NCBI GenBank assembly: GCA_965240325.2
Contig: OZ251226.1
Location: forward strand, 1,984,001 to 2,048,000
Direction: 5' to 3'
Source of the DNA: Rebecca billardiae RCC1528
Taxonomy: Eukaryota > Protista > Haptophyta
DNA: 64,000 nucleotides
Shown here: positions 1-64,000 of the stretch, piece by piece
Numbering within the stretch: position 1 is the first letter of the stretch
Layout: the number at the start of each line of letters is the position of its first letter
Made by a program: the position numbers and the translations under genes
The notes under the pieces: generated by a model
Databases searched by the model: none
What the model saw: only the letters and a program-made list of their open reading frames with translations
What the model was told of the DNA's origin: nothing

Positions 1-205
1 CCGCAGCGGCGGGTGGCTCTGCAGCGGCAGGCGGGGCCTCTGACGCTGGCGATGGCTTCTTCACCTTGACGAGCCGCGGGGGCAGGCGGTACTCCTCGGG
101 CCCGTACTTGGACATCCAGCTCGCGCGGGTGGTGTGCTCTTTCTGAATGGACTTGTACCACTCGATCTGGCCATCAGGCGTCGCCAGGTTGATGGACGTC
201 GCCAT
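1..205 (-). CDS. 5' part of a small protein (not in the ORF track; runs off the left edge); weak resemblance to LLC1/C20orf85/C2orf50-type ciliary proteins
   Basis: Minus-strand ATG at 205 opens a stop-free frame to the edge: MATSINLATPDGQIEWYKSIQKEHTTRASWMSKYGPEEYRLPPRLVKVKKP..., with C/G third positions. The W-x(5)-KE-x(5)-W-x(3)-YG pattern recalls LLC1-like proteins. Confidence 0.6.
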   Translation of the reverse strand, partial: MATSINLATPDGQIEWYKSIQKEHTTRASWMSKYGPEEYRLPPRLVKVKKPSPASEAPPAAAEPPAAA

Positions 206-474
206 CTCTCTGGCGAGAGCGCGTGGCCAAGCTGCGCAGCTTGTGGTTGGCCTCGGCCGGCTCGCTCTCGGGGGTGCTCAGCCTTCAGGCGCACAGCGCG
301 CTCAAGACCTTGTAACGACCTCTTCCTGTAACGTGCACAGCCCAAGGGCCGCCACACAGCCGATATCTTTCCGCGCGAGCCGTTCACAGCCCTCGACTGA
401 GCGCCGTGCAGGCCGAGATCGAGCGGCTCGAGGCGTCCGGCCTCGAGCAGCGCGCGCTGCGGCTGCTGGACACG

Positions 475-1704
475 ATGGCGGACGAGCCGGTCCGCGCGGA
501 GTTCCTGGGCTCGGACGTCGAGCGGACGGGCGTGGACGTGGCGTATGATGAGGCGTGGACGGCGTATCAGAACAATCACTACGAGGAGGCTCTCGGCCGC
601 CTCGACGCGCTGCTCTCCGTTGTCTCTGATCACGAGCGCGCGCGCTTTGCGCGCGCCCTGTGCTACCTCAAGGTTGACAAGCCAATACGGGCGGAGGCCG
701 AGCTCAACCGGTACATCGCCGCGGTGCACAACAAGCGCGTGAACACGTGCGACGCGCTCTTCTACCGCGCGATGGCGCTGAACCGCCTGAGCTGGGTCCA
801 GCGCGCGCTGGCAGATCTAGATGTCGCGATCTCGTCCAAGCCCGGCTGCGTGAGCGGCTGCGCGTGCGGCATGTCGTGCAAGGCGGTCGAGGCGGTGCTG
901 GCGCGCTTTGCGATCCTCATCGATCCGGACGTGCGTCGCGAGTACGAGGCCAGCGGCGCCGCGGGCGGCGCGCCAGCCTCGGCGGGAGGCGTGGACGCGC
1001 CGGGCCGGCCGTCGGTTGACCCCGCCATGTTCACATACGACGCGCCCACATGGGTGGTGCCGATGCACCAGCTGAACGACGCGCTCGACCGCGCGGCCGC
1101 GCGCGACCGGGTGCCGCTGCTCATCGACGACTCGTCCGACCGCGCGCTCGACCAGTCCTTCCTGTACGTGAGCGCGACCATCGTCGAGATGAAGCGGTAC
1201 GTGATCGAGCTGCGCTCGGGCCGGGTGACGCTGGCCGCCATCCACGAGGACATGCGCTGCAAGCTGGTGCACGCAATGCGTCACGGGCACACGCTCGTGC
1301 TCCGGCTGGGCACGAGCGCGGCCGACCTGGTGCACAGGTTCTGCAACGACGAGTGCTTCCCGATCAACCTGCTGGTTGGGCACAACGCTGTGCGCCGCGG
1401 CGACAACCTGCGCGGGCAGCAGCTCGAGCGCGTGCTGCGCGCAGAGGACACCAACACGGGCATCTTCGTCGTCTCAGACGGCTTCCGCGTCCTCGTCACG
1501 TCCAACCTGCCACCTGCGCGCGTGGACGAGCTGCTCGCGGAGGCCCTTCCGCTCGAGCTCATGCAGCCCGTGCATGTCGTCACGGAGACGACCGTGCGCG
1601 ACGGGCGCGCCGGCGGCGTCACCGTCGAAGAGCTGACCGCGGCCGACCGGGCCAAGCAGCCGCAGCTTGAAGGCGACCGCCTGTCGCTGTTCCTGCAGAG
1701 CTGA
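475..1704 (+). CDS. TPR-repeat protein with a C-terminal dynein AAA5 (AAA_9)-like domain
   Basis: TPR-like helices (AWTAYQNNHYEEALGRLD; ARFARALCYLKVDK; ALFYRAMALNRL..ALADLDVAI). C-terminal RVPLLIDD...LVHAMRHGHTLVLRLG...FRVLVTSNLP mirrors the PLLIDP..LENAIRFG..FRLYLTTKLP pattern. First ATG is 475, but the frame is open and coding-like from 406-412, so the start is uncertain. Confidence 0.75.
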   Translation: MADEPVRAEFLGSDVERTGVDVAYDEAWTAYQNNHYEEALGRLDALLSVVSDHERARFARALCYLKVDKPIRAEAELNRYIAAVHNKRVNTCDALFYRAMALNRLSWVQRALADLDVAISSKPGCVSGCACGMSCKAVEAVLARFAILIDPDVRREYEASGAAGGAPASAGGVDAPGRPSVDPAMFTYDAPTWVVPMHQLNDALDRAAARDRVPLLIDDSSDRALDQSFLYVSATIVEMKRYVIELRSGRVTLAAIHEDMRCKLVHAMRHGHTLVLRLGTSAADLVHRFCNDECFPINLLVGHNAVRRGDNLRGQQLERVLRAEDTNTGIFVVSDGFRVLVTSNLPPARVDELLAEALPLELMQPVHVVTETTVRDGRAGGVTVEELTAADRAKQPQLEGDRLSLFLQS

Positions 1705-2142
1705 GATCAATCAGCGGTCAGAGGAATACGCCGAGCAACGGAGAGTAGTTCGCGACGTCTACTCGTATCGGATTATATTCGGCCTGCGATTATTAGTCGT
1801 GATGAACGTATACTGAACGTTAAGATGGCTGTCCGAATTTGATGAATCACTGACATTGATTAATTATGATAGACACTAGACAGACTCTGCTGCCAACGTT
1901 CGCGGCGGTACAATGGTCATCTGCCTCTTGACTTCGCGGCGATCGTCGGTAGGGAATTGTGGAGCAGCTGATCCTAGGTCTGGGGGATCCGTTATTTATT
2001 AGTTATTACCGAATCCGAAGGCGGCGTGGGTCCACGATCTGAGTGCGGCAGCCAGTCGAGTGAGTCAGTGCGCGCATCATCAACGCGCGCAGCCCGGTGC
2101 TGTGAAGGCGCGGAGCATGAAAGCCCGCGAGGCGTCGGCTCC

Positions 2143-2553
2143 TCAGGGGAAGGGCGTGTGGACCGGCAGGTTCAGCACGGATCGGAAGGGCGGGTAGTCA
2201 TACGTGATGACTTGCCTGAAGCTGTCAAAGATGGGGCTGCCGCCGATGATGCCGATGTCGTTGAGCGTCTGCTTGAGCTCAATGTCGATGAGCTTTTCTG
2301 TCACGACCTCCTCGCCGAGGTACAGCCGAAGACCCTTAATGCCCACCGAGTGGCGTGCCTGCAGCTGCTGCACGATCTTGGAGACCGGCTCGTCGACCGA
2401 CATGCGCGTGGTGAATCGCATCGACTTCCACGTGGCGTTGCAGATCTCCACGTTCACATATTTTGTGGGTGGGGGTGCCTTCACGTCCTCCTTCGCGGCG
2501 TCGCTCTTCTTCTTCTTCTTCTTCCCACCGGTGGCCTTCTTCTTTGCCGGCAT
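2143..2553 (-). CDS. Small (136 aa) protein with Lys-rich N-terminus and probable ubiquitin-like beta-grasp domain
   Basis: MPAKKKATGGKKKKKK...YVNVEICNATWKSMRFTTRMSVDEPVSKIVQQLQARH..LRLYLG...KQTLNDIGI..VITYDY. Spacing and the TLxDxGI motif are ubiquitin-like. It is the last 136 codons of track ORF 2143..3726. Confidence 0.75.
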   Translation of the reverse strand: MPAKKKATGGKKKKKKSDAAKEDVKAPPPTKYVNVEICNATWKSMRFTTRMSVDEPVSKIVQQLQARHSVGIKGLRLYLGEEVVTEKLIDIELKQTLNDIGIIGGSPIFDSFRQVITYDYPPFRSVLNLPVHTPFP

Positions 2554-2805
2554 TCCGCTCGGCTGGGACGGGCACTCGCACTGGGCAGGTGGGGCGCGAG
2601 CGGGGTGTTTCACGAGTGTTCCGCCGCCATGGGCTACAGTACGCTCTACACTGGGTTCGGTAACGACCGTAGTAACGAAAATCGGCAGCCATCCTGACGT
2701 GGCGCGGCCCCGGACTCGCGCCAATCGACACGGCGGTGGAGCGCCGCCCGCCGCGAGGGGCTCCCTCCCCCACGGGCCGCGCCCACGCGCGCGCCAGCGG
2801 GCGCC

Positions 2806-5800
2806 ATGGAGGCGCCCCTCTTCTCGACCAACCTGGACAACTCCAAGCTGAGCGTGGACACCATCGTCACCGACAACAAGTCGGTGCTCACCCGCTTCGA
2901 GCTGCAGTCGCACGCGGACGTCAGGCTGCGCATCGAGCTGCGCTCGACGATGGGCGAGCAGCTCGGCTTCCAGAACACGAACGCGAACGTGGTGGGCGAG
3001 ACGGAGGAGTCGGAGGAGTCGGACGACGACTACAACGAGCTCTTCAATCAGGTCAACCAGATCGACCACGTCGAGCTCGGCCCGCGCGAGGCGCAGACGG
3101 TGATCGTCACCTTCCGGCCGCGCTCGCTGCAGCAGAGCTCGCTGCAGCACAGTTACGGCTTCGAGCGCGACGGCGACTTCGTCGAGCCGAGCCGGCAGCT
3201 GGGCAGCGCGTTCAGCGGGCACGCGCTCGCGTGGGGCCCCAAGCAGCAGTACCACATCAGCGAGTGCACGGGCACCATCTTCTTGCACGCGCGCGAGATC
3301 GGCGACGGCGCCGGTGGGCCCGCGGCTGAGCCGGAGGCGGACGTGCGGCAGCAGCAGCTGGTGCTCGAGTTCGTCGCGCGCGTGTGCTCGTCGGTGCTGG
3401 CGACGGACGTGCGCGAGCTGATCCTCGACGAGTGCGCGCCCGGCCGCACCTCCGTCAAGGACTTCACCATCTGGAACCGCTCCGAGGTGCCGGTGCAGTA
3501 CGCGCTGCGCTCCAAGGACGGTCGCGGCGAGCTCGCGTTCGCGGCGTACGACACAGGCGAGCCGATCGACGACGAGTCGGACGGCGGGCGCGAGATCCGC
3601 GGGTTTTCGCACGAGCGCATCCGGCTGACCTACGCCCCGCCCGCCGACGCGAGCGGCGAGCTCGTGTACACGGTCGAGGTTGAGAACCTTCTCAACCTGC
3701 AGAACGTGGCGAGCATCGCGGTGCACTGCACGGTCAACGCGGTCGCGGTGCAGGAGACTCTAGCCGTGATGGCGGGGGACGCGCCCGTCTCGATCCTCGA
3801 CTTTGGCGACTGCTACGCCATGGCGATGACGTCGCGGCTCATCACGCTGCGCAACGTCTCCGACGCGCCCCTCGACGTCAGCCTCCACACCGACCTGCCG
3901 CACGAGCTCGGCTTCGAGCTGCGCACGGAGACGTTCGCGCGCCGCGGCGGCGCGCCGCGCTCGGGCGGCTCGTGCGTCGGCTCGCTCGACTCGGGCGACT
4001 CGCTGGACGACGGCGAGGGGGACGACGACGAGCCGGAGGCCATCGCCGAGCGCGAGGCGATGGCGTCGCTCGCCGCGCGCGGCGCGACGGTCGTCGGCGC
4101 CCCGCGCACGCCGACCGCACCGCGCGCTCTCGCGGTGACGCCGCCCTCGCCCTCGACGCCCGCGAGCGAGCGCGGCGGCGCGCGCGGCGGGCGCACGCCG
4201 CGCACGCCGCCGGCCGACGGGCTCGACGACCTCTCGCCGCCGCCGCTCGGCGCGGTGGGCCCCGGCCTGCGCCGCTCGTCCGGCTCGCTGCGCATGCGCG
4301 GCGCCGCCGACCGCCCCGGCGGCGCGCTCGGCGGGCCGAGCGAGGACGAGGGCGGCGGCGGCGGCGGCGGCGCGGCGGGCGGCAGTCGCGCCGAGGCGCA
4401 CGGCTGCGATCCGAGCGCCGGCGGCGCGGCGGCGCTCGAGCCGTACCGCCCTTCGGGCCCGCGGCGCATCGACGCGAGCGGGCGCGCGCGCGACGCGCAC
4501 AAGCTCGGCGCCGCGAGCGGCGCCGGCCCGAAGCACCGCATCGAGGAGCTCACGCTCGAGCCGGGCCGGGAGGCAGAGCTGTGGGTTCGCTACACGCCGC
4601 GCGCGAGCACGCCGCGTGACGGCGGCGGCGCGTCCGACGGCGCCGCGGCCGCGGCGGCGGACTCGGCGCTGGACGAGAGCGGGAGCTCGCCGCCGCCGGG
4701 CGTGGGCGCGGCCGACGCCGTGCCCGAGCTCAGCGTGCAGCTCATGCGCCGCACCTTCCGCCTCACCTTCAAAGTCGCGTCGGCGGGGACGGTCCAACCT
4801 TTGATGCGCTCGATCGCGTGCGTCGCGCGCGTGTGCACGTCCGTGGTACGCGCCGCCAAGCCCGAGGTGCACTTCGGCGAGGTGGACGTGCTGTCGGCGC
4901 GCACGGCGGTGGTGAAGGTGGAGAATCTCGCCGAGCTCCCCGCGCACGTCGCCGTCCAGTTCCACTCCAAGGCGCTCCGCTGCCGCGAGGAGTCGTTCCA
5001 CGTGCCCGCGCGCGGCACACACGAGCTGCTCTTCGACTTCCGCCCGCGCCGGCCGAACGCGGCCTACTCGAAGCAGGTGACGCTGGTGAACACGCGGAAC
5101 CGGCACAACGAGGTGACGCTCTCCTTCTTCTCCAACAACATCGACCCGCACAACGTCTCGATCCACCAGCTCTTCTACCGCCTCGCCCTCGGCTCGCCCC
5201 TGCTATCGCCGGCGGCGCTCGTCGCGTCGGCCGCGGGCGCGCCCGGCGGCGGCGGCTCGCTCGGCGGCGGCGGCGCGAAGCACAAGCTGCTGCCGGCCCT
5301 CGGCGCGCACGCGCACATGCACGCGCGCTCGGCGGGGCCGGGCGGCGTGCCGCCCGCCGGCGCCGCCGGCGGCAGCAGCACCGGCGGCGCCGGCGGCGCC
5401 GCCGGCTCGGGCGGCGCCCGCCCGGATGAGGCGGGCGCGCTCAACGCCGGCGTGCCGTTCGAAGACGTGATCGAGCACGCCGCGTCGGTGCGGCTGCTCA
5501 CCGTGACGAACATCACGGCGAAGGTGCTCGCTCTTAGGCTCGACTCGTCGGCGCCCGCCGACGTGGCCGTGTACTCGCTCGCGGCCGCGCGCGCGCCGCG
5601 CGCCGCGAGCGCGCGCGAGGGCGAGGCCGTCCCCGGTGCGAGCGCGCTCGGCGCGCCGCTCGCCCTCGCCCAGCCGCCGCGCGCCGCGTGCGCCGCGCCG
5701 CTCGGCGTGGCGTGCGGCGGCGTTGGCGGGGGCGGCGTGAGCGCGGGCGCGCCGCCCGAGCTCCCGCCGCCCCCGCTCTCGCTCAGCCCTTCAGGCACGT

Positions 5801-7452
5801 CGAGCGCTTGCGGCTTCTCAGCACAGCTCGAGCGCATCCGGCGCGGGCGGGTGCAAACCGACAAGCGCGAGCTGCTGCTCGAGTCGATGGAGGAGCGGCG
5901 GGTGCGGCCGCCGATGCAGGGCGCGGCGCCGGGCGGGCCGCAGGGGAGCGTGGGCGGCGCGGGCGGCGGCGCGGGCGGCGGCGCGGGCGGCGCGGAGGTC
6001 GGCGGCGGCGACGGCGCGGCCAGCTCGGTCGCATCAGCGGCGGGCGTCGCAGGTGGCTCTTCAGACGGCGTGCGCGCGCACCTGTCGAGGCTCAGCCTCG
6101 ACCTGGCTCTGTACCAGCACACGCCCATCTCGAGCGGGCTGGGTGGTGGTGGCGGCGCTGGCGGCGGCGCCGCCGCCGCAGGCGCTCCGTCGCTCTCGGC
6201 GGCCGCGCACACCGCCGCCGCTGCAAACGCCGCGGCGGCGGCGGGCGGCGGCGGCGCCGACGGCGGCTGGGAAGGCGGCGCGGACGCGCCGCGCGCGCGC
6301 TCGGGGTCTGCGACCTCGCGCATGCTCAACCTGCTCCTCGGCGGCTCGGCCGCGGGTGGCGCCGCCGCGGTCTCCGTCTCCGCCCCGAAGGACCTCGGCT
6401 CGCCCGGCTGCTGCGGCGGCGGCGCCGTCTCCGCCGCGGCGGGCGGGAGCGACCCCACAGACGGCGGTCCGTCGCGTGCCTCGCCGTTCTCGTCGCGCTC
6501 CGGCACGCCGCCGCACGGCGCGGGGGGCTCGGCCAGCGCGGACGGCGGCGCCGCCGGCGCTACCGCTCGCAGCGTGCACGGCTTTGGAAGCGTGCCCGGC
6601 GGCGGCGGCAGCGGCGGCGGCGCGGAGGGCGTCGGCGGCGCAGCCGCCGTGCCGCTGCGGCTGCAGCGGCAGTCGTCGTTACCGAACCTGACCGACGCGG
6701 CCGACGGCGGCGCGGACGCGCTCGACGGCGGTGCAAGGGCGGAGGCGGGCGCGCGCGCGGTGGGCGCCGACGCGGCGCGCTCGGCCGGTGGCGTCGGCGC
6801 GTGGAACGCGAGCGGGCCGGCCAGTCCGAGTGGCGCGGCGCCCGCGGCGCGCGGCGGCAGCCCGGGAGCCGCCGCCGATCTCGCCGAGTCTGCCGCCGCC
6901 GGCACCGCCGCCGTAGGCGCGGGCGCGGGCAGGCCCGGTGGCGGCGGCGGCGGGGCCGTGGCGCGCGTGGTCGCGCGCTCGCGCGAGGCTCCGTGGTCGG
7001 ACGGCAGTCGGCCGGCGGGCGGCGTGGCCGCGGCGGGCGCGGGCGCACTCATCGCGGAGGGCGCAGGCGGCGCGCGCGGCGGGTCGGGCGAGGCTGGCCA
7101 GCCCGCGGGCGGGCTCGTGCTCGGCGTGACCGAGCTGCGCTTCCTGTGCGAGGCGTGCGCGGAGGTGCACGCGCAGCCGAGGGCCGTGCACGCCGCCTCG
7201 CTCGCCGTGAAGGCGGTCGGGCACCACGCGGGCCAGCGGCAATTCTCCTCACACGCCCTCTCGTGCAAGCTGGGCGCAGCCATGCTGGCGTGGCGCCGCG
7301 CAAAGGCGTCGGCGGCGGCGCCCACCGAGATCGCCGCGGCCGCGGCCGACGCCGTGCTGCGCGGCGCGCGGGACGACGACCTGGAGGCGCGCTTGGAAGC
7401 CAGATTCGCCTCGGCGAGCTCGGGGCCAGACGGCGGCGGCGCGGCGGCGCTC

Positions 7453-7500
<48 letters not shown>

Positions 7501-9363
7501 GGCGGCGGCGGCGCGGCGCCGTCGAGCGCCGAGCTGGAGGAAGGTGTCGTGCGGCTGGTCGGGCTGATCCACTCGCTGGTCGAGCGCGCGCTGCTCGACG
7601 GCGCGCTCGTGCCGCTGCGCACCCTCGCGCTCGAGCCCGCCGAGAGCGCGGACGTGGTCGTTGTCGTGTATGCGAGCGGCGCGGCGGCGCTGGAACAAGA
7701 GGCGGCGGCGGCAGCGGCGGCGGCCGCGGCGGCGGCGGCAGCGGCGCGCAGCGGCGCGGGCGCGGGCGCGGTGGCGGGCGCGCGCGAAGGGTCGCCGCCC
7801 GCGCGCGCGCCCGCGGCGGACGAGGGCGCGGCGTGCGCGACGGCGCTCGCCGCGCCCGTCGGCGGCGCCGGCGCGCACGCGGCCGGTGGCGGCGGCGGCG
7901 GCGGCGCGCACGGCGGCGCGTCCGCGCTCTCAGGCCCACGGCCGTTGTCGGAGCAGCTGCACATTCGGATGCTGCAGTACGACGACCACGTGTTCAGGGA
8001 CCACCAGCGCCGGATGGAGAAGCGCGCGTCGATCGCGTGGCGCCCGCTCCGCCTCGTGCCCGAGCAGGGCGGCTCGGCGGCGCTCGCACAGACGCCCGCA
8101 CCCGTGCCCACCTCTCCGCCGGTGCGCTCGCTGCCGCTCACCGGCCGCGTCGTCCGCTCTCGGCTTGGCATCGACCAGCGGCACATCAACTTCGGCACGC
8201 GGATGGCGGGGGACAACACCGAGCGCACGCTCGTGCTGCACAACCGCTCGGCCGTGCCGCTCGTCTTCAAGCTGATCAAGACGGGCTCGAACGCGTCGTT
8301 CGACCTTCACGTCTCGCGCAGCGCGCGGCACGGCATCATCCGGCCGCACTCGTCGCGGCCGCTGCAGCTCGCCTTCAGGCCGACGCTTCCGGGCACGTTC
8401 CTCGACACGCTGTCGGTGCTGAACGTGCTCGACCCGACGGACCGGGTGGTGATCAGCGTGAAGGCCTTCGTCGCGCGGCGCGGCACCTTCGCCGCCACGC
8501 TCGCCGGCGGCGGCACCACCGTCGACTTTGGCTCGTGTTCGCCCGGCGAGCGCTCGCCGTGCGCCGCGCGGCTGCTGCTGACTAACACCACCAAGGGGCG
8601 GCGCACCTACCTGGTCTGCCTGGACGAGGGCGCGCTCGCGCTCGGCGCGGCGGACGCGGGCGAGGCGGCGCGCGCCGCGGCGCGCGCGCTCGCGCCCGAC
8701 GGCCTGAGCGGCACCCTCGAGGTCGACCTCGTCTCGACCGCGCCCGCGCCGGGCGCGGCGGGCGGCGCGGGCGGCGCGGGCGGCGCGGCGGGCGCGGGCG
8801 TCGACGAGACGTCACGCGCCGAGCGGGTGGAGCACCTCGAGCGGAAGATCCGGATCGCGCAGCGCAAGGGGAAGCCGGAGAAGGCGGAGAAGCTCGCGCG
8901 GCAGCTGCGCGTGCTGCTCTCCGGCGGCGCGCCCGACGGCGAGCCCGCCCCCTCCGACACGGACGCGAACGAATCAGACGTGGGCGTGTCAGAATCAGAC
9001 GACGAGGGCGCGCTGCGCGCGCGCTCGCGCTCGCCCGCGCCGATCGCGCGGCGCACGGCGTCGACGTCGGGCGGCGCGGCGGCGCACGGCGCGAGCGGCG
9101 GCGCCGGCCGCGCCGCGCACCTCGTGCGCATCGCCGTCGACGGCCTCACGATGCAGACGCTCGACGTCGTGCTTCGACTCAGCCTGCGCCCGCCGGCCGC
9201 GGCCGCGGTCGCCGCTGCGGCCGGCGGCGCGCACGCGTGCGCTGACGCCGGCTCGCCGGCCCTGCACCTGAGCACGGGCGTGCTCGCGGTGCGCGGCCGG
9301 CTGCTCGTGTACGACGGCCGCGACGCGCCGAGCGCCGGCACGGCTGTGGCCGCGCCCGCGCCC

Positions 9364-9394
<31 letters not shown>

Positions 9395-12300
9395 GAGCAT
9401 GTGCGGCGGGCGACGGCGGCGGCGGCGGCGGCGGCGCAGCCGCTGACGGCGGCGAGTCGAGCGGCCGCGTGGCCTTCGCGTTCTGCGCCGAGCTGAACAC
9501 TGCGAGCGAAGGGATCCACTCGCCCCTGATGCGCGGCGGCGCTGGCCCCGGGCCGCTCGCCGCGGGCGCCGGCGGCAGCTCGCTCGTCCCGCGTGACGCG
9601 CGCTACCGCTCAGCCGCCTCGGCGTCGCTCCACTCGCCTTTCGGGCACCAGCACGCGCCTGCGATGATCGCGCCGCTCGTGCTGCCCGGCGCGGAGGGCG
9701 GGGAGGGCGCGGCGCGCGAGCCGGGCGCGGAGGGCGGCGCCACGCTGCTCGGACGACGCTCGCCCGCGGACGCGCACGCCGCCGACGCCGTACCGCCGCC
9801 GCCGCTCTCGCCGCTGCGGCGCGGCGGCGGCGCCGCCGACGCGGCGGGCGGCGCGGGCGGCGCGGGCGGCGCGGGCGGTGCGGGCGGTGCGACAGCTGGC
9901 TGCAGCCTCCTGGGCTCTCTGCATGCCGGCGCCGGCGGGGCGGCAGGGGCGCAGGGTGGCTCGGCGGGCATGCCCGCGGCGCAGTCACTCCTCACCGCCG
10001 CGCTGCGCGCGCACAGCCTCGGCTCCACGCCCGGCGCCGCGGCCAGCGCGGACAGCGCTCGCTCTGCGGACTGCGGCAGCAGCGGCGCCGCCGTCGCCGC
10101 GGCCGGCGCCAACGCCGCCAACGCCGCCAACGCCGCCGCTACCGTGGCCGGCGGCGGCGCGGCCGGCGCGGGCGCCGAGTGTGCGAGTGCGGAGCAGCCG
10201 CGGCTGCGCCGAGCGCGCGAGGACGTGCCCGGCCCCGATCCGGAGGACGGCGCCGCGCCGCGCCTCGGCCTCCGGAAGGAGCGGAGGTGGACAGAGCCGT
10301 CGCCCGAGCTCGTGTCTGGCAGGGCGGTGCACGCGGTGCGCGGTGCGCGCGAGCGCGAGGCTGCGGAGTGCCGCGGCGCGCTGCTCGCGCGCTCGTTCTC
10401 GGCGCTCTCCGACGGCGACGGCGACGAGAACTCCACGTCGTGCTCCGGCGGGCGCGAGGCGGACGAGCTCGAGCTCGGCTACGACGACGACGACGAACGA
10501 GGTGCCTCCGAAGGCTCGGATGAGGATGAGTTCATGCGCCGCGGCCGCGCGCGCACGGAGGCGGGGCTCTCGATGCCCTCCTCCCTGACGCACTCGCCGC
10601 GCACGCGGCGCGTGACGAGGCGCGAGGACGCGGACGCGGCCGCCGCCGCATACGGCCGCAGCGCGCCGGGCACGCCCGAGGCCGCGGTGCCCGCGCCGCT
10701 GCTGCCACCGGGCGACCGCGCGCTCGACTCGCCGCCGCGCGGCAGCCGTCTGCGCGGCTGCGGCCACAGCATCTGCGGCTCCGCGCCGGTGACGCCGATC
10801 GAGCGGCGGCGCTCGGCGGAGGTGGAGGGCGCGCTGCCATTCGCGTGGGCCGCCGCCGTCGCCGAGCCGCCGGCCGGCACCACCTCCATCTCTCGGTTGC
10901 TCGGCGCGCGCTCGCCGCCGCGCGCGGGCGCGCCCGCGGCGGCGGCGGCGGCGGCAACGGCTGCTGGCGTCTCCCCCGAGGAGCGGCGAGCGGCGGTGCG
11001 CCGGCTGATGCTGAACCTGTCTGCCGGACGCGGCGGCGGCGCGCACAAGCTCAAGCGGCTCCGCCGCGCGCTGCGCCGCGGCGCGCAGCTGCCTGAGAGC
11101 GAGACCGGCTCGGACGGGTCACCGAGGTCGCGCGTGCGGCCGACGGTGGCCGCGGAGCTAGCAGCGCACCGCGCGCGCAAGGCGGCCGCGCTCGAGGGCG
11201 CGGATGGCGCCGCGCCTGCCGCCGCCGCCGCCGCCGCGCCCGGCGCGGGCGGCGGCGCGGCCCACGCCGGGCCCGCTGCCGCGGCCGAGCGCGGCGGCGG
11301 CGGTGGCGGTCCGCGCGCCGCGCACGGCGGCGCGGGCTGCTACACTGCGGCTGTAACACTGTCCGCGGCGGCGGCGGCGGCGGCGGCGAGCGCCGCGCCG
11401 CCGGGCTCGCCGCCGGGCCCGCCGATCGCGCTCGAGCCCGCAGACCTCACGCTGCCCCCGCAGACCGCCGCGACCACCAACCTCGCGTCCTTCCGCCTGC
11501 GCAACACGACGCGGCACACGGTTACTTTCGTCCTACTCAAGGAGACCATGGCTGACGACCCGACGGCGGCCGGAGGCGGCCCGGCGGGCCACGGCGACGT
11601 GATCCAGCTCGGGCACACGCACGGGCACATCCCGCCCGCGTCGGACGCGCCCGCGTCCGACGGCGCGCCCGCCGGCTCGGACGGCACGTGCGAGATCGCG
11701 CTGCGCATCACGCCCTCCGACGCCCTCGGCCGGCGCAGGCAGCGAGTCACCGTGCGCTGCCTCGGGTTCCTCGCGCCTGGCTCGGGCGGCGTGCCGGGCG
11801 CGCTCGTGCCGGCGCGGCGCGGCGCGGCCGGCTCGGAGGACCGGTTCCCGTACAACGCGACGCTCACGCTGAGCTACAACGTCGTGCACCCGCCGTACCT
11901 TGAGTTCCCGGAGCTCTCGCGGTGCGCGCCCGCCGCGGGCGGCGGCGGCGGCGGCGCGAGCGCGGCCAGCGCGGCCAGCGCGGTGCAGGATGGCGGCGGC
12001 GGCGGTCCGGCGGCAGCTTCGGGCGCGGCGGGCGGCTCGGGCTACGAGCTCGCCCTGGGCCAGTGCTACGTGAACGCCGCGATGCAGCCCGCCGACGCGG
12101 CGGGCGGGGTGCCGCCGCCGGCCGTGCGCGTGCGTCCCGTGCGCGTGCGCAACGTCCGCGATCTGCCCGTGACCCTCTCCGCCGCTTCGAACACGAAGCA
12201 ACTTGGGATCTACCTGGACGAGGCGCGCACGCGCGTGGCGAGCGCGGTGCGCGTGAGCGCGCGCGAGGAGTGCGCCCTGTACGTCTGCCTCCAGCCCAAC

Positions 12301-12828
12301 CTACCCCCCGACGTGTACGCCGGCCGCGCCGCGCCGCGCTCGTTCGTCGGCGGTGTTCACGTCCGAGTGCATGCGGCCGCGGCCGGCGCGGCCGGCGCGG
12401 CGGGCGGCGGCGGCGGTGGCGGCGGCGGCGGCGGCGGCGCGGCGGACGAGTCGGAGCGCGAGCCCGATGCGAGCACGCTCGGCGCCGTCGTCGAGGAGCA
12501 CGTGCTGCGCATCTCTGCGACGATCGGCCGAGCGCTCCTCCGCTCGGCGGAGTCGTTCATCGACCTCGGCCGCAGCGCGCGCGTCGGCGTGCCCGTGCGT
12601 GGGATCATGTGCCTCTCGAACGAGGTGCCGGCGATGCCGCTGCACTGGGCGGTGGAGACGGCGCTCGTGCGCGCGCGCGGCGGCGCAGAGGGCGGCGGCG
12701 CCGACCACGCCGCGGCCGACGCCGCGCCGCCGCCCAGCTGTGTCGTCGAGCCCGCCGCCCTCGCAGGTGTGCTCGTGGCTGATCCGCTAGCGGGCGGCGG
12801 CGGCGGCGGCGCGGCGGCGGCGGCCACT

Positions 12829-12871
<43 letters not shown>

Positions 12872-15334
12872 ACGGCCCGGGCGCAGCCGCCGCCGCCGCG
12901 GCGGCGGCGGCCGCGGCGATGGCCGGCGGCGCCGAGCCCTCCCCCTCGCCCACTCCGCGACGGCGGTGCGCGTCCGGCGGCGCGGACGGCGGCGCGGCGG
13001 CTGCGCATGTCTCAACCGGTGCCAGTGCCGCCGTGCCGTACGCCGCGGGCGGCGCGGGGCTGCCGGTGCGCGCGTTGCACGAGGTGTCCTTCACGCTCAC
13101 GCCCACCGCGCCCGGGCTGCACACCGTCGCCATCACCGTCCTGGACATCCACGCGCCCGCCGAGACATTCCGAGTGCACGTGCAGCTCGTCGTCGAGTGC
13201 GGGCTGCTCGCGCTCACGCGCCCGCCGCGCGAGTTCGCGCCGCCGCCGGCGCTCGCCGCGCTCGGCGCCGCCGAGTCGGACGAGGAGGCGCGCGCGGACG
13301 GCGAGCCGGACTCGGCGGACGAGGCGGCGGACGCGGACGCGGCGGAGGGCGCGGGCGCGGGCTGGGCGGCGCTCGATGCGCGCGCGCGCGCGATCGCGCG
13401 CCGCAGCCGCTCCGTGCCGCAGAGCCTACGAGCCGCGCCGCCGAGCCGCGCGGTCGCGCCGCCGGCCGGCGCGGCGCTGCAGCCGCTGCCGCGGCTGCGC
13501 TTCGGCGCGCTCGCGTGCGCGCCCACGAGCGGCGCGGGCGCGTGGCGCGAGCTGGGCGCCTCGGGCGGCGGCGCCGACGAGTCGTCGCGCGGGCGCTCGC
13601 GCGCCGCGCCGCCCACGCCGTTGGCCGGCGGCAGCATCTCTTTTGCGCTCGCCGCCGCGCACGCGGATGCGGCCGCGGACGCGAGCGCCGCGCCCGGCGC
13701 GGCGGGCGCGGCGGACGCGGCGGCGGCGGCCGCGGCCGTGGCAGTCGAGGAGCCGCCCGCGCCGCTCGCGGCGCCGCCTGCGCTCGACGCGCATCTCATC
13801 GTCGCTCGGATCGCGCTGGCTGAGCTGGGCGGCGCGCGCGAGGCCGGCGGGGACGAGGCCGGCGCGCGCGCGCTGCTGCCGCGCGCCATTGAGCCCGCCG
13901 CCTCGCTCGACGTGGACGCGGTGCTCAGCGCGACGCCCCTGACGCTCGAGCGCGCGCGCGCGATGCTCGCCGCGCGGCGCGCGCGGCGCGCCGCGGCCGA
14001 CGACGAGGACGCCGCAGCGTTGGCGTCGGCGCCGCCCGGCGGCGGTGGAGCGAGCGCGCGAGAGGTGGCGCCGCCTGCGCACTCGATGCGCGCGTGCGGC
14101 GAGCCGCTCGCGCTGCGCGGCGCGCCCGCCCACGTCTGGCTCTACCTGGCGCTGCGCTCGCTGCCGGCCGACGTGTGCGCGCCAAGCCCCCTCTTTGCGC
14201 CGGGCAGCGCGCGCGCTCTGCTCGGCGGGCGGCGCGCACCTCTGTGTGGTCTGCTGTGCCTGCGCGAGGCGCGCGCGCCGCCCGCGCCGCCCGGCGCCGC
14301 GCTCCTCTCCGCGTGGCTCGTCGGCTTCGCGTGCGTGCCGCGCGTCGTCGCCGAGCCCGCCGAGCTCCTCCTCGGCGCGCGCGCTCGCACGTCCGAAGTC
14401 GCGCTCCCGCCGATCCGGCTCGTGAACCAATCGGACCTGGGCGCGCGTCTGTGCGTGCGCGCGCGCGACCTGCCGCCGAGCGTGCGCGCGCGATTCCAGC
14501 TGAACGGCGGCGCCGCGCTCGGCGGCGGCGGCGCGGAGGACGAGGCGGTGGTGCTCAGCGCGGAGGTGGGCGCGCGCCAGTCCGTCGTCCTCGGCATGCG
14601 CGCGCTCCGCTTCTGCGCCGACTGGGCGGACGCGGCAGCGGCGGCGTGCGGCGTTGCGGAGGAGGCGGCGCGGATGGCGGGGCTCGCGCCCGCGCACACA
14701 CTCGCCGCCGCCGCCGCCGCCGCCACGCCGACCTCCGCCGCCGCCGAGCCGCCATTCGCGCCGCCGTCAGGCGGCGGCGGCGGCGGCGGCGGCGGCATGC
14801 CGGGCGGCGGCGGCAGTAGCGGCCTGCTCGATGGTTCGGGCGTGCGCGCGCCGCGCGCTCGAGAGTGGGAGCTTGTGCTTAGCCACACGGCCGACCCGAG
14901 GCTGTCGCTTCTTCTGCCGCTCCGCGCGTCCACCTTTGAGCCCGCGCTCGCGTTCCGCGGCGTGCTGCTGGCGCCTCCGGGCGTGGATCTCGAGCTGTGC
15001 GCGCCGCGGCTGAGCGCGCGCCGGCTGCTTCGCGCGGGGAGCACGCTGGCGCGCGCCGGCGAGGAGGGCGATGAGTCTGAGCCGCGCCGCCGCAGTTCGT
15101 ACGCGGCGGCGGTCGGCGGCTTCGGCGGGCGCGTCGGCGCGGCGAGCGCCGCCGAGGCGCAGCTGGGCGGCGGCGGCGGTGGCGGCGGCGGCGGCGAGGC
15201 GGCGGGGATGCCGGAGTTGCCTGCGCTGCGCGTACACGCGTTCACCGCGCGGCGCGCGGGCATGGCGGTGGGCGTCCCTCCGGTCACGGTGCCGGCGGCG
15301 CGTCATCACAAGTCGGCGCCGGCGGCGGGCGCGA

Positions 15335-15373
<39 letters not shown>

Positions 15374-18093
15374 GGAGCGGCGGCGCGGCTGGCGGCGGCG
15401 CGGCCGGCGGCGCGGGCGCGTCCGCCGCGGCGTGCGGCTCGGGAGGCGCCGGGCCCAGCGGCTCCGCCCTCTCCTCCGCCGTGTGCGACGGCGTGCTGCA
15501 CATCACAAACCAGTCTGAGGGCCTGCAGATGCTCGAGTTCACCCTCCACCCGCTCCGAGCGCGCAGGGCGGTCAGCGGCGCGCTCGCCGCGCTCAGCGAG
15601 GCGTCAGCCGCGGGCGGCGGCGCGCGCGCGGGCGCGGGCGCGGACGGCGGCGGCGCGCTCGCCGAAGCGTCGTCGGACAACCCGACCGAGTCGGAGGTCG
15701 AGCCGGATGACGGCCCGCCCGCCGACGGCGTGGAGGGCGCGCGCGCCGGCGCGGCGGGCAGCCGCGCGCGCGCCGGCCGAGCGCGCGCGCGCGCGGCCGT
15801 GCAGTCGATGCTGTGTGGCGCGCCCGTCGCCGAGGCAATCTCGCTCGATCTCGTGCGCTGGTCGAAGGGGCGCGCGGCGAAGGGGTTCGCGCCGCTCGCC
15901 ACGACCGCGCCCGCGTCCTCCGCCGCGTCCGCCGCCTCGCCCCTCCCCACATCCACCTCTCTCGCGCCGGGCGAAGTTCTTGAGGTCGCGGTACGCGCGC
16001 AGGCGCTGCCGAGCGCGCGCGCGCGCCGCGTGGGCGGGCTCGCCGAGCGCACGCTGCGGCTGGGCGCGCTCGAGGTGCGCGCGCACGGCGCGTCGCGCGT
16101 CGCGCGCGGCGCGGACGGCGCGGAGGCCGCCGGCGCGGACGGCGGGCTCGGCGGCGAGTCGGTCGAAGTGTTCGCCCTGCTCGGCTCAGTGCGCCGCGTC
16201 TCGCCGCTGAAGGTGTCGCCCACGCACATGCACTTTGGCGCCGGCTCGTCCGCGGCGAAGGGCGGCGGCGGCGCGCTGCAGGGCCGCGCGCAGACGCACA
16301 CGCTCTGGGTGAGCAACGACGCGCTCCAGGCCGAGCTGCGCTTCCGCGTGTACGTGCACGTCCCCGGGTGCGGCTGGCAACCTGCGCGCGCGGCCGAGGC
16401 CGAGCCAGGCGGCGCCGCGGCGCCCGTCACCGCCGAGCCGCACGCTGCCACCGTCAAGCCGGGCGAGCGGCTGGCAGTGACGGTCTCGTTCGACCAGCAG
16501 CTCGCGCTCGCGGCGGGCGCGCACGCCGGCGGCACGGTCACGCTGCGCGTCGTCGACTGCGACGACGAGGAGGAGGAGGGGGCGGAGGCGGAGGCGCGCG
16601 CGCGCGAGCCGCGAGCTGAGGCTTCGGGCGGCGGCGCGCTCGACGCGCTGGCGGCCGCGCCCGCGCCGGGCGCGGACGCGGACGCCGCCCCTGGCGAGCT
16701 CGTGACTCTTCACATCGCCGCGCCCGTGCCGGCCGCGCCCACCGCCGCGGCGGGCGCCGAGGCCTCGGCCGCGGAGGCGGAGACGGCGCAGCTGGCGGGC
16801 GCGGCCGCGGCCGACCCCACGCCCGCGCTCGCGGCGGGCGGCGCGGCCGCGGCGGTCTCGGCGGCCGCGCCCGCGCCGCCCCACGCGGCGGGCGCGCGCG
16901 AGGGCGCGGGCGGCGCGGGCGTGGCGCATGCCGGCGGCGCGGCCGCGGTGGCGCACGCCGCCGAGGGCGCGGCGGGCGGCGGCGCGGCTGCGGGCATGGC
17001 CGCGGGCGCGCCCGCCCGCACGGCCTGCGCAAGCGCCGCCGCTGACTCGGACGGAGTGGGCGGCGCGACGGCGACGGCCGCCGCCGCCGCGGCGGCCGAC
17101 GCGGCCGCCGCGGCCGCCGCGGCGTGCGGCGGCGGTGCCGCCGGGTCGAAGGGCGACGCCGCTGCCACGTGCGCGCACGGCGGCGGCGGCGGCGGCGGCG
17201 GCGCGCTCGCGCCCGCCGCGTCGGCCGGCGGCCCTGCTGGCGGCAGCGCAGTCGCGACGGGCGCGGTCAAGGCCGCGGCGGACGGCAGCGCGCTGGCGCC
17301 GGCCGACGGCGGCGCGCCCACGCGGCGCGCCACGGCGGACACGGCGCCGCTCATCGCGCTGCGCGGCTGCACGCCCGTCGCGGGCAGCGCGCGGCGGTTT
17401 CAGGTAGACCTCGGCCAACAAGGCGTGGGCACGGGCGATGCTGAATGGGAGCTCGGACTGGAGCTGCAGCCGGACTCCGGGCTCGAGCGGTGCGCGGTGC
17501 GCTACTCGATCGTGCCCGCCGACGCGCTCGCGTACGAGTGGCTCAGCCTCTCGCGCTGGAGCGGCAAGCTGGAGGGCCCGCACGCGAAGCACACGATCCG
17601 GCTGCGCGCGTCGACCGCCGCGCTCGCCACCCGCACGACCTACTTGTCCGTCGTGAATCAGGAGCGGCACGCGGACCTCTCGGTGGTGCGCGTCGCGATC
17701 GAGGTGGTCGCGGACGCGCCCGCCGCGTCGCGCTGCTTCCGCGTGCGCGTGGAGGGGACGACGGGGCCGCGCGTGCCGCCGCCGCTCGGCGGCGAGCCCG
17801 CAGGCGCAGCTGGAGGCGCGGCCGCGGCGGCGGCCGCCGCCGTCGCCGCCGCCACGGCCTCGTCGGCGGGCAGCGCGGCCGCGGCGGCGGCTGCCACGGC
17901 CGCGGCCGCGGCGGCTGTCTCCGCCGGCTCTGTGGGCAGCGTGCCGCCCCTGGCAGCCTGCGCAGCCGTGGGCTCCGGCGCGGGCGGCGCGGGCGGCGGC
18001 GCGGAGGCGGGCGCGGGCGCGGGCGGCGGCGGCGGCGGTGGTGGCAGTGGCGCCGCTGGCGCGTCGGTGGGCGGCGGTGGCGGCGGCCCCGCG

Positions 18094-18125
<32 letters not shown>

Positions 18126-19188
18126 CGCCGACGGCGGCGCCTCCGCCGACGGCGCGCCCGGCTCGCGCGGCGGCGGCGCGCCGTCGGACGCGTCCGACTC
18201 GTCGCCGCTGGTCATGGACTTTGGCGACATTTATTACGAGCACCTGTACACCAATCGCTCGTTTGTGATTGAGAATCTGACCGAGATGTCCCTCGACTTT
18301 TTGGTGTCGCACTCGGCGCACACGGCGCTGCACGCGCAGCAGCAGCACGCGGCCGAGGGCGCGGTGCCGCCGCACCTCGTCGCGCACGAGCTCATGTTCT
18401 CCCTCTCCAACACGACTCTCAAGTTGTTCGACCTGATCTCGATCCCCGCGCACTCGAGCAAGCGCGTGTGGGCGCACTTCCGCCCGGCCGTGGTCGCGCG
18501 CGGCGGGCGCCGGCCGCCCTCGCCGAAGCGGCTCGGCGGCGGCGGCGGCGCGGACGAGCCCGTCCCGACCGCGTCACTGCCCACGCCCCCCGTCCCGTCG
18601 AGCGACGTCTCGATCCACGTCTTCGTCTCGTGCCGTCTGGTGCGCGACCACCGCACCGTAATCGCGATGAACGCTCGCTGCCACGCGCCGCACATGGCGG
18701 TGCCCACCGCGCACCTGCTGTTTGCGGTCGCGGGCGGCGGCGGCGGCGCGCGCGTCGGCGGCGGCGGCGGCTCGTCGACCGCGCTGCTTGCGCTCGGCGG
18801 CGGCGGCGGCGGCGGCGTTGCGTCCGCGCCGCTCGCTGCCGCCAGCGGCGCGGCGGAGGGCGAGGAGGAGGGTGGCGGGCATGACGACTCGTCCGGCAGC
18901 GGCGCCACGCCCTCGCGCCGCGGCAAGCGGGCCCTTGGTGGCCACGGCTCCGGGGGTCTGCTCGTGCGGCTCCTGGACTCGGGCGAGGCGAGCGGCGGCG
19001 GCGGCGGCATCGGCGGCGGCGTCCTCCGCGGCGGCGGCGGCGCGGCGGGCGAGCCGGGGGCGGGCGCGGACGCGCGGTGCGCGCTTGTCCCGGTACAAAA
19101 CCTGCACCCCGATCTCGACCTGGAGATCGCGATGCGGCCGACCGCGCACTTCTTCGCGATCGAGCTGGTCGACGAGGAGCGCGCGCCG

Positions 19189-19224
<36 letters not shown>

Positions 19225-20332
19225 TCGGCCGCGGCCGCCTCCACGCGCGAAGTCCGTACCCTTGTGCGCGGCGGCGGTCGGGCGCTCTTCCGAGTGTCCG
19301 CGCTCGAGCCGCGCATCCGCGACTCGCTCGCCGCGCTGCACAAGGCACGGTACTCGGTGGAGCACTTCTCCCTGTACAACGTGCGCGACCTGAACGAGCA
19401 CTGCCGCGTCTCCGTCACGCTCGCGTGCGGCCGGCCGGGCGAGTCGGTGCCGCGCGGCCTCTCGCGCAAGCTGTCCGTGCTCGGTGCGCACTCGCGCTCC
19501 GCACCGTTCGCCGAGCTCGAGGAGGAGGTGCTGCGCTTCCACATCGCGTTCCGCGAGTTCTGGCAGCGGCGGATGGGCGAGCTCGCGCACGCGCACCGCG
19601 CGTCGCTCAGCGCGGACACGGCGATGGGCCCGGCCGAGGCGGTGCTCCGCGCGCTCCCACCAGAGCTCGTCTTTGGCGACCTCCCGCGCGACCGCGAGCA
19701 CGCGGCGCTCTGGTTCTCATACAGGTACCTCACCGACGAGTTCGTGTTCTACGGCATCCAGGGCTCGGCGATGATGTCGGCGGCGCTGCAACTTGCCGTG
19801 CTGTGCTACTCGGTGCGCGCGCGGCGCCGCGCGATCGCGCCGCGCCGCGCCGCGCGCCCGCCGCGCGATGGCGCTCATGACGTGCCGCTGCGCTGCCCCG
19901 GCCCCCCGCGCCGCGCCGCTGCCGTGCTGGCTGCAGACTCTCTTCCAGCACGAGATCTTCCTCGGCCCGTATGGCCCGGGGTCGGCGTCGAGCGGCGCGG
20001 GCGCGCTCGTCCACCCCGGCGGCTCCTCACGCTCGCTCCCGCCGTCCGCCTCCGCGGCGGCGCCCGCGCTGCCGCCGCTGCCCGAGGAGCTGGCGCCGTG
20101 GGTGAAGCAGCTGTGCTACTTTCTCTCCTACTTCCCCGACAAGGAGGTGGGCGTGGGGCTGATGCACGAGCTGCAGGGGCTGCGGCACGCGCTACGGCTC
20201 AGGCTGGCCAAGGCCGCGCAGGCGTCGGCCCGCTCGCGCCCGGCCAGCGGCGCGGGCGCGCGCGAGGCGGTCGACACGACCCACTGGGCGCACAAGCCGG
20301 ACGGGGCCAACTGGGTGAGCAACCCGCAATAA
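2806..20332 (+). CDS. Giant (~5800 aa) protein with many ASH/MSP Ig-like domains separated by Gly/Ala low-complexity tracts; exons 2806-19812 and 19937-20332
   Basis: 17-kb open frame with recurring ASH-like motifs (LDFGDCY..ITLRNVS; VHFGEVDV..VKVENLA; INFGTRM..LVLHNRS; VDFGSC..LLTNTT; IDLGRS..CLSNE; MHFG..LWVSND; MDFGDIY..FVIENLT). Intron 19813-19936 (GTGCGC...CTGCAG) joins ...LCYS to TLFQHEIF...WVKQLCYFLSYFP. Confidence 0.8.
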
Positions 20333-20790
20333 TAAGGCAGTCTGGGCAGTATCATCTAATACTGTAAGCTCGCGACCCCCTCTGCCTCCATAGCTGCACG
20401 AGTGAAATACAGGCGCCTCGCTGCCAGGGCCAGTGGCCCAGACCCCTGCCCAGCTACTGGGCTCGATGACAGTCCCCTCAGTCCCCTTCCCCGCGCAGGG
20501 ATCCGGATCGGCTAGTGGCTGGCCCTCTGCCCACACTGGGGCACCCTAGGGGGTGCCTCTTCTGCCGACTCGGCTCAAACTCGATGATCTTGAATTTCAA
20601 GGCCGTGCACTGCTTGTACCTGGGACCACCCCACAGTGTTGGGCTTGTATGGCAAAACCCCGCCCCCTCTGGAGGCGGGCTGTCCACAGTGGAGTGGTGT
20701 CAAGACACTACGGGTGTCTCGGTCCGAGTGGTTTGAGGTTGGGTGAGGGTGGTGGTTGGTTGGGGGCTGGCCAGGGTAGGGCTGGAGGCT

Positions 20791-20841
20791 TCGGCCGCCA
20801 GCCTGATCACCCGGAGCCCGTTATAAAGGGGAATTTTAAAA
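20791..20841 (+). repeat. ~50-bp dispersed repeat, copy 1 (copy 2 at 33062-33113); possible 3' end of a non-LTR retroelement
   Basis: tcggccgccagcctgatcacccggagcccgttataaaggggaattt(t)aaaa occurs at both loci and ends in an A-rich run. Confidence 0.75.
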
Positions 20842-21092
20842 GTAGTGGCCCGCGAAGTTCAAAGTGCTGCGCGACACCAGCGCCGGTCGGATATGACTAC
20901 AGTTTATTTGTTTTAACGTGCGTAATAGGCTCACGGTGGCAGGTTGCCGCGCCATCCTTCAGCGCAGTACTCACAGGGGCGTTCCCCGCACTGGTCATAC
21001 GCCAAATCGAACCGCGTTCCTATTGAAATTGGTTTCCTCTATTTCAAGCGGGTACATTTGATTACGGCCCCGTCGGCCCGCGCCGGTCCGGT

Positions 21093-21121
21093 AGCAATGC
21101 CCCCCCAGGGGGGGCATTGCT
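21093..21121. repeat. Perfect 29-bp palindrome
   Basis: AGCAATGCCCCCCC-A-GGGGGGGCATTGCT. Confidence 0.85.
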
Positions 21122-21165
21122 TTCGGGAGCGTGTGGCAGGATCCCGGGAACGCCCTTGACAATGC

Positions 21166-21274
<109 letters not shown>

Positions 21275-21502
21275 CCGCGTTCCGCGGTCCTTTTCCGTAG
21301 AACGAACGTAGTTCGGGGCCCGCGGTGGCGGTGCACCCTCCGTCGCAGTCGTCTATTGACAGACCAGTTGCATGCCCGTACAACTAGACTCCAGCGGCGC
21401 GCCGCTGCGCCCCGGCGCCGGCGCCGCGGGCGCGGGCCCATTGACGCAGCCGCCGGCGCGGCGCCCGGATTGTGTACAGGTAACAGGAACAGGCGGATGC
21501 GA

Positions 21503-21813
21503 CGAGGCGTGATCGACGCATGAGCGCGACTCCACGTGCACGCCAGCAGGCCACGTGGAGCTGACAGCCAGGGAACACGGCGCGGGGCCGCGGATTCGTT
21601 CGGGCCGCTGCTGCTGACCGCGCTGTCTGTCGTCACCGCGCGCCGCGGCAGCGCCAGCCCCAGGAGTAGTCAGTAGATGATTTGCACTGGTCCGAGTAGG
21701 GTTCGACCAGCGCCTGCGCGACGGCCGACAGGCGGGCGCGAGGCGTGATCGACGCATGAGCGCAACTCTATCTACGTGCACGCCAGGCCACGCGGAGCTG
21801 ACAGCCAGAGGGA
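21503..21813 (+). repeat. Diverged ~70-bp direct repeat pair (21503-21574 and 21739-21813)
   Basis: cgaggcgtgatcgacgcatgagcgc...acgtgcacgccag..gccacg(t/c)ggagctgacagccag is present twice. Confidence 0.8.
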
Positions 21814-22797
21814 GCACTGTGTGTGCCGAGGTGCGAGGGCACCGGTGATCGTTATTTCGCGCGCCGCGCGTGCACTGCACGGGGTCACGGGGTGACACAC
21901 CTCGGTCAGGCTCGGCACGCGTCGCAGAGGCACGGCCAGCTCTGGGGACGTCGCGCACCACCGTCGCCCGCGCCGCAGCTCGTCCTCCTAGGTCCGCCCG
22001 TCCAGCGCTGCAGACAGACTCGCCGGCGCGGGCCGAGAGTGCCAGCAGAACAGATCGATGGATTCGGGTTGGCGCGCCTGCTCTGAAGAAGAGTTCTGGG
22101 AGACCCTGGCGGAGAGGCATGGCAAGGGGGGGCGTGTGGTGAAGTCGGAGACTCAGAGATCGATCAGTCATCCGGCATCAGTCAGTCAGGCGCCGCTGCC
22201 CCCGAGCTTGCGAGAGCCCGAACAAAGGGCGGCGGCTGAGGCGCCGGCTGACACGCGGGGCCGGCGCAGGCATCGACAGGGCGGCAGGGGCGCGCGGAGT
22301 GACTAGTGAGCGGGGCACGAACGCGACGATGTCGACGGCCGTCGGGACCCGCCGCAGACGCACGCTCCAGGCGCCACTCGGCACTCGCCACGCGCACCTG
22401 CCCATCGCCCCCTTGGACGCCGAGCTAGTCGCGGCTCGCTCGCCACCAACGCCAAAGGTTTTGAGGCCTTGCCAGCTCGGTGAGTCAGTGACTATGAAAT
22501 GGCTGGCAACGAATAGCTGCGGATGTTTTTCAGGAATAGGCTTGCGGGTAGCTTTTAGACTCTACTAACCGTCGCGAAGCCAAGTTCGTATTCATCAAGG
22601 CGGAGGCAAACTATCAAGACGAAAATAGTCTCGAAAGGCACAGCAACGACTTCTTTTTTAAAGCGGCCGTTAGCGTGTCCAGCGGCCAGATTAATTTTCG
22701 AAAAATTACTATGCGCTGCGCGCGCGCCCCTAGGGGGCGGCGCGCGCGCGCGGCTGGTCCCCCCTGCATGCCCGCACCGTCAGCTGCCTGATTGCCG

Positions 22798-25500
22798 CTA
22801 CCCAGCCCCGCTACCGTCGCGCGCGACATCCGCGCCGTAAATCACCGTCACCGAGCGGTCCGGCGAGCGCGCCGCCATCAATTTGCTCCTGAGTGCCGAA
22901 AACTCCTTCTCCGGAAGCCCAGCCTCCTCGCGCAGGAGCTTGCGCGCCGTCATGCACTCCGCGATCAGGTCGATCGCGTCGGTCTCCGCCCTGCGCTGCC
23001 ATTCGCGCTGCCGCTTGGCGTACTTCTTCAGCCAGAGCCGCCGCACCTTGTCGCCGAACTCCTCTGCCCACGTCGCAAGCGACACGCGGCGCACGAGCTG
23101 CGCGACCGTCGAGATGTGCGGCTCCGCCGTCGACTTCTTCCCCTCGGCGTACTCGCGGACGAATGAGTCGAGTGACTTGCGCGCGTGCACGAGCGGCATC
23201 GCACGCTTGGTCACCTGCACGAAATGCCCCTGCACCTGCTCGTCCGCGAGCTGCACGAGGCGCCCCCGCCGCCTGAGGCGAGACGCCGTCTGCGCCCGCC
23301 TCCGTGACCGCCCAGACGTTGAAGCGGAGCGGTGGGACGTTGTGCGAGCCCTGGCCGGCGAGGCTGGCGAGGCTGACGTAAGCGCCGGTGCACGCCACGA
23401 TGGCCTTCTGCTCCTCCGCGTAGTCGGCCGCCTCGGCGCCGCCGCCAAAACCGCCGCCGGCCGCGCTGCCGCCTGCCGAGGCAGTGCTGCCACCGAGGCC
23501 GCGCTGCTGCGCGCCGCCGCCGGCCGCGCCGCCGCCGGCCGCGCCGCCACCAGCCGCACCACCACCCGCACTGTCAGCCGCGCGGCTGGCCGCGCCACAT
23601 GCCGCGCCACCGGCCACGCGGACGCCAGCACCGGCTGTGCCGCTAGCCACGCCGCTGCCACTGCCGGCCGCGCCGCCCACGCCGCCGCCCGCGCCCGCGC
23701 CCGCGCCCACGTTGCCAGCCGCGCCCCCGGCCGCGCCCCCGGCCGCGCCGCCGGCCGCGCCACCGGCCGCGCGGACGCCAGCGCCAGCGGTGCCGCCAGC
23801 CACGCAGCTGCCGCTGCTGCTGCCACCAGTGCTGCTGCTGCCGCCCGCACCGGCCGCGCCGCCGCCGGCCGCGCCACCGCCGGCCGCGCCGCCGCCGGCC
23901 GCGCCGCCGCCGGCCGCGCGATCGCGAGCGCTGTCAGCCGCGCCGCTGTCCGCGCCGCCGGCCGCACCTCCGGCCGCGCCTCCAGCCGCGCGGACGCCAA
24001 CGCCAGCTGTGCCGCCAGCCACGCCACTGCAGCTGCCGCCCGCGCCGCCCGCGCCGCCGCCAGCACCCGCGCCCGCGTTGCCAGCCGCGCCGCCGGCCGC
24101 GTCCGGCCGCGTCGCCGGGCGCACCGCCGCCTGGCGCGCAGTTGTCGGGCGTGCCGCCGTCGGGCGCGCCGCCACCGGGCCCGCCATCGCCCGCGCTGTC
24201 AGCCGCGCCGCCGGCCGCGCCGCAGGCCGCGCCACCGGCCGCGCGGACGCCAACGCCGGCTGTGTCGCCAGTCACGCCGCTGTCGCTGCAGCTGCCGCCG
24301 CTGCTGCCGGCCGCGCCGGCCGCGCGCGGCCGCGCCGCCGGCCGCGCCGCCGCCGGCAGTGCCGCCGCCGGCCGCGCCACCGCCCGCGCTGTCAGCCGCG
24401 CCGCTGGCCGCGCCGCCGGCCGCGCCACCGGCCGCACGGACGCCAGCGCCGACTGTGCCGCCAGCCACGCCGCTGCCGCTGCCGCTCGCGCCGGCCGCGC
24501 CGCCGCCCGTGCCCGCGGACGCGCCCGCGTTGCCAGCCGCGCCGCCCGCCGCGCCGCCGGCCGCGCCGCCGACCGCGCAACCGGCCGCGCGGACTCCAGC
24601 GCCGGCGGCACCGCCAGCTACGCCGCTACCGCTGCCGCTGCCGCCGCTGCCGCCGGCCGCGCCGCCGGCCGCGTCGCCGGCCGCGCCGCCTGCAGCGCCG
24701 CCAGCCGCGCCGCCCTGCCGCGCTGGCCACGTGCAGCGGCGGCAGCTGGCGGCGCCGGTCGCGGTGGGAGCCGGCCGCTCCGGATCACGTCATTGATCCC
24801 GTCGGCGTCCGCACTCCATAGCTCGGGCATGTCCGAGTCCGGCCGCTCCGAGATGGCGATCGCCTCCGACGACGCGAGCGCAACACCCTCATAGTTGCGC
24901 ACGATGGCGATCGTGGCCGCGCGCGAGTGCGCTGCGTTTGGCCCGTGTCCGCCGAGAGGAGGAGGACATGCGGCTGCCCGCGCGGGCGCGCGGACTTGCC
25001 GTAGTGCTCCAAGCGATCCAGCACGGCGCCCACGGCCTGCGCCCACGGCCGCGCCGCCGACTCGCTGCCGATCATCATCACGCCCGCGCCCGCGTGCTCG
25101 CGATTGCGCAGCGCGCTCTCACGTGAGCCAGCCACCGGCGGCGGGATCGGGTGGCGCATGCCCAGGTTGAGCCACGTCGAGAACTCTCGGGCTGGCGCGA
25201 GCCCACGATGCTCAGTGTGCGGTCCTTCTCGCGCGCCTAGTGCACGACGCCCTCGTCGTCGAGCGAGGTGAAGGCATGCAAGACGAGCGCGTCTCACGAG
25301 AAGAGCCGCAGCTTGGCTACACGCAGCAGGTTGTTCTTCTTCCGCTGGGCCTTGATGGCGACGAGGCTGTTGACGCTGCGCTTGACCTCCGCCAGGTAGT
25401 TCTCGTTCGGCATGATCGAGTGGTCCACCTCGCTCGCGGCCTCGCGCGCGCGCAGCTTGAGCATCTCGTGCGGCTGAGCGCCGCGGCCATGCGCAGCCAT
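22798..25500 (-). pseudogene. Disrupted cargo ORF inside the TIR element, with a central Gly/Ala tandem-repeat region
   Basis: Coding-like segments in shifting frames (MAAHGRGAQPHEMLKLR..RLFS*DALVLHAFTSLDDEGVVH*; REFSTWLNLGMRH..LDRLEHYGKS; IAIVRNYEGVAL; DYAEEQKAIVAC; LVQLADEQVQGHF...VIYGADVARDGSGAG*), with in-frame TGA/TAG stops and frameshifts. Confidence 0.6.
23450..24725. repeat. Degenerate GC-rich tandem repeat (ccggccgcgccg units within larger units encoding GVAGGTAGAGVRAAGGAAGG..)
   Basis: Recurrent gccggccgcgcc 12-15mers and at least 6 copies of a cggacgccagc/aac..gtgccgccagccacgcc unit. Confidence 0.8.
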
Positions 25501-26184
25501 GCAGATGCGGCAGAGACGTGGCGCCCGATGCGTTAGGCACCTTTGCGATGCAGCTTGGGCTTCCTAGGCTTCGCGCAGGAACGCTTGCCCTTGCCCACGG
25601 TGAGCACAGCCGTCGCCATTGCTGCGCGCGGCGAGCGCGGTCCCGCGCGGCCGTGCCGGGCGCAGCCGCAGCAAGTTAGTCTGATGCAAATTCCCGGTCA
25701 CCCATGCAAAAGTAAGCGTTCCCGCTGCGCATGTGCGTGCATCACGAGTAACCCGCCGCCTGAATAACAACTCCGCGCCCCTCCATACACTTCCTGCATC
25801 CCCGCGCGCAGCGGCGTGCGGGCGGGCGCGAATTCGCACCGTGTTACGAACAGACCTAGCAAAGTAGATCGGTGTGGCGCGTCGGGACGCGGAGCGGGTG
25901 CGGGGCAGGCGGGGGATAGGTTGGGGAACACCCGCGATTAGAGCACCGGTGGCGCAGCGGCGACGTGGACGCCGCCACACGCGCACGCACGGCGCGCGCT
26001 CGCACCGCGAGTCGAACGTCCGCTCGCCAAGCCCTGCGACGGCGTCCGTGCGACGCCGAGCGACGAACGCTCTCGGGATTTGGCCCGGACCACCAGATTC
26101 AGCCGTTAACGGCCGAAAATTCATTTGTTGGAGTTTCCTTAACGGCCGCTTTAAAAAAGAAATCGTTGCTGTGGGGGGTGATCT

Positions 26185-26326
26185 TTGTATCAAACTTGTA
26201 AACCGTCCAACTTCACACCATTAATCAAGCCCGTTAGTGAGCTCTCTGTTTGCCTCTAACGATGTGTAAAAATAGCCTCAAAGAAGCTGACGCTTGTATT
26301 GGACTTGTAACCGTCCTACTTCACAC
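26185..26326 (+). repeat. ~33-bp imperfect direct repeat pair just outside the right TIR
   Basis: ttgtatcaaacttgtaaaccgtccaacttcacac (26185) vs ttgtattggacttgtaaccgtcctacttcacac (26294). Confidence 0.7.
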
Positions 26327-27463
26327 TAAGTGAACTCTCACGCCCGGCCGTCCACGATTGATTAGGGGAATCTCGTGGGCGCGGTCATTTCGACCGGGAT
26401 AGACCTCTCTATGCGATCTCAAAAATCGAAATTCGGTCTCCGTCACTAATCTGGCAGCCTGGCCTAGCGCCAGGACAGCAGCTGTGCTGAAGAACTTAGC
26501 AGCAGTGCGACGCTCGCTTGCGTCTCGCCGTCTGACCACTGACTTATTATTAGGTATTGATGATGAGCGATGCATGGGAAGTGAGGTGAGACAGCCGGGG
26601 GCCCGACTCAGGCCATCCTGCCCAACGCCTGCCAAATTGGCGCTGCTTTGGGCTGGCCCAAAGAAAACGCGCTCGGCGCGATCCCCCGCTGGCTCGGCGA
26701 GCGGCGGAGCCGATGGCTCGGGCAACTGCCTTTTGGTACGGCGCCTGCCGTGCGACGCGAGCCTGCCTTTCACGTGCGGCCTGCGGCGCGCCCGTTTTGC
26801 CAGGGCGTTCACTGTCCGGCTCAGCCGGATTGGCTGCAGATTAGTAAGTTACCACGAGCCTTCGGTCGTTTTCACCACAGCCCTAAAAATCGGCCCCGTC
26901 CCTTTTTCTTGCTGATCAAAGATCTTTTTGAAACGTGGTTCGGGCCCGCAGTGCGGGCTCCACGCTGCGCGCTCCGCCCTGCACCGCGGGCCATTATTGA
27001 CATGTTATGACTATACTCACTATCATACGAGTGTCATCTATAACTAGTAGTAGTCGTATATATATAGCTATATATAGTATGATGATTGATATCTGACTTA
27101 TCGGATCGCGCGCGTCTGGCCGTCAGCGCTTATATTCATTGACTTTATATTATTCAGATGAGTAGTAAGTGACCATTATTTCAGTATATCGACGAGCATG
27201 CGCTGCGGGGCCACTCTCTGACTCTCTCACAGTCTCAGACTGGCTGCGCTCGGGCTAGACGCTAGTAGTCGTCGCTGTAAGCTGCCGATGAGTGTCGTCA
27301 TCCGCGTCGTCACGCGCGCCGGCGGGCGCCGCACCGGTGTTGACTGATGATGCCATGGCCATGGATGATGTCACAATAAGATGTCGAATTATTATTGATG
27401 ACGACGATGACGGCGGCTGATGAAAAAAGAAATTCAATTGCGCTGCCGGCACCGGGCGTCACG

Positions 27464-28487
27464 ATGGCGGCCGGCCCGCGTGGGCGCGCGCGCTGGATGC
27501 CCTTGCTGCTCCTGACAGGCCTACCCATCAGCCGGGCGGATGCCATGCCGGACCCGTTGGCAATTCTGACGGGCGAGGCGAACGAGCGCGCTCGCCGCGA
27601 GGCGGAAGCGCAAGGGCGAGATAACTGGCTGCAATTTGATCTGGGCGTCGACCCATCCGCGGCGGGCGGCAAGCCCATCCTCGTGGCACACGCGCGCGGG
27701 AAGCGCTATGACGCGCTGCGCTCCGGCCTTCTCCTCGTCGCGACGCCAAAAGAGGGCGCAGACGCCTACTTCGATCGCACGGTGCTGCTCATCACGCGGC
27801 ACGAGCCAGACGCCGGCACGCACGCGCTCATCTTGAACAAGCCAGCTCGCCGCTCAAAGAGCGCCATGCTGGACGAGCTCGAGGAGATGCTGGGCGTGCG
27901 CCCGGACAACCCGCGGCTGGAGCTGCTGGACGGCGGCCCCGTCCCCACGTCCATGCCCTCGTACGCCTACCCGGCGTCAGCGGCCGCGGCTGGGCAGCGC
28001 TGCGCGGCGCTCGCCCCGCCGACATCGCCAGAGTCAGCGGTGGGCGCGGGTGTGCACCTCGCGCCGATCGAGGAGGTGCGGATCGGCACGATCCCCGACG
28101 CGTTCCTGCGCTGCCTGGTCTCCGAGACCACGGTGCCAGTCAAGCTCTTCTTCGGCATCAGCGGATGGGCGCCGCTTCAGCTCGATGGGGAATACAGACG
28201 GGGCGACTGGTGCGAGCCGCGCCGGCGGCAGCGGATGCGTCGGCCGCTGCAGCGCATCCGCGACGTTGCGCACGGTCCCACGACGAGCAGCCAGCTCACC
28301 AACGGCTCACCGGCGTATCATGCCTGCGCGCGCCGTTTGCCCCGACCCCTGGCGCAGGATCCTGTGCCGCGCCACGGAGGACTTTGCCATGATGCGCGTG
28401 GCAGACGGCGCATGGTCCGGGCTGGTCTCTTCCGTGCACGGTCTCGCACTCTGCTCGGGTGTCGGGCTCGAGGAGTCCATGGCATGA
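27464..28487 (+). CDS. YqgE/AlgH (DUF179) family protein with N-terminal signal-like peptide; exons 27464-28209 and 28358-28487
   Basis: GLLLVATP..DAYFDRTVLLITRH..GTHALILNKP, LLDGGPV, KLFFGISGWAPLQLDGEYRRGDW. Intron 28210-28357 (GTGCGA..GCGCAG) gives W|ILCRATEDFAMM..AWSGLV. Confidence 0.85.
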
Positions 28488-28699
28488 GACCGTTGTGCGT
28501 CATCACGGGGGGCAGGGGGGGGGGAGGGGGGGGGGAGGGGAGGGCGGCGACGAGGAGCGCTGATCCGCTGGTGTTTGTCGTCCCTGACACTGCCCGATCT
28601 AGATAGTGATGCTAGTTGCTACAGCTTGCTGCTTGCAATCCGCCATTGACAAAATTCTGAATATTGTCTCTAAATAATATACGTCGTTTTGATTATGAC

Positions 28700-28706
<7 letters not shown>

Positions 28707-28772
<66 letters not shown>
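28707..28772. repeat. (TG)33 microsatellite
   Basis: Uninterrupted TG run. Confidence 0.97.
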
Positions 28773-28775
<3 letters not shown>

Positions 28776-29421
28776 CTACTTCGAGACGACGGCTGACTCC
28801 CGCTGACGACGCGTGGCACCGCGACCACCGCGGTGGCGCGCGCGCGTCGACGCCAGACGCCGACGGTGCGTCGCCGGGCTTCCGCTTGGCGATGGAGTCG
28901 GCTGTCAGTCAGGAGTGATACTGTACTGTAGGCGACTACGAGGGGGGGGGACGACGGCGAGGAGCGCTGATCCTGGTGTTTGTCCCTGCTGCTCGATCTG
29001 CTGCTGACCGAGCTTGCTGACTCCAGACCCAGTGACGCCTGCTCGTTGCATGCCACGTCGTTAAATATATATGTATATATGTGCTGATGATAATAATTAT
29101 TATTGTCGCGCATCAAATCTCTGAATCTGGCATAGTTGCATACCACGTCGTTAATATATTTTCGTCGGATAATTCATCCGAATTTTGTCTATGGATTGCG
29201 GCCGGAGCCCACGCAAGCCCGGATTTCGTCCGTCAACTCCACGGCGAGCACGATCCTGAGGCAATCTTATAGCGGGATCCGGCGCACACCAGGGCGCGCA
29301 CGCAGGCCGCCGGGTGCACGTTTATTCATTATTGTCGTTTGGGCTGGTCGTGGTGCTCGTGGCAGCACGCGCGCGCACGTGGGCGCCCAACACGGCCTGA
29401 GAGTGCGCCGAGCGCATCCGA

Positions 29422-29986
29422 TCAGTACACCGCATACTTCTGGGTCTCGTCGGCCTGCCCCGACGGGCGGGTGGCGGAGTTGAGCCTGCCCGTGTCGATG
29501 TCGTGCCCTCCGTCACGGGACGACGCAAGCGAGTGCAGCCCCTCGGGAGTCTCAGCCATGCGACTGCACTTGGCACAGCGCGCCATGAGTGCGGCGGCGC
29601 CTTCGAGATATGCCAAACGGCGCTTGCCGACATCCCGAATGACCTCTCGCTCGTGCTTGATGGTGGTGTTCGCCTGCCTGCTTGATCCACTTGTCGTCGT
29701 CGTTGATGGCGCGCCGGCACTTCTCGGCCTCGGCCATCAACTCAGTCACCTTGCGCTGGTCGTTGTCCATGTCGCGCGCGTCTGTGAGGTCTCTTCGGGT
29801 GCGCATGGTCCTCACGCGCACCGCCTCGCGCGCGAGATCGCGGCATATCACGCCCAGGTCCTCCAGTCCTCCTTCGTGCTTGCGCGTGCGCCGGGCGGCG
29901 GCGCCGAAGAGGGCGGCGCGCCGGGAGGGGACCCCCAGAACGCCTACCCAGCCGGGGAGGGCAGCGTCCGGATCCTGAAATTCCAT
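29422..29986 (-). pseudogene. Small coiled-coil protein gene with a 4-nt frameshift (or assembly error)
   Basis: MEFQDPDAAL...DDDKWIKQA continues as NTTIKHEREVIRDVGKRRLAYLEGAAALMARC...KYAVY* if one copy of the duplicated cctg (29673-29680) is removed. Confidence 0.5.
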
Positions 29987-30047
29987 CAGCGAAGCGTTTT
30001 TCCGCCGTGCTGTGCTTGCTCCTCGTACTGTAAGCTCGTGAATCGTG

Positions 30048-31199
30048 ATGGTGGCGGCAGCCGTCGCTCGCGGGGGGGGATTCTTCCTCGTGCTGGCTGC
30101 GGCACAGGCCGCGCATCTTCCACTCGACGACAGCCGGCGCATCCTGGGCGTCACGCACATGCACTTTCACAAGGCAGGCGGCACGTCTCTCGAGGCGTAC
30201 CTCGCCGCCGCGGGCTGGGAGCGGGTCTGGATCCCCCGCGAGCACCGTAACTGGACGGACGCCATCGCGCCGGTCATCGAGGCGCTGCAGCTTGCTAACA
30301 GCTCGGGCCACATCATGTACGAGCAACGCTTCCCGCCGCCGCACATCACGACAGCGCTCACGTGCGTGACCGCGGTGGTCGCCTCGCTCCGCCGGCCGTT
30401 TGAGCGATGGGCGAGCCATTACGAGCGCTTGCTGTGGATCCAATGCAAGCGCATGCCTCCCGACGAGTTCGCGAGATGCACGCTCGAGCACAACGTGAGC
30501 TTCTACACCACCGCGCCCGATAGTCGCCTCGCGCACCGTGCGATCGCATGGCGGCCCAACTTCTACGTGCGCTCGATGCTCGGGCGGACGCGGGAGGCGG
30601 TGGTCGGCGGCGTGACGCCGGCGCAGCGTGAGCAGGCACAGGGCCTGCTCAAGCTCTTCGACGCGGTCGTATACGTCGAGCAGCCGGATGACGTCAAGCT
30701 GGCCATCCTCGCCGCGCGCCTCCCGACCTCGCCCCACGCCGGTGCAGGATTAATCGCTTCTTACCCGCACAAGTCCAACAACGGCCTGCGTCACGGCTCC
30801 GGGCCTCTCGTGTCCGCTTATCAGGAGCTCAGGACGAGCTATCCGGACGCGCTCGACCCGCGGGCGCCTGCGAACCGGGCACTCTTCGACGCGGAGAACG
30901 GCCCGGACGAGGCCTTCTACGCCTTTGGCAAAGTGCTCTCCGATGCGATGGCGGCCGAGCTGACGCGCCCGTCGCACCGCGGCCCGGCGCGGCTGCTGGC
31001 TGACGAGGGCTCGGAGCCGGACGATGAGCAGCCGAAGACGATGCCATCCACGCACCCTCTCAGCGCGCCTACACCCGGTGCGCCCGCGCATCAACTAAGT
31101 TTCCGCTCGTCCGGCCGCCATGAGGCTGAAGAGTGCCGCGCGTGGCGGCCGCTGCTGTGGCATCCGGGTAGTGACGGCAGGCGGCAGCTGACTGAGTGA
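30048..31199 (+). CDS. Secretory-pathway sulfotransferase (Sulfotransfer_2-like)
   Basis: Hydrophobic N-terminus; 5'-PSB motif HMHFHKAGGTS; 3'-PB motif SLRRPFERWASHY; NFYVRSMLG; C-terminal FDAENGPDEAFY. Confidence 0.85.
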   Translation: MVAAAVARGGGFFLVLAAAQAAHLPLDDSRRILGVTHMHFHKAGGTSLEAYLAAAGWERVWIPREHRNWTDAIAPVIEALQLANSSGHIMYEQRFPPPHITTALTCVTAVVASLRRPFERWASHYERLLWIQCKRMPPDEFARCTLEHNVSFYTTAPDSRLAHRAIAWRPNFYVRSMLGRTREAVVGGVTPAQREQAQGLLKLFDAVVYVEQPDDVKLAILAARLPTSPHAGAGLIASYPHKSNNGLRHGSGPLVSAYQELRTSYPDALDPRAPANRALFDAENGPDEAFYAFGKVLSDAMAAELTRPSHRGPARLLADEGSEPDDEQPKTMPSTHPLSAPTPGAPAHQLSFRSSGRHEAEECRAWRPLLWHPGSDGRRQLTE

Positions 31200-31207
31200 G
31201 CATATAT

Positions 31208-31452
31208 TGTCGGAGGCCAGGGGTTGAAAAGCCCGAAACGACTGAGCGAAATCGGTTCGCGCGAACCGATTTAGCTCAGTCGTTTCCGGGGCTTTTTCGT
31301 TTCAACCCCTCCGACATAACCGTAAGCCCCTCGCGGGACGGTCCGCAACAGCCACAGGGGACTTACGGTTATTAGTCGGAGGGGTTGAATTGAAAAGCCC
31401 GAAAGGCCGAAACGACTGACTCACTGTCCGGACGGAGCTAAATCGGTTCGCG
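31208..31452. repeat. Complex foldback: three copies of a ~55-bp unit in alternating orientation
   Basis: tgtcggagg..ggggttgaaaagcccgaaacgactgagcgaaatcggttcgc|gcgaaccgatttagctcagtcgtttc..ttcaacccctccgaca, then a second axis taaccgtaagcccct..aggggacttacggtta and a third copy ending aaatcggttcgcg. Confidence 0.85.
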
Positions 31453-31719
31453 TCGCCGGCCTCACCCTCGGCCTCATCATGGCTCCGATTCGGTTGTCCT
31501 GTGTCCGCCACGGTATAAGTCGACGGTACGGCGCGGTTGCACTGACAGTGGCGCGGTATCTAGTAATTATGATCGGCTACGCCGATCTTCGGGTAGTAAA
31601 CAACGAAGTTGAGGGCGCACGGCCCTGGTAGTTGTCGCGTTCTTCACCGAATCACGATGCGTGCGCGCGCCCGGCGCGTATCCGTGCAGGAGGCGCGGGC
31701 GCGAGTAATCGACGCGATC

Positions 31720-32700
31720 GACGGCCTCGGGGGGCTGCGCCGTGTCGCGGCTCTTCACGCAGCCGGCGTGCCCCTCGAGCGCGCGCACGCACTCGGCGGT
31801 GTCCACGCCCACAGCCGCACGACCGCGTCGCTGTCGTCGCCCGCGCTCGCCGCGACGCGCCCGTCGGCCGAGAGTGCGACCGCCTCCACCCAGCCGGCGT
31901 GCGCTACCAGCACTCGCGCGCAGTGCTCGCGCCCGCGCGCCCAGCTGGCGCGGGCGGCCGGGTGCGCGGCGCGCGGCGCGCGCCGCGCTCACGCGGACTC
32001 GGCCTCGGGGGGCTGCGCCGTGTCGCGGCTCTTCACGCAGCCGGCGTGCCCCTCGAGCGCGCGCACGCACTCGGTGGTGTCCCACGCCCACAGCCGCACG
32101 ACCGCGTCGCTGTCGTCGCTCGCGCTCGCCGCGACGCGCCCGTCGGCCGAGAGTGCGACCGCCTCCACCCAGCCGGCGTGCGCTAGCAGCACAGCCTCGC
32201 ACGGCCCGCGCGCGGCGAGCAGGGGCGCTCGCGCGCAGTGCTCGCGCCCGCGCGCCCAGCTGGCGCGGGCGGCCGGGTGCGCGGCGCGCGGCGCGCGCCG
32301 CGCCCACGCGGACTCGTGCGGCGCCGAGCCAACCGGCTGCTCGAGGCACAGCGCGAGGCAGCGGCCCGGCGCCGCGGCGGCGGCGGAGGCGCTCAGCCGC
32401 GCGAGCTGCAGTCAGTCCGCGACGCGCGCGCGCAGCGCCGCAGCCTCCGCGCGCGCGGCCGCGCCCGGCTCGCCGCCGCCGCCGCCGCGCGCGTCGGCGT
32501 CGGCGAGCGCCGCGGCCGTGTCCGCGAGGTCGCGCACGTACTCGGTCTCGAGGCCGTGCCGCGCGCGCGCCTCCCACCCGTCCGCGCCCGCGTCGGTGAG
32601 CTCGAGCGCCGCGTCGGCCGCACGCCCGGCCGCGAGCAGCGCTTGCACTAGCTCCTCGCACCGGCGCACATTGAGCACGGCGGCGTCGCGGCCGGCGAGG
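31720..32700 (-). pseudogene. Frameshifted WD40 / APAF1-like STAND remnant with a ~280-bp internal tandem duplication
   Basis: AHAGWVEAVALSADGRVAASASDDSDAVVRLWAWDTTECVRALEGHAGCVKS occurs twice (31723-32000, 32002-32310). The upstream helical fragment LELTDAGADGWEARARHGLETEYVRDL is in another frame. Confidence 0.65.
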
Positions 32701-33061
32701 CCGAGGCGCGCGGCGGAGAGGAGCAGGGGCTGCGGCGCGACGCGCCGCCGCCCGTCCTCGCCGCCGGTGGCCTTCGGGTGGCGCAGCGGCTTGGCGGCCT
32801 CGCCCGCCCACGTGCTCCGCCGCCGCGTCGGCGAGCAGCACGGCGTGCAGCGCGCTCGGCGCCTCTCCGAGTGCCGAGCGCACCCGCCTCGGCCTGCCGC
32901 GTTCGTGTGGCCAAGCTACTAGCTAGGCAGCGCCTTTTGTCATCGCGCGAAGCCGTGTGGAGCAGTATTCATCAACGGGACGAGATAACTATCAGAAGGG
33001 GGGGGGGGCTTGCTCCTTACAACGTGGATCCTTGCTCGTGATCTCAGAAATAAGGATACGG

Positions 33062-33113
33062 TCGGCCGCCAGCCTGATCACCCGGAGCCCGTTATAAAGG
33101 GGAATTTAAAAAA
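33062..33113 (+). repeat. ~50-bp dispersed repeat, copy 2
   Basis: Matches 20791-20841. Confidence 0.75.
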
Positions 33114-34540
33114 GGTTATGAATCGCGCGCGGGAACGCCCTCGGGCTACCCGCGTCAATGATATCTCGTCGCCCGCGAGGGTTCGTGCGAAACGGTGCGA
33201 AGACGTCCTGCTATAATACTTCCCTTCGCGGGCCACCCGGCTTTAAGAGATATTACCCGTGTATGAATCTTAACCTGATGATATCCGCCCCTGAGAAGCG
33301 ACGGTTCATGACTTCAGATGCCGGCATAATACTTTACTTCAAGCGACATAAAAGCCGACCCAACCTCTCAGTCTCTTTTCTATGGTTGGCGAGCTGTTTC
33401 AGGCCCTTACAATTCAGCCATCTTACTTTGACGGAATGTTCTAACACACGGCTGGTGTTATGTGCTATTCCACCCTGCATTCCCCTAAGTGTTACTATCG
33501 TTAAAATTAAGGGGCAGTACAAACGCAATCATTGCGGCAGCGATATCCACTCATACGCTAGGCAAGGCCACCTACAAAAACCCCAAAATCCTGCGCGCAT
33601 CCTCTTTTTGATTTTGCGGAGCACGTGCGCCGCCCCCCCCCCGGCTTTCGCTCACGCTCAGACCTTTCGGGGGGGGGGGGCGTGCGCCATAAACTAATAC
33701 TCATCAACTAAATAATATATATATATGTCTAGCCGTCCTCGAAGCGCCTGCGCCATCCAGATGCAGCGAGGAGGCGAGGCACACGCCGGGCAGGGCGGAG
33801 CCACGCTGCGAGATACCAGACTCTATACATTGAATAAGGGATTTTTGTTCCTCGGAAACAAAGTGCGAGCGGCAGCCGCTCAGGCCGAGCGCGCAGCTTG
33901 GAAGACGCAGCTCGAGAGCCGCCAAGCCGCACGAGAGCGAGGCACGAGGCACCATCGTGCAGAGGCGGGCGCCCTGAAAGATGCGGGCCCAGAACAGCTG
34001 CAGCCATCAGGACAGTGGGCGCTTCCGAAACGAAGGGCGTCGTCCGCTGCGTGAGCGAGAGAGACACAGGGCCGCGTCGGTCGGCTCGGCGCCAGATGAA
34101 AGAATCCAGGCCACCAATTGGCTGTCCAGAGCCACCATGCCAACCCGCTCAAAGCTCAGGAGCAGCACAACGACTTAGCTAGTTCTGGGCCGTTGTGCGC
34201 GCGCACAGAGCAGGCTCGAAAAACCCTCGTGGCACGAGAAGAGGGTGGCCAAGATGGCAGCCGGACTTGCGCTCGGCCGCCTGCCTCGGGCCGATTGGCA
34301 GGCAGGTGTTGATACCATACGGCGCATTGCGCTCCCACCGTCCTCTTAGACAATCAGTTATTGTGCCAATAACCCGCCCACATATAACCGCGCGCTCACC
34401 AATCGGCACGGTCCGCGCGGCTCGGACGCGGTGCGGACCAGCGGACCGGACTGAGGATGTCGTCAACGACAAAGCCGGACGAGCCAAGCTACAAACTGTA
34501 GTATAACGCCGAACGTCCGTGACGATCACGAGACCTCGTT

Positions 34541-36314
34541 CTACATCAGATCGGTCTGCTTGTCCAGCTGCTCGCCCGTCAGCCACGCGGTGTGGAACCC
34601 AAACGGCACGCGCCGGGGCAGCTGCACCACAGCTGCGAGGCTCAGGTCCCGCGCGGCGTACAGCCGGAACTGCGACGTGTTGCGGGCCTCGTCAAACACG
34701 ATCAGACCGAGATGCCCGCGGTCCTCATCGGCGCCGCGGGTCGGTGAGCCCAGCGGGTCGGCACGGCCTGGTGGCACGTACGACGCTTCGCCGCCGAGCA
34801 TCCCGGCGCCCAGTGGCGCGCGGGCGACTGCCGCGCGCTCGACCAGGTCGTACTTGACCAGCGCATCGAAGCCAACGCGGCCGCTCCGGTCGAAGCTCGC
34901 CACGTACGCGTACCGGTTGGGCGCGCCGGCGAACGCATCGTTGATGCGCGGGAACTCGAAGGGCTGCGCCCAGCTGTGGCGCTGCAGCTGCGCCGTGGCG
35001 GCGTCGGCGTCCAGGACGACGGTCACCATCGAGCACGTCGTCTCCGAGCCCGAGCCGTCGAGGAAGCCCGGGTCGAACACGTCGTACCAGCAGCCGTGGA
35101 CGAGCACGCGCCGCCCCCCCTCCTCCTCCCACGCGTTGGCCACGTGGAAGATGTGCCCGGCCGCGTCCAGCGAGCACCAGACAGCCGGGGATGCGGCAGC
35201 ACTGCCGGCGGGCTCGCCGGCCTCGAGCGCCGCGCGCGGCACGAGGCCGAAGCGCGCGTGCGCGCCGCGCTCCCAGTAGATGCTCCTGCCGCGCTGCACG
35301 ATCCCCTGCGGGTGCGCGCGCAGCGAGCCGTCCAGCAGGATCACCCAGGACGCCGAGATCGCCATCTCGTGCATGAAGGGCATGCCGATGCCTTCGGACG
35401 CCGACGGGAGCGGCACTGGCAGCGGCGCGGAGAGGCGGCCGTCCGCGCTGATCTGGCGCACGGTGACGGGCCTCGTCTCGGGCGCGTCCGGCCCCGCCCA
35501 CGCGCACACGAACACGAGCGCGCCCGTCCGCGGGTCGAGCTTGGGGTGCGCGGTCATGCAGTGTGCGAGCCGGCCGCCCAGAGAGTCAAAGCCCGCGCTC
35601 GAGATCTCCCCGCGCTCGCGGCCGATGCGCACGCGCAGCGGCAGGTTGGGCTCGACGAGGGCCCACACGCGGTCGCGGAAGAAGATCACATTCGTGTTCG
35701 CCACCGACGAGCGCTCGAAGGGCAGCTCGGGCACGGCGCCGACCCTCTGCCAGAACAGCTCGAGGAGCAGCTTGAGCAGCCCAACGGCGCCGCTCTGCAT
35801 GTCGCCGATCTTGGAGTAGAGCGCACGGCCGGCGCGGCGCTCGGCGGCGAGGCGCGGCGTGCGCACGAACGCGTTGCAGTAGTGCGCCACGCCACCGCGC
35901 ACGCGCACCGTGTGCAGGTGGCCGTCGCCGTCAAACCTGGGCCGCGCGGCGTGGCGCGGGTGATGAGGCGTCGCGTGAGAGGTGAGCGTGGGAGCCGCGA
36001 GGTGTGTGCGGCCATCGAACGCACCAGTGGTACTTGCCCCGGGGCGGCAGAGCCGGGTTGGGCCCCTGCCTGATGAACACACCGTCGATGTCGGCCGGGA
36101 TGGCGCCCTCGATCACGGGCAGGTCCGAATCACACCGCTCGTCATGCACGGGCGCAAAGTTACCGTGCAGGTAGGGGTTGTTCGCCGTGTGATTGTGCGT
36201 GCCGTCGAGCGCGTTGAGTATGGCGGTCAGCGGCGAGTACTTGGGCGACGTCAGCGCGATGGCAACCATGCCCACCACAGCACCTGTCCGCCACGGCAGC
36301 GCGGCCACACCCAT
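34541..36314 (-). CDS. CCD: Carotenoid cleavage dioxygenase (CCD/RPE65 family), ~561 aa; exons 36314-36025 and 35936-34541
   Basis: NPYLHGNFAPVHDE, GAIPADIDGVFIRQGPNP; intron 36024-35937 (GTGCGT..CCCAG) restores HWFDGDG; four Fe-ligand His contexts TAHPK, FMHEMAIS, FHVANAWE, PFGFHTAW; EFPRIND. Confidence 0.93.
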
Positions 36315-36650
36315 GGCGGTCGGCACCGCGGCAGGGCTCTGGATCCCTCACCACACTTCTTTCATCACACACCCATGGCTCTCTTGTCTTCCCGCCGCCG
36401 TCCAAAATCCTCTGCAGCACGACTGCACGAGGCTGCGCGGATTTCGTGATGCATGATTTCGTCGCGCGCACGCGCGGGCGCGGCGCCCGCGCGGGCAACG
36501 GTCTCGGGCTCGCCGGCGGCCGGCCGCGGAAAAAAAAAGAATCGCGACGAATATCCGATCGAGACGTCTTCGGAGGTCGGACGGGCTCCGACGTCGAAAC
36601 CCGTCACGCACGCCCGTCCAGCAGCTTGCCCGTCCAGAGTCACCGCACTC

Positions 36651-39600
36651 ATGTCCTCCAGCTCCCTCGACGGCGACGATCGCATCTCCGCGCATCCCAG
36701 CTCTACGCTCGAGCCCCGCCAAGACACCACCAACCGCGTCAATGCTTCCGCACACCGCGACAACGCGCCCACCGCCGATGGCGAGGCCAACAGCCACATC
36801 ACGGAGCGCGCCGCCGCGGCGGGCGGCCCGGAAGACGAACGCCACGTGCGCTTCGACGTTGCGCTCGTGTTCGCGCGCGCACACTCAAGCTCTTTCGAGG
36901 GCCACGCACCCAACGCGCCCTCGCGCGACGTGCTCGTCCGCCGGCTGCGCGCCATCGGCCTGGGCGTGCGCGAGCTGGCAGCCATCGATGCGCTGAACGA
37001 GCACAAGCACCTGTTGCTGATCGGCGCGACTGGCGCGTGGCTCGAGCTCGCGGCCGAGCGCGCAAGGCTGCGCCTCCGCCTCCGCGCGGAGTACGGCGGC
37101 GGCTACGCCGCCTTCACGCGCGAGCGCGCGCACATGTTCGTCCCGGCGCGCGCTGACGGCGGCGCGGCGTCCGCGCTGCTGCACTCTGCGCAGCGCGCCG
37201 CGCTTGTCGAGCGAGCCCTCGGCGCGCCGAGGCACGAGGAGGGCGCGGAGGTCGACCTGGCGGCGCTGCGGCGCGGCGGTGGCTTTGAGCGCCAGATGCG
37301 CCTCCACGACCCGCGCGAGCGCCGCGGCCTCGAGGCGCGCGTCGGAGAGGGCTCGCTGATCGGCGCAGATGCGCTGCCCGCGCGCCGCCTGCGTTCGTAC
37401 TTGGGCGCGGAGCAGAGCGAATATTTGGCGCTGCAGCACCGGATGTCCCGCGCGCTCTGGCTGCCGGCGAGCGTGGGCGTCCTGCTCGCCGCGCTCGAGG
37501 CGGGCGTGAGCGCCTCCGGCGCGGGCGTGCTCACCCCTCTGTACTCGCTGCTGCTGCTTCTCTGGGCCTCTGCGTTTGTCGAAGGCTGGCGGCGGCGCGA
37601 GGCGGCGCTCGCGGCGGAGGCGGAGGCGGCGGAGGGCGCGGAGGCCGAGCGCGGCGGCGGCACGCGCGCCGAGTTCGTCGGCGAGCTGCGCCGCGGGCTC
37701 ATCGCCCCAGCCACGCCCACCGCGCCCGGCGGCGGCGCGGTGGCGGACGGCGGCGCGCTGGCCTTTGCGCCCGTCGCCCTCTCGGAGCTGCCCAGCGGCA
37801 TGCTCGCGCCCGTCGTCGAGGTGGCGCCGGCGGGCGAGGCGTGGCGGCGCGCGGCAGGCTCCGCCGCGTTGGTCACGCTCGCGCTCGGCGCGACGTGCAC
37901 GTGCGCCCTCGCGCTGCTCGCGCTCCGCGTCGCGCTCACGCGCGCGGCGGGCGCAGCTGGCATGCTCGGCGGCGCCGCGCTCAACTCCGCTTACGTCGAG
38001 CTGGTCGAGCGACTGTTCGCGCGGGGCGCCGAGCGGCTGACGGCGTGGGAGAACCACCGGACGCACGCGACGCACCGCGCACACCTCATCGCGAAGCTCG
38101 TCGCCTTCTCCGCCGTGCACCGCTTCTTCGCCCTCTTCTACGTCGCGTTTGCGCGCGGCCGCGGCGCGCTGCTGCCTGGCTCGGGCGCGGACGCGGACGC
38201 GTGCGTGCATTGGAGCGCCGCGGGCGCGGCGGAGGGCGGGTGCATGGACGAGCTGCGCATGCAGGTGCTCGTGCTCACACTCGGCCGCTCGCTCGCCGCG
38301 CTTGCCATCGAGCGAGCCGCGCCACTCTGGGAGCGCCGCCGCGCGTGCGAGCGCGACGCGGCCGACGCGGCCCGGCGCGCGGGGCTCGAGCGGCGCGCAG
38401 CGTGCGAGCTCCGCCTGCGTGCGTCCGAGCCGGTCGACGGCGCGATGAACGCGCTCGCGTGCGACTTTGCGACGGTCGCGCTGTTCGCGACGGCGTTCCC
38501 GCTCGCGCCCGTCCTCGTCCTCGTGAACAACTTCAACTCGATGCGCGGCGCGATGCTCCGCTCGCTGCGGCTGCGCGCGCGCCCGTCCGCCGCCGCCGCG
38601 GACGAGGCCGCCGCGCGCGCCGGCGCAAGCACCTGGAGCCATGTCTTGAGCTCCATCAGCTACCTCGCGGTGGTGACGAACTTTGCGATCCTCGCGTTCA
38701 CCTCGCGGCACCTCGACGCCGTGGTCGCGCTGAGCGACAGCGCCAAGCTCATCCTGCTCATCGTGATCGAGCACGCCGTGCTGCTGGCGAAGGCGGCGGT
38801 GGCGCACGCGCTCCCCAGGCTGCGGCCGGCGCTCGCGGCCGCGATTGCCAAGCGGCAGTGGCTGGCGCGCGCGTGGGCGGAGGACGAGCGGCCGGCGTAC
38901 GCGAGCGTGTCGGGCTGGGTGGAGGAGGACGCGGCGCTGCGCGCCGAGGGCATCGACCTCGACCTCGGCGCGGACGCAGACGGCTCGGACGGCTCGCAGG
39001 CCGACTCTGCGGAGGCGGAGGATGAGGGGCGCGCCGCGGCCGGTGGGTCGTGCGGCGGCGGCGGCGGCGCCGCCGCGGCCTCGCTGCACGCGGAGCTGCT
39101 CGCGCCGCCGGACGCGCCGCCCGACGACGAGGAGCACCGCGAGGGCTGGACGCCGTTCAACGCCCTCGTCGCGCGCCGCGCGCCGCGGCAGTGCACGGAC
39201 GTGCTCTGCGTGCTGCTGCTTCTGCTCACGTTCGGAGCCCTGGTGACGCTCACGACGGTCGGGCATGTCGTCGGCCCACTGAGCGCGCTGAGCGCGGGGC
39301 GGGACACGCGCTTCGACCTGTGCGGCCACGCGCTGCCCGCGGCGCGGCTGGACGCGCGGCTGCTCGCGCGAGACGCGAGCACCCCGCCCGCCGCCCCCGT
39401 CGCCTCGGCGGGCGCCGACCGCACGGCCACGCCGCAGCTTTTCCTCGCAGACCCGGCGCGTCACGTGGGCGTGTGCGTGCGAGCGTGCCCGAGTCCCGCG
39501 CGCGCCGCGGACGGCTTCGAGCCGTCCGCGCTGGTGTGCACGCCCGAGTGCGAGGGTCTGGAGGGCGAGGCGCGCGCCGGTGCCCTCGGCACGTGCTGCT

Positions 39601-41987
39601 TCCCCGCCTACGCCTCGACCGCCGTCAACGGCTACTGCCGGCCGGACGACGGCGTGCGCGCCACCGACCTCGCGGCCGCGTGGGCGCGCGCGCCGCTGCC
39701 GGCTGGCGCCCGCCGCTCCTGGCCGTCGGACGTGGAGCTGGAGAGCGTGCGCGAGCTGACGGCGTCGGCGGGCAAGGGCGTGGGCGACGCGTTCGCCGAC
39801 CTCGCGCGCACCTGGCGGCTGCTCGTCGGCTGCGGCGTCGGCGCCTTTGTCCTCGGCGCCGCGCTGGCCGCGCGATTTGAGCGCGCGCCAGTGAGCACGG
39901 TCATCGCCGCGCTTGTGCTGGCCATTGTGGGCGGCGCGGTGGTGACGGGCGCGCTGTGGGCGGCGGGCGAGCGCGAGATGCGCGAGCACTACGCCGAGCC
40001 GGACTCGCCCGCGTACCGCAACGCGCACTCCGTCGCGGTCTTCGGCTACATGGCCTGCGTCGCGACGGCGGTGGGCACCTTCGCTTCCTTCTTCGCCTCG
40101 TCGACCGTGGTCGTGCGGATTGGGCACGCGACCGCCGAGGTGCGCGAGGCGCTGGGCGCGGTGCCCGCGCTGCACGCGCTGCCCGCGCTCGGCGCGCTGG
40201 GCACGCTGTGCGTGCTGCTCTGGTGGTTCTTCACCGCCGCGCACCTCGCCGCGTCCGGCGAGCTCCACCTCGCCGCCGGCACTGGATTCCCCCTGCCCAC
40301 GTTTGATTCCGCGCTGATGCGGCTGCTCGCTGCGCACGCGCTCGCCGGCCTCCTGCTGCTCTCGCTCGTGCAGCACGTGCTGCGCATGGCGGCGGCGGCG
40401 GTCGCGGCGTCGTGGTACTTCCGGCGCAGCCTTCCCACCGCCGCGCCCGCAGCCGGCGGCGCCAAGCGCGGCGCGGCCGGCGAGGCGGCCGACGGCTCTG
40501 CCGAGCGCGACGACGACGAAGACAGCGCGCTGGCGCTGCCTCCGGAGCCGACCGCACGCGCGGCGCTCTGGTTCGTTTGCCGGTACCACCTCGGCTCGGC
40601 GGTGTACGGCGCGCTCGTGCTACCGCTCACGCGGCCGATTCGCGCCGTCGCGTGGCTCTTCCGACCGTGCCGCCTCGGCGCGACCCCCAGCGCCGAGCGC
40701 GGCGAGCCGGACCCGCTGAGCGCGTGCTGCGGCACGTCCGGCGCTGCCGACGCTCTGTTTGCACTCAGCGCGGACGCGTACGCCGTGGTCGTCGCCGCCG
40801 ACCTGCCGCTGCTCACGTCGGCGCTGGCGACGTGGCGGCACCAGCTGCGCCAGCCGAACACGTGCGCCGCGCACACGCAGCAGGCTGCAGACGTGTGCTT
40901 CTTCGCTCTCAAGCTCGCCGGCGGCGCGATCGCGTCAGCCGTCGCGGCTGCGGTCCTGACCAGCGCCACTGTGGGCATGGGCCAGCAGCTGGGCGCGTCC
41001 CTGCTCTGGCCGATCGCCATCGCCTTCGTGCTCGGGTGCGCGCAGCCCGCCGCATCGCCCCTCCACCCCGCCCAAGCACGCACGCAAGCCCCGCTTCGGT
41101 GCGCCTGCACTCACCGCGGCCGCGCCCACACCGCGCGCCTCCGCCCTCCGTCCATCCGCCACCCTCGGCCCGAGCGCAGATACCTGGCCGTCTCCCAGTT
41201 TGTGCTCGTGCACGAGGCGGTGCTGTCGGCGCTGACGGCGTGCTACATGCTCGACGTGCTGCACAACTCGGCGCACGCGCTGCACGCCTCGGCCAACATG
41301 CGTCACATCTTCACGCCCGGACGGCGCCCGGGCTGGATGGCACCGGCACCGGCGCGCGGCGGTCTGCAGGGCAGGCCCGCGGCCGCGGGCTGGCCCCTGG
41401 CCGGCCGGTCCGCCAAGCCTGGGGCCCCGCCCGAGGCCGGTCTCGCAGAGTCGGCAGCCGCGACTACTCTCGAGCGCGACGCCTCCGCCGCTGGCGCCAG
41501 CTCCCTCGCCTCCGCAGCGTCGGCCGTGTCCGCAGGCTACCCGCGCGAGCCCACGCCACCGTCGCCGCCGCCCTCGCTCGAGCCGCCCGCGGCCTCCCTC
41601 TTGAAGGGGCGGCTCTTCTCGGCAGAGCCCGAGCGGCGGCCCGAGCCGGAGGAGCCTGCCCATGCCGCGGGCGCAGCACGCCCTGCCGAGCCACCCTTCG
41701 CCCCGCCCCAGGAGTACCCCGCCGCCTCCCTCGCGCACCACGCCGGGCCGTACGGTCAGCAGGCCTCCTCTGGCGCTGAGCAGCACGCTGGCAGCGAACC
41801 GGCCGCAGCCGCAAGCCTCCGAGGAGCGGAGTTTTACCCGCCACCGCAGTCTCGACGACACCACGCGCAACGACAGCAGCCACCGCGCTTGTCGCCCGCG
41901 CGGGGTGACGACTGGCAGGGCGACCAGGGCGTGCCTTCTCCGCCTGCTGTCGTCGCAGAGTCCTCCACGTCTTCGTTCTATCTCTGA
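36651..41987 (+). CDS. Anoctamin (TMEM16)-like domain fused to a choline transporter-like (CTL/SLC44) domain, ~1730 aa; probable in-frame intron 41036-41179
   Basis: TMEM16 motifs: LRSYLGAEQSEYLA, LTAWENHRT..LIAKLVAF, FFALFYVAF, CMDELRMQV, LFATAFPLAPVLVLVNN, WSHVL..ISYLAVVTNFAILAFTS. CTL motifs: RQCTDVLCVLL, GRDTRFDLCG, VCVRACP, RYHLGSAVYGALV, DAYAVVV, FVLVHEAVLSALTACYMLD. Single open frame. Start could be further upstream (36453). Confidence 0.85.
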   Translation: MSSSSLDGDDRISAHPSSTLEPRQDTTNRVNASAHRDNAPTADGEANSHITERAAAAGGPEDERHVRFDVALVFARAHSSSFEGHAPNAPSRDVLVRRLRAIGLGVRELAAIDALNEHKHLLLIGATGAWLELAAERARLRLRLRAEYGGGYAAFTRERAHMFVPARADGGAASALLHSAQRAALVERALGAPRHEEGAEVDLAALRRGGGFERQMRLHDPRERRGLEARVGEGSLIGADALPARRLRSYLGAEQSEYLALQHRMSRALWLPASVGVLLAALEAGVSASGAGVLTPLYSLLLLLWASAFVEGWRRREAALAAEAEAAEGAEAERGGGTRAEFVGELRRGLIAPATPTAPGGGAVADGGALAFAPVALSELPSGMLAPVVEVAPAGEAWRRAAGSAALVTLALGATCTCALALLALRVALTRAAGAAGMLGGAALNSAYVELVERLFARGAERLTAWENHRTHATHRAHLIAKLVAFSAVHRFFALFYVAFARGRGALLPGSGADADACVHWSAAGAAEGGCMDELRMQVLVLTLGRSLAALAIERAAPLWERRRACERDAADAARRAGLERRAACELRLRASEPVDGAMNALACDFATVALFATAFPLAPVLVLVNNFNSMRGAMLRSLRLRARPSAAAADEAAARAGASTWSHVLSSISYLAVVTNFAILAFTSRHLDAVVALSDSAKLILLIVIEHAVLLAKAAVAHALPRLRPALAAAIAKRQWLARAWAEDERPAYASVSGWVEEDAALRAEGIDLDLGADADGSDGSQADSAEAEDEGRAAAGGSCGGGGGAAAASLHAELLAPPDAPPDDEEHREGWTPFNALVARRAPRQCTDVLCVLLLLLTFGALVTLTTVGHVVGPLSALSAGRDTRFDLCGHALPAARLDARLLARDASTPPAAPVASAGADRTATPQLFLADPARHVGVCVRACPSPARAADGFEPSALVCTPECEGLEGEARAGALGTCCFPAYASTAVNGYCRPDDGVRATDLAAAWARAPLPAGARRSWPSDVELESVRELTASAGKGVGDAFADLARTWRLLVGCGVGAFVLGAALAARFERAPVSTVIAALVLAIVGGAVVTGALWAAGEREMREHYAEPDSPAYRNAHSVAVFGYMACVATAVGTFASFFASSTVVVRIGHATAEVREALGAVPALHALPALGALGTLCVLLWWFFTAAHLAASGELHLAAGTGFPLPTFDSALMRLLAAHALAGLLLLSLVQHVLRMAAAAVAASWYFRRSLPTAAPAAGGAKRGAAGEAADGSAERDDDEDSALALPPEPTARAALWFVCRYHLGSAVYGALVLPLTRPIRAVAWLFRPCRLGATPSAERGEPDPLSACCGTSGAADALFALSADAYAVVVAADLPLLTSALATWRHQLRQPNTCAAHTQQAADVCFFALKLAGGAIASAVAAAVLTSATVGMGQQLGASLLWPIAIAFVLGCAQPAASPLHPAQARTQAPLRCACTHRGRAHTARLRPPSIRHPRPERRYLAVSQFVLVHEAVLSALTACYMLDVLHNSAHALHASANMRHIFTPGRRPGWMAPAPARGGLQGRPAAAGWPLAGRSAKPGAPPEAGLAESAAATTLERDASAAGASSLASAASAVSAGYPREPTPPSPPPSLEPPAASLLKGRLFSAEPERRPEPEEPAHAAGAARPAEPPFAPPQEYPAASLAHHAGPYGQQASSGAEQHAGSEPAAAASLRGAEFYPPPQSRRHHAQRQQPPRLSPARGDDWQGDQGVPSPPAVVAESSTSSFYL

Positions 41988-42895
41988 CCGTGTACGTCGG
42001 GGTGACAGGCGATGTCGTGATGTGTATCCATATACTAGTGATATAGCGTCGTCAACCGCTGACGTGTAAAGACACCGCGCCACTGTCGTTACTGCTAGCT
42101 ACTGCTCAGATCAGGGACGAGCGCGTTGGCACCGGAAGGCAGCTGCGAAAGACGCCGCGGGCCGCGCGTCACAGCTGAATCACCAGAATGGCGCAGCAGC
42201 TGCGAATCGAGCTCGGCTGGCTCGCCAAGCAGCCGGTGCGCGTGAAACGCCGAGATCGAATCTAACGAGTCGGTAGCTTTGACGAGCCTCCTTAGTGAGC
42301 GGATATACTGTCATACTGCAGCTTTGTCGCCTGGCTGCAGCAGACGAGTCGCGTAGATGAAAGCCAATAAATAAGCCAATCGATGACGGATGAGCTGCAT
42401 GGAATATTGCTGGACGACCGAGGTCGTAGTCATTGATGAATCATATACACGCTAGTAGCTGCTTGTATGCGATGCTTATTGATGGCGGAGATGGTGAGCG
42501 CTCTGTGGTGATTGCTCCGTTGCCAGCGAAATGATCGATGGCGCGGATTAATTTGCATAGCGCATGTGTCCGCCATGATGCTGTAGGCGCAAACAGTCAT
42601 ATAGTACTTATAGCGCGCGCTTCACCAGAGACGTCAGACGACCGGTCGACCGATTGTCTCATCGTCAGCACGAACGACTACGCGTACCTTCGTCTGCTGT
42701 AGTCATACTCCGCAGCGCAGGATAGCTAGAACATCGTCGTCCTGATTATACACAACAGCAGTCGACGGCCACTGCCGAAAGCAGGCGCAGTTCGCCTCAC
42801 AGGAGTTATTTGCAGCCGACGGGCGGGACGGGCCGCCATCTGCGCCATGCGGAAGAGAATAAGCAGCGCAGTGGCAGGGGCCACGCTCGCCACTG

Positions 42896-45800
42896 TCACA
42901 TCAGGCGGCGAAGCGCAGCCCCACCCCGGAGCCTGACGGTGGAGATGGCGACCGCTCCAACGCCAAAGCAGAGGAGCGCCACGCTGAGGCGGCGACCGGC
43001 TGCTGCACCCATCCCCGTGCTCACTCGCGCGCCCCCGTCGGCCCCCGCGGCCGCGGCCGCGCTGCTGCTGGCCTGCAGCTGCGCTGCCCCGTGCGCTTGG
43101 ACCCACTGGTCGGCGCACGATCGCATCCCGCCCAGGTCCGCGTCGTAGCACAGCGCCTCGCGCGGCACGCAGCAGCGCGCGCCCGTCCACACGAAGTTGG
43201 CCGGACAGAAGGCGTCCGCGGCGCCGCCGTCGCACACCGCGTCGAGCACGCAGCAGCGCGGCGGCGTGATGTCGCCCGTGCGCGAGTCGACCTGCGCCGC
43301 CCAGAGCGCCCTCTCGCTGCGCTCGCACGCGCGCTGCTCTCCGGGCACGCAGCTGAGCGCGGTGGCGTTGCAGCAGCGGCGCGTGGCGCTGCTCCACTCG
43401 AGCGGGGGCGAGCGGGAGCCGCGGGCGAACCGGCGGCAGGCGCGCTGGCTGAGCGCGACGCACACGCTCCGCGGCGGCGAGGGCGGCGGCAGCGGCGCGG
43501 CGGGCGCCGCGGGCACGTGCCCCGCCAGCGGGCGCGTGCGCTGCGCCTCGAGCTCCGCGGCGCGCTCCGCCTGCTGCCGTCGCCACGCCTCTGCGGCTGC
43601 CCGGAGCGAATCGAGCGACGTGTGCGCCGCGCCCCCTGTCGGCCCGGGGGCCGGGCTGGGGCCCGAAGGCGGCGAGGGCGAGGGCGAGGGCGAGTGCGGC
43701 GGGGGAGATGGCGACGGAGGCGGCGGCGAGGGCGAGGGCGGCGGCGGCTTGGGAGGCGGCGGCGAGGGCGGCGGCGAGGGTGAGGGCGGCGGAGGCGGCG
43801 GCGAGGGCGGCGGCGAGGGCGAGGGCGGCGGCGGCGAGGGCGAGGGCGGCGGCGGCGAGGGCGGCGGCGAGGGCGAGGGCGGCGGCGGCTGTGGCGAAGG
43901 CACCCGCTGCCGGCGATGGCGGCCGCCGGGCTGCGGCGCCGGCGCTTCGGGCTCCGACCCGCGCGTGGTGGACACAGCAGCCGGCTTGGGCAAGGCCGGG
44001 GCAGCCAGCGCTGGCGACCGCGACCGCGGCGCGCTGGCGTGCGCGCTCGGCCCCGAGCCGCCCGAAGCGGCGGGCGACGCGGCCGCGGGCAGCGCGTCCG
44101 GGTCCGGCAGCGTGCAGCACAGGAATCCGGTCCACACCGTGCGCGTGCCGCCGCGCAAAGCCATCGCGCTGCGGGCGGCGCATGACTGGCGCGGCATCGC
44201 TGCGCACAGCGTGCCAGCGCGGAAGCAGCAGCCGTTGGCGGTGTCTGCGTCGGCCCCGACGGGCAGCCCCGCCCAGATGGCCACGTCCAGCGGGCAGAGC
44301 TCCTCGATGCCTGGCGCGCACACCACGGGCTCGACGGTGCAGCAGCCATGCTGCGCCGTCCACTCGAGGCGCTCGTCGCGGCGGCACTGCGGCCGACGCA
44401 ACGGCAGTTGGCACGCTGGCTCGGCGTTCGCGCCCACCGCGGCGCTGAAGTGCGGGAGCGCGGGCGGCGCCGGGCTCGGCGACGATGGCGGCGGCGGCGG
44501 CGGCGACGGTCGCGGTGGCGGCGCGGGCGGCGGCGAGCGCGCGCGCGACGCCCGCGCCACCGCCAGCAGCTGAGCGGGCAGCTGGCAGCACGCACCGCCC
44601 GTCCAAACGGAGTCGCGGCCGTGCGCGCACGCGGCTGCCGGGTCCTCTGGCGGGCTTGGCGGCGGGGCAGAGTGGCGGCTACGGCCGAGGAGCGCGGGCA
44701 GGTGGAAGCTGTCGTCGCCGGCGGCGTCGGCGGCGATGGCCGCGGCGATGTCCTCCGGGGTGGGGAGGACAGCGCCACCGCCGCCGCCAGCCGCTGCAGC
44801 GGCGCCGCCACCGCCGCCACCGCCGCCGCCGCCGCCGCCGCTGCCGTCGCCGGTGCCCGCGTCGCCCTCGCCGCCGCCGCCCGCCGTCCCCGCGTCGTCC
44901 CCGCCAGCGCGCGCGGCAGCATCGTCCGCGCCCGTCGGCGCGCCGCCCGCGGACGCGCCGCCCGCCACCGTGCACTTCGCGCCCGGCGGCAGGCAGCAGC
45001 CGGAGCCGCCGGCTCGCTCCGCGCCGGTCCACCACAGCGGCGCGATCTGGTCGCCGCTGCCGGCGCGCGCGCCCATGCAGTGCAGGAGGTCGCCGGGGAC
45101 GCACTCTTTGGGCCACAGGGCCGGGTCCGCGGCCGAGGGCTCCGGCGTCGCGCCCTCCACCGCCGCCGCGCGCGCGGCCGCCAGCGGGGACGCGCAGCAC
45201 GCCGCGCCCGTGTACACGAGCCCTGCGCTCAGCCGACAGTCTGTGCCTGGGGCGACGGCGACGCAGCCGCCGGTCGGAGCGCCGCGCACGCAGCACTGCT
45301 CCTTGGCGTAGTCCCAGCGGGCGAGGCCGAGCGCCATGGCGTGCGAGCACATCTCCGCCGCGCCCGGCGCGCACACCTCCTCCTCCGCCCGCGCGTGCTC
45401 GCAGCACACGCGGCCGGTCCAGCCGCCGCTGACGCGGTCGCACTGCTCACGCGAGAGCGCGCCCGCGGCAAAGTCCGGCCCGACGAGTCCGGCCGCGCCG
45501 ACGCCGCAGTAGCCGCCGAAGGGCAGGCAGCACTGCGTGCCGGTGAAGACGCCGTCGGCCGCCGCGCACGCCGCCGCCTCGCCCTCGGCGCACACCACGT
45601 TCTCCCGCGCGTCCTTGGCCACGCAGCACCGGACCCCGGTCCACCAGGACTCGCAGCCGAGCGCGGTGCCGCGCGCGCACACCACCTCCGCCTCCGCGCG
45701 GCCGAGCGCGCAGCAGTAGCCCGCGCCGACGGAGGGCGCGTAGCCCGTGTAGTGCACGCCTGCGCCGAGGCCGCGGCCGCTGCACGCCCCCTGCGTGCCG

Positions 45801-47203
45801 CGCACGCACGCCGCCTCGCCGCGCACGCAGCACTGCGAGCCGGTGAACCAGGCGTCAGCGGGCGGCGGCGGCGACAGCTCAGAGTTGCGCGTTGGCGTGG
45901 GCCGGGGCGAGCGCGCAGCTCGCGCGCCGGGCAGCGCGGCCGACGGCGCGGGCCTCGCGTTGCACGCGAAGCCCCCGGGCGCGCACGTGAGCATGTCCGT
46001 GAGCCCGTGCACGCAGCACACGCCGCCGTGCGAGTGCTCCTCCCAAACCTTGACCAGCGACAGGAGGGTGTTGGGCTGCGGCCCTGCCGGCCCGGCGCTG
46101 TCGTGCGCGCCAGCAGGGCCGGGGCGGTTGCGCTCGGCGCGCGAGAGGCGCAGCGGGCCGGCTGAGAGCCGCGCGGTGCCTATCGAGTCCACGTCGTACG
46201 CCACGCACTCGGGCTGGCGCCCCGCGACGCACACGGGCGGCGGCGGCGGCGGCGGCGGCGGCATCGACGGCGGGAGCGCGGGCGGCGTGGGAGGCGGCGA
46301 GCGCGGCGGCGGCGGCGCCGCCGGGCAGCCGCCGCCGGTGCATCGGCAGCACCCCGTGCCTGTCCACACCGCCGCGAAGCTCGCCTCGCACTCCCACTGC
46401 CGCAGCGCGATGTTCGAGTCGAAGGTTCCGACAGCCTCGCACTGGTAGTCAGCCACGCCGCCAGGCAGGCAGCACATGCGGCCCGTCCACCACAGGTCGC
46501 GGTCCATGAACCAGGCGCGCGCGGCCGGCGCGCAGGCGCTCTGCGTGCCCGAGACGCACGCGTACCGCGAGCTCGCCTCGAACGGCAGGCAGCACTGCGC
46601 GCCCGTCCAGTACGCACCCGGCCGGTCGGCGCATGCGCCCTCCGTGCCGCGGACACACAGCGCGACGTCGGCGACGCAGCACGTCGAGCCCGTCCACCAG
46701 CCCTGCGGCGGCGTGCAGCTGCGCGAGTCGCCATCGGTGCACATGGTCACGTCGTTCACGCAGCACCGCCGCGATTCCACGTCCCATCGCAGCCCGCTCG
46801 CGTAGCAAGAGGACGGGCGTCCCGGTGCGCAGATGGTGCGCACGACGTCGCGCGCGCAGCACTGCGTGCCCGTCCACAGGCCGTGGCTGGAGATGCACTT
46901 GTCCAGCGAGCGCTCGCGCCTGCACGAGCTCGAACCCTTCACGCAGCACCGGCCCGCGCGCCACGTCATGGACGGGCCCGTGCACGCCCAGCGGAGCCCG
47001 GACGTGCACTCTTCCTGCGCGTCGGTGCTGCCGCTGCCGCTCTCGAGCCGGGAGGCCGCGGTCACCGCGGCGGGTGCAGAGTGCCGCCCCCCGCGATGCC
47101 GCTGGCCGTCGGCTGGGCACGTCGCCGTCCACAGAGCCGCTGCGAGGAGCAGCCGCGTCGCCGCGCTGCGCCGGCCTTCGCCTGGGCGCAACATCGGCGG
47201 CAT
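42896..47203 (-). CDS. Secreted/membrane-anchored Cys-rich repeat protein with ~20 W-T-G-x-x-C-C modules and an extensin-like SPPP stalk
   Basis: Signal peptide (RLLLAAALWTATCPADG); repeated C-x2-G-x3/4-C...WTGxxCC units; (SP2-4)n block near 43680-43890; hydrophobic C-terminus LSVALLCFGVGAVAISTV. Confidence 0.8.
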   Translation of the reverse strand: MPPMLRPGEGRRSAATRLLLAAALWTATCPADGQRHRGGRHSAPAAVTAASRLESGSGSTDAQEECTSGLRWACTGPSMTWRAGRCCVKGSSSCRRERSLDKCISSHGLWTGTQCCARDVVRTICAPGRPSSCYASGLRWDVESRRCCVNDVTMCTDGDSRSCTPPQGWWTGSTCCVADVALCVRGTEGACADRPGAYWTGAQCCLPFEASSRYACVSGTQSACAPAARAWFMDRDLWWTGRMCCLPGGVADYQCEAVGTFDSNIALRQWECEASFAAVWTGTGCCRCTGGGCPAAPPPPRSPPPTPPALPPSMPPPPPPPPPVCVAGRQPECVAYDVDSIGTARLSAGPLRLSRAERNRPGPAGAHDSAGPAGPQPNTLLSLVKVWEEHSHGGVCCVHGLTDMLTCAPGGFACNARPAPSAALPGARAARSPRPTPTRNSELSPPPPADAWFTGSQCCVRGEAACVRGTQGACSGRGLGAGVHYTGYAPSVGAGYCCALGRAEAEVVCARGTALGCESWWTGVRCCVAKDARENVVCAEGEAAACAAADGVFTGTQCCLPFGGYCGVGAAGLVGPDFAAGALSREQCDRVSGGWTGRVCCEHARAEEEVCAPGAAEMCSHAMALGLARWDYAKEQCCVRGAPTGGCVAVAPGTDCRLSAGLVYTGAACCASPLAAARAAAVEGATPEPSAADPALWPKECVPGDLLHCMGARAGSGDQIAPLWWTGAERAGGSGCCLPPGAKCTVAGGASAGGAPTGADDAAARAGGDDAGTAGGGGEGDAGTGDGSGGGGGGGGGGGGAAAAAGGGGGAVLPTPEDIAAAIAADAAGDDSFHLPALLGRSRHSAPPPSPPEDPAAACAHGRDSVWTGGACCQLPAQLLAVARASRARSPPPAPPPRPSPPPPPPSSPSPAPPALPHFSAAVGANAEPACQLPLRRPQCRRDERLEWTAQHGCCTVEPVVCAPGIEELCPLDVAIWAGLPVGADADTANGCCFRAGTLCAAMPRQSCAARSAMALRGGTRTVWTGFLCCTLPDPDALPAAASPAASGGSGPSAHASAPRSRSPALAAPALPKPAAVSTTRGSEPEAPAPQPGGRHRRQRVPSPQPPPPSPSPPPSPPPPSPSPPPPSPSPPPSPPPPPPSPSPPPSPPPPKPPPPSPSPPPPSPSPPPHSPSPSPSPPSGPSPAPGPTGGAAHTSLDSLRAAAEAWRRQQAERAAELEAQRTRPLAGHVPAAPAAPLPPPSPPRSVCVALSQRACRRFARGSRSPPLEWSSATRRCCNATALSCVPGEQRACERSERALWAAQVDSRTGDITPPRCCVLDAVCDGGAADAFCPANFVWTGARCCVPREALCYDADLGGMRSCADQWVQAHGAAQLQASSSAAAAAGADGGARVSTGMGAAAGRRLSVALLCFGVGAVAISTVRLRGGAALRRLM

Positions 47204-47343
47204 GATCAATTTCCAGCCGCGGCTGCAGCGACCGGCGAATCTCGTCGGTCGGCGGAAAAACATTTTCGCGCGCGTTTGCGGAAAAGAGCGCCGACCGAGG
47301 GCTGTTCATCATCGTCGTCGTCCGAGCGGGAGGGCTCCCTACC

Positions 47344-47469
47344 CGAGGCCGCGGCGCTCCCGTCTGACCAGTTGACGTTTGACCAGTCGATACCTACCCG
47401 GTAGGAGCCGTGCGTGCGCCGCTGGCGAAAGGCACTGTCAACTGGTCAGACGGGAGCGCCGCGGCCTCG
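47344..47469. repeat. Perfect 33-bp inverted repeat with a 60-bp spacer (MITE-like or hairpin)
   Basis: cgaggccgcggcgctcccgtctgaccagttgac (47344-47376) is the reverse complement of 47437-47469. Confidence 0.85.
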
Positions 47470-47844
47470 CACGGCGCGGAGAGGCCGATCCAGGGGGCGA
47501 CCGAGCCGCTTGGGCGCGGTCCATCTTGACCGGCCCTCGAGGTGCCCACAGCGCCGAACGCCCCTGCACGCCTCTCACCTCGCCGCGCGCGAGCGCGATC
47601 AACGGGCTCCACCAAGGGCCGTCATCCGGAGGCTCTGCTGCTGAGTCTGGGCTCTCCGGTGGAGTCTTGGTCTGGCCAGTAGCCTCTCATATGTACAGTA
47701 TGCGATTTCGTTACTATCTATGATAGTTCGTCCCTAGTTGTACGGTACGTACAGGTATTCGACTCCAGTATTCATCAGGCTCTTTTTTGGACTGATGATT
47801 ACCAGCCGCCGCGGCGCCCCCGCGTGGTCGATGCCTCGATGGGA

Positions 47845-48924
47845 CAAGGGTGGTCAGGGTCGCCGACTCCAGCGGAGTCCGGCGCCGGAGCTTCGCTTAC
47901 AGATTTTTGCAGCGGAGCGGCGCGCGCGGCCGCCGCCGCTGCGGCGGGCCGCTCGGGACGTGCACGGCGTGGGCTCGTGCGGCCGCTGCCGCGCACGCCG
48001 AGCGATCTGGCGCGGTGTCGCGGCTGGTTGATGGCCTCGCGCGCCGCAGCGTGCCGCGCGCCTTGCCTGACTTCGCCTGTCTCGCGCCTTGGCCGCCGTG
48101 CACTCATGCGCCGCCAAACCGCAAGCTCGGCATACCTCTCAGCCGAGCGTGCACGTGCCTTGCGCGACGCGACGCGGGCATTGCCGCCGGGCGATGTAGG
48201 CGTAGTGTGAGCGCGCGCCGTGAAGCCTCGGCGCGGATCGAGAACAATGAAATGATGCCGCGTACGCGCGTGGACCGTCTGTTCGTTGAGCAGTGCAGAA
48301 AGCTGCACGACTGACTCTCTTGCCGGGGCGATCGTCACGTCGCATCGTCACGCAAGGCTCACACACACGTCATAGTGGCCTTCGCCATTTTGGCTACAAC
48401 GCTCGACTAGAGTTCACGAGTCGCAGCGTCGCGATATCCCATCGTTCAACGGAGGACCGTGGTGATGTCCATTGGTGGTTGATGCGTCAGCAGTTGTCGA
48501 CAGCTGACCGAGACGTTGAAGACACTCTCGATCCGCGCCGAGGCTTCACGGCGCGCGCTCACACTACGCCTACATCGCCCGGCGGCAATGCCCGCGTCGC
48601 GTCGCGCAAGGCACGTGCTCGCTCGGCTGAGAGGTATGCCGAGCTTGCGGTTTGGCGGCGCATGAGTGCACGGCGGCCAAGGCGCGAGACAGGCGAAGTC
48701 AGGCAAGGCGCGCGGCGCGCTGGGGCGCGCGAGGCCATCAACCAGCCGCGACACCGCGCCAGATCGCTCGGCGTGCGCGGCAGCGGCCGCACGAGCCCAC
48801 GCCGTGCACGTCCCGAGCGGCCCGCCGCAGCGGCGGCGGCCGCGCGCGCCGCTCCGCTGCAAAAATCTGTAAGCGAAGCTCCGGCGCCGGACTCCGCTGG
48901 AGTCGGCGACCCTGACCACCCTTG
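47845..48924. mobile_element. 1080-bp foldback element with ~399-bp inverted arms and a 7-bp TSD (GATGGGA)
   Basis: Arms 47845-48243 and 48526-48924 are near-identical reverse complements (3 mismatches seen); ends CAAGGG...CCCTTG; GATGGGA at 47838-47844 and 48925-48931. Confidence 0.9.
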
Positions 48925-48925
48925 G

Positions 48926-50371
48926 ATGGGAGCTGTTGGTGCGGTCGCCCTGGTGTTGGCGAGCGCGTGGGGGCTGCAAGAGTCGGGCACAAGCGCTGCA
49001 AAGGATGCCGCGCAGCTCACGCGGCCGAACGCCACGTCGGTGCGTATCTGCCTGATCGCGCTGTACGAGTACGAGAAGCACACCCTCTTCCACCACCTCG
49101 CCTACCATCGGCTCATCGGCGTCGAGAGCGCGTGGGTTTACATTGACGACCGCACGGCGGACCCACCGGAGAGTGCTGCGTGGCTCGAAGCGCTGCGGTC
49201 GTGGGACACGTACGTTCGCGTGTTCCCCTGGACCACCACGCGTGTCGGGAACCAGGACGAAGCCCGCGGCCACTGCATCCGCACGACAGAGGCCGCGCGA
49301 GACGTGGATTGGCTCACGTTTCCCGACGGCGACGAGTACATGCATTTTGGGGCCCCGCGCCACAGGCGTGGCAACGGAAGCAGCTGGGAGGCGTGGAGCC
49401 TGGCCTCGGTACTCCGCGGCGTGCCTGATCACCTCCTTGGCTTGATCATGCCCAGGCTCTTCTTCAACGACGTGAGCTCAGTCAAAGGCGTTCCACGCAC
49501 GCCGGTGCCGCCGACGGAGACGCTTGGGCCTTTCTTCTTCGAGCCGCAGGTGTACATGCGGACACTGGCGGCCGCCGGCGAGGAGCGGTCATTCGCGAGG
49601 TGCTGGGGCAAGCCGATCATACGCGTCGGCCGGGGGGTCGGGGCGTGGCAGCACACGGTGATCGAGCTGTACCCTCCCTCGTACGTGAGCAACGGCTCGT
49701 TGGAGATCATGCCGTACCCGGCGCCCCTCACCTCGCTCAGAGCGAACAGAGACTGCGCGTTTGGCAACGATGGGGTCGGTGGTCCGGAACGGTACGCACG
49801 CTTCTTGAAGGCAGGCGGCCAGTGGCCGCGCGGCGTGGACCTGACTGACGTGGAGGCAAGCGCGCACCCTGAGAACGGCAACGCGCTGCTGAAGCTCTAT
49901 GAGTACGGAGACCTGCAGCTCTACCACTACTACTCGCGCTCGTACGCGGAGTGCAGGCTGAAGAAGTACAGGCAAGGGCACGGCCGCGACGCGACCATCG
50001 CGCTCGGTGGTCCGAAGCAGCATCGAACGACGAATCCGATGGGGTGCCACATCAAGCTGAAAGCGACGACCCTCGTGTCCGGCCTCGGTGAGGCGGCGCA
50101 AGCGGCACAAGATCTCGTGCACTCGGTGTGGCCACGCCTCGCTGAGCTCGTCCCGGTCGACACGTCCCAATGGCGCTCACCGCATCGGCCAGAGGTCCCG
50201 GAGAAAGGCAAGCACGATCGCTCCGGTAAGGATGCATCATCATCACATTCACAACCGGTGACCGTCTTCACACGCCCGTGGGCGACACATCGCCCCGGGC
50301 TGCCAATCAAGTCTCGCCCAGGTCACAGTCATGGGCACTCGTCAACGTCCTCATCGAGTGCGGGCCGATAG
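48926..50371 (+). CDS. Glycosyltransferase, GT92/DUF23 or Glyco_tranf_2_4-like, 481 aa
   Basis: Signal/anchor MGAVGAVALVLASAWG; ICLIALYEYE..LFHHLAYHRLIGVESAWVYIDD; NQDEARGHC; DWLTFPDGDEY (DxD); LYHYYSRSYAECRLK. The 5' part of track ORF 48293 is foldback DNA. Confidence 0.82.
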   Translation: MGAVGAVALVLASAWGLQESGTSAAKDAAQLTRPNATSVRICLIALYEYEKHTLFHHLAYHRLIGVESAWVYIDDRTADPPESAAWLEALRSWDTYVRVFPWTTTRVGNQDEARGHCIRTTEAARDVDWLTFPDGDEYMHFGAPRHRRGNGSSWEAWSLASVLRGVPDHLLGLIMPRLFFNDVSSVKGVPRTPVPPTETLGPFFFEPQVYMRTLAAAGEERSFARCWGKPIIRVGRGVGAWQHTVIELYPPSYVSNGSLEIMPYPAPLTSLRANRDCAFGNDGVGGPERYARFLKAGGQWPRGVDLTDVEASAHPENGNALLKLYEYGDLQLYHYYSRSYAECRLKKYRQGHGRDATIALGGPKQHRTTNPMGCHIKLKATTLVSGLGEAAQAAQDLVHSVWPRLAELVPVDTSQWRSPHRPEVPEKGKHDRSGKDASSSHSQPVTVFTRPWATHRPGLPIKSRPGHSHGHSSTSSSSAGR

Positions 50372-50562
50372 ACGATGCGGCGCAGGCCACATCCCGCGCA
50401 GCGCACGTTCTCAACTTCGCCGATCTGCTCACGTCGCGCGAACCTATCGCGAGCGCAGCATTCGATCAGTGGGTCATCATGGATGAGCGGGAAGCTGCAT
50501 CTGCGCTGGCGGCGGGGCGTGTGCGGCTACGGCAGCGGCAGCGGTAGCAGCAGCGGCTGCGT

Positions 50563-50650
50563 CGGCGGCTGAGCACGCCGCTGCGGCTGCGGCAGCAGCT
50601 GCGCCGGCGGCCGAGCACGCCGCTGCGCCTGCGGCAGCAGCTGCGCCGGA
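50563..50650. repeat. 42-bp tandem repeat (about 2 copies)
   Basis: cggcggc(t/c)gagcacgccgctgcg(g/c)ctgcggcagcagctgcgc repeated. Confidence 0.7.
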
Positions 50651-50938
50651 GGCAGTCGGCGCGCGGCGGCTGCTGTCACTACAGCCCGGCAGAGCGGCGG
50701 CCCCGGCCACCGGGGCGCGGCTGAGCTCGGAGTACGTCGGATGACCAAACCAGATGGCAGATGGTACCTCAGCACTTATAGGACCTTAGACTTATAGGAG
50801 TAGCAGCAGCGCAGTAGTAGTACAGCGCGTAGATTCGTAGTCAGACGATTTGGTTTAATACCATATAGCCGCCGCGGAACGCGGTTCAATGATGATGATA
50901 TGCTGGCGACTGAGACGACGATGTTGAATAATATATCG

Positions 50939-53900
50939 TCAGATTGCCAGACGATCATCATCGTCGTCGTCGTCGTCGTCGTCGTCGTCATCATCATCGA
51001 CATCGTCGTCCTGCTTGAGGACAAAGCGGGGACCGCCCCCCGCGGGCTGGGTGCTGCCGCCGGCGGGCTGCTCCAGCGCCACGGGCACGTCGTGCACCGC
51101 CACGGGTGCTGGCGGCGCGCTCGTCGTCGCTTTCCGAGCCGCCTGCATCGAGCACATTTGCGTGCCCGACGCGTCGACGGCTGGGAGCGCCGCAGCCGCC
51201 GCCCCGGCCGCAGCGCGCGACTCTGTGAAGTCAAACTCAAATTCTCCGTCGTCGTCCGCGGCAGCGGCGCCCGCGCCCTGCCGCGCGGCACTGGTGGGCT
51301 CGACTCCGCGCGCAGTGTGGCCGTGCGCGCGCCCACATGCCGCTCGCATCACCCAGGCCGGGCGAATGCGCTCACCACCGCGCGCGCCGGCCCCGCCCCC
51401 GCCGCCGCCGCCGCAAACTCCGCCGCCCAGGAAGCCGTCGTCGGCGCGAGCAGCGCGGCACGGCCAGCGCGGCCCGTCAGCCGCGTCGAGCGCACCGGCG
51501 CCCGCAGCGCGCACGGGCCGTGCGCCTGCCTCCGCATCCGCGCCGCCGTCGGCCGCGAAGGTCGGCACGCAGGGCGTCGACGGCTCGGCCGCGTCCGATC
51601 GCACCCGGCCGTAGTCGCCCCGACCGAGAGCCAGCGCGGCGAGCCCACGCCCGAGTGGGCACGCAGCGCCCGCCGCGTCGGCCGCCGCTCCGCCGCCGTT
51701 GGCCGCCGACGCTGAGCGCGACACGTGCGCGTGCGGAGCAGCGTCCGCGTCGAGCGACCAGCGGGAGCATCGCTCCGTCCCGCCGGGCAGCGCGAGGCAG
51801 CGCCGGATCGGAATCGCAGCGCCGGATCGGAGGCCTGCGGCCGAGGTGCGCCGAGAGCCGTCGGCGCACAGGCAGCTGCCGAGCGCGAGCGCGCCGTCCG
51901 CGGCCCCGGCGGGCGTGGCGGGCGTCTCAGCCGAGAGGCGGCGGGGCGGCGAGCACACGCGCGCGCCCAGCTCGTCCGCGTCGGCGCCTTCCGCCGACTC
52001 GTTGCGCCCGCACGGCACCCACGAGCCCGAGCGCATGTCGAAGACAACCATTGGCGTGTCCTCGCCGCCCGCGCCGTCGCCGCGTGCGGCGGCGGCGGCG
52101 GTGGCGCCATGCGCCGCGCAGCCGAGCACGCGCGCGCACGGCGCGCACGGCGCGCAGTGCCGTTCGCACAGCCTCGCCGCCATCGCGCGCGAGTAGGGGC
52201 GACACGCGAGCGCGACGCACGCCGCGAGCAGCAGCGTGGTCACGAGCAGCGTGACCACCAGCAGTGCAATCCCTGTGCGCGTGCCCAGCCCCGCCACCAG
52301 CCAGTCCGCGGTCTCGCGGGCCGCGCCGCCGGCCCCGCCGCCGCCGGGAGCCGGGGCCACTGGATTGAGCGCGGGCGCGGGCGGCAGCGGCGGCGGCGGC
52401 GGCGAGGCGGGCATGGCCGTGGCACCGCTCAGCAGCTTGGGCGGTGAGCACAGCTCTTCCGCGCGCTGATCTAGCAGCTCCGCACGGGGCGCGCACACGC
52501 GCACGCGTAGCTCTGCCTCCAGCAGCGCGCGCCACTGCGCCGCAGTCGGCGTGCACAGCAGCCCGCCATCGCCCAGCCACAGCGCGCGCGCGCACGGCTG
52601 CGAGCGCGGCTCGGCGGCCATGCTGGCGGCAGCCATGCTGACGGAGCCGGGCGCGTCGATGAGATCGATGCGCGGGGCAGGCGGCGCCGGCTGCGGCGCG
52701 CGTGCGCCGCCCGCGCCATCCATGGCACCGGAGCTGCCCAGCGCGAGCGCAGAGTCCGGGAGCGCGAGCGCAGAGTCCGGGAGCGGGTAGGAGAACACGG
52801 TCGCGCGCCGCACGCTCGCGAGCGCCCCTTGCGCCGGCGACGCCGGCGCGGGCGGCGGCGCCGCCGCCGGGCTAGCTCCTGAGCGCGCTGCTGGGCGCGG
52901 CGGTGGGCCTGCGACCGGCACGCACGCTCGCGCGCGCACGCCGAGCGCCGCCCGCACCGCCGCCTCCTCCGCACCGCCTGCGAGCGCGCCGCTGCCCGCG
53001 CCCGCAAGCAGCGCCGCGCCCTCCGCCGCCTTCTCGCCGCCCCGCGCCGCCGGCTGAAACACCGCGGACGACCGCGGCGGCGGCGGCGGCGGCTGATCGG
53101 CAACGCAGGGGCCGAGCCAAAGGGTGCCAGCGCCGTCCGCGCCGCCGGCACGCACGCCGAGTGCGAGCTCGATGCGCGCGTCCGACGTGTCCGCGGCCAT
53201 CCACGCGCGCGCGAGCACGCGCCCGTCAAGCAGCAGCTCCACCGCGCCGCCGCCAAAGCTCCAGCGCACGGCGAGCGCGTGCGATCGGCCGTCCGCCAGC
53301 GCGCCCGCGCGCGCTGACAGCACGCGGCGCGCAGTGTCGTCGTCGGCCGCGGCGGAGGGCGCGCGCAGCTGCAGCTGCAGCGAGTGGCTGGCTGGGAGGT
53401 ACGAGAGCGCGAGCCAGCTCGGCGGCGGCAGCGCGCCGAGCCGCGCGACGCCCGCGCCGCGCGCGCCCGCCAGCCAGCGCGCCAGAGGCACGGCCTCCGC
53501 CGCGCGGCGGCACGCGGTGCGGTTGAGTGCGCCCAGCTCGAGAAGCAGTGTGGCGCCTACGCCCAGGGGAGCGGCGGGCAGCGGCGCGGCGGCGAGCGGC
53601 GCGCCTGCGCCTCGCGCCCCGCCGTCGGCCTCGGCGTACGCACCCCGCCTACCGCTGTCGCTGCTGTTCGTCACCGCCGCCGACACCGCCGCTGAGCTGG
53701 CCGACGCCGCGCCGCCGAGCGGCGGTGCGGCGCGCCCGCGAGCGTCCGACGGTGGAGGTGTCCACGCCACCGGCACGCATGAGGCTGGGGCGAGCTCGAG
53801 GGTGGGCCGTGCGGAGGGGCCGCCGGGGGCCAGGCCGGCGGCAGCAGGAGCCCACGTGCGCGCCACGCGCAGCGCGCCGAAGCCCCGCCCGCGCACGTGC

Positions 53901-56416
53901 AGCTGCGCGCCCGGCGCGGCCGCGCACGCCTCCGCGGCCGCGGCGCGCGCCGCGGCGCTCGACTCGGCCGGCGCGGCCGCGGGCGCGCGCGCGTCGACCG
54001 GAAGGATGCACGAGGCTGTGGCCACGCTCGGCGCATCGGCGGCTGCGCTGGCACTCGGCCACGCCGCCGCCTCGCACGCGCGCGAGAGCCCGCCGCCGCC
54101 CACCGTCCGCTCGGCTCCGTCCGCGCCCTCGCCAGCCGAGGCGAACGCGCCCCAGCACAGGGCAGTGGCACCGCACGCACGCTCGGCGCGCGCGCACAGC
54201 TCGCGCTCGCACGCGCTCGCGCTGGCCTCCGCGCTGGCGACGCGCAGCTGGCGCGCGGCGCGCGTGGCCGCGAGCCGGCGCAGCGCCGCGGCACACGCCG
54301 CCGGCGGCTCGGCGCCGCCCAGCCCGCCGCCGCCGTCCGCGCCGCCATCGGCCGGGCTGGCAGCTTCGGCCGTGCTCGCATCAGGCTCAGGCCGTGTGGC
54401 CGTGCGCGCGCCACCGTCCTCCGCGCCCGCCGCCGCGCTGCTCGCCGAGCCCCACTGCGCCCAGCGCAGCACCAGGCTCGCATTCACGCAGCCGCCGCCC
54501 TCCGCCTCGCTGCGCACGCGGAGCACGGCCAGCAGCCGGTGCGGCCCCGCGGCATGCGGCGCCATGCCCCAGCTAAACTCCGGTGGTCGCACCGCATGCC
54601 CGATGCGCGCGCCCGATGCGCGCGGGACGCGCACGCGCGCACGCCAGGGCGGCGCGCGCGCAGGCCGCGCGCCGTCGGCGCCCAGGCTGCCGGCGGTGCG
54701 CGCGCACGCCGCCCCGCCCGCGCGCGCGCGCGCGAGGCACGAGCGGCTCGAGCGCATCAGCAGCTGGGCTGGGGCCACGCCCGCCGCGGCGAGCAGGGCC
54801 TCAACGGGCGCGGTCGCTCGGCCGGCCGCGTCCGACTCGGCCGCGCCGTCCGCACCGCCCACGTCCGGCAGAAGGCGAAGCTCGAGCTCGGCGTCCGTGC
54901 CGTCACGCGCGGCGGCCGCGCGGCCCCGCGGCCCGCGCGCCGGCTCGGAGGACGCGCTCAGCCGCGCGCTGACGGCGGGGGCGTAGAGCGCCGAGCGCGC
55001 GCTCACCAGGGACAGAGCGAGCGCCGGTTCTCCCGGGCAGGCCTCCAGGGCGAAGTGCTCTGTGCGCGCGACCTCGACGACGGCGCCGACGTCGCGCGCG
55101 CCGGGGCCGCGCGCGCCTCCTGGGCGCGGCACGCCGCCCACGCCGCCGCCGAGCCCGCCGAGCCCGGCGCCGGCGGGCCCGTCGCGCGCGCCCGCGCCCG
55201 TGCCGGCGGCGGCGCCGCCCGCGGCCGAGGGCGCGGCAGCGGCGCCGCTCGCGGGCGCGGGCGCTGCGATCAGCTGAAGCCCGTCGACAAAGGGGAGCTG
55301 CGCGCTGAGGTTGCGCGCGGCGGCCTCGGCGGGCGCGGGCGCCGAGCCCTCCGCCGGTTCGGCGCCGCCGCCACCCGCACGCCGCACGCGCTCGGCGGCC
55401 GCGCACCACGCGCCCTCGAGCTCGGCCGCTCGGCCGCGCCACGCCCGCGGGGGCGCGCCGAGTGAGAGCGCGGCGGCGAGGGCGGCGCTCACGTCGGCGA
55501 GCGCCACGGGCGGGGCGCGCGGCGGCGCGGCGGCGGGCAGGCTGCAGCTGTACCCGCTCCCCGCCAGCAGCACCCACGGCAGCAGCTCGCGCGCGCACTG
55601 CGCGTCGAGGCCGTCGCCGTCCGAGTCGCCACCGTCGCGCGCGCCCGCCTCGGGCGGAGCCGTCGAGCCGATCGCGGCGACGAGCGCGCGGCCGCCGTCG
55701 CTCGCGGCGCGCGCGGCGTCGAGGATGTCGCCGACGAGGCCGTCGAGCGCGCGAAGCGCCTGCGCGTACGCCTCGGACTCCGCGCCGAACGCGGCCGCCA
55801 CCTCGAAGCAGCTGCGCAGCTCGACGAGCACGAGCGCGCGCGGCCACTCGGTAGATGCGGGCCGTGTCGCGAGCGCGCGGAGGTGCGCGACGGCGGCGGC
55901 GGCGACGCGCAGGTCGGCGTCGAGGACGGGCTCGGCGATGCACACCGGCGCGTTGGGCGTCTGCCGGCCAGCCGGCGCGGACGCATCCACCGAGGAGACG
56001 TGCCCTGCATCCCACAGGCATCGCTCGGTCGCGCGGCCGCGCGCGTGGAATGCGGCCGTGCGCACAAGGCCCGCGGTATCAGCATCGCCCACGGCGAGCT
56101 CGAAGAGCGTAGGCGGGTACGCCACGCTCTCCACGTGCTCCAGCGCCGGACCACCCGCCACGCACGCGCGCGTCGCGCCCGCGAGCGCGCCCTCGCCATC
56201 GGAGCGGAGCAGGGAGGCGAGCCCGAGCACGTCCGCATCCGCGCTGACGCTCGGCGGCGCGGCGAAGCGGCGCTCGGCGGCCATGAGCGCGCTCAGCCGA
56301 GGAGCCACCTCCGGGGCCTCCTGCGGCGGCAGCAGCAGCCCCGGCAGCACGAGCAGCAGTGCGATGCGTCCGCCGACAGGCGGCTGGCCCATCGTCACAT
56401 TGCCACCGGCGGGCAT
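50939..56416 (-). CDS. Large type I membrane protein: degenerate alkaline-phosphatase/phosphodiesterase-like domain, LamG-like domain, one TM helix, acidic tail
   Basis: Hydrophobic IALLLVLPGLLL; LVLVELRSCFEVAAAFGAESEAYAQALRALDGLVGDILDAA; LADGRSHALAVRWSFGGGAVELLLDG; TM GIALLVVTLLVTTLLLAACVALAC; poly-Asp end. Start uncertain (56449/56416/56392). Confidence 0.65.
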   Translation of the reverse strand: MPAGGNVTMGQPPVGGRIALLLVLPGLLLPPQEAPEVAPRLSALMAAERRFAAPPSVSADADVLGLASLLRSDGEGALAGATRACVAGGPALEHVESVAYPPTLFELAVGDADTAGLVRTAAFHARGRATERCLWDAGHVSSVDASAPAGRQTPNAPVCIAEPVLDADLRVAAAAVAHLRALATRPASTEWPRALVLVELRSCFEVAAAFGAESEAYAQALRALDGLVGDILDAARAASDGGRALVAAIGSTAPPEAGARDGGDSDGDGLDAQCARELLPWVLLAGSGYSCSLPAAAPPRAPPVALADVSAALAAALSLGAPPRAWRGRAAELEGAWCAAAERVRRAGGGGAEPAEGSAPAPAEAAARNLSAQLPFVDGLQLIAAPAPASGAAAAPSAAGGAAAGTGAGARDGPAGAGLGGLGGGVGGVPRPGGARGPGARDVGAVVEVARTEHFALEACPGEPALALSLVSARSALYAPAVSARLSASSEPARGPRGRAAAARDGTDAELELRLLPDVGGADGAAESDAAGRATAPVEALLAAAGVAPAQLLMRSSRSCLARARAGGAACARTAGSLGADGARPARAPPWRARVRVPRASGARIGHAVRPPEFSWGMAPHAAGPHRLLAVLRVRSEAEGGGCVNASLVLRWAQWGSASSAAAGAEDGGARTATRPEPDASTAEAASPADGGADGGGGLGGAEPPAACAAALRRLAATRAARQLRVASAEASASACERELCARAERACGATALCWGAFASAGEGADGAERTVGGGGLSRACEAAAWPSASAAADAPSVATASCILPVDARAPAAAPAESSAAARAAAAEACAAAPGAQLHVRGRGFGALRVARTWAPAAAGLAPGGPSARPTLELAPASCVPVAWTPPPSDARGRAAPPLGGAASASSAAVSAAVTNSSDSGRRGAYAEADGGARGAGAPLAAAPLPAAPLGVGATLLLELGALNRTACRRAAEAVPLARWLAGARGAGVARLGALPPPSWLALSYLPASHSLQLQLRAPSAAADDDTARRVLSARAGALADGRSHALAVRWSFGGGAVELLLDGRVLARAWMAADTSDARIELALGVRAGGADGAGTLWLGPCVADQPPPPPPRSSAVFQPAARGGEKAAEGAALLAGAGSGALAGGAEEAAVRAALGVRARACVPVAGPPPRPAARSGASPAAAPPPAPASPAQGALASVRRATVFSYPLPDSALALPDSALALGSSGAMDGAGGARAPQPAPPAPRIDLIDAPGSVSMAAASMAAEPRSQPCARALWLGDGGLLCTPTAAQWRALLEAELRVRVCAPRAELLDQRAEELCSPPKLLSGATAMPASPPPPPLPPAPALNPVAPAPGGGGAGGAARETADWLVAGLGTRTGIALLVVTLLVTTLLLAACVALACRPYSRAMAARLCERHCAPCAPCARVLGCAAHGATAAAAARGDGAGGEDTPMVVFDMRSGSWVPCGRNESAEGADADELGARVCSPPRRLSAETPATPAGAADGALALGSCLCADGSRRTSAAGLRSGAAIPIRRCLALPGGTERCSRWSLDADAAPHAHVSRSASAANGGGAAADAAGAACPLGRGLAALALGRGDYGRVRSDAAEPSTPCVPTFAADGGADAEAGARPVRAAGAGALDAADGPRWPCRAARADDGFLGGGVCGGGGGGGAGARGGERIRPAWVMRAACGRAHGHTARGVEPTSAARQGAGAAAADDDGEFEFDFTESRAAAGAAAAALPAVDASGTQMCSMQAARKATTSAPPAPVAVHDVPVALEQPAGGSTQPAGGGPRFVLKQDDDVDDDDDDDDDDDDDDDRLAI

Positions 56417-56735
56417 GCCCGATCTGTCCCGCTTCCCCAAACCTGCCATCCGCCGCGCGGAAATGAAATCCCAGAGCAGCAATTTCCAGTCATTTTCTCC
56501 AGCGGAACGTCAATTTCGTTGGTTCGCAAAACAAAAGGGGGTCCGGCCGCCATCGTTGTGCGTGGGTATCGCTCTAAGCAGCGCGTCTGGAACGCGTGGC
56601 GAGCCAATCAGATTGCAGCATCCGCCGTGGGTCCGCCCGCAAAGCCGAGCTCCAAGCCGCAAGCGGCAGCCGGCCAAGCGAGGGGACGGGTGGCAACCCG
56701 ACAACCAACCCGACCCCGTGCGCGGAGCGCGAGCG

Positions 56736-57573
56736 ATGCCTTTGTTCGGCGGCGGCCGCCACCACGAGCAACCGCACGGTGGGCGCGTCTCGCAGCGTGC
56801 CCGCCCGAACGATCCCTTCGCGGGCGCCTTCGGCATGGATCCCGGCGGCGACCCGTTCGGCGGCTTTGGCCTCGGCCAGGGCATGATGCAACACATGATG
56901 AACCCGGGCGCAGGCGGCGGCGCGGGCTCGTCGTGCTGCTTCTCGTGCACGTCGTGCACGTGCTCGAGCGGCCCGAACGGCGCGCCCGTCACCTACTCGT
57001 CCACGACCACCGGCGCTCGCCACGGCGACAACCCGATGGTGTCGGAGACGCAGGCGTCGTACCGCGACGGCCGCGGAAACGAGCGGCTCGGCATCTCGAG
57101 GCAGATCGGGGAGCGGTGCGCGCGGCGCCGCGCGCCTGACGCGGAGCGCCGGTGTGCCGCGTGCCGCCCACCCGCCTCGCCCGGCGTGCTCACCCCGCGG
57201 CCTGCGCGCCGCCCTCGCCCACGCCACTCGCGCGCGCAGCGGGCGCGCCGTCGTCGCCGAGCGGAACGCGCGCGGCGAGGAGACAAAGGTGGACACGCTG
57301 ATGCACGTGTCCGACGGCTCGGCGTTCGACCGCGAGTGGCATCAGACGGCGCAGCGCTCCCACCTGCAGAGCGCGTCTGCGCTCGCGGGGCCAGTGCACG
57401 GCGCGCTCCTCGGCGGCCCGACTGCGCACGCCTCGCGCCCGGCGCTCACCACCGCGGACAGGCAGGTGATGTCGGCGGGCCGCGACGCGCACCGCCGCCA
57501 GACGGAGCGGATGATCCGCGAGGCGCGCGACACGCGGCGCGAGCAGCTCTACCCCGGCCTGCGGCCCGCCTAA
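56736..57573 (+). CDS. MLF: Myeloid leukemia factor (MLF) family protein; exons 56736-57115 and 57240-57573
   Basis: DPF..FG-rich N-terminus, Ser-rich FSCTSCTCSS..TYSSTT, VSETQASYRDGRGNERLGISRQIGER|GRAVVAERNARGEE..AFDREW. Intron 57116-57239 (GTGCGC..GCGCAG). Confidence 0.85.
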
Positions 57574-58297
57574 ACGATACGGTGCGGACGGGTGCGTGCC
57601 CTCCTGCCGCGCTTGGCGGCCTGGCGCGCGTGCTGCCGTCAGACTCCCCCCTCCACCTGCGCTGCGATGACGCGCGGAAAGGGGTCGCAGCCGGGGCGGG
57701 CGGTGACGAGGCATCGATTTGGACGTGGTGATAAGAGCGAAGCAGGCAGCGCTCCATGAGGGCTCGAGCCATTGGGACCCGGCATCAGGCGAGGGCCAGG
57801 CCCCACACTTGGCTGCGGCGAGCAGCGGACTGGTGCTCTCTCGCGGCCAGCGGCTCCCGCCGTGCGGCCAGTCCGTCAGCCAGCGCCGTCGCGCGGCTGC
57901 GGCCGCTCCCGCTGCTCCGCATCCGCAGACTCGCATGTTCAGCGGCGCAGGCGACCCACCGGGATGGCAAGTGCTGGCATCCGGTGTGGTCCGGTCGCAC
58001 TGGCAGCGTCGACATGATACCGCGTACTGGCGCCAGAGTCCGCGACAGACACGGACGATCGGGCGTGCGGCCTGCGGCCCTGCGGGTGGATAAGTCCGCC
58101 GATTAATACTATAATAGTCGACGATGACTTCTGACAGTTCTGTATCATATAGTGCGCGAGTTATGACGACGAGTGTTATGACGACTGTCGACTCCGCCGA
58201 TGGCGATGTCGACGACGATGACATCTGACGACGCTGTCGCTGAATGACTATTGACTGAGGCCTGTGGTGACACTGCATGGGTCTGTGGCAGACAGTG

Positions 58298-61200
58298 TCA
58301 GCTGCCTCCGAGCATCAAGTCCAGCGAGGGCCCACCGGACACGGCGGCCTGCCACTCTGCAGCGCTCAACGCGCCGTGGCCGTAGTGCCCATCGGCGCCC
58401 TGGAGCCCACCGGCCGCACCGCACGCTGCGGGTGCGATCGCGGCGTCGGCCAGCGCCACCGCCACGCCGCCCACCGCCGCCTCCACAGCGGCGGCCGGCT
58501 CGGCCGCGCGCGGGGCCGCGTCGGCGTCGGCGGCGCTGCCCGCGCTACTCACGCTACTCGCGCTGCCGCTCGAGCGGTCGGCGTTGTCGTCGGCTCCCTC
58601 GGTCGGCAGCTCGCCAAAGAGGTCGCGCCGGATGGCGGCCTCGATGGCCGCGCTCTGGTCCGCCTCCTCGGCGGGCTCGGTCTCCGCCTCGTGGAGCAGC
58701 TGCGCGCGCAGCGCCGCGAGCTCGTCCGCCGTGCGCTCCGCCGTCGCGGGCGAGAGCGGCGGGCTCTGCGCGTCGCCCTCCTCGCCCTCGTCAAGCTCGT
58801 CGCTCGCGCCGCCGTCGCCGCGGCCGAGCCGCCTGCGCTGGCCTCGCGCGAGCGGCGGCGTGTGCGGCGGGGTGATGATGCGCGTGGGGAGCACGGGGTT
58901 GAGCGTGGGCGAGAGCATCGAGTAATGCTCGGTCGTCTTTGAGCCGAGCAGCTTCTGCCGCCGCATCGGCACGCCGATCGAGCGCCAGTGCGGGTGCGAC
59001 TCCGCGCGGAAGAGCTCGGACGCGGAGCGCCGCACGTCCGCGGCGGTCGCGAGCGCCTGCGCGCGCTCCGCGGAGGTGCCGAAGGGCGCCTCGGGCGCGG
59101 GCGCGGCCTCGTCGGGTTCAGACTCTGCGCGCTCCGGCTCGCCGCCCGAGCTGGGCACGGGCGAGACGATGTGTATCGCCGGCGTCGTCAGCGTGGGCGC
59201 CGACTTGGACGGCGCGATGGGCTCCGACTCGACCGCGCGTGCCGCAGAGTCGGGCGCGCCGGGCGGCGGCGCCGCGTCCGCGTCCGCCGCCGCCTCCGAG
59301 GGCGGCACGGCGGCGGGCGGCTCGGCGGCGGCGGGCGGGGTCTCGGGCGGCGGCGGCTCGGCCGCGAGCGCGCGCAGCGCCGCGCGGAACTCCTTGAGCA
59401 GCTGCGACTGCGCCCCGCCGCCCTTCTTCTTGCGCTTGGGGTACCCGCCCTTGGGCGGCGGCGGCGGCGTGAGGCCGCGCGCGCGCATCGCGGCAGCCAT
59501 CTTCTCGAGCGGATCCTCCTCGTCCTCGTCGTCGTCGGCGTCGTCCGCCGCCCCCTGCGGCTCGAGCAGCCGAGCGCTGTGCTTGCGCTTGCCGTCGATC
59601 GTCGTGCGCATCCCCACGGGGCAGTCCTCGAAGAGCGAGAGCTGCGTGCACAGCTTGCGCGCCGCGCCCACCAGCGCGTCGCGCTCGGCAGCGGGCACCT
59701 CGGGGCCCACCCTGCGGCGGGCGGGGGCGGCGCGCAGGGAGCGAGCGCCGCGTGAGCCGCGCGCGCCGCGGGTGTGGCGCAGATGGTGCAGCCGCGCGCG
59801 GGCGGGCGCGCGCGGCTCGCGCCGCCCGGCCCGCACCAGAGGAACGTGCGCTCGCCCGCCACCAGCACGTAGACAGACGACTGCTTGAGCGCGGGCGCGT
59901 CCGCGCCGCCGCCGCCGCCGCCGTTGGGCGCGCCGTCTCCGCTGTCTCCGTTCGCGCCCGCCGGCGGCGAGGCGGCCGAGAGCGCGGCGGCGCGCAGCTG
60001 CGCCCGCTCGACCAGCGACGCGCGGAGCGGCTCCCCGTGCTCCGCGTGCGCGCCGGCGTGCAGCTCGTACAGCTCGAGCGTATCCCAGCTGTGCTCCTGC
60101 GCCGAGCGCACCGCCTGCCGGTGCTGCGAGGCGACGAGCTTCAGCTTGCCCATGTGGTCGCCCGCTGCGCCGCCGGAGCGCCCGGGCAGCGTGGGAGGGC
60201 GCACGCCGCGCGCGCGCGCGGCGCGTAGTCTCGCCTCCCACTTGAGCAGCACCACCGTGAAGCCTGCGGCCGGCCGGCCGGTGCGGCGCGGCATGCAGCG
60301 CGGCACGGCGCGGCACGGCGGCGGCGCGGCGGTGGGCGGCCGAGGGCGAGGGCGCCGGTGAGGCGCGAGCGAGGCGGGCACTGGCTGCAGCCGCTGAGCC
60401 CGCCCATGCCACCGCCGGCGCGGCGGCGGCCCGACTCCCCATCGCGCGCACGGCGCGCGCGCGCACCGATGCTGGGCGCGGCCACCCTGCGCGCGTGCTG
60501 GACGAGAGACAGCGCCTTTGCAAAGCTCATCACCTCGCGCCACATCAGGTACGCGCACGCGAGCGCGACGGCGCGGTTGGTGCCTCGGTCGCAGCAGATC
60601 AGCGTGCAGCCGCCGCCCGCGCGCGCCGCGTCGAGGAAGATGCACGCCTCGAAGAAGACGGTGCACAGGTCCTCTGCGCGCGCGCCAGCGAGAGAGCGAG
60701 CGAGCGAGAGGGCGGCGGCGCGGGCGGCGCGCCGCGCCGCACGAGCGCGCGCGAGAGTGAGGCGCGCGGCGCGCGCGCGCACGGCGTGCAGCCAGGCTGT
60801 GCGCGCGCGAGCGCGGCGCGAGCGCCGCGCTCGCTCGCGACCCGCGCACCCGTCGGCTCGTCGCGCGGCAGCCAGAACGAGAGGTACTTGAACTCGGACT
60901 CGTGCGGGTTGCCGTACTTGAGGCGCGCGCAGTTGATCACGTGCGTCACCTTGGCCCAGCGCAGCAGCCGCACGTTCTGCGCGACGGTGCCGCCCGCGAT
61001 CGTGAGATAGTCTGAGATGATCGAGATGTCGTCGCCGAGCTCCTTGACCTGGTGCAGCAGGCTCGGCCGGCGGCACGCCCTCTCGCGCCGCGCCGCCACC
61101 TCCTCGTCCGTCAGGTCGGGCGCGGGCTCGCCGCTGTCCGCCGGCAGCTCGGCCACCAGCGACTCGAGCTCAGGCATGGCGGGCAGCGCGCGGCCCATCG

Positions 61201-61936
61201 AAGGCGAGCGCACGCCGCGCGAGCGCGCGACTGTCACGGGCGAGGTGCTGCTCGGCGGCTGGCTCCCTGAGCCCGAGCCTCGCGCGCCCACCCGCTCAGG
61301 GCTCGCGCACGCGCTCTCCTCTGCCGGCGCGTCCTCAGGGACCGGCTCGGCCGGAACGCTCAGCCGCTTGCCGCCGCTCAGCCGCTTGCCGCCGCTCAGC
61401 CGCTTGCCGCCGCTCAGCCGCTTGGCGCCTCCCGCCCCCGGGACGTTGGCTCCGGACCTGTCGTGCGTCACCGGATCGTACGTGACGCGGCGCGCTCGCC
61501 GCCGCGGCTTGAACTCGGGAAGATCCGCGCCCTCCCCCTCGGCAGCGCCGTGCGCGCCGCCGTCAAGGCTGGGCGGCGGCTCCTTGATCGCAGCGTCGTC
61601 GTCGTCCTCGACCCCGAGGGATGACGGCGCGGGCATGGAGGGGTCGGACATCGTGCGGCGCAGCGCGGGCTCGCATTCCGCGGGCTCCCATCGCGCCACC
61701 GCGCCGATCGGCCGCGATGGCGCCGGGAGCGGCAGCACGTAGCCGCGGTTGGGCAGCTTGAGTGGCAGCGAGGTGTGCGCCATCCACGCTTGCCACAGAA
61801 GCTCGTCGGGCGTGCGCAGCTGCAGATGGAACTCGCCGAGCTCGAGAATCCGCTCGGAGAGGTCCACCGAGGCCACCGACGACGCGTCAGACGCGATGTC
61901 TTCCTCCTCGTCCACATCCGCCAGGGCTGTGGTCAT
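58298..61936 (-). CDS. Dual-specificity phosphatase with gelsolin-like domain (plant MKP1-like architecture); exons 61936-60850, 60673-60467, 60263-59837, 59711-58298
   Basis: ISIISDYLTIAG..VTHVINCA..FKYLSFWL; TLICCDRGTNRAVALACAYLMW..ALSLVQHARRVAAPSIG|F; LKQSSVYVLVAGERTFLW|VG. Three GTGCG..CAG introns restore the frame. Confidence 0.82.
61358..61423 (-). repeat. 18-bp coding tandem repeat (KRLSGG, ~3.7 copies)
   Basis: gctcagccgcttgccgcc repeated. Confidence 0.85.
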
Positions 61937-62424
61937 GGCGTAGGACCGCCGCTCGGCGGAGAGATGACGTGCTGCGGCCGGGTTGGTGGGGGTTCGTCGA
62001 AAGAGGATTTGGGTAAACGCCCAAACGGTCCGCCACTCTCCGATTGGACAACCAAACGAGCTGCCATCAAAAGGCGTCTGATTGTGGCACTGTGGCCAAA
62101 GGAATAATAGAAAGTGGTTTGCTACCGTTTGGCGCCTGAAAACCCTACAGTATGTCGAGATTTCATCTACCGGTGCTAGACCGCCACCCTTCTTTTGAGC
62201 TGACTCGCGTAGTCATACTCGCTCCCTCACGACAATGAGCAAGCACAACGAACTGGAATTGGGTAAGTAAGAAGTCTCCATCTGCCGAATGTTCGAAGTG
62301 GCTCAGCAATTACCGCTGGTAAGTGCCTTACCCCCATACTGGGTTTCGTCGCCGGCTTTACGCGTCCGTACGGCGCGAGTGCTCCAAGGGGCAGCACACC
62401 CCGGGCCCCGCCTCGGGGCAAGCT

Positions 62425-64000
62425 TCAGAGCAGCTCGGACCTCTGCGATGTCGCGGCCGAGCGGTGCTGGCGCGACGCGGCCGCGCCACCGCGCTGCGCG
62501 CCGCCTGCGCGCGGCGGGCTGGCCGCCCCCGGCTGCTGGCCGTTGGCGCGGCCTCGCCTGCCGCGCCAGAAGCGGCGCTTGGGCTTGCCGTGCGTCTCGT
62601 GTCTGGCCGCAATGCCCGCGACGCGCGCTCGCCAGCGCTGTTGGATGACCTCAGCCGCGAGCTCGCGGAGCGCGGACTCGTCCTTCTTCGACTGCTCGGG
62701 CGTCACCGCGCCGGGGACGAGCGAGCCGAGGGCCCCGAGCCCCATGTAGCCCGCCCGCCCGGCCTCGAGGTCTAGCCTGGCCTTCCTGAGCGTGCCGCTG
62801 CGCATGCTCGTGACGACGCTCCGCTTCCGCTCCGACTGCTGCCGCTTGCGCTGCACCGCCTGCTCCTCGGTCTCCGTCTTCTCGAAGATGTACGAGCGAT
62901 AGCGCTCGTGGTCTCCGAGCACGTTGGTCGACAGCAGGTCGACGACGGTCTGCGCCGTGCCGATGATCACCATGCCCGAGGCGATGTGGATGAGGAGGAC
63001 CGAGAGCGAGAAGCGCGCCTTCGAGCCGGACTGGAACGCCTTGATCCGCACGCCCGTGCGGTGCACGTGCAGCCGCGACGTGTCCGTCTCCTCGCGCACC
63101 TCGTCGACCGAGAAGTCGCCCGAGAGCGTCCGCACGCTTAGCGTCCACGTCGGGTCGCGCTGCGGGAAGAAGTTCGAGCCCGCCTCGAAGTTGGAGTACG
63201 ACACCTCGATCGCGAGGATCAGCCCGGCATCGCGCCGCGTCAGGTTGAGCTCGTTGGGCATGTCGGGCGCGAGCTCGTCGAGCTCGACGCCCGCGAGGTC
63301 GAGCAGCTCGGAGATCCGCAGCGTGAGCGACTCGCCCGGCGGGATGTGCCTGCGCACGGCGCCCGTCGAGTCGACAATGTCGCCAGCGGGGTTCGTCGCG
63401 CGGTGGGCGATGCCCTGCTCGACGAGGAGGTCCAGGTCCTCGACGCCCAGCGAGTAGCTCACCCGGGCGGAGTTGGTCTGCCACAGCTCCACGTTGCACT
63501 CCGTCGCGTTCAGCGCGCAGCGGCGCTCCTGCCGCTGCTCGAACATGCTCGTGGTCACGAGCATCGCGCCGTCCTCGTGCGGCGGGAACACGAGGCCATG
63601 GCCGTCGCGGTACACGCACCCGATGCCCGAGTCCGCCTTCCGCGCCGCGCGGATGAGGGTGATCTCGCGATGCCACTCGGGGAAGATGTGCATGTCTGCC
63701 GTCGAGAACTGCTTCTCCGCGATCGACAGCTCCGCGGCGACGGAGTCATTCAGAGCGCGCGTCGGAGAGGTCGCGCAGTACGGGTAGCTCGACGTGCTGC
63801 CCAGCCGTTGCGTGCCTCCGACCAGGTCGAGCCGGATGCTGGCGACGATCGGCTCGTACTCCAGGTAGCCGTGGCGGATCCAGATCGTCTCGAAGACGAC
63901 ATAAAATACGGCGACAAAGACCGAGCAGTAGAACAGGAGGCCAAGGCGCGCGTCGCGGACCTGCACGCGCTTGTACGTGTAGTAGGACAGGAGGTCGTCT
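62425..64000 (-). CDS. P2X: P2X receptor-family ion channel (5'-partial), protist/algal type
   Basis: N-terminal YxTxK motif (LSYYTYKRVQVRDARLG), TM1 LLFYCSVFVAVFYVV, GYLEYE, LLVEQG, IEVSYSN, GVRIKAFQSGSKARFS, TM2 VLLIHIASGMVIIGTAQTVVDLL, then YRSYIFE. Confidence 0.88.
   Translation of the reverse strand, partial: DDLLSYYTYKRVQVRDARLGLLFYCSVFVAVFYVVFETIWIRHGYLEYEPIVASIRLDLVGGTQRLGSTSSYPYCATSPTRALNDSVAAELSIAEKQFSTADMHIFPEWHREITLIRAARKADSGIGCVYRDGHGLVFPPHEDGAMLVTTSMFEQRQERRCALNATECNVELWQTNSARVSYSLGVEDLDLLVEQGIAHRATNPAGDIVDSTGAVRRHIPPGESLTLRISELLDLAGVELDELAPDMPNELNLTRRDAGLILAIEVSYSNFEAGSNFFPQRDPTWTLSVRTLSGDFSVDEVREETDTSRLHVHRTGVRIKAFQSGSKARFSLSVLLIHIASGMVIIGTAQTVVDLLSTNVLGDHERYRSYIFEKTETEEQAVQRKRQQSERKRSVVTSMRSGTLRKARLDLEAGRAGYMGLGALGSLVPGAVTPEQSKKDESALRELAAEVIQQRWRARVAGIAARHETHGKPKRRFWRGRRGRANGQQPGAASPPRAGGAQRGGAAASRQHRSAATSQRSELL

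What the first reader, a model, noticed from the sequence alone, without database searches (positions are those of the whole stretch)
36651..41987. Single-polypeptide fusion of a TMEM16/anoctamin module and a CTL/SLC44 choline-transporter-like module
Seen: one open frame carries a full set of anoctamin motifs (~36850-38870), an acidic linker (DLDLGADADGSDGSQADSAEAEDE), then a full CTL module (~39180-41270) starting RQCTDVLC. There is no stop or frameshift between them. Established: TMEM16 proteins are lipid scramblases/channels; SLC44/CTL proteins move choline or ethanolamine; these families are normally separate genes. Inference: a dual-function membrane protein could couple head-group import to lipid scrambling or remodelling (e.g. 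choline or betaine lipid metabolism). I know of no described fusion of this kind.
Basis: partly seen in the sequence, partly recalled or inferred. Interest (0 to 1): 0.9.

Follow-up and report, generated by a model that had tools for sequence, protein, structure and literature searches.

The report
Scramblase–CTL fusion gene, haptophyte-wide
One gene really does encode a TMEM16/anoctamin membrane module joined to a choline-transporter-like (SLC44) module; the same fusion is kept across haptophyte algae but has not been written up, and it links the disputed CTL family to lipid scrambling.

Summary
Window 36651-41987 (+) is one uninterrupted frame. It has a complete Pfam Anoctamin match (E 9e-57) and a Choline_transpo match (E 2e-17). 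The two are joined by an acidic, predicted-disordered 112-residue linker.

The linker is coding:
- Third-codon-position GC stays at 0.92-0.98 across it.
- No in-frame ATG lies between nt 38553 and 39978.

The same architecture, usually with N-terminal ankyrin repeats, occurs elsewhere:
- as unbroken frames or single exons in a paralogue from the same genome, in Diacronema lutheri and in metagenomic contigs;
- as a spliced gene model in Chrysochromulina tobinii, with intact 1964-residue relatives in C. parva's protein cluster;
- as a partial model in Pavlovales sp. CCMP2436.

So this is an old, conserved haptophyte fusion, not a read-through of two genes.

The window copy is the fast-evolving duplicate. 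It has no ankyrin repeats, and all four TM7/TM8 Ca2+-binding acidic residues are replaced (A, A, S, A). Its CTL half stays conserved.

I found no paper that describes the fusion. Two 2026 studies argue that CTL1 is a phospholipid-binding, membrane-deforming protein rather than a choline transporter, so fusion to a scramblase is a useful functional clue.

No RNA data could be obtained for this genome. The scan had already noted an ankyrin-anoctamin-CTL fusion on another piece of this genome (s1-353129).

The parts
36651..41987 (+). Coding sequence of the fusion gene. The likely start is the ATG at 36651; an upstream in-frame ATG at 36453 lies in sequence with weak codon periodicity. Stop codon at 41985-41987. 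About 1730 aa after removal of one in-frame intron.
   Evidence: An identical 1778-aa ORF call (P0001) exists on a Logan contig of run ERR14847148.
36651..37391 (+). N-terminal cytosolic region ahead of the TMEM16 membrane domain. It aligns with the pre-TM region of the orthologues but has no ankyrin repeats.
   Evidence: Pfam finds only two families in this protein. Alignment A1. A divergently oriented RPE65-family gene ends at 36314, leaving no room for upstream ankyrin exons.
37392..38849 (+). TMEM16/anoctamin ten-helix membrane module.
   Evidence: Pfam PF04547, E 9.1e-57. phmmer to solved TMEM16K, TMEM16F and TMEM16A. AlphaFold model pLDDT mostly 85-95, and Foldseek top hit human TMEM16K, E 1e-13, TM-score 0.57 by target.
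38442..38552 (+). TM7-TM8 stretch where the Ca2+-coordinating acids are replaced: A664, A667, S696 and A700 stand in place of E667, E670, E699 and D703 of mouse TMEM16F.
   Evidence: Pairwise alignment to chain 8bc0. All 12 other fusion sequences that cover these positions keep E/D there, apart from Q at the first position in P0008/P0159.
38850..39185 (+). Cytosolic linker of 112 aa: net charge -15, rich in Ala and Gly. It ends in a conserved R...W-x-P...L segment that belongs to the CTL N-terminus.
   Evidence: GC3 0.92-0.98. No in-frame Met. Composition. pLDDT below 50 for ORF aa 835-914. Invariant R, W, P and L columns in alignment A1.
39186..41312 (+). CTL/SLC44 module: the R-x-C-T-D motif and TM1, a Cys-rich extracellular domain, then the remaining membrane helices. 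It is interrupted by the intron listed below.
   Evidence: Pfam PF04515, E 2e-17. A profile of the CTL halves matches human CTL1 (7wwb, 9qu3) at E 1e-28 over residues 22-608, and yeast Pns1. The only significant Foldseek hits of the CTL-half model are Pns1 and CTL1.
41036..41179 (+). Probable spliceosomal intron, 144 nt (48 codons, in frame, GT...AG), read through by the raw ORF.
   Evidence: Sequence. The 48 residues are an insertion absent from all orthologues. The D. lutheri gene has its only intron (124 nt) at the same position. Codon periodicity is weaker here.
41313..41984 (+). Pro/Ala-rich C-terminal tail of low complexity. Its coding status is less certain towards the end.
   Evidence: Translation. 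GC3 falls from about 0.9 to about 0.7 by 41800-41990.

Best explanation
SHOWN. This is a genuine single gene for a polypeptide of about 1730 residues and about 20 membrane helices. It runs from a TMEM16/anoctamin module, through a cytosolic acidic disordered linker, into a CTL/SLC44 module. TMEM16 ends in the cytosol and CTL1 begins in the cytosol, so the join is topologically compatible. The gene belongs to a conserved haptophyte family whose usual form is ankyrin repeats, then TMEM16, then CTL. The window copy is the fast-evolving one of two sister paralogues in this genome. It has lost the ankyrin repeats and all four TM7/TM8 Ca2+ ligands, while its CTL half remains constrained.

INFERRED. 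Because the tether is kept across the sampled haptophyte lineages, I think the two modules act on the same patch of membrane lipid. The CTL half would recruit or bind phospholipid head-groups and thin the bilayer, as recently proposed for human CTL1. The TMEM16 half would move lipids between leaflets. In the canonical paralogue this would be Ca2+-gated. In the window copy the TMEM16 half is probably Ca2+-insensitive, acting as a constitutive groove or merely as a dimerising scaffold for the CTL half.

The confidence given applies to the SHOWN part; I put the inferred lipid coupling at roughly 0.4.
For: Both Pfam families score far above their cut-offs in one frame. GC3 stays at 0.92-0.98 across the linker, and there is no in-frame ATG from nt 38553 to 39978. 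An exhaustive phmmer search finds full-length collinear matches: P0002 (51% identity, one aligned stretch over query residues 1-1165) and P0003 (39%). Both domains occur together in P0002, P0003, P0004, P0008, P0010, P0012, P0154, P0157 and P0160. These include named proteins from D. lutheri, Pavlovales sp. CCMP2436 and C. tobinii, and relatives in a cluster that includes C. parva. The junction lies in an unbroken ORF in loci L003, L004 and L006 and in a single exon in D. lutheri, with GC3 of 0.92-0.98 in the 130 codons before the CTL motif. The intron position is shared with D. lutheri. P0001 and P0002 come from the same sequencing run and are sisters in the tree (support 100/99), with branch lengths 0.97 and 0.29. 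The Ca2+ ligands are lost only in the window copy. The window copy has 15 unique changes at otherwise invariant columns in the TMEM16 half and 3 in the CTL half. The AlphaFold model shows two confident membrane domains with a disordered linker, with fold matches to TMEM16K, and for the separate CTL-half model to Pns1 and CTL1. CTL1 topology, lipid binding and lack of choline transport come from PMC13160678 and bioRxiv 10.64898/2026.10.02.755950.
Against: There is no transcript or protein evidence for this genome: no RNA run was listed. In the relative CCMP2436, the MMETSP transcripts span the junction but keep a 34-nt segment that the genome model splices out. If that segment is truly retained, the two halves are in different frames there. 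One MMETSP peptide (P0011) starts with Met only 20 residues before the CTL motif, so a stand-alone CTL product may exist in some relatives. Cleavage in the disordered linker after translation cannot be excluded. The functional coupling is inference only. Only about half of the lipid-site residues reported for human CTL1 are kept. The lost Ca2+ site and long branch could instead mean that the TMEM16 half of this copy is decaying.
Confidence: 0.8

Rival explanations
1. The fused frame is translated, but the disordered acidic linker is then cut. The cell would hold two separate membrane proteins made in equal amounts, and the fusion would serve co-expression and co-targeting only.
For: The linker is long, acidic, variable in length and predicted disordered. 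MMETSP peptides of a relative contain the CTL part alone.
Against: No cleavage motif is conserved in the linker. The MMETSP peptides are likely fragments or artefacts of ORF calling. Conservation of the in-frame tether across Pavlovophyceae and Prymnesiophyceae fits either reading.
Confidence: 0.12
2. The window copy is a decaying duplicate, a young pseudogene or one losing its TMEM16 function. Only its paralogue P0002 would carry the family's function.
For: The branch is about three times longer than the sister's. Ankyrin repeats and all four TM7/TM8 Ca2+ ligands are lost. There are 15 unique changes at otherwise invariant TMEM16 columns, and the Pfam anoctamin score is 193 bits against 314 for the paralogue.
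Against: The frame is intact over about 1780 codons, whereas the two other frames of the same stretch carry 23 and 7 stops. GC3 stays at or above 0.9 throughout both modules. The CTL half has only 3 unique changes. The TMEM16 half still models with high confidence.
Confidence: 0.12
3. One reading: the CTL half imports choline or ethanolamine, and the TMEM16 half redistributes the lipids made from them. The protein would couple head-group supply to lipid scrambling or remodelling.
For: This follows the classical annotation of SLC44 proteins. Both modules are present and conserved.
Against: CTL1, yeast PNS1 and plant CherI showed no choline or ethanolamine transport in oocytes (PMC13160678). Human CTL1 showed no choline transport in cells or proteoliposomes (bioRxiv 10.64898/2026.10.02.755950). 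The window copy lacks the Ca2+ site needed for ordinary TMEM16 activation.
Confidence: 0.2
4. These are two adjacent, separately transcribed genes that merely share a frame because stop codons are rare in GC-rich DNA.
For: Long chance ORFs do occur here, for example a 1234-codon antisense ORF.
Against: The linker shows full coding periodicity. No start codon is available for a separate CTL protein. The same in-frame join is found in at least four other independent loci and in annotated genomes.
Confidence: 0.02

Closest known systems
Unnamed haptophyte ankyrin-anoctamin-CTL proteins in public databases (D. lutheri KAG8468294.1 and KAG8459200.1; C. tobinii KOO35990.1; a C. parva EukProt entry)
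   Same: The same order of TMEM16 module, acidic linker and CTL module in one frame. The W-x-P / R-x-C-T-D junction segment is conserved. The intron position is shared with D. lutheri.
   Different: The window copy lacks the N-terminal ankyrin repeats and the four TM7/TM8 Ca2+ ligands, and it sits on a long branch. None of these proteins has been studied or described in a paper that I could find.
TMEM16 lipid scramblases and channels (human TMEM16K, mouse TMEM16F, fungal nhTMEM16 and afTMEM16)
   Same: A complete Pfam Anoctamin domain, and a predicted fold that matches TMEM16K best.
   Different: The Ca2+-binding acids of TM7 and TM8 are replaced by A, A, S, A. A second ten-helix membrane protein is attached at the C-terminus.
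CTL/SLC44 proteins (human CTL1/SLC44A1, yeast Pns1, plant CTL1/CherI)
   Same: The R-x-C-T-D motif before TM1, a Cys-rich ectodomain, and the C-terminal Choline_transpo core. Equivalents of CTL1 R457, D537, F541, K544, E591 and D604 are kept.
   Different: It has no initiator Met or N-terminal lipidation site of its own, because it is tethered to TMEM16. K491, D595 and H584 of the CTL1 lipid site are not kept. The ectodomain is divergent.

Membership tests
TMEM16/anoctamin | Pfam PF04547 match above the gathering score over the whole model | tested here: met
   193.4 bits against a cut-off of 28, model positions 2-458 of 460.
TMEM16/anoctamin | Ten-helix TMEM16 fold | tested here: met
   AlphaFold pLDDT is mostly 85-95. 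The Foldseek top 50 hits are all TMEM16 structures, the best being TMEM16K at E 1.2e-13 and TM-score 0.57 by target.
TMEM16/anoctamin | Acidic Ca2+ ligands in TM7 (E-x-x-E) and TM8 (E-x-x-x-D) | tested here: not met
   The window has A664, A667, S696 and A700. The paralogue and all other fusion proteins keep E/D there, apart from Q at the first position in P0008/P0159. The TM6 positions could not be aligned reliably.
TMEM16/anoctamin | Homodimer with lipid-scrambling or channel activity | not testable with these tools
   Needs biochemistry.
CTL/SLC44 | Pfam PF04515 match above the gathering score | tested here: met
   63.8 bits against 26.9, aa 1228-1528. The remainder of the model lies beyond the in-frame intron.
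CTL/SLC44 | Full-length collinearity with a solved CTL: N-terminal R-x-C-T-D and TM1, an ectodomain, then the helical core | tested here: met
   The profile of the CTL halves matches human CTL1 residues 22-608 of 657 in three collinear stretches, E 1.1e-28. The Cys aligned with the reported lipidated C26 is kept.
CTL/SLC44 | CTL fold | tested here: met
   The model is of modest quality (pLDDT 63). Its only significant Foldseek hits are Pns1 (E 2e-6) and CTL1 (E 2e-4); the third hit is another CTL1 chain (7wwb, E 9e-3) and every other hit has E above 0.3.
CTL/SLC44 | Residues of the phospholipid (PE1) site and polar network reported for human CTL1 | tested here: inconclusive
   Kept: R457, D537, F541, K544, L581, E591. 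Changed: K491 to D, D595 to S, H584 to S, W487 to S, E490 to A, N494 to F, Y495 to A. The mapping goes through a profile alignment.
CTL/SLC44 | Choline or ethanolamine transport | not testable with these tools
   The activity is itself disputed for the family (PMC13160678; bioRxiv 10.64898/2026.10.02.755950).
Haptophyte ankyrin-TMEM16-CTL fusion family (undescribed) | TMEM16 and CTL modules in one frame, with the conserved junction segment | tested here: met
Haptophyte ankyrin-TMEM16-CTL fusion family (undescribed) | N-terminal ankyrin repeats | tested here: not met
   No ankyrin match at E up to 0.01, and a neighbouring gene leaves no room upstream. Ankyrin repeats are present in P0002, P0157, P0160, P0010 and P0012.

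The most novel reading that the evidence does not exclude
The conserved tether is a 'Rosetta stone'. It would mean that CTL/SLC44 proteins in general work with TMEM16-type scramblases on phospholipids, through head-group recognition and bilayer thinning that feed or gate transbilayer lipid movement. Their role would then not be to import choline. That would give the current dispute over SLC44 function a natural, testable model protein.
Probability: 0.3. Interest if true: 0.8.

Novelty: new variant of a known kind. Interest (0 to 1): 0.62.

Why it matters
What SLC44/CTL proteins do is an open question. They were long called choline transporters, but two 2026 studies found no transport. One of them proposes phospholipid binding and membrane deformation instead; the other suggests only a non-transport role. 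A natural fusion of CTL to a lipid scramblase, kept across the sampled haptophyte lineages, is independent genomic evidence that the two activities belong together. It also offers a single protein in which the coupling can be tested.

The window copy adds a natural experiment: the CTL half is conserved while the Ca2+ site and ankyrin repeats of the TMEM16 half are gone.

Haptophytes are major marine primary producers with unusual membrane lipids, so the family may also matter for algal membrane biology.

Tried and rejected
- RNA evidence: the look-up of sequencing runs listed no run, so read laying was never used.
- Word-indexed protein searches: all three were swamped by Ala-rich low-complexity words. 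They returned only the query itself, one 94%-identical relative, or nothing. The exhaustive phmmer search gave the real answer.
- phmmer of the CTL half alone against solved structures found nothing. A profile of the CTL halves was needed.
- The whole-protein profile against solved structures was swamped by ankyrin hits.
- The ESM Atlas look-up gave only an ankyrin-anoctamin cluster at a lead-level score.
- I considered that part of the linker might be an intron. I rejected this because GC3 stays at 0.92-0.98 and the frame must be preserved in any case.
- I considered a P0001-specific 15-residue insertion (ORF aa about 423-437) as an intron. I rejected it because GC3 there is 0.96.
- The TM6 Ca2+-ligand positions could not be aligned consistently between the TMEM16F and TMEM16K alignments, so I make no claim about them.
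- dN/dS between the two paralogues was not attempted, because synonymous sites are saturated at 47% protein identity.
Full report
**1. What is in the sequence.**
The window is very GC-rich, 59-82% in 2-kb bins. The frame from 36453 to 41987 on the + strand has 1844 codons and no stop.

Pfam finds exactly two families:
- Anoctamin, aa 314-799, E 9.1e-57, 193 bits against a cut-off of 28, covering model positions 2-458 of 460.
- Choline_transpo, aa 1228-1528, E 2e-17, 63.8 bits against a cut-off of 26.9.

A long ORF is not evidence by itself in such DNA. The antisense strand carries a 1234-codon ORF. The two other forward frames carry 23 and 7 stops over the same stretch.

**2. Is the join real or a read-through?**
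Three lines of evidence from the window itself say it is real.
- Codon periodicity is unbroken. In every 150-nt window from 38778 to 39377, GC3 is 0.92-0.98 and GC2 is 0.48-0.66, as in both flanking domains. Periodicity fades only upstream of about 36750 and downstream of about 41800.
- No in-frame ATG lies between nt 38553 (inside the anoctamin domain) and nt 39978 (well inside the CTL module). A separate CTL protein with its first helix and ectodomain therefore could not start in this frame.
- The last part of the linker (R...W-x-P...L, then R-x-C-T-D) is invariant across the aligned relatives. It forms the normal cytosolic N-terminus of a CTL protein (compare the human CTL1 alignment).

**3. 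Relatives.**
An exhaustive phmmer search of 1.84 billion representative proteins, using ORF aa 330-1528 as query, returned two full-length collinear matches. P0002 is 1767 aa and 51% identical, with one aligned stretch over query residues 1-1165. P0003 is 1336 aa and 39% identical. Several partial matches also turned up.

Pfam and a local phmmer screen show both domains together in P0002, P0003/P0151, P0004/P0153, P0008/P0159, P0010, P0012, P0154, P0157 and P0160. Most of those that reach the N-terminus also carry ankyrin repeats.

Named members are:
- Diacronema lutheri KAG8468294.1 (1957 aa) and KAG8459200.1 (2426 aa);
- Pavlovales sp. CCMP2436 KAJ1633640.1 (partial);
- Chrysochromulina tobinii KOO35990.1 (1797 aa);
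- a C. parva EukProt entry (1964 aa), in a cluster of 55 mostly metagenomic sequences.

In loci L003, L004/L005 and L006/L007 the whole fusion is one uninterrupted ORF. There, GC3 is 0.92-0.98 in the 130 codons before the CTL motif, and the linkers of L003 and L004 contain no Met. In D. lutheri the junction lies inside a single exon covering aa 1-1777.

Among the 150 best hits, only these haptophyte-type proteins carry both domains. The fusion is thus shared by Pavlovophyceae and Prymnesiophyceae. It may be confined to haptophytes, but more distant fusions ranking below the top 150 were not excluded.

**4. Gene structure.**
The raw ORF reads through one intron at 41036-41179. It is 144 nt long with GT...AG ends, and its 48 in-frame codons are absent from every orthologue. 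D. lutheri has its only intron (124 nt) at exactly this position, between ...AFVL(G/A) and YL....

Removing the intron restores the conserved last helix of the CTL core. The mature protein is then about 1730 aa if translation starts at 36651.

A divergently oriented RPE65-family gene ends at 36314. This copy therefore has no room for upstream ankyrin exons, and Pfam finds no ankyrin repeats in it.

**5. This copy is the odd one out.**
P0002 comes from the same sequencing run (ERR14847148) as the contig identical to the window. It is therefore a paralogue in the same genome. An earlier first-stage note (s1-353129) reports an ankyrin-anoctamin-CTL fusion on another piece of this genome.

In a maximum-likelihood tree the two copies are sisters with support 100/99. 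The window copy's branch is 0.97, against 0.29 for P0002.

The four Ca2+-coordinating acids of TM7 and TM8 (E667, E670, E699 and D703 of mouse TMEM16F) are A, A, S and A in the window copy. They are E/D in all 12 other fusion sequences that cover those positions, apart from Q at the first position in P0008/P0159. This confirms note s1-360829.

At columns that are invariant in the other six full-length proteins, the window copy has 15 private changes in the TMEM16 half and only 3 in the CTL half. The paralogue has 1 and 1. The TMEM16 half has therefore been released from part of its constraint, while the CTL half has not.

**6. Folds.**
An AlphaFold model of ORF aa 330-1528 (68-sequence alignment, mean pLDDT 74.5) shows three parts:
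- a confident TMEM16 domain, with pLDDT mostly 85-95;
- a disordered linker, with pLDDT below 50 for ORF aa 835-914;
- a helical CTL domain, with pLDDT mostly 70-88.

Its Foldseek hits are all TMEM16 structures. Human TMEM16K, an ER scramblase, is best at E 1e-13.

A separate model of the CTL half (pLDDT 63) has only two significant hits (E at or below 0.001), yeast Pns1 and human CTL1. The third-ranked hit is another CTL1 chain, 7wwb. A profile of the CTL halves matches human CTL1 over residues 22-608 at E 1e-28.

CTL1 has ten helices with both termini inside the cell (bioRxiv 10.64898/2026.10.02.755950). From established knowledge of the family, TMEM16 proteins also have ten helices with both termini inside. 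The fusion is therefore topologically consistent.

**7. Literature.**
Six full-text searches found no paper that describes an anoctamin-CTL fusion. Neither recent CTL paper mentions TMEM16.

Those two papers change the context.
- PMC13160678 found no choline or ethanolamine transport by human CTL1, yeast PNS1 or plant CherI. It suggests a non-transport role.
- The October 2026 preprint found no choline transport. It reports bound PE, PS, PI and PA, and membrane thinning and curvature in simulations. It proposes that SLC44 proteins are lipid-interacting membrane proteins.

I mapped that preprint's residues through the profile alignment. The window protein keeps the equivalents of R457, D537, F541, K544, L581, E591 and the lipidated C26. 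It does not keep K491, D595 or H584.

**8. How it most likely works.**
Shown: one gene; two complete membrane modules; a cytosolic disordered tether; conservation in both haptophyte classes sampled; and loss of the Ca2+ site and ankyrin repeats in this copy.

Inferred: the two modules act together on membrane phospholipids. The CTL half would recognise head-groups and deform the bilayer. The TMEM16 half would provide the route between leaflets. This would be Ca2+-gated in the canonical form. In the window copy it would be Ca2+-independent or reduced to a scaffold.

The classical alternative is choline or ethanolamine import coupled to scrambling. It remains possible but rests on a disputed activity. 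Cleavage in the linker, or decay of this copy, cannot be excluded without RNA and protein data.

**9. Caveats.**
- No RNA run was available for this genome.
- In CCMP2436 the MMETSP peptides show that a transcript runs from the last anoctamin exon into the CTL part. However, it retains a 34-nt GT...AG segment that the genome model splices out. If the segment is truly retained, the two halves are out of frame there.
- One MMETSP peptide (P0011) begins with Met 20 residues before the CTL motif.
- The organism is inferred only from the protein tree: a pavlovophyte-like haptophyte, neither D. lutheri nor CCMP2436.

**10. Verdict.**
It is not unique to this genome. It belongs to an undescribed but database-visible haptophyte family, of which the window gene is a derived paralogue. 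Its main value is as a natural clue, and a test system, for the unsettled function of CTL/SLC44 proteins.

Noticed in passing
window 34541-36314 (-): A divergently oriented RPE65/carotenoid-oxygenase family gene, called as two ORF pieces (455 and 127 aa). It probably has an intron or a frame change. It shares an intergenic region of about 340 bp with the fusion gene.
   Followed up: no
L002 10449-10482 (Pavlovales sp. CCMP2436, MU631398.1): The genome model splices out a 34-nt GT...AG segment just after the anoctamin domain to keep the CTL part in frame. Two MMETSP transcript-derived peptides retain it, so their first ~34 residues are an out-of-frame reading of the anoctamin C-terminus. This is either an unusually short intron seen unspliced or a real frame break in that species.
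   Followed up: partly
L009 (C. tobinii JWZX01000679.1), gene 2001-7895: The NCBI model has three 'introns' of 282, 84 and 135 nt, all multiples of three and in one frame, which sum to 167 codons. That is exactly the length difference from the 1964-aa intact relatives in C. parva and in metagenomes, so these introns may be coding sequence that was wrongly removed.
   Followed up: partly
L008, L004/L005, L011: A DCN1-like gene (UBA_4 plus Cullin_binding) lies just downstream on the opposite strand of the fusion gene in D. lutheri and in two unnamed assemblies. This conserved synteny marks the ancestral locus. The window copy is instead followed by a Cys-rich repeat gene, which suggests it is the relocated duplicate.
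   Followed up: no
L004 4083-5918 and 5915-9925; L011 574-2820 and 3001-6027: In these contigs the ankyrin part and the anoctamin-CTL part are called as separate ORFs, overlapping by 4 nt in L004. This suggests a short intron or a frame change between them.
   Followed up: no
window 36885-40589 (-): A 1234-codon antisense ORF lies opposite the fusion gene. This is expected when the sense strand has GC3 near 0.95, and it is not a gene.
   Followed up: partly
P0160 / P0008 / P0011 clade: Pavlovophytes carry a second, older paralogue lineage of the fusion: D. lutheri KAG8459200.1 (2426 aa) and relatives. Their CTL halves are more divergent, with Pfam scores near or below the cut-off.
   Followed up: partly

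What the first reader, a model, noticed from the sequence alone, without database searches (positions are those of the whole stretch)
38425..38565. The TMEM16 half of the fusion appears to have lost its Ca2+-binding acidic residues
Established: TMEM16 Ca2+ sites use acidic residues in TM6-TM8 (consensus E-Y-x-E-M-x-x-Q-F-G-Y and N-N-x-x-E-x-R-x-D). Seen: the equivalent segments read DGAMNALACDFATVALF and VNNFNSMRGAM, lacking the conserved E/E and E/D, while the neighbouring FPLAP motif is intact. Inference: a Ca2+-independent, constitutive or partner-gated scramblase, possibly regulated by the fused CTL module.
Basis: partly seen in the sequence, partly recalled or inferred. Interest (0 to 1): 0.7.

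Follow-up and report, generated by a model that had tools for sequence, protein, structure and literature searches.

The report
Calcium-blind TMEM16 half of algal fusion
One of two sister genes in a very GC-rich haptophyte-type alga that join a TMEM16 lipid scramblase/channel to a choline-transporter-like protein has lost the calcium-binding residues of the TMEM16 part while keeping its fold, so the alga holds a calcium-competent and a calcium-blind version of the same protein side by side.

Summary
In the 1,844-codon ORF 36453-41987 (+), with a likely start at 36651, residue-by-residue alignments to solved TMEM16A, F and K structures show the following.

- **Main Ca2+ site:** Ala, Ala, Ser and Ala stand at the four TM7/TM8 acidic ligands. 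Leu stands at the polar TM6 ligand. Only the TM6 Glu is kept.
- **Third Ca2+ site:** the TM10 Asp is Arg.

The loss is specific to this gene.
- Every other member of the same haptophyte fusion family (ankyrin-TMEM16-CTL) that could be aligned keeps at least four of the five main-site acidic ligands. This includes a paralog (P0002) from the same sequencing run.
- Of 114 well-conserved TMEM16 columns, this protein keeps 93. All five acidic ligand columns are among the 21 lost (hypergeometric p about 1e-4).
- The fold is predicted with confidence (pLDDT 87) and is closest to TMEM16K.

The TMEM16 half evolves about five times faster than its sister's, is Ala-enriched, and lacks the ankyrin repeats.

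My best reading is a Ca2+-insensitive, subfunctionalised paralog, comparable to yeast IST2 but reached by different substitutions. Whether it scrambles lipids is untested.

The scan had noted the ankyrin-bearing sister gene, and another anoctamin with a degenerate Ca2+ site, elsewhere in this genome.

The parts
36651..41987 (+). Whole gene (P0001, 1,778 aa from Met67 of the ORF that opens at 36453): TMEM16 N-terminal cytosolic domain, 10-TM TMEM16 domain, acidic linker, CTL/SLC44-like module, low-complexity tail
   Evidence: ORF. Pfam Anoctamin plus Choline_transpo. GC3 of 0.88-0.98 runs in one frame over nearly all of aa ~120-1620, including the linker (lowest 0.83-0.87 at aa 271-330 and 1531-1590). 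A single tblastn HSP to paralog P0002 spans 36510-40907. The identical gene call appears on a Logan contig.
37392..38849 (+). TMEM16/anoctamin transmembrane domain (ORF aa 314-799)
   Evidence: Pfam PF04547 at 193 bits, E 9e-57. AlphaFold2 model of ORF aa 126-836 has pLDDT 87 and pTM 0.89. Best Foldseek match is human TMEM16K, E 1e-21, TM 0.77.
38301..38312 (+). TM6 ligand positions: Leu617 in place of the polar N/Q ligand; Glu620 retained
   Evidence: Alignment to mTMEM16A N650 and E654. Column counts are N56/Q45 and E101 of 135.
38442..38453 (+). TM7 ligand positions: Ala664 and Ala667 in place of the E/D-x-x-E pair (codons GCG and GCG)
   Evidence: Paralog P0002 and the Diacronema proteins read E-Y-N/C-E-L here.
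38496..38510 (+). F-P-L-A-P motif between TM7 and TM8, intact
38526..38552 (+). TM8 ligand positions: Asn692 kept, Ser696 in place of Glu, Ala700 in place of Asp
   Evidence: The Asp column is D in 129 of 135 domains.
37581..37583 (+). TM2 Glu377 of the third (TM2/TM10) Ca2+ site, retained
   Evidence: Aligned to TMEM16F E395. The site is defined in PMC7786149.
38817..38819 (+). TM10-end Arg789 in place of the nearly invariant third-site Asp
   Evidence: Aligned to TMEM16K D615. The column is D in 45 of 49 other sequences. Relatives read P-D-V-P (or S-D-V-P in P0003) where this protein reads P-R-L-R-P.
38850..39146 (+). Acidic, poorly conserved cytosolic linker between the two modules
   Evidence: GC3 is 0.93-0.98 in the same frame. 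The alignment shows a variable linker in all family members.
39147..41312 (+). CTL/SLC44-like module (from the W-T-P-F ... R-Q-C-T-D-V start to the last conserved helices)
   Evidence: Pfam PF04515 at 63.8 bits. It is 49% identical to P0002 over 685 aa. In the CTL tree it is sister to P0002 with 99/100 support.
41036..41179 (+). Probable in-frame 144-nt intron (GT...AG) inside the CTL module. This is inferred, with no RNA evidence.
   Evidence: Sequence. GC3 dips locally. The 46-residue translated stretch (Q-P-A-A-S ... P-E-R-R) reads as low-complexity, non-CTL-like sequence, and the paralog's call also stops looking CTL-like near here.

Best explanation
The gene is a lineage-specific duplicate of an ankyrin-TMEM16-CTL fusion gene that is typical of haptophytes. 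After the duplication this copy lost the N-terminal ankyrin repeats. It also lost the acidic ligands of both Ca2+ sites of its TMEM16 module:
- Main site: four of five acidic ligands changed to Ala, Ala, Ser and Ala, and the polar TM6 ligand changed to Leu.
- Third site: Asp changed to Arg.

It kept the complete TMEM16 fold, most conserved positions and the CTL module. The TMEM16 half therefore cannot be switched by Ca2+ in the canonical way.

Shown here: the substitutions, their restriction to this paralog, the retained fold and the open reading frame.

Inferred: the module still works as a Ca2+-independent lipid scramblase or membrane-thinning unit. Activity would be basal or constitutive, as in yeast IST2 or in Ca2+-site mutants of fungal TMEM16s. 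It would act next to its CTL half, while the sister gene P0002 supplies the Ca2+- and ankyrin-regulated version.
For: - **Ligand mapping:** from solved-structure alignments and from 135- and 50-sequence alignments.
- **Relatives keep the ligands:** the other family members aligned over the full site keep 4-5 main-site acidic ligands, and P0161, P0004 and P0008 show intact acidic TM7/TM8 motifs. P0002, P0003/P0151, P0154, P0160 and P0161 were also checked for the third-site Asp and keep it. P0012, P0010, P0004 and P0008 were checked at the main site only.
- **Paralogy:** P0001 and P0002 come from the same run, ERR14847148, at similar GC. They are sisters in the CTL tree with 99/100 support and in the best TMEM16 tree with weak 71/41 support.
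- **Targeted loss:** 93 of 114 conserved columns are kept, yet all 5 acidic ligand columns are lost.
- **Not simple decay:** 68% of sites invariant in four relatives are kept. The frame is open for 5.3 kb with strong GC3 periodicity. The AlphaFold2 model has pLDDT 87 and pTM 0.89. Foldseek gives E 1e-21 to TMEM16K.
- **Precedent:** IST2 lacks the site and scrambles constitutively (PMC12618243).
Against: - No expression data could be obtained.
- The TMEM16 half has a terminal branch about five times longer than its sister's (1.02 against 0.20), while the CTL half differs 1.8-fold (0.61 against 0.34).
- Its Ala content is 24.7% against 13.0%, and its aromatic content 6.1% against 12.0%. Several near-invariant aromatic residues are lost. 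These signs fit relaxed constraint or a non-catalytic role.
- Unlike IST2, no Lys or Arg replaces Ca2+ in the main site.
- From my own knowledge, not checked here: engineered neutralisation of these ligands usually leaves only low basal activity rather than a constitutively open groove.
- dN/dS could not discriminate.
Confidence: 0.45

Rival explanations
1. Pseudo-scramblase scaffold. The TMEM16 half no longer moves lipids or ions. It is kept only as a folded dimerisation or targeting platform for the CTL half, or as a silent partner in heterodimers with the Ca2+-competent paralog P0002.
For: The acceleration is about five-fold and confined mainly to the TMEM16 half. Ala doubles and aromatic residues halve in that half only. 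Near-invariant Trp, Phe and Asn positions are lost outside the Ca2+ sites. The ankyrin repeats are absent. The TM10 region keeps its E-H motif, but the end of TM10 is altered.
Against: The groove-forming helices TM4-TM6 keep their signature motifs, W-E-N-H-R-T, L-I-x-K-L and C-M-D-E-L-R-x-Q. The losses are enriched at Ca2+ ligands rather than spread evenly. A scaffold role would not need so much of the catalytic architecture to be conserved.
Confidence: 0.28
2. Young decaying duplicate. The gene, or at least its TMEM16 half, is on the way to pseudogenisation after a 5'-truncated duplication, and the Ca2+ ligand changes are part of neutral, GC-driven drift towards Ala codons.
For: Three of the ligand changes are Glu/Asp to Ala, with GCG codons, which is the direction expected under GC pressure. 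The branch is long and the composition shift is strong. No RNA evidence exists. No ortholog sharing the changes was found.
Against: There is no stop or frameshift in 1,778 codons, despite about 50% amino-acid divergence from the sister. GC3 periodicity is intact. Conserved sites changed at about half the rate of variable sites. The CTL half is well conserved. The AlphaFold2 model is confident. Neutral decay over that distance should have broken the frame many times; this last point is an inference.
Confidence: 0.12
3. The protein is still Ca2+-regulated, but through a non-canonical route, for example Ca2+ sensing by a partner, by the retained TM6 Glu and TM2 Glu, or by the paralog in a heterodimer.
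For: E620 (TM6) and E377 (TM2) are kept. TMEM16 proteins are dimers (established knowledge). A Ca2+-competent paralog exists in the same organism.
Against: One carboxylate per site cannot build the known sites. No EF-hand, C2 or other Ca2+-binding domain was found by Pfam down to E = 1. Heterodimerisation at about 50% identity is untested.
Confidence: 0.1
4. Artefact of assembly, frame or alignment.
For: The genome is very GC-rich and long spurious ORFs occur, for example the 1,234-aa antisense ORF at 36885-40589.
Against: Non-ligand residues on both sides align exactly: D-F-A-T, L-F-A-T-A-F-P, V-L-V-N-N-F and L-R-L-R-x-R-P. An identical sequence appears in a second assembly. Five separate codons are involved.
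Confidence: 0.02

Closest known systems
IST2 of Saccharomyces cerevisiae and other Saccharomycetaceae (TMEM16 homolog; PMC12618243)
   Same: It is a TMEM16 fold without the conserved Ca2+ site, carrying a large extra module on its cytosolic C-terminus, and it belongs to the TMEM16K/fungal-like branch. IST2 is experimentally a constitutively active, Ca2+-independent scramblase.
   Different: - IST2 substitutes three of five acidic residues, and a Lys takes the place of Ca2+. Here four of five are replaced by Ala, Ala, Ser and Ala with no basic substitute, and the third site also carries Asp to Arg.
- IST2's appendage is a disordered tether that binds OSH6 and the plasma membrane. Here it is a second polytopic membrane protein (CTL).
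- The loss here arose independently inside a haptophyte fusion clade.
Ankyrin-TMEM16-CTL fusion proteins of haptophytes: Diacronema lutheri KAG8468294, KAG8459200 and KFE25_008260; Chrysochromulina tobinii KOO35990; and the same-organism paralog P0002
   Same: The TMEM16-linker-CTL order is the same. The group forms one clade with 99/99 support. The protein is 49-53% identical to P0002 in both halves.
   Different: All of them carry N-terminal ankyrin repeats. The window protein has none. All keep 4-5 acidic ligands of the main site, and those checked keep the third-site Asp.
Human TMEM16K/ANO10 (ER scramblase; PDB 5OC9, 6R7X-Z)
   Same: It is the best sequence and fold match among solved structures. 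It has the same 10-TM architecture and N-terminal cytosolic domain.
   Different: TMEM16K binds two Ca2+ at TM6-8 and a third at TM10/alpha10 (PMC6718402; PMC7786149). Those ligands are replaced here. Sequence identity is about 19%.
Engineered Ca2+-site mutants such as afTMEM16 D511A/E514A (PDB 7RXA)
   Same: Acidic ligands are replaced by Ala. The mutant structure appears among the fold matches (rank 15).
   Different: Those are laboratory double mutants of an otherwise canonical scramblase. Here the change is natural, involves both sites, and comes with many second-site changes.

Membership tests
TMEM16/anoctamin | Sequence match to the Anoctamin transmembrane domain above Pfam's curated threshold | tested here: met
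   PF04547 at 193.4 bits against a cut-off of 28, covering profile positions 2-458 of 460. The score is lower than the 282-314 bits of the pavlovophyte-clade relatives and P0010's 255, and close to P0012's 198.5.
TMEM16/anoctamin | Ten-helix membrane fold with an N-terminal cytosolic domain | tested here: met
   AlphaFold2 gives pLDDT 87 and pTM 0.89. Foldseek top hits are all TMEM16K, afTMEM16, nhTMEM16, TMEM16F or TMEM16A, with E down to 1e-21.
TMEM16/anoctamin | Two-Ca2+ site formed by five acidic residues on TM6-TM8 | tested here: not met
   Only the TM6 Glu (E620) remains. A664, A667, S696 and A700 replace the others.
TMEM16/anoctamin | Third Ca2+ site (TM2 Glu plus TM10-end Asp) | tested here: not met
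   E377 is kept and the Asp is replaced by R789. Site definition comes from PMC7786149.
TMEM16/anoctamin | Lipid scrambling or ion conduction; homodimer | not testable with these tools
   This needs reconstitution or electrophysiology.
CTL/SLC44 (choline transporter-like) | Match to Pfam Choline_transpo above threshold, with an N-terminal TM1, a Cys-rich loop and a multi-TM core | tested here: met
   PF04515 at 63.8 bits against a cut-off of 26.9. The R-Q-C-T-D-V start and the Cys-rich loop are conserved with P0002.
Haptophyte ankyrin-TMEM16-CTL fusion family | TMEM16 and CTL in one polypeptide; one clade with the other fusions | tested here: met
   One frame with continuous coding periodicity. 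The fusion clade has 99/99 support. The same architecture is found in 8 relatives.
Haptophyte ankyrin-TMEM16-CTL fusion family | N-terminal ankyrin repeats | tested here: not met
   No Ank hit down to E = 1. tblastn with the Ank regions of P0002 and P0154 finds nothing in the 64-kb window. A divergent RPE65 gene lies immediately upstream.
IST2-type constitutive scramblases | Ca2+ site absent | tested here: met
IST2-type constitutive scramblases | A basic side chain (IST2 K443) takes the place of Ca2+ and bridges the retained acidic residues | tested here: not met
   The equivalent position is Ala667. The only charge swap is Asp to Arg at the third site.
IST2-type constitutive scramblases | Common descent with the Saccharomycetaceae IST2 clade | tested here: not met
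   The protein nests inside the haptophyte fusion clade, next to Ca2+-competent proteins, so the loss is independent. No IST2 sequence was included in the trees.

The most novel reading that the evidence does not exclude
The alga keeps a matched pair of scramblase-CTL machines. One is gated by Ca2+ and ankyrin-mediated contacts. The other is locked 'on' by a mechanism not yet described for TMEM16 proteins: an Ala/Ser-lined, uncharged main pocket that removes the electrostatic repulsion that displaces TM6, plus an Arg-Glu salt bridge in place of the third Ca2+. This would be a second, independent natural route to a constitutive TMEM16 scramblase. It would also offer a handle on what a scramblase does next to a choline or ethanolamine carrier, for example head-group supply coupled to leaflet equilibration.
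Probability: 0.2. Interest if true: 0.65.

Novelty: new variant of a known kind. Interest (0 to 1): 0.4.

Why it matters
Ca2+ binding at TM6-TM8 is the defining switch of TMEM16 channels and scramblases. The only well-studied natural exception is yeast IST2.

Here nature provides a controlled comparison inside one organism. Two sister genes share the same TMEM16-CTL architecture. One has all Ca2+ ligands and the other has lost both sites by a different set of substitutions.

Comparing the two could show which second-site changes are needed to run, or to silence, a TMEM16 module without Ca2+. It could also help explain why haptophytes weld a scramblase to a choline-transporter-like protein, a fusion for which two full-text searches found no description.

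It is not a new kind of system, and activity is untested, so the value lies in a testable lead rather than a surprise.

Tried and rejected
- **Word-index protein search with the TMEM16 half:** nothing passed the threshold, probably because Ala-rich words swamped the candidate list. A second search on residues 440-760 found only a third Diacronema paralog and one distant protein, and it missed P0002. Absence of close orthologs is therefore only weakly supported by these two searches. The exhaustive HMMER search was used instead.
- **RNA evidence:** The look-up of sequencing runs listed no run, so read laying could not be used. Expression, the transcript start and the proposed intron remain untested.
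- **dN/dS between the window gene and P0002:** NG86 omega was 0.73-0.98 for both the TMEM16 and the clearly conserved CTL half. Synonymous sites are pinned by a GC3 of about 95%, so the result is uninformative and was rejected as a test.
- **BLASTP of P0001 against P0002:** it printed only the CTL half as a significant alignment. The TMEM16 half was aligned with MAFFT instead.
- **Chance concentration of changes judged against P0002 alone:** this is only marginal, p = 0.017 within TM7-TM8 and 0.03-0.06 over the domain, because overall identity is 50%. The family-wide conserved-column test is the informative one.
- **New Gly at TM6 position 611 as a hinge:** the column is variable across the family, so I draw no conclusion.
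- **Open or closed state from the AlphaFold model:** the top fold matches mix closed and open states, and coordinates cannot be inspected. This was not used.
Full report
**What is at the site**

The window is 59-82% G+C in 2-kb windows. It holds an uninterrupted 1,844-codon ORF at 36453-41987 on the + strand. Pfam finds Anoctamin at ORF aa 314-799 (193 bits, cut-off 28). It also finds Choline_transpo at aa 1228-1528 (63.8 bits, cut-off 26.9).

Third-position G+C is 0.88-0.98 in this one frame over nearly all of aa ~120 to ~1620, dipping to 0.83-0.87 at aa 271-330 and 1531-1590. The ~100-residue acidic linker between the two modules is included. The two domains are therefore one coding unit, not two genes joined by a chance open frame. 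Periodicity is weak before aa ~90. The independent gene call P0001 starts at Met67 (36651).

**Mapping the Ca2+ ligands**

HMMER alignments to solved structures can be counted residue by residue. The chain numbering reproduces the published ligand numbers of mouse TMEM16A: N650, E654, E702, E705, N730, E734 and D738.

| mTMEM16A ligand | Window protein (ORF numbering) |
|---|---|
| N650 | L617 |
| E654 | E620 (kept) |
| E702 | A664 |
| E705 | A667 |
| N730 | N692 (kept) |
| E734 | S696 |
| D738 | A700 |

One of the five acidic ligands of the two-Ca2+ site survives.

The same output aligns TMEM16F E395 with E377, and TMEM16K D615 with R789. According to PMC7786149, E395/D859 of TMEM16F and E259/D615 of TMEM16K directly coordinate the third Ca2+. 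The third site has therefore lost its Asp to a charge reversal, while the partner Glu remains.

**Is this more than general divergence?**

- In a MAFFT alignment of 135 TMEM16 domains from the exhaustive search, the four TM7/TM8 columns are acidic in 118-129 sequences.
- In that set, 93 domains have all five acidic ligands and 27 have four. Only four, including this one, have one or none.
- In a separate 50-sequence alignment (A1), 114 columns are at least 85% conserved by residue class among the other 49 sequences. The window protein keeps 93 of them.
- The 21 lost columns include all five acidic ligand columns, plus the Tyr next to the first TM7 ligand. My hypergeometric calculation from those counts, C(21,5)/C(114,5), is about 1.4e-4.
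- Judged against the sister paralog alone, the test is weak (p 0.017-0.06), because overall identity is only 50%.

**Relatives**

The exhaustive profile-free search found full-length matches covering both modules. Names and accessions come, except P0161.

| Protein | Length and identity | Source |
|---|---|---|
| P0002 | 1,767 aa, 51% | Same run as the window gene |
| P0003 / P0151 | 1,336 aa, 40% | JGI/IMG and Logan assemblies, unnamed |
| P0154 | 1,957 aa | *Diacronema lutheri* KAG8468294 |
| P0160 | 2,426 aa | *D. lutheri* KAG8459200 |
| P0161 | 2,095 aa | *D. lutheri* KFE25_008260 |
| P0012 | 1,797 aa | *Chrysochromulina tobinii* KOO35990 |
| P0010 | 2,015 aa | ENA assembly, unnamed |

Fragments include Pavlovales sp. 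CCMP2436 (P0157).

Pfam shows ankyrin repeats, Anoctamin and Choline_transpo in the full-length proteins that include an N-terminus: P0002, P0154, P0160, P0010 and P0012. The family is an ankyrin-TMEM16-CTL fusion. It spans the two branches of the family tree: the clade with the Pavlovales proteins and the clade with *Chrysochromulina*. It forms one clade in a TMEM16 tree with 99/99 support.

Every member aligned over the full site keeps four or five acidic ligands of the main site. P0161, P0004 and P0008 show intact acidic TM7/TM8 motifs. P0002, P0003/P0151, P0154, P0160 and P0161 were also checked at the third site and keep the Asp. The outgroups are acidic too, so the state in the window gene is derived.

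**The sister gene**

- P0001 and P0002 were both assembled from run ERR14847148.
- The P0001 contig is identical to window 34357-42234.
- The P0002 contig has the same extreme G+C.
- The scan had independently noted an "ankyrin-anoctamin-choline transporter-like triple fusion" on another piece of this genome (s1-353129).
- In the CTL tree the two are sisters with 99/100 support. In the best TMEM16 tree they are sisters too, but weakly (71/41).

I read them as in-paralogs that duplicated after the split from the *Diacronema* lineage.

The window copy has no ankyrin repeats. Pfam finds none. tblastn with the Ank regions of P0002 and P0154 finds nothing anywhere in the window. A divergently transcribed RPE65-family gene sits directly upstream. 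A 5'-truncated duplication would explain this; that is an inference.

**Signs of constraint and of relaxation**

The terminal branch of the window protein is 1.02 against 0.20 for P0002 in the TMEM16 domain. In the CTL domain it is only 0.61 against 0.34.

| Composition | Window protein | P0002 |
|---|---|---|
| TMEM16 half, Ala | 24.7% | 13.0% |
| TMEM16 half, aromatic | 6.1% | 12.0% |
| CTL half, Ala | 22.3% | 17.4% |
| CTL half, aromatic | 7.2% | 7.8% |

Three ligand changes are to Ala, with GCG codons. That is the direction expected when constraint is lifted under GC pressure.

Against decay:
- 68% of the positions invariant in four relatives are retained.
- Signature motifs of TM4-TM6 and TM9-TM10 are intact.
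- The frame is open for 5.3 kb at about 50% divergence.
- AlphaFold2 models ORF aa 126-836 with pLDDT 87 and pTM 0.89, and above 88 around all the ligand positions except TM6 (82-89).
- Foldseek places the model with TMEM16K, afTMEM16 and nhTMEM16 (E down to 1e-21).
- dN/dS was uninformative because synonymous sites are compositionally pinned.

**Interpretation**

Canonical Ca2+ activation is excluded as far as sequence can show. The same module is fused to Ca2+-competent TMEM16 domains in all relatives, so the fusion predates the loss.

The closest functional precedent is IST2. It lacks the site, carries a large C-terminal appendage and scrambles constitutively (PMC12618243). IST2 uses a Lys in place of Ca2+. 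Here the main pocket is uncharged, and the only basic substitution is at the third site.

My ranking is:
1. A Ca2+-insensitive, subfunctionalised paralog with basal or constitutive scrambling (0.45).
2. A folded but inactive scaffold or heterodimer partner (0.28).
3. Early decay (0.12).
4. Non-canonical Ca2+ control (0.10).
5. Artefact (0.02).

**Novelty**

TMEM16 proteins without the Ca2+ site are known (IST2). My sample also shows degenerate sites in *Protostelium* and *Planoprotostelium*, an *Aphanomyces* protein, and several unnamed environmental proteins. Independent loss is therefore not rare.

What is new is the context. The loss is paralog-specific and hits both sites, inside an ankyrin-TMEM16-CTL fusion family for which two full-text searches found no paper. 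An intact sister gene in the same genome serves as a natural control.

**Limits**

- None of the public RNA runs could be listed.
Only its nearest relatives point to a pavlovophyte-type haptophyte.
- The word-index searches performed poorly on this Ala-rich protein.
- No structure coordinates could be inspected.

Noticed in passing
window 36651-41987; relatives P0002, P0154, P0160, P0161, P0010, P0012: The ankyrin-Anoctamin-CTL triple fusion is a conserved haptophyte gene family. Diacronema lutheri has three paralogs, and the family is also found in Chrysochromulina tobinii and Pavlovales sp. CCMP2436. Two full-text searches found no paper describing it.
   Followed up: partly
window 41036-41179: A probable 144-nt in-frame intron (GT...AG) lies inside the CTL module. 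Its translation is a 46-residue Pro/Arg/Ala/His-rich stretch that does not read as CTL-like sequence. Splicing would join ...F-V-L-G to Y-L-A-V-S-Q. There is no RNA evidence.
   Followed up: partly
window ~41310-41987 (ORF aa ~1620-1844): The C-terminal tail is Pro/Ala-rich, and GC3 periodicity weakens (0.68-0.83 over most of the tail). The true stop, or a further intron, may differ from the ORF end.
   Followed up: no
window 34541-36082 (-): The divergent upstream neighbour is an RPE65/carotenoid-oxygenase-family gene (Pfam PF03055 on the Logan gene calls). It leaves under 600 bp for a shared promoter region and no room for ankyrin exons.
   Followed up: no
window 36885-40589 (-): A 1,234-aa antisense ORF runs opposite the gene. 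I take it for a by-product of about 95% GC3 and not as evidence of a gene.
   Followed up: no
P0024 (Protostelium nocturnum), P0029 (Planoprotostelium fungivorum), P0095 (Aphanomyces invadans), P0030, P0072, P0139 (environmental): Other TMEM16 domains among the nearest 135 also have two or fewer acidic ligands. The two amoebozoan proteins share the ligand pattern Q-N-K-Q-N-N-Y, with a Lys at the first TM7 ligand position (the column of mTMEM16A E702). IST2's Lys, by contrast, replaces the second TM7 ligand.
   Followed up: partly
P0007/P0158 (MMETSP transcripts) against P0157 (Pavlovales sp. CCMP2436): The MMETSP transcript ORFs start with about 45 residues that look like an out-of-frame reading of the TMEM16 TM10 region seen in frame in P0157. 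This suggests the transcript crosses the TMEM16-CTL junction in that relative.
   Followed up: no
same genome, other pieces (scan notes s1-360772, s1-355127, s1-353018): The scan lists further unusual anoctamins in this genome: one with a degenerate Ca2+ site plus IPT/TIG domains, a tandem double TMEM16, and TMEM181-anoctamin fusions. I did not examine them.
   Followed up: no
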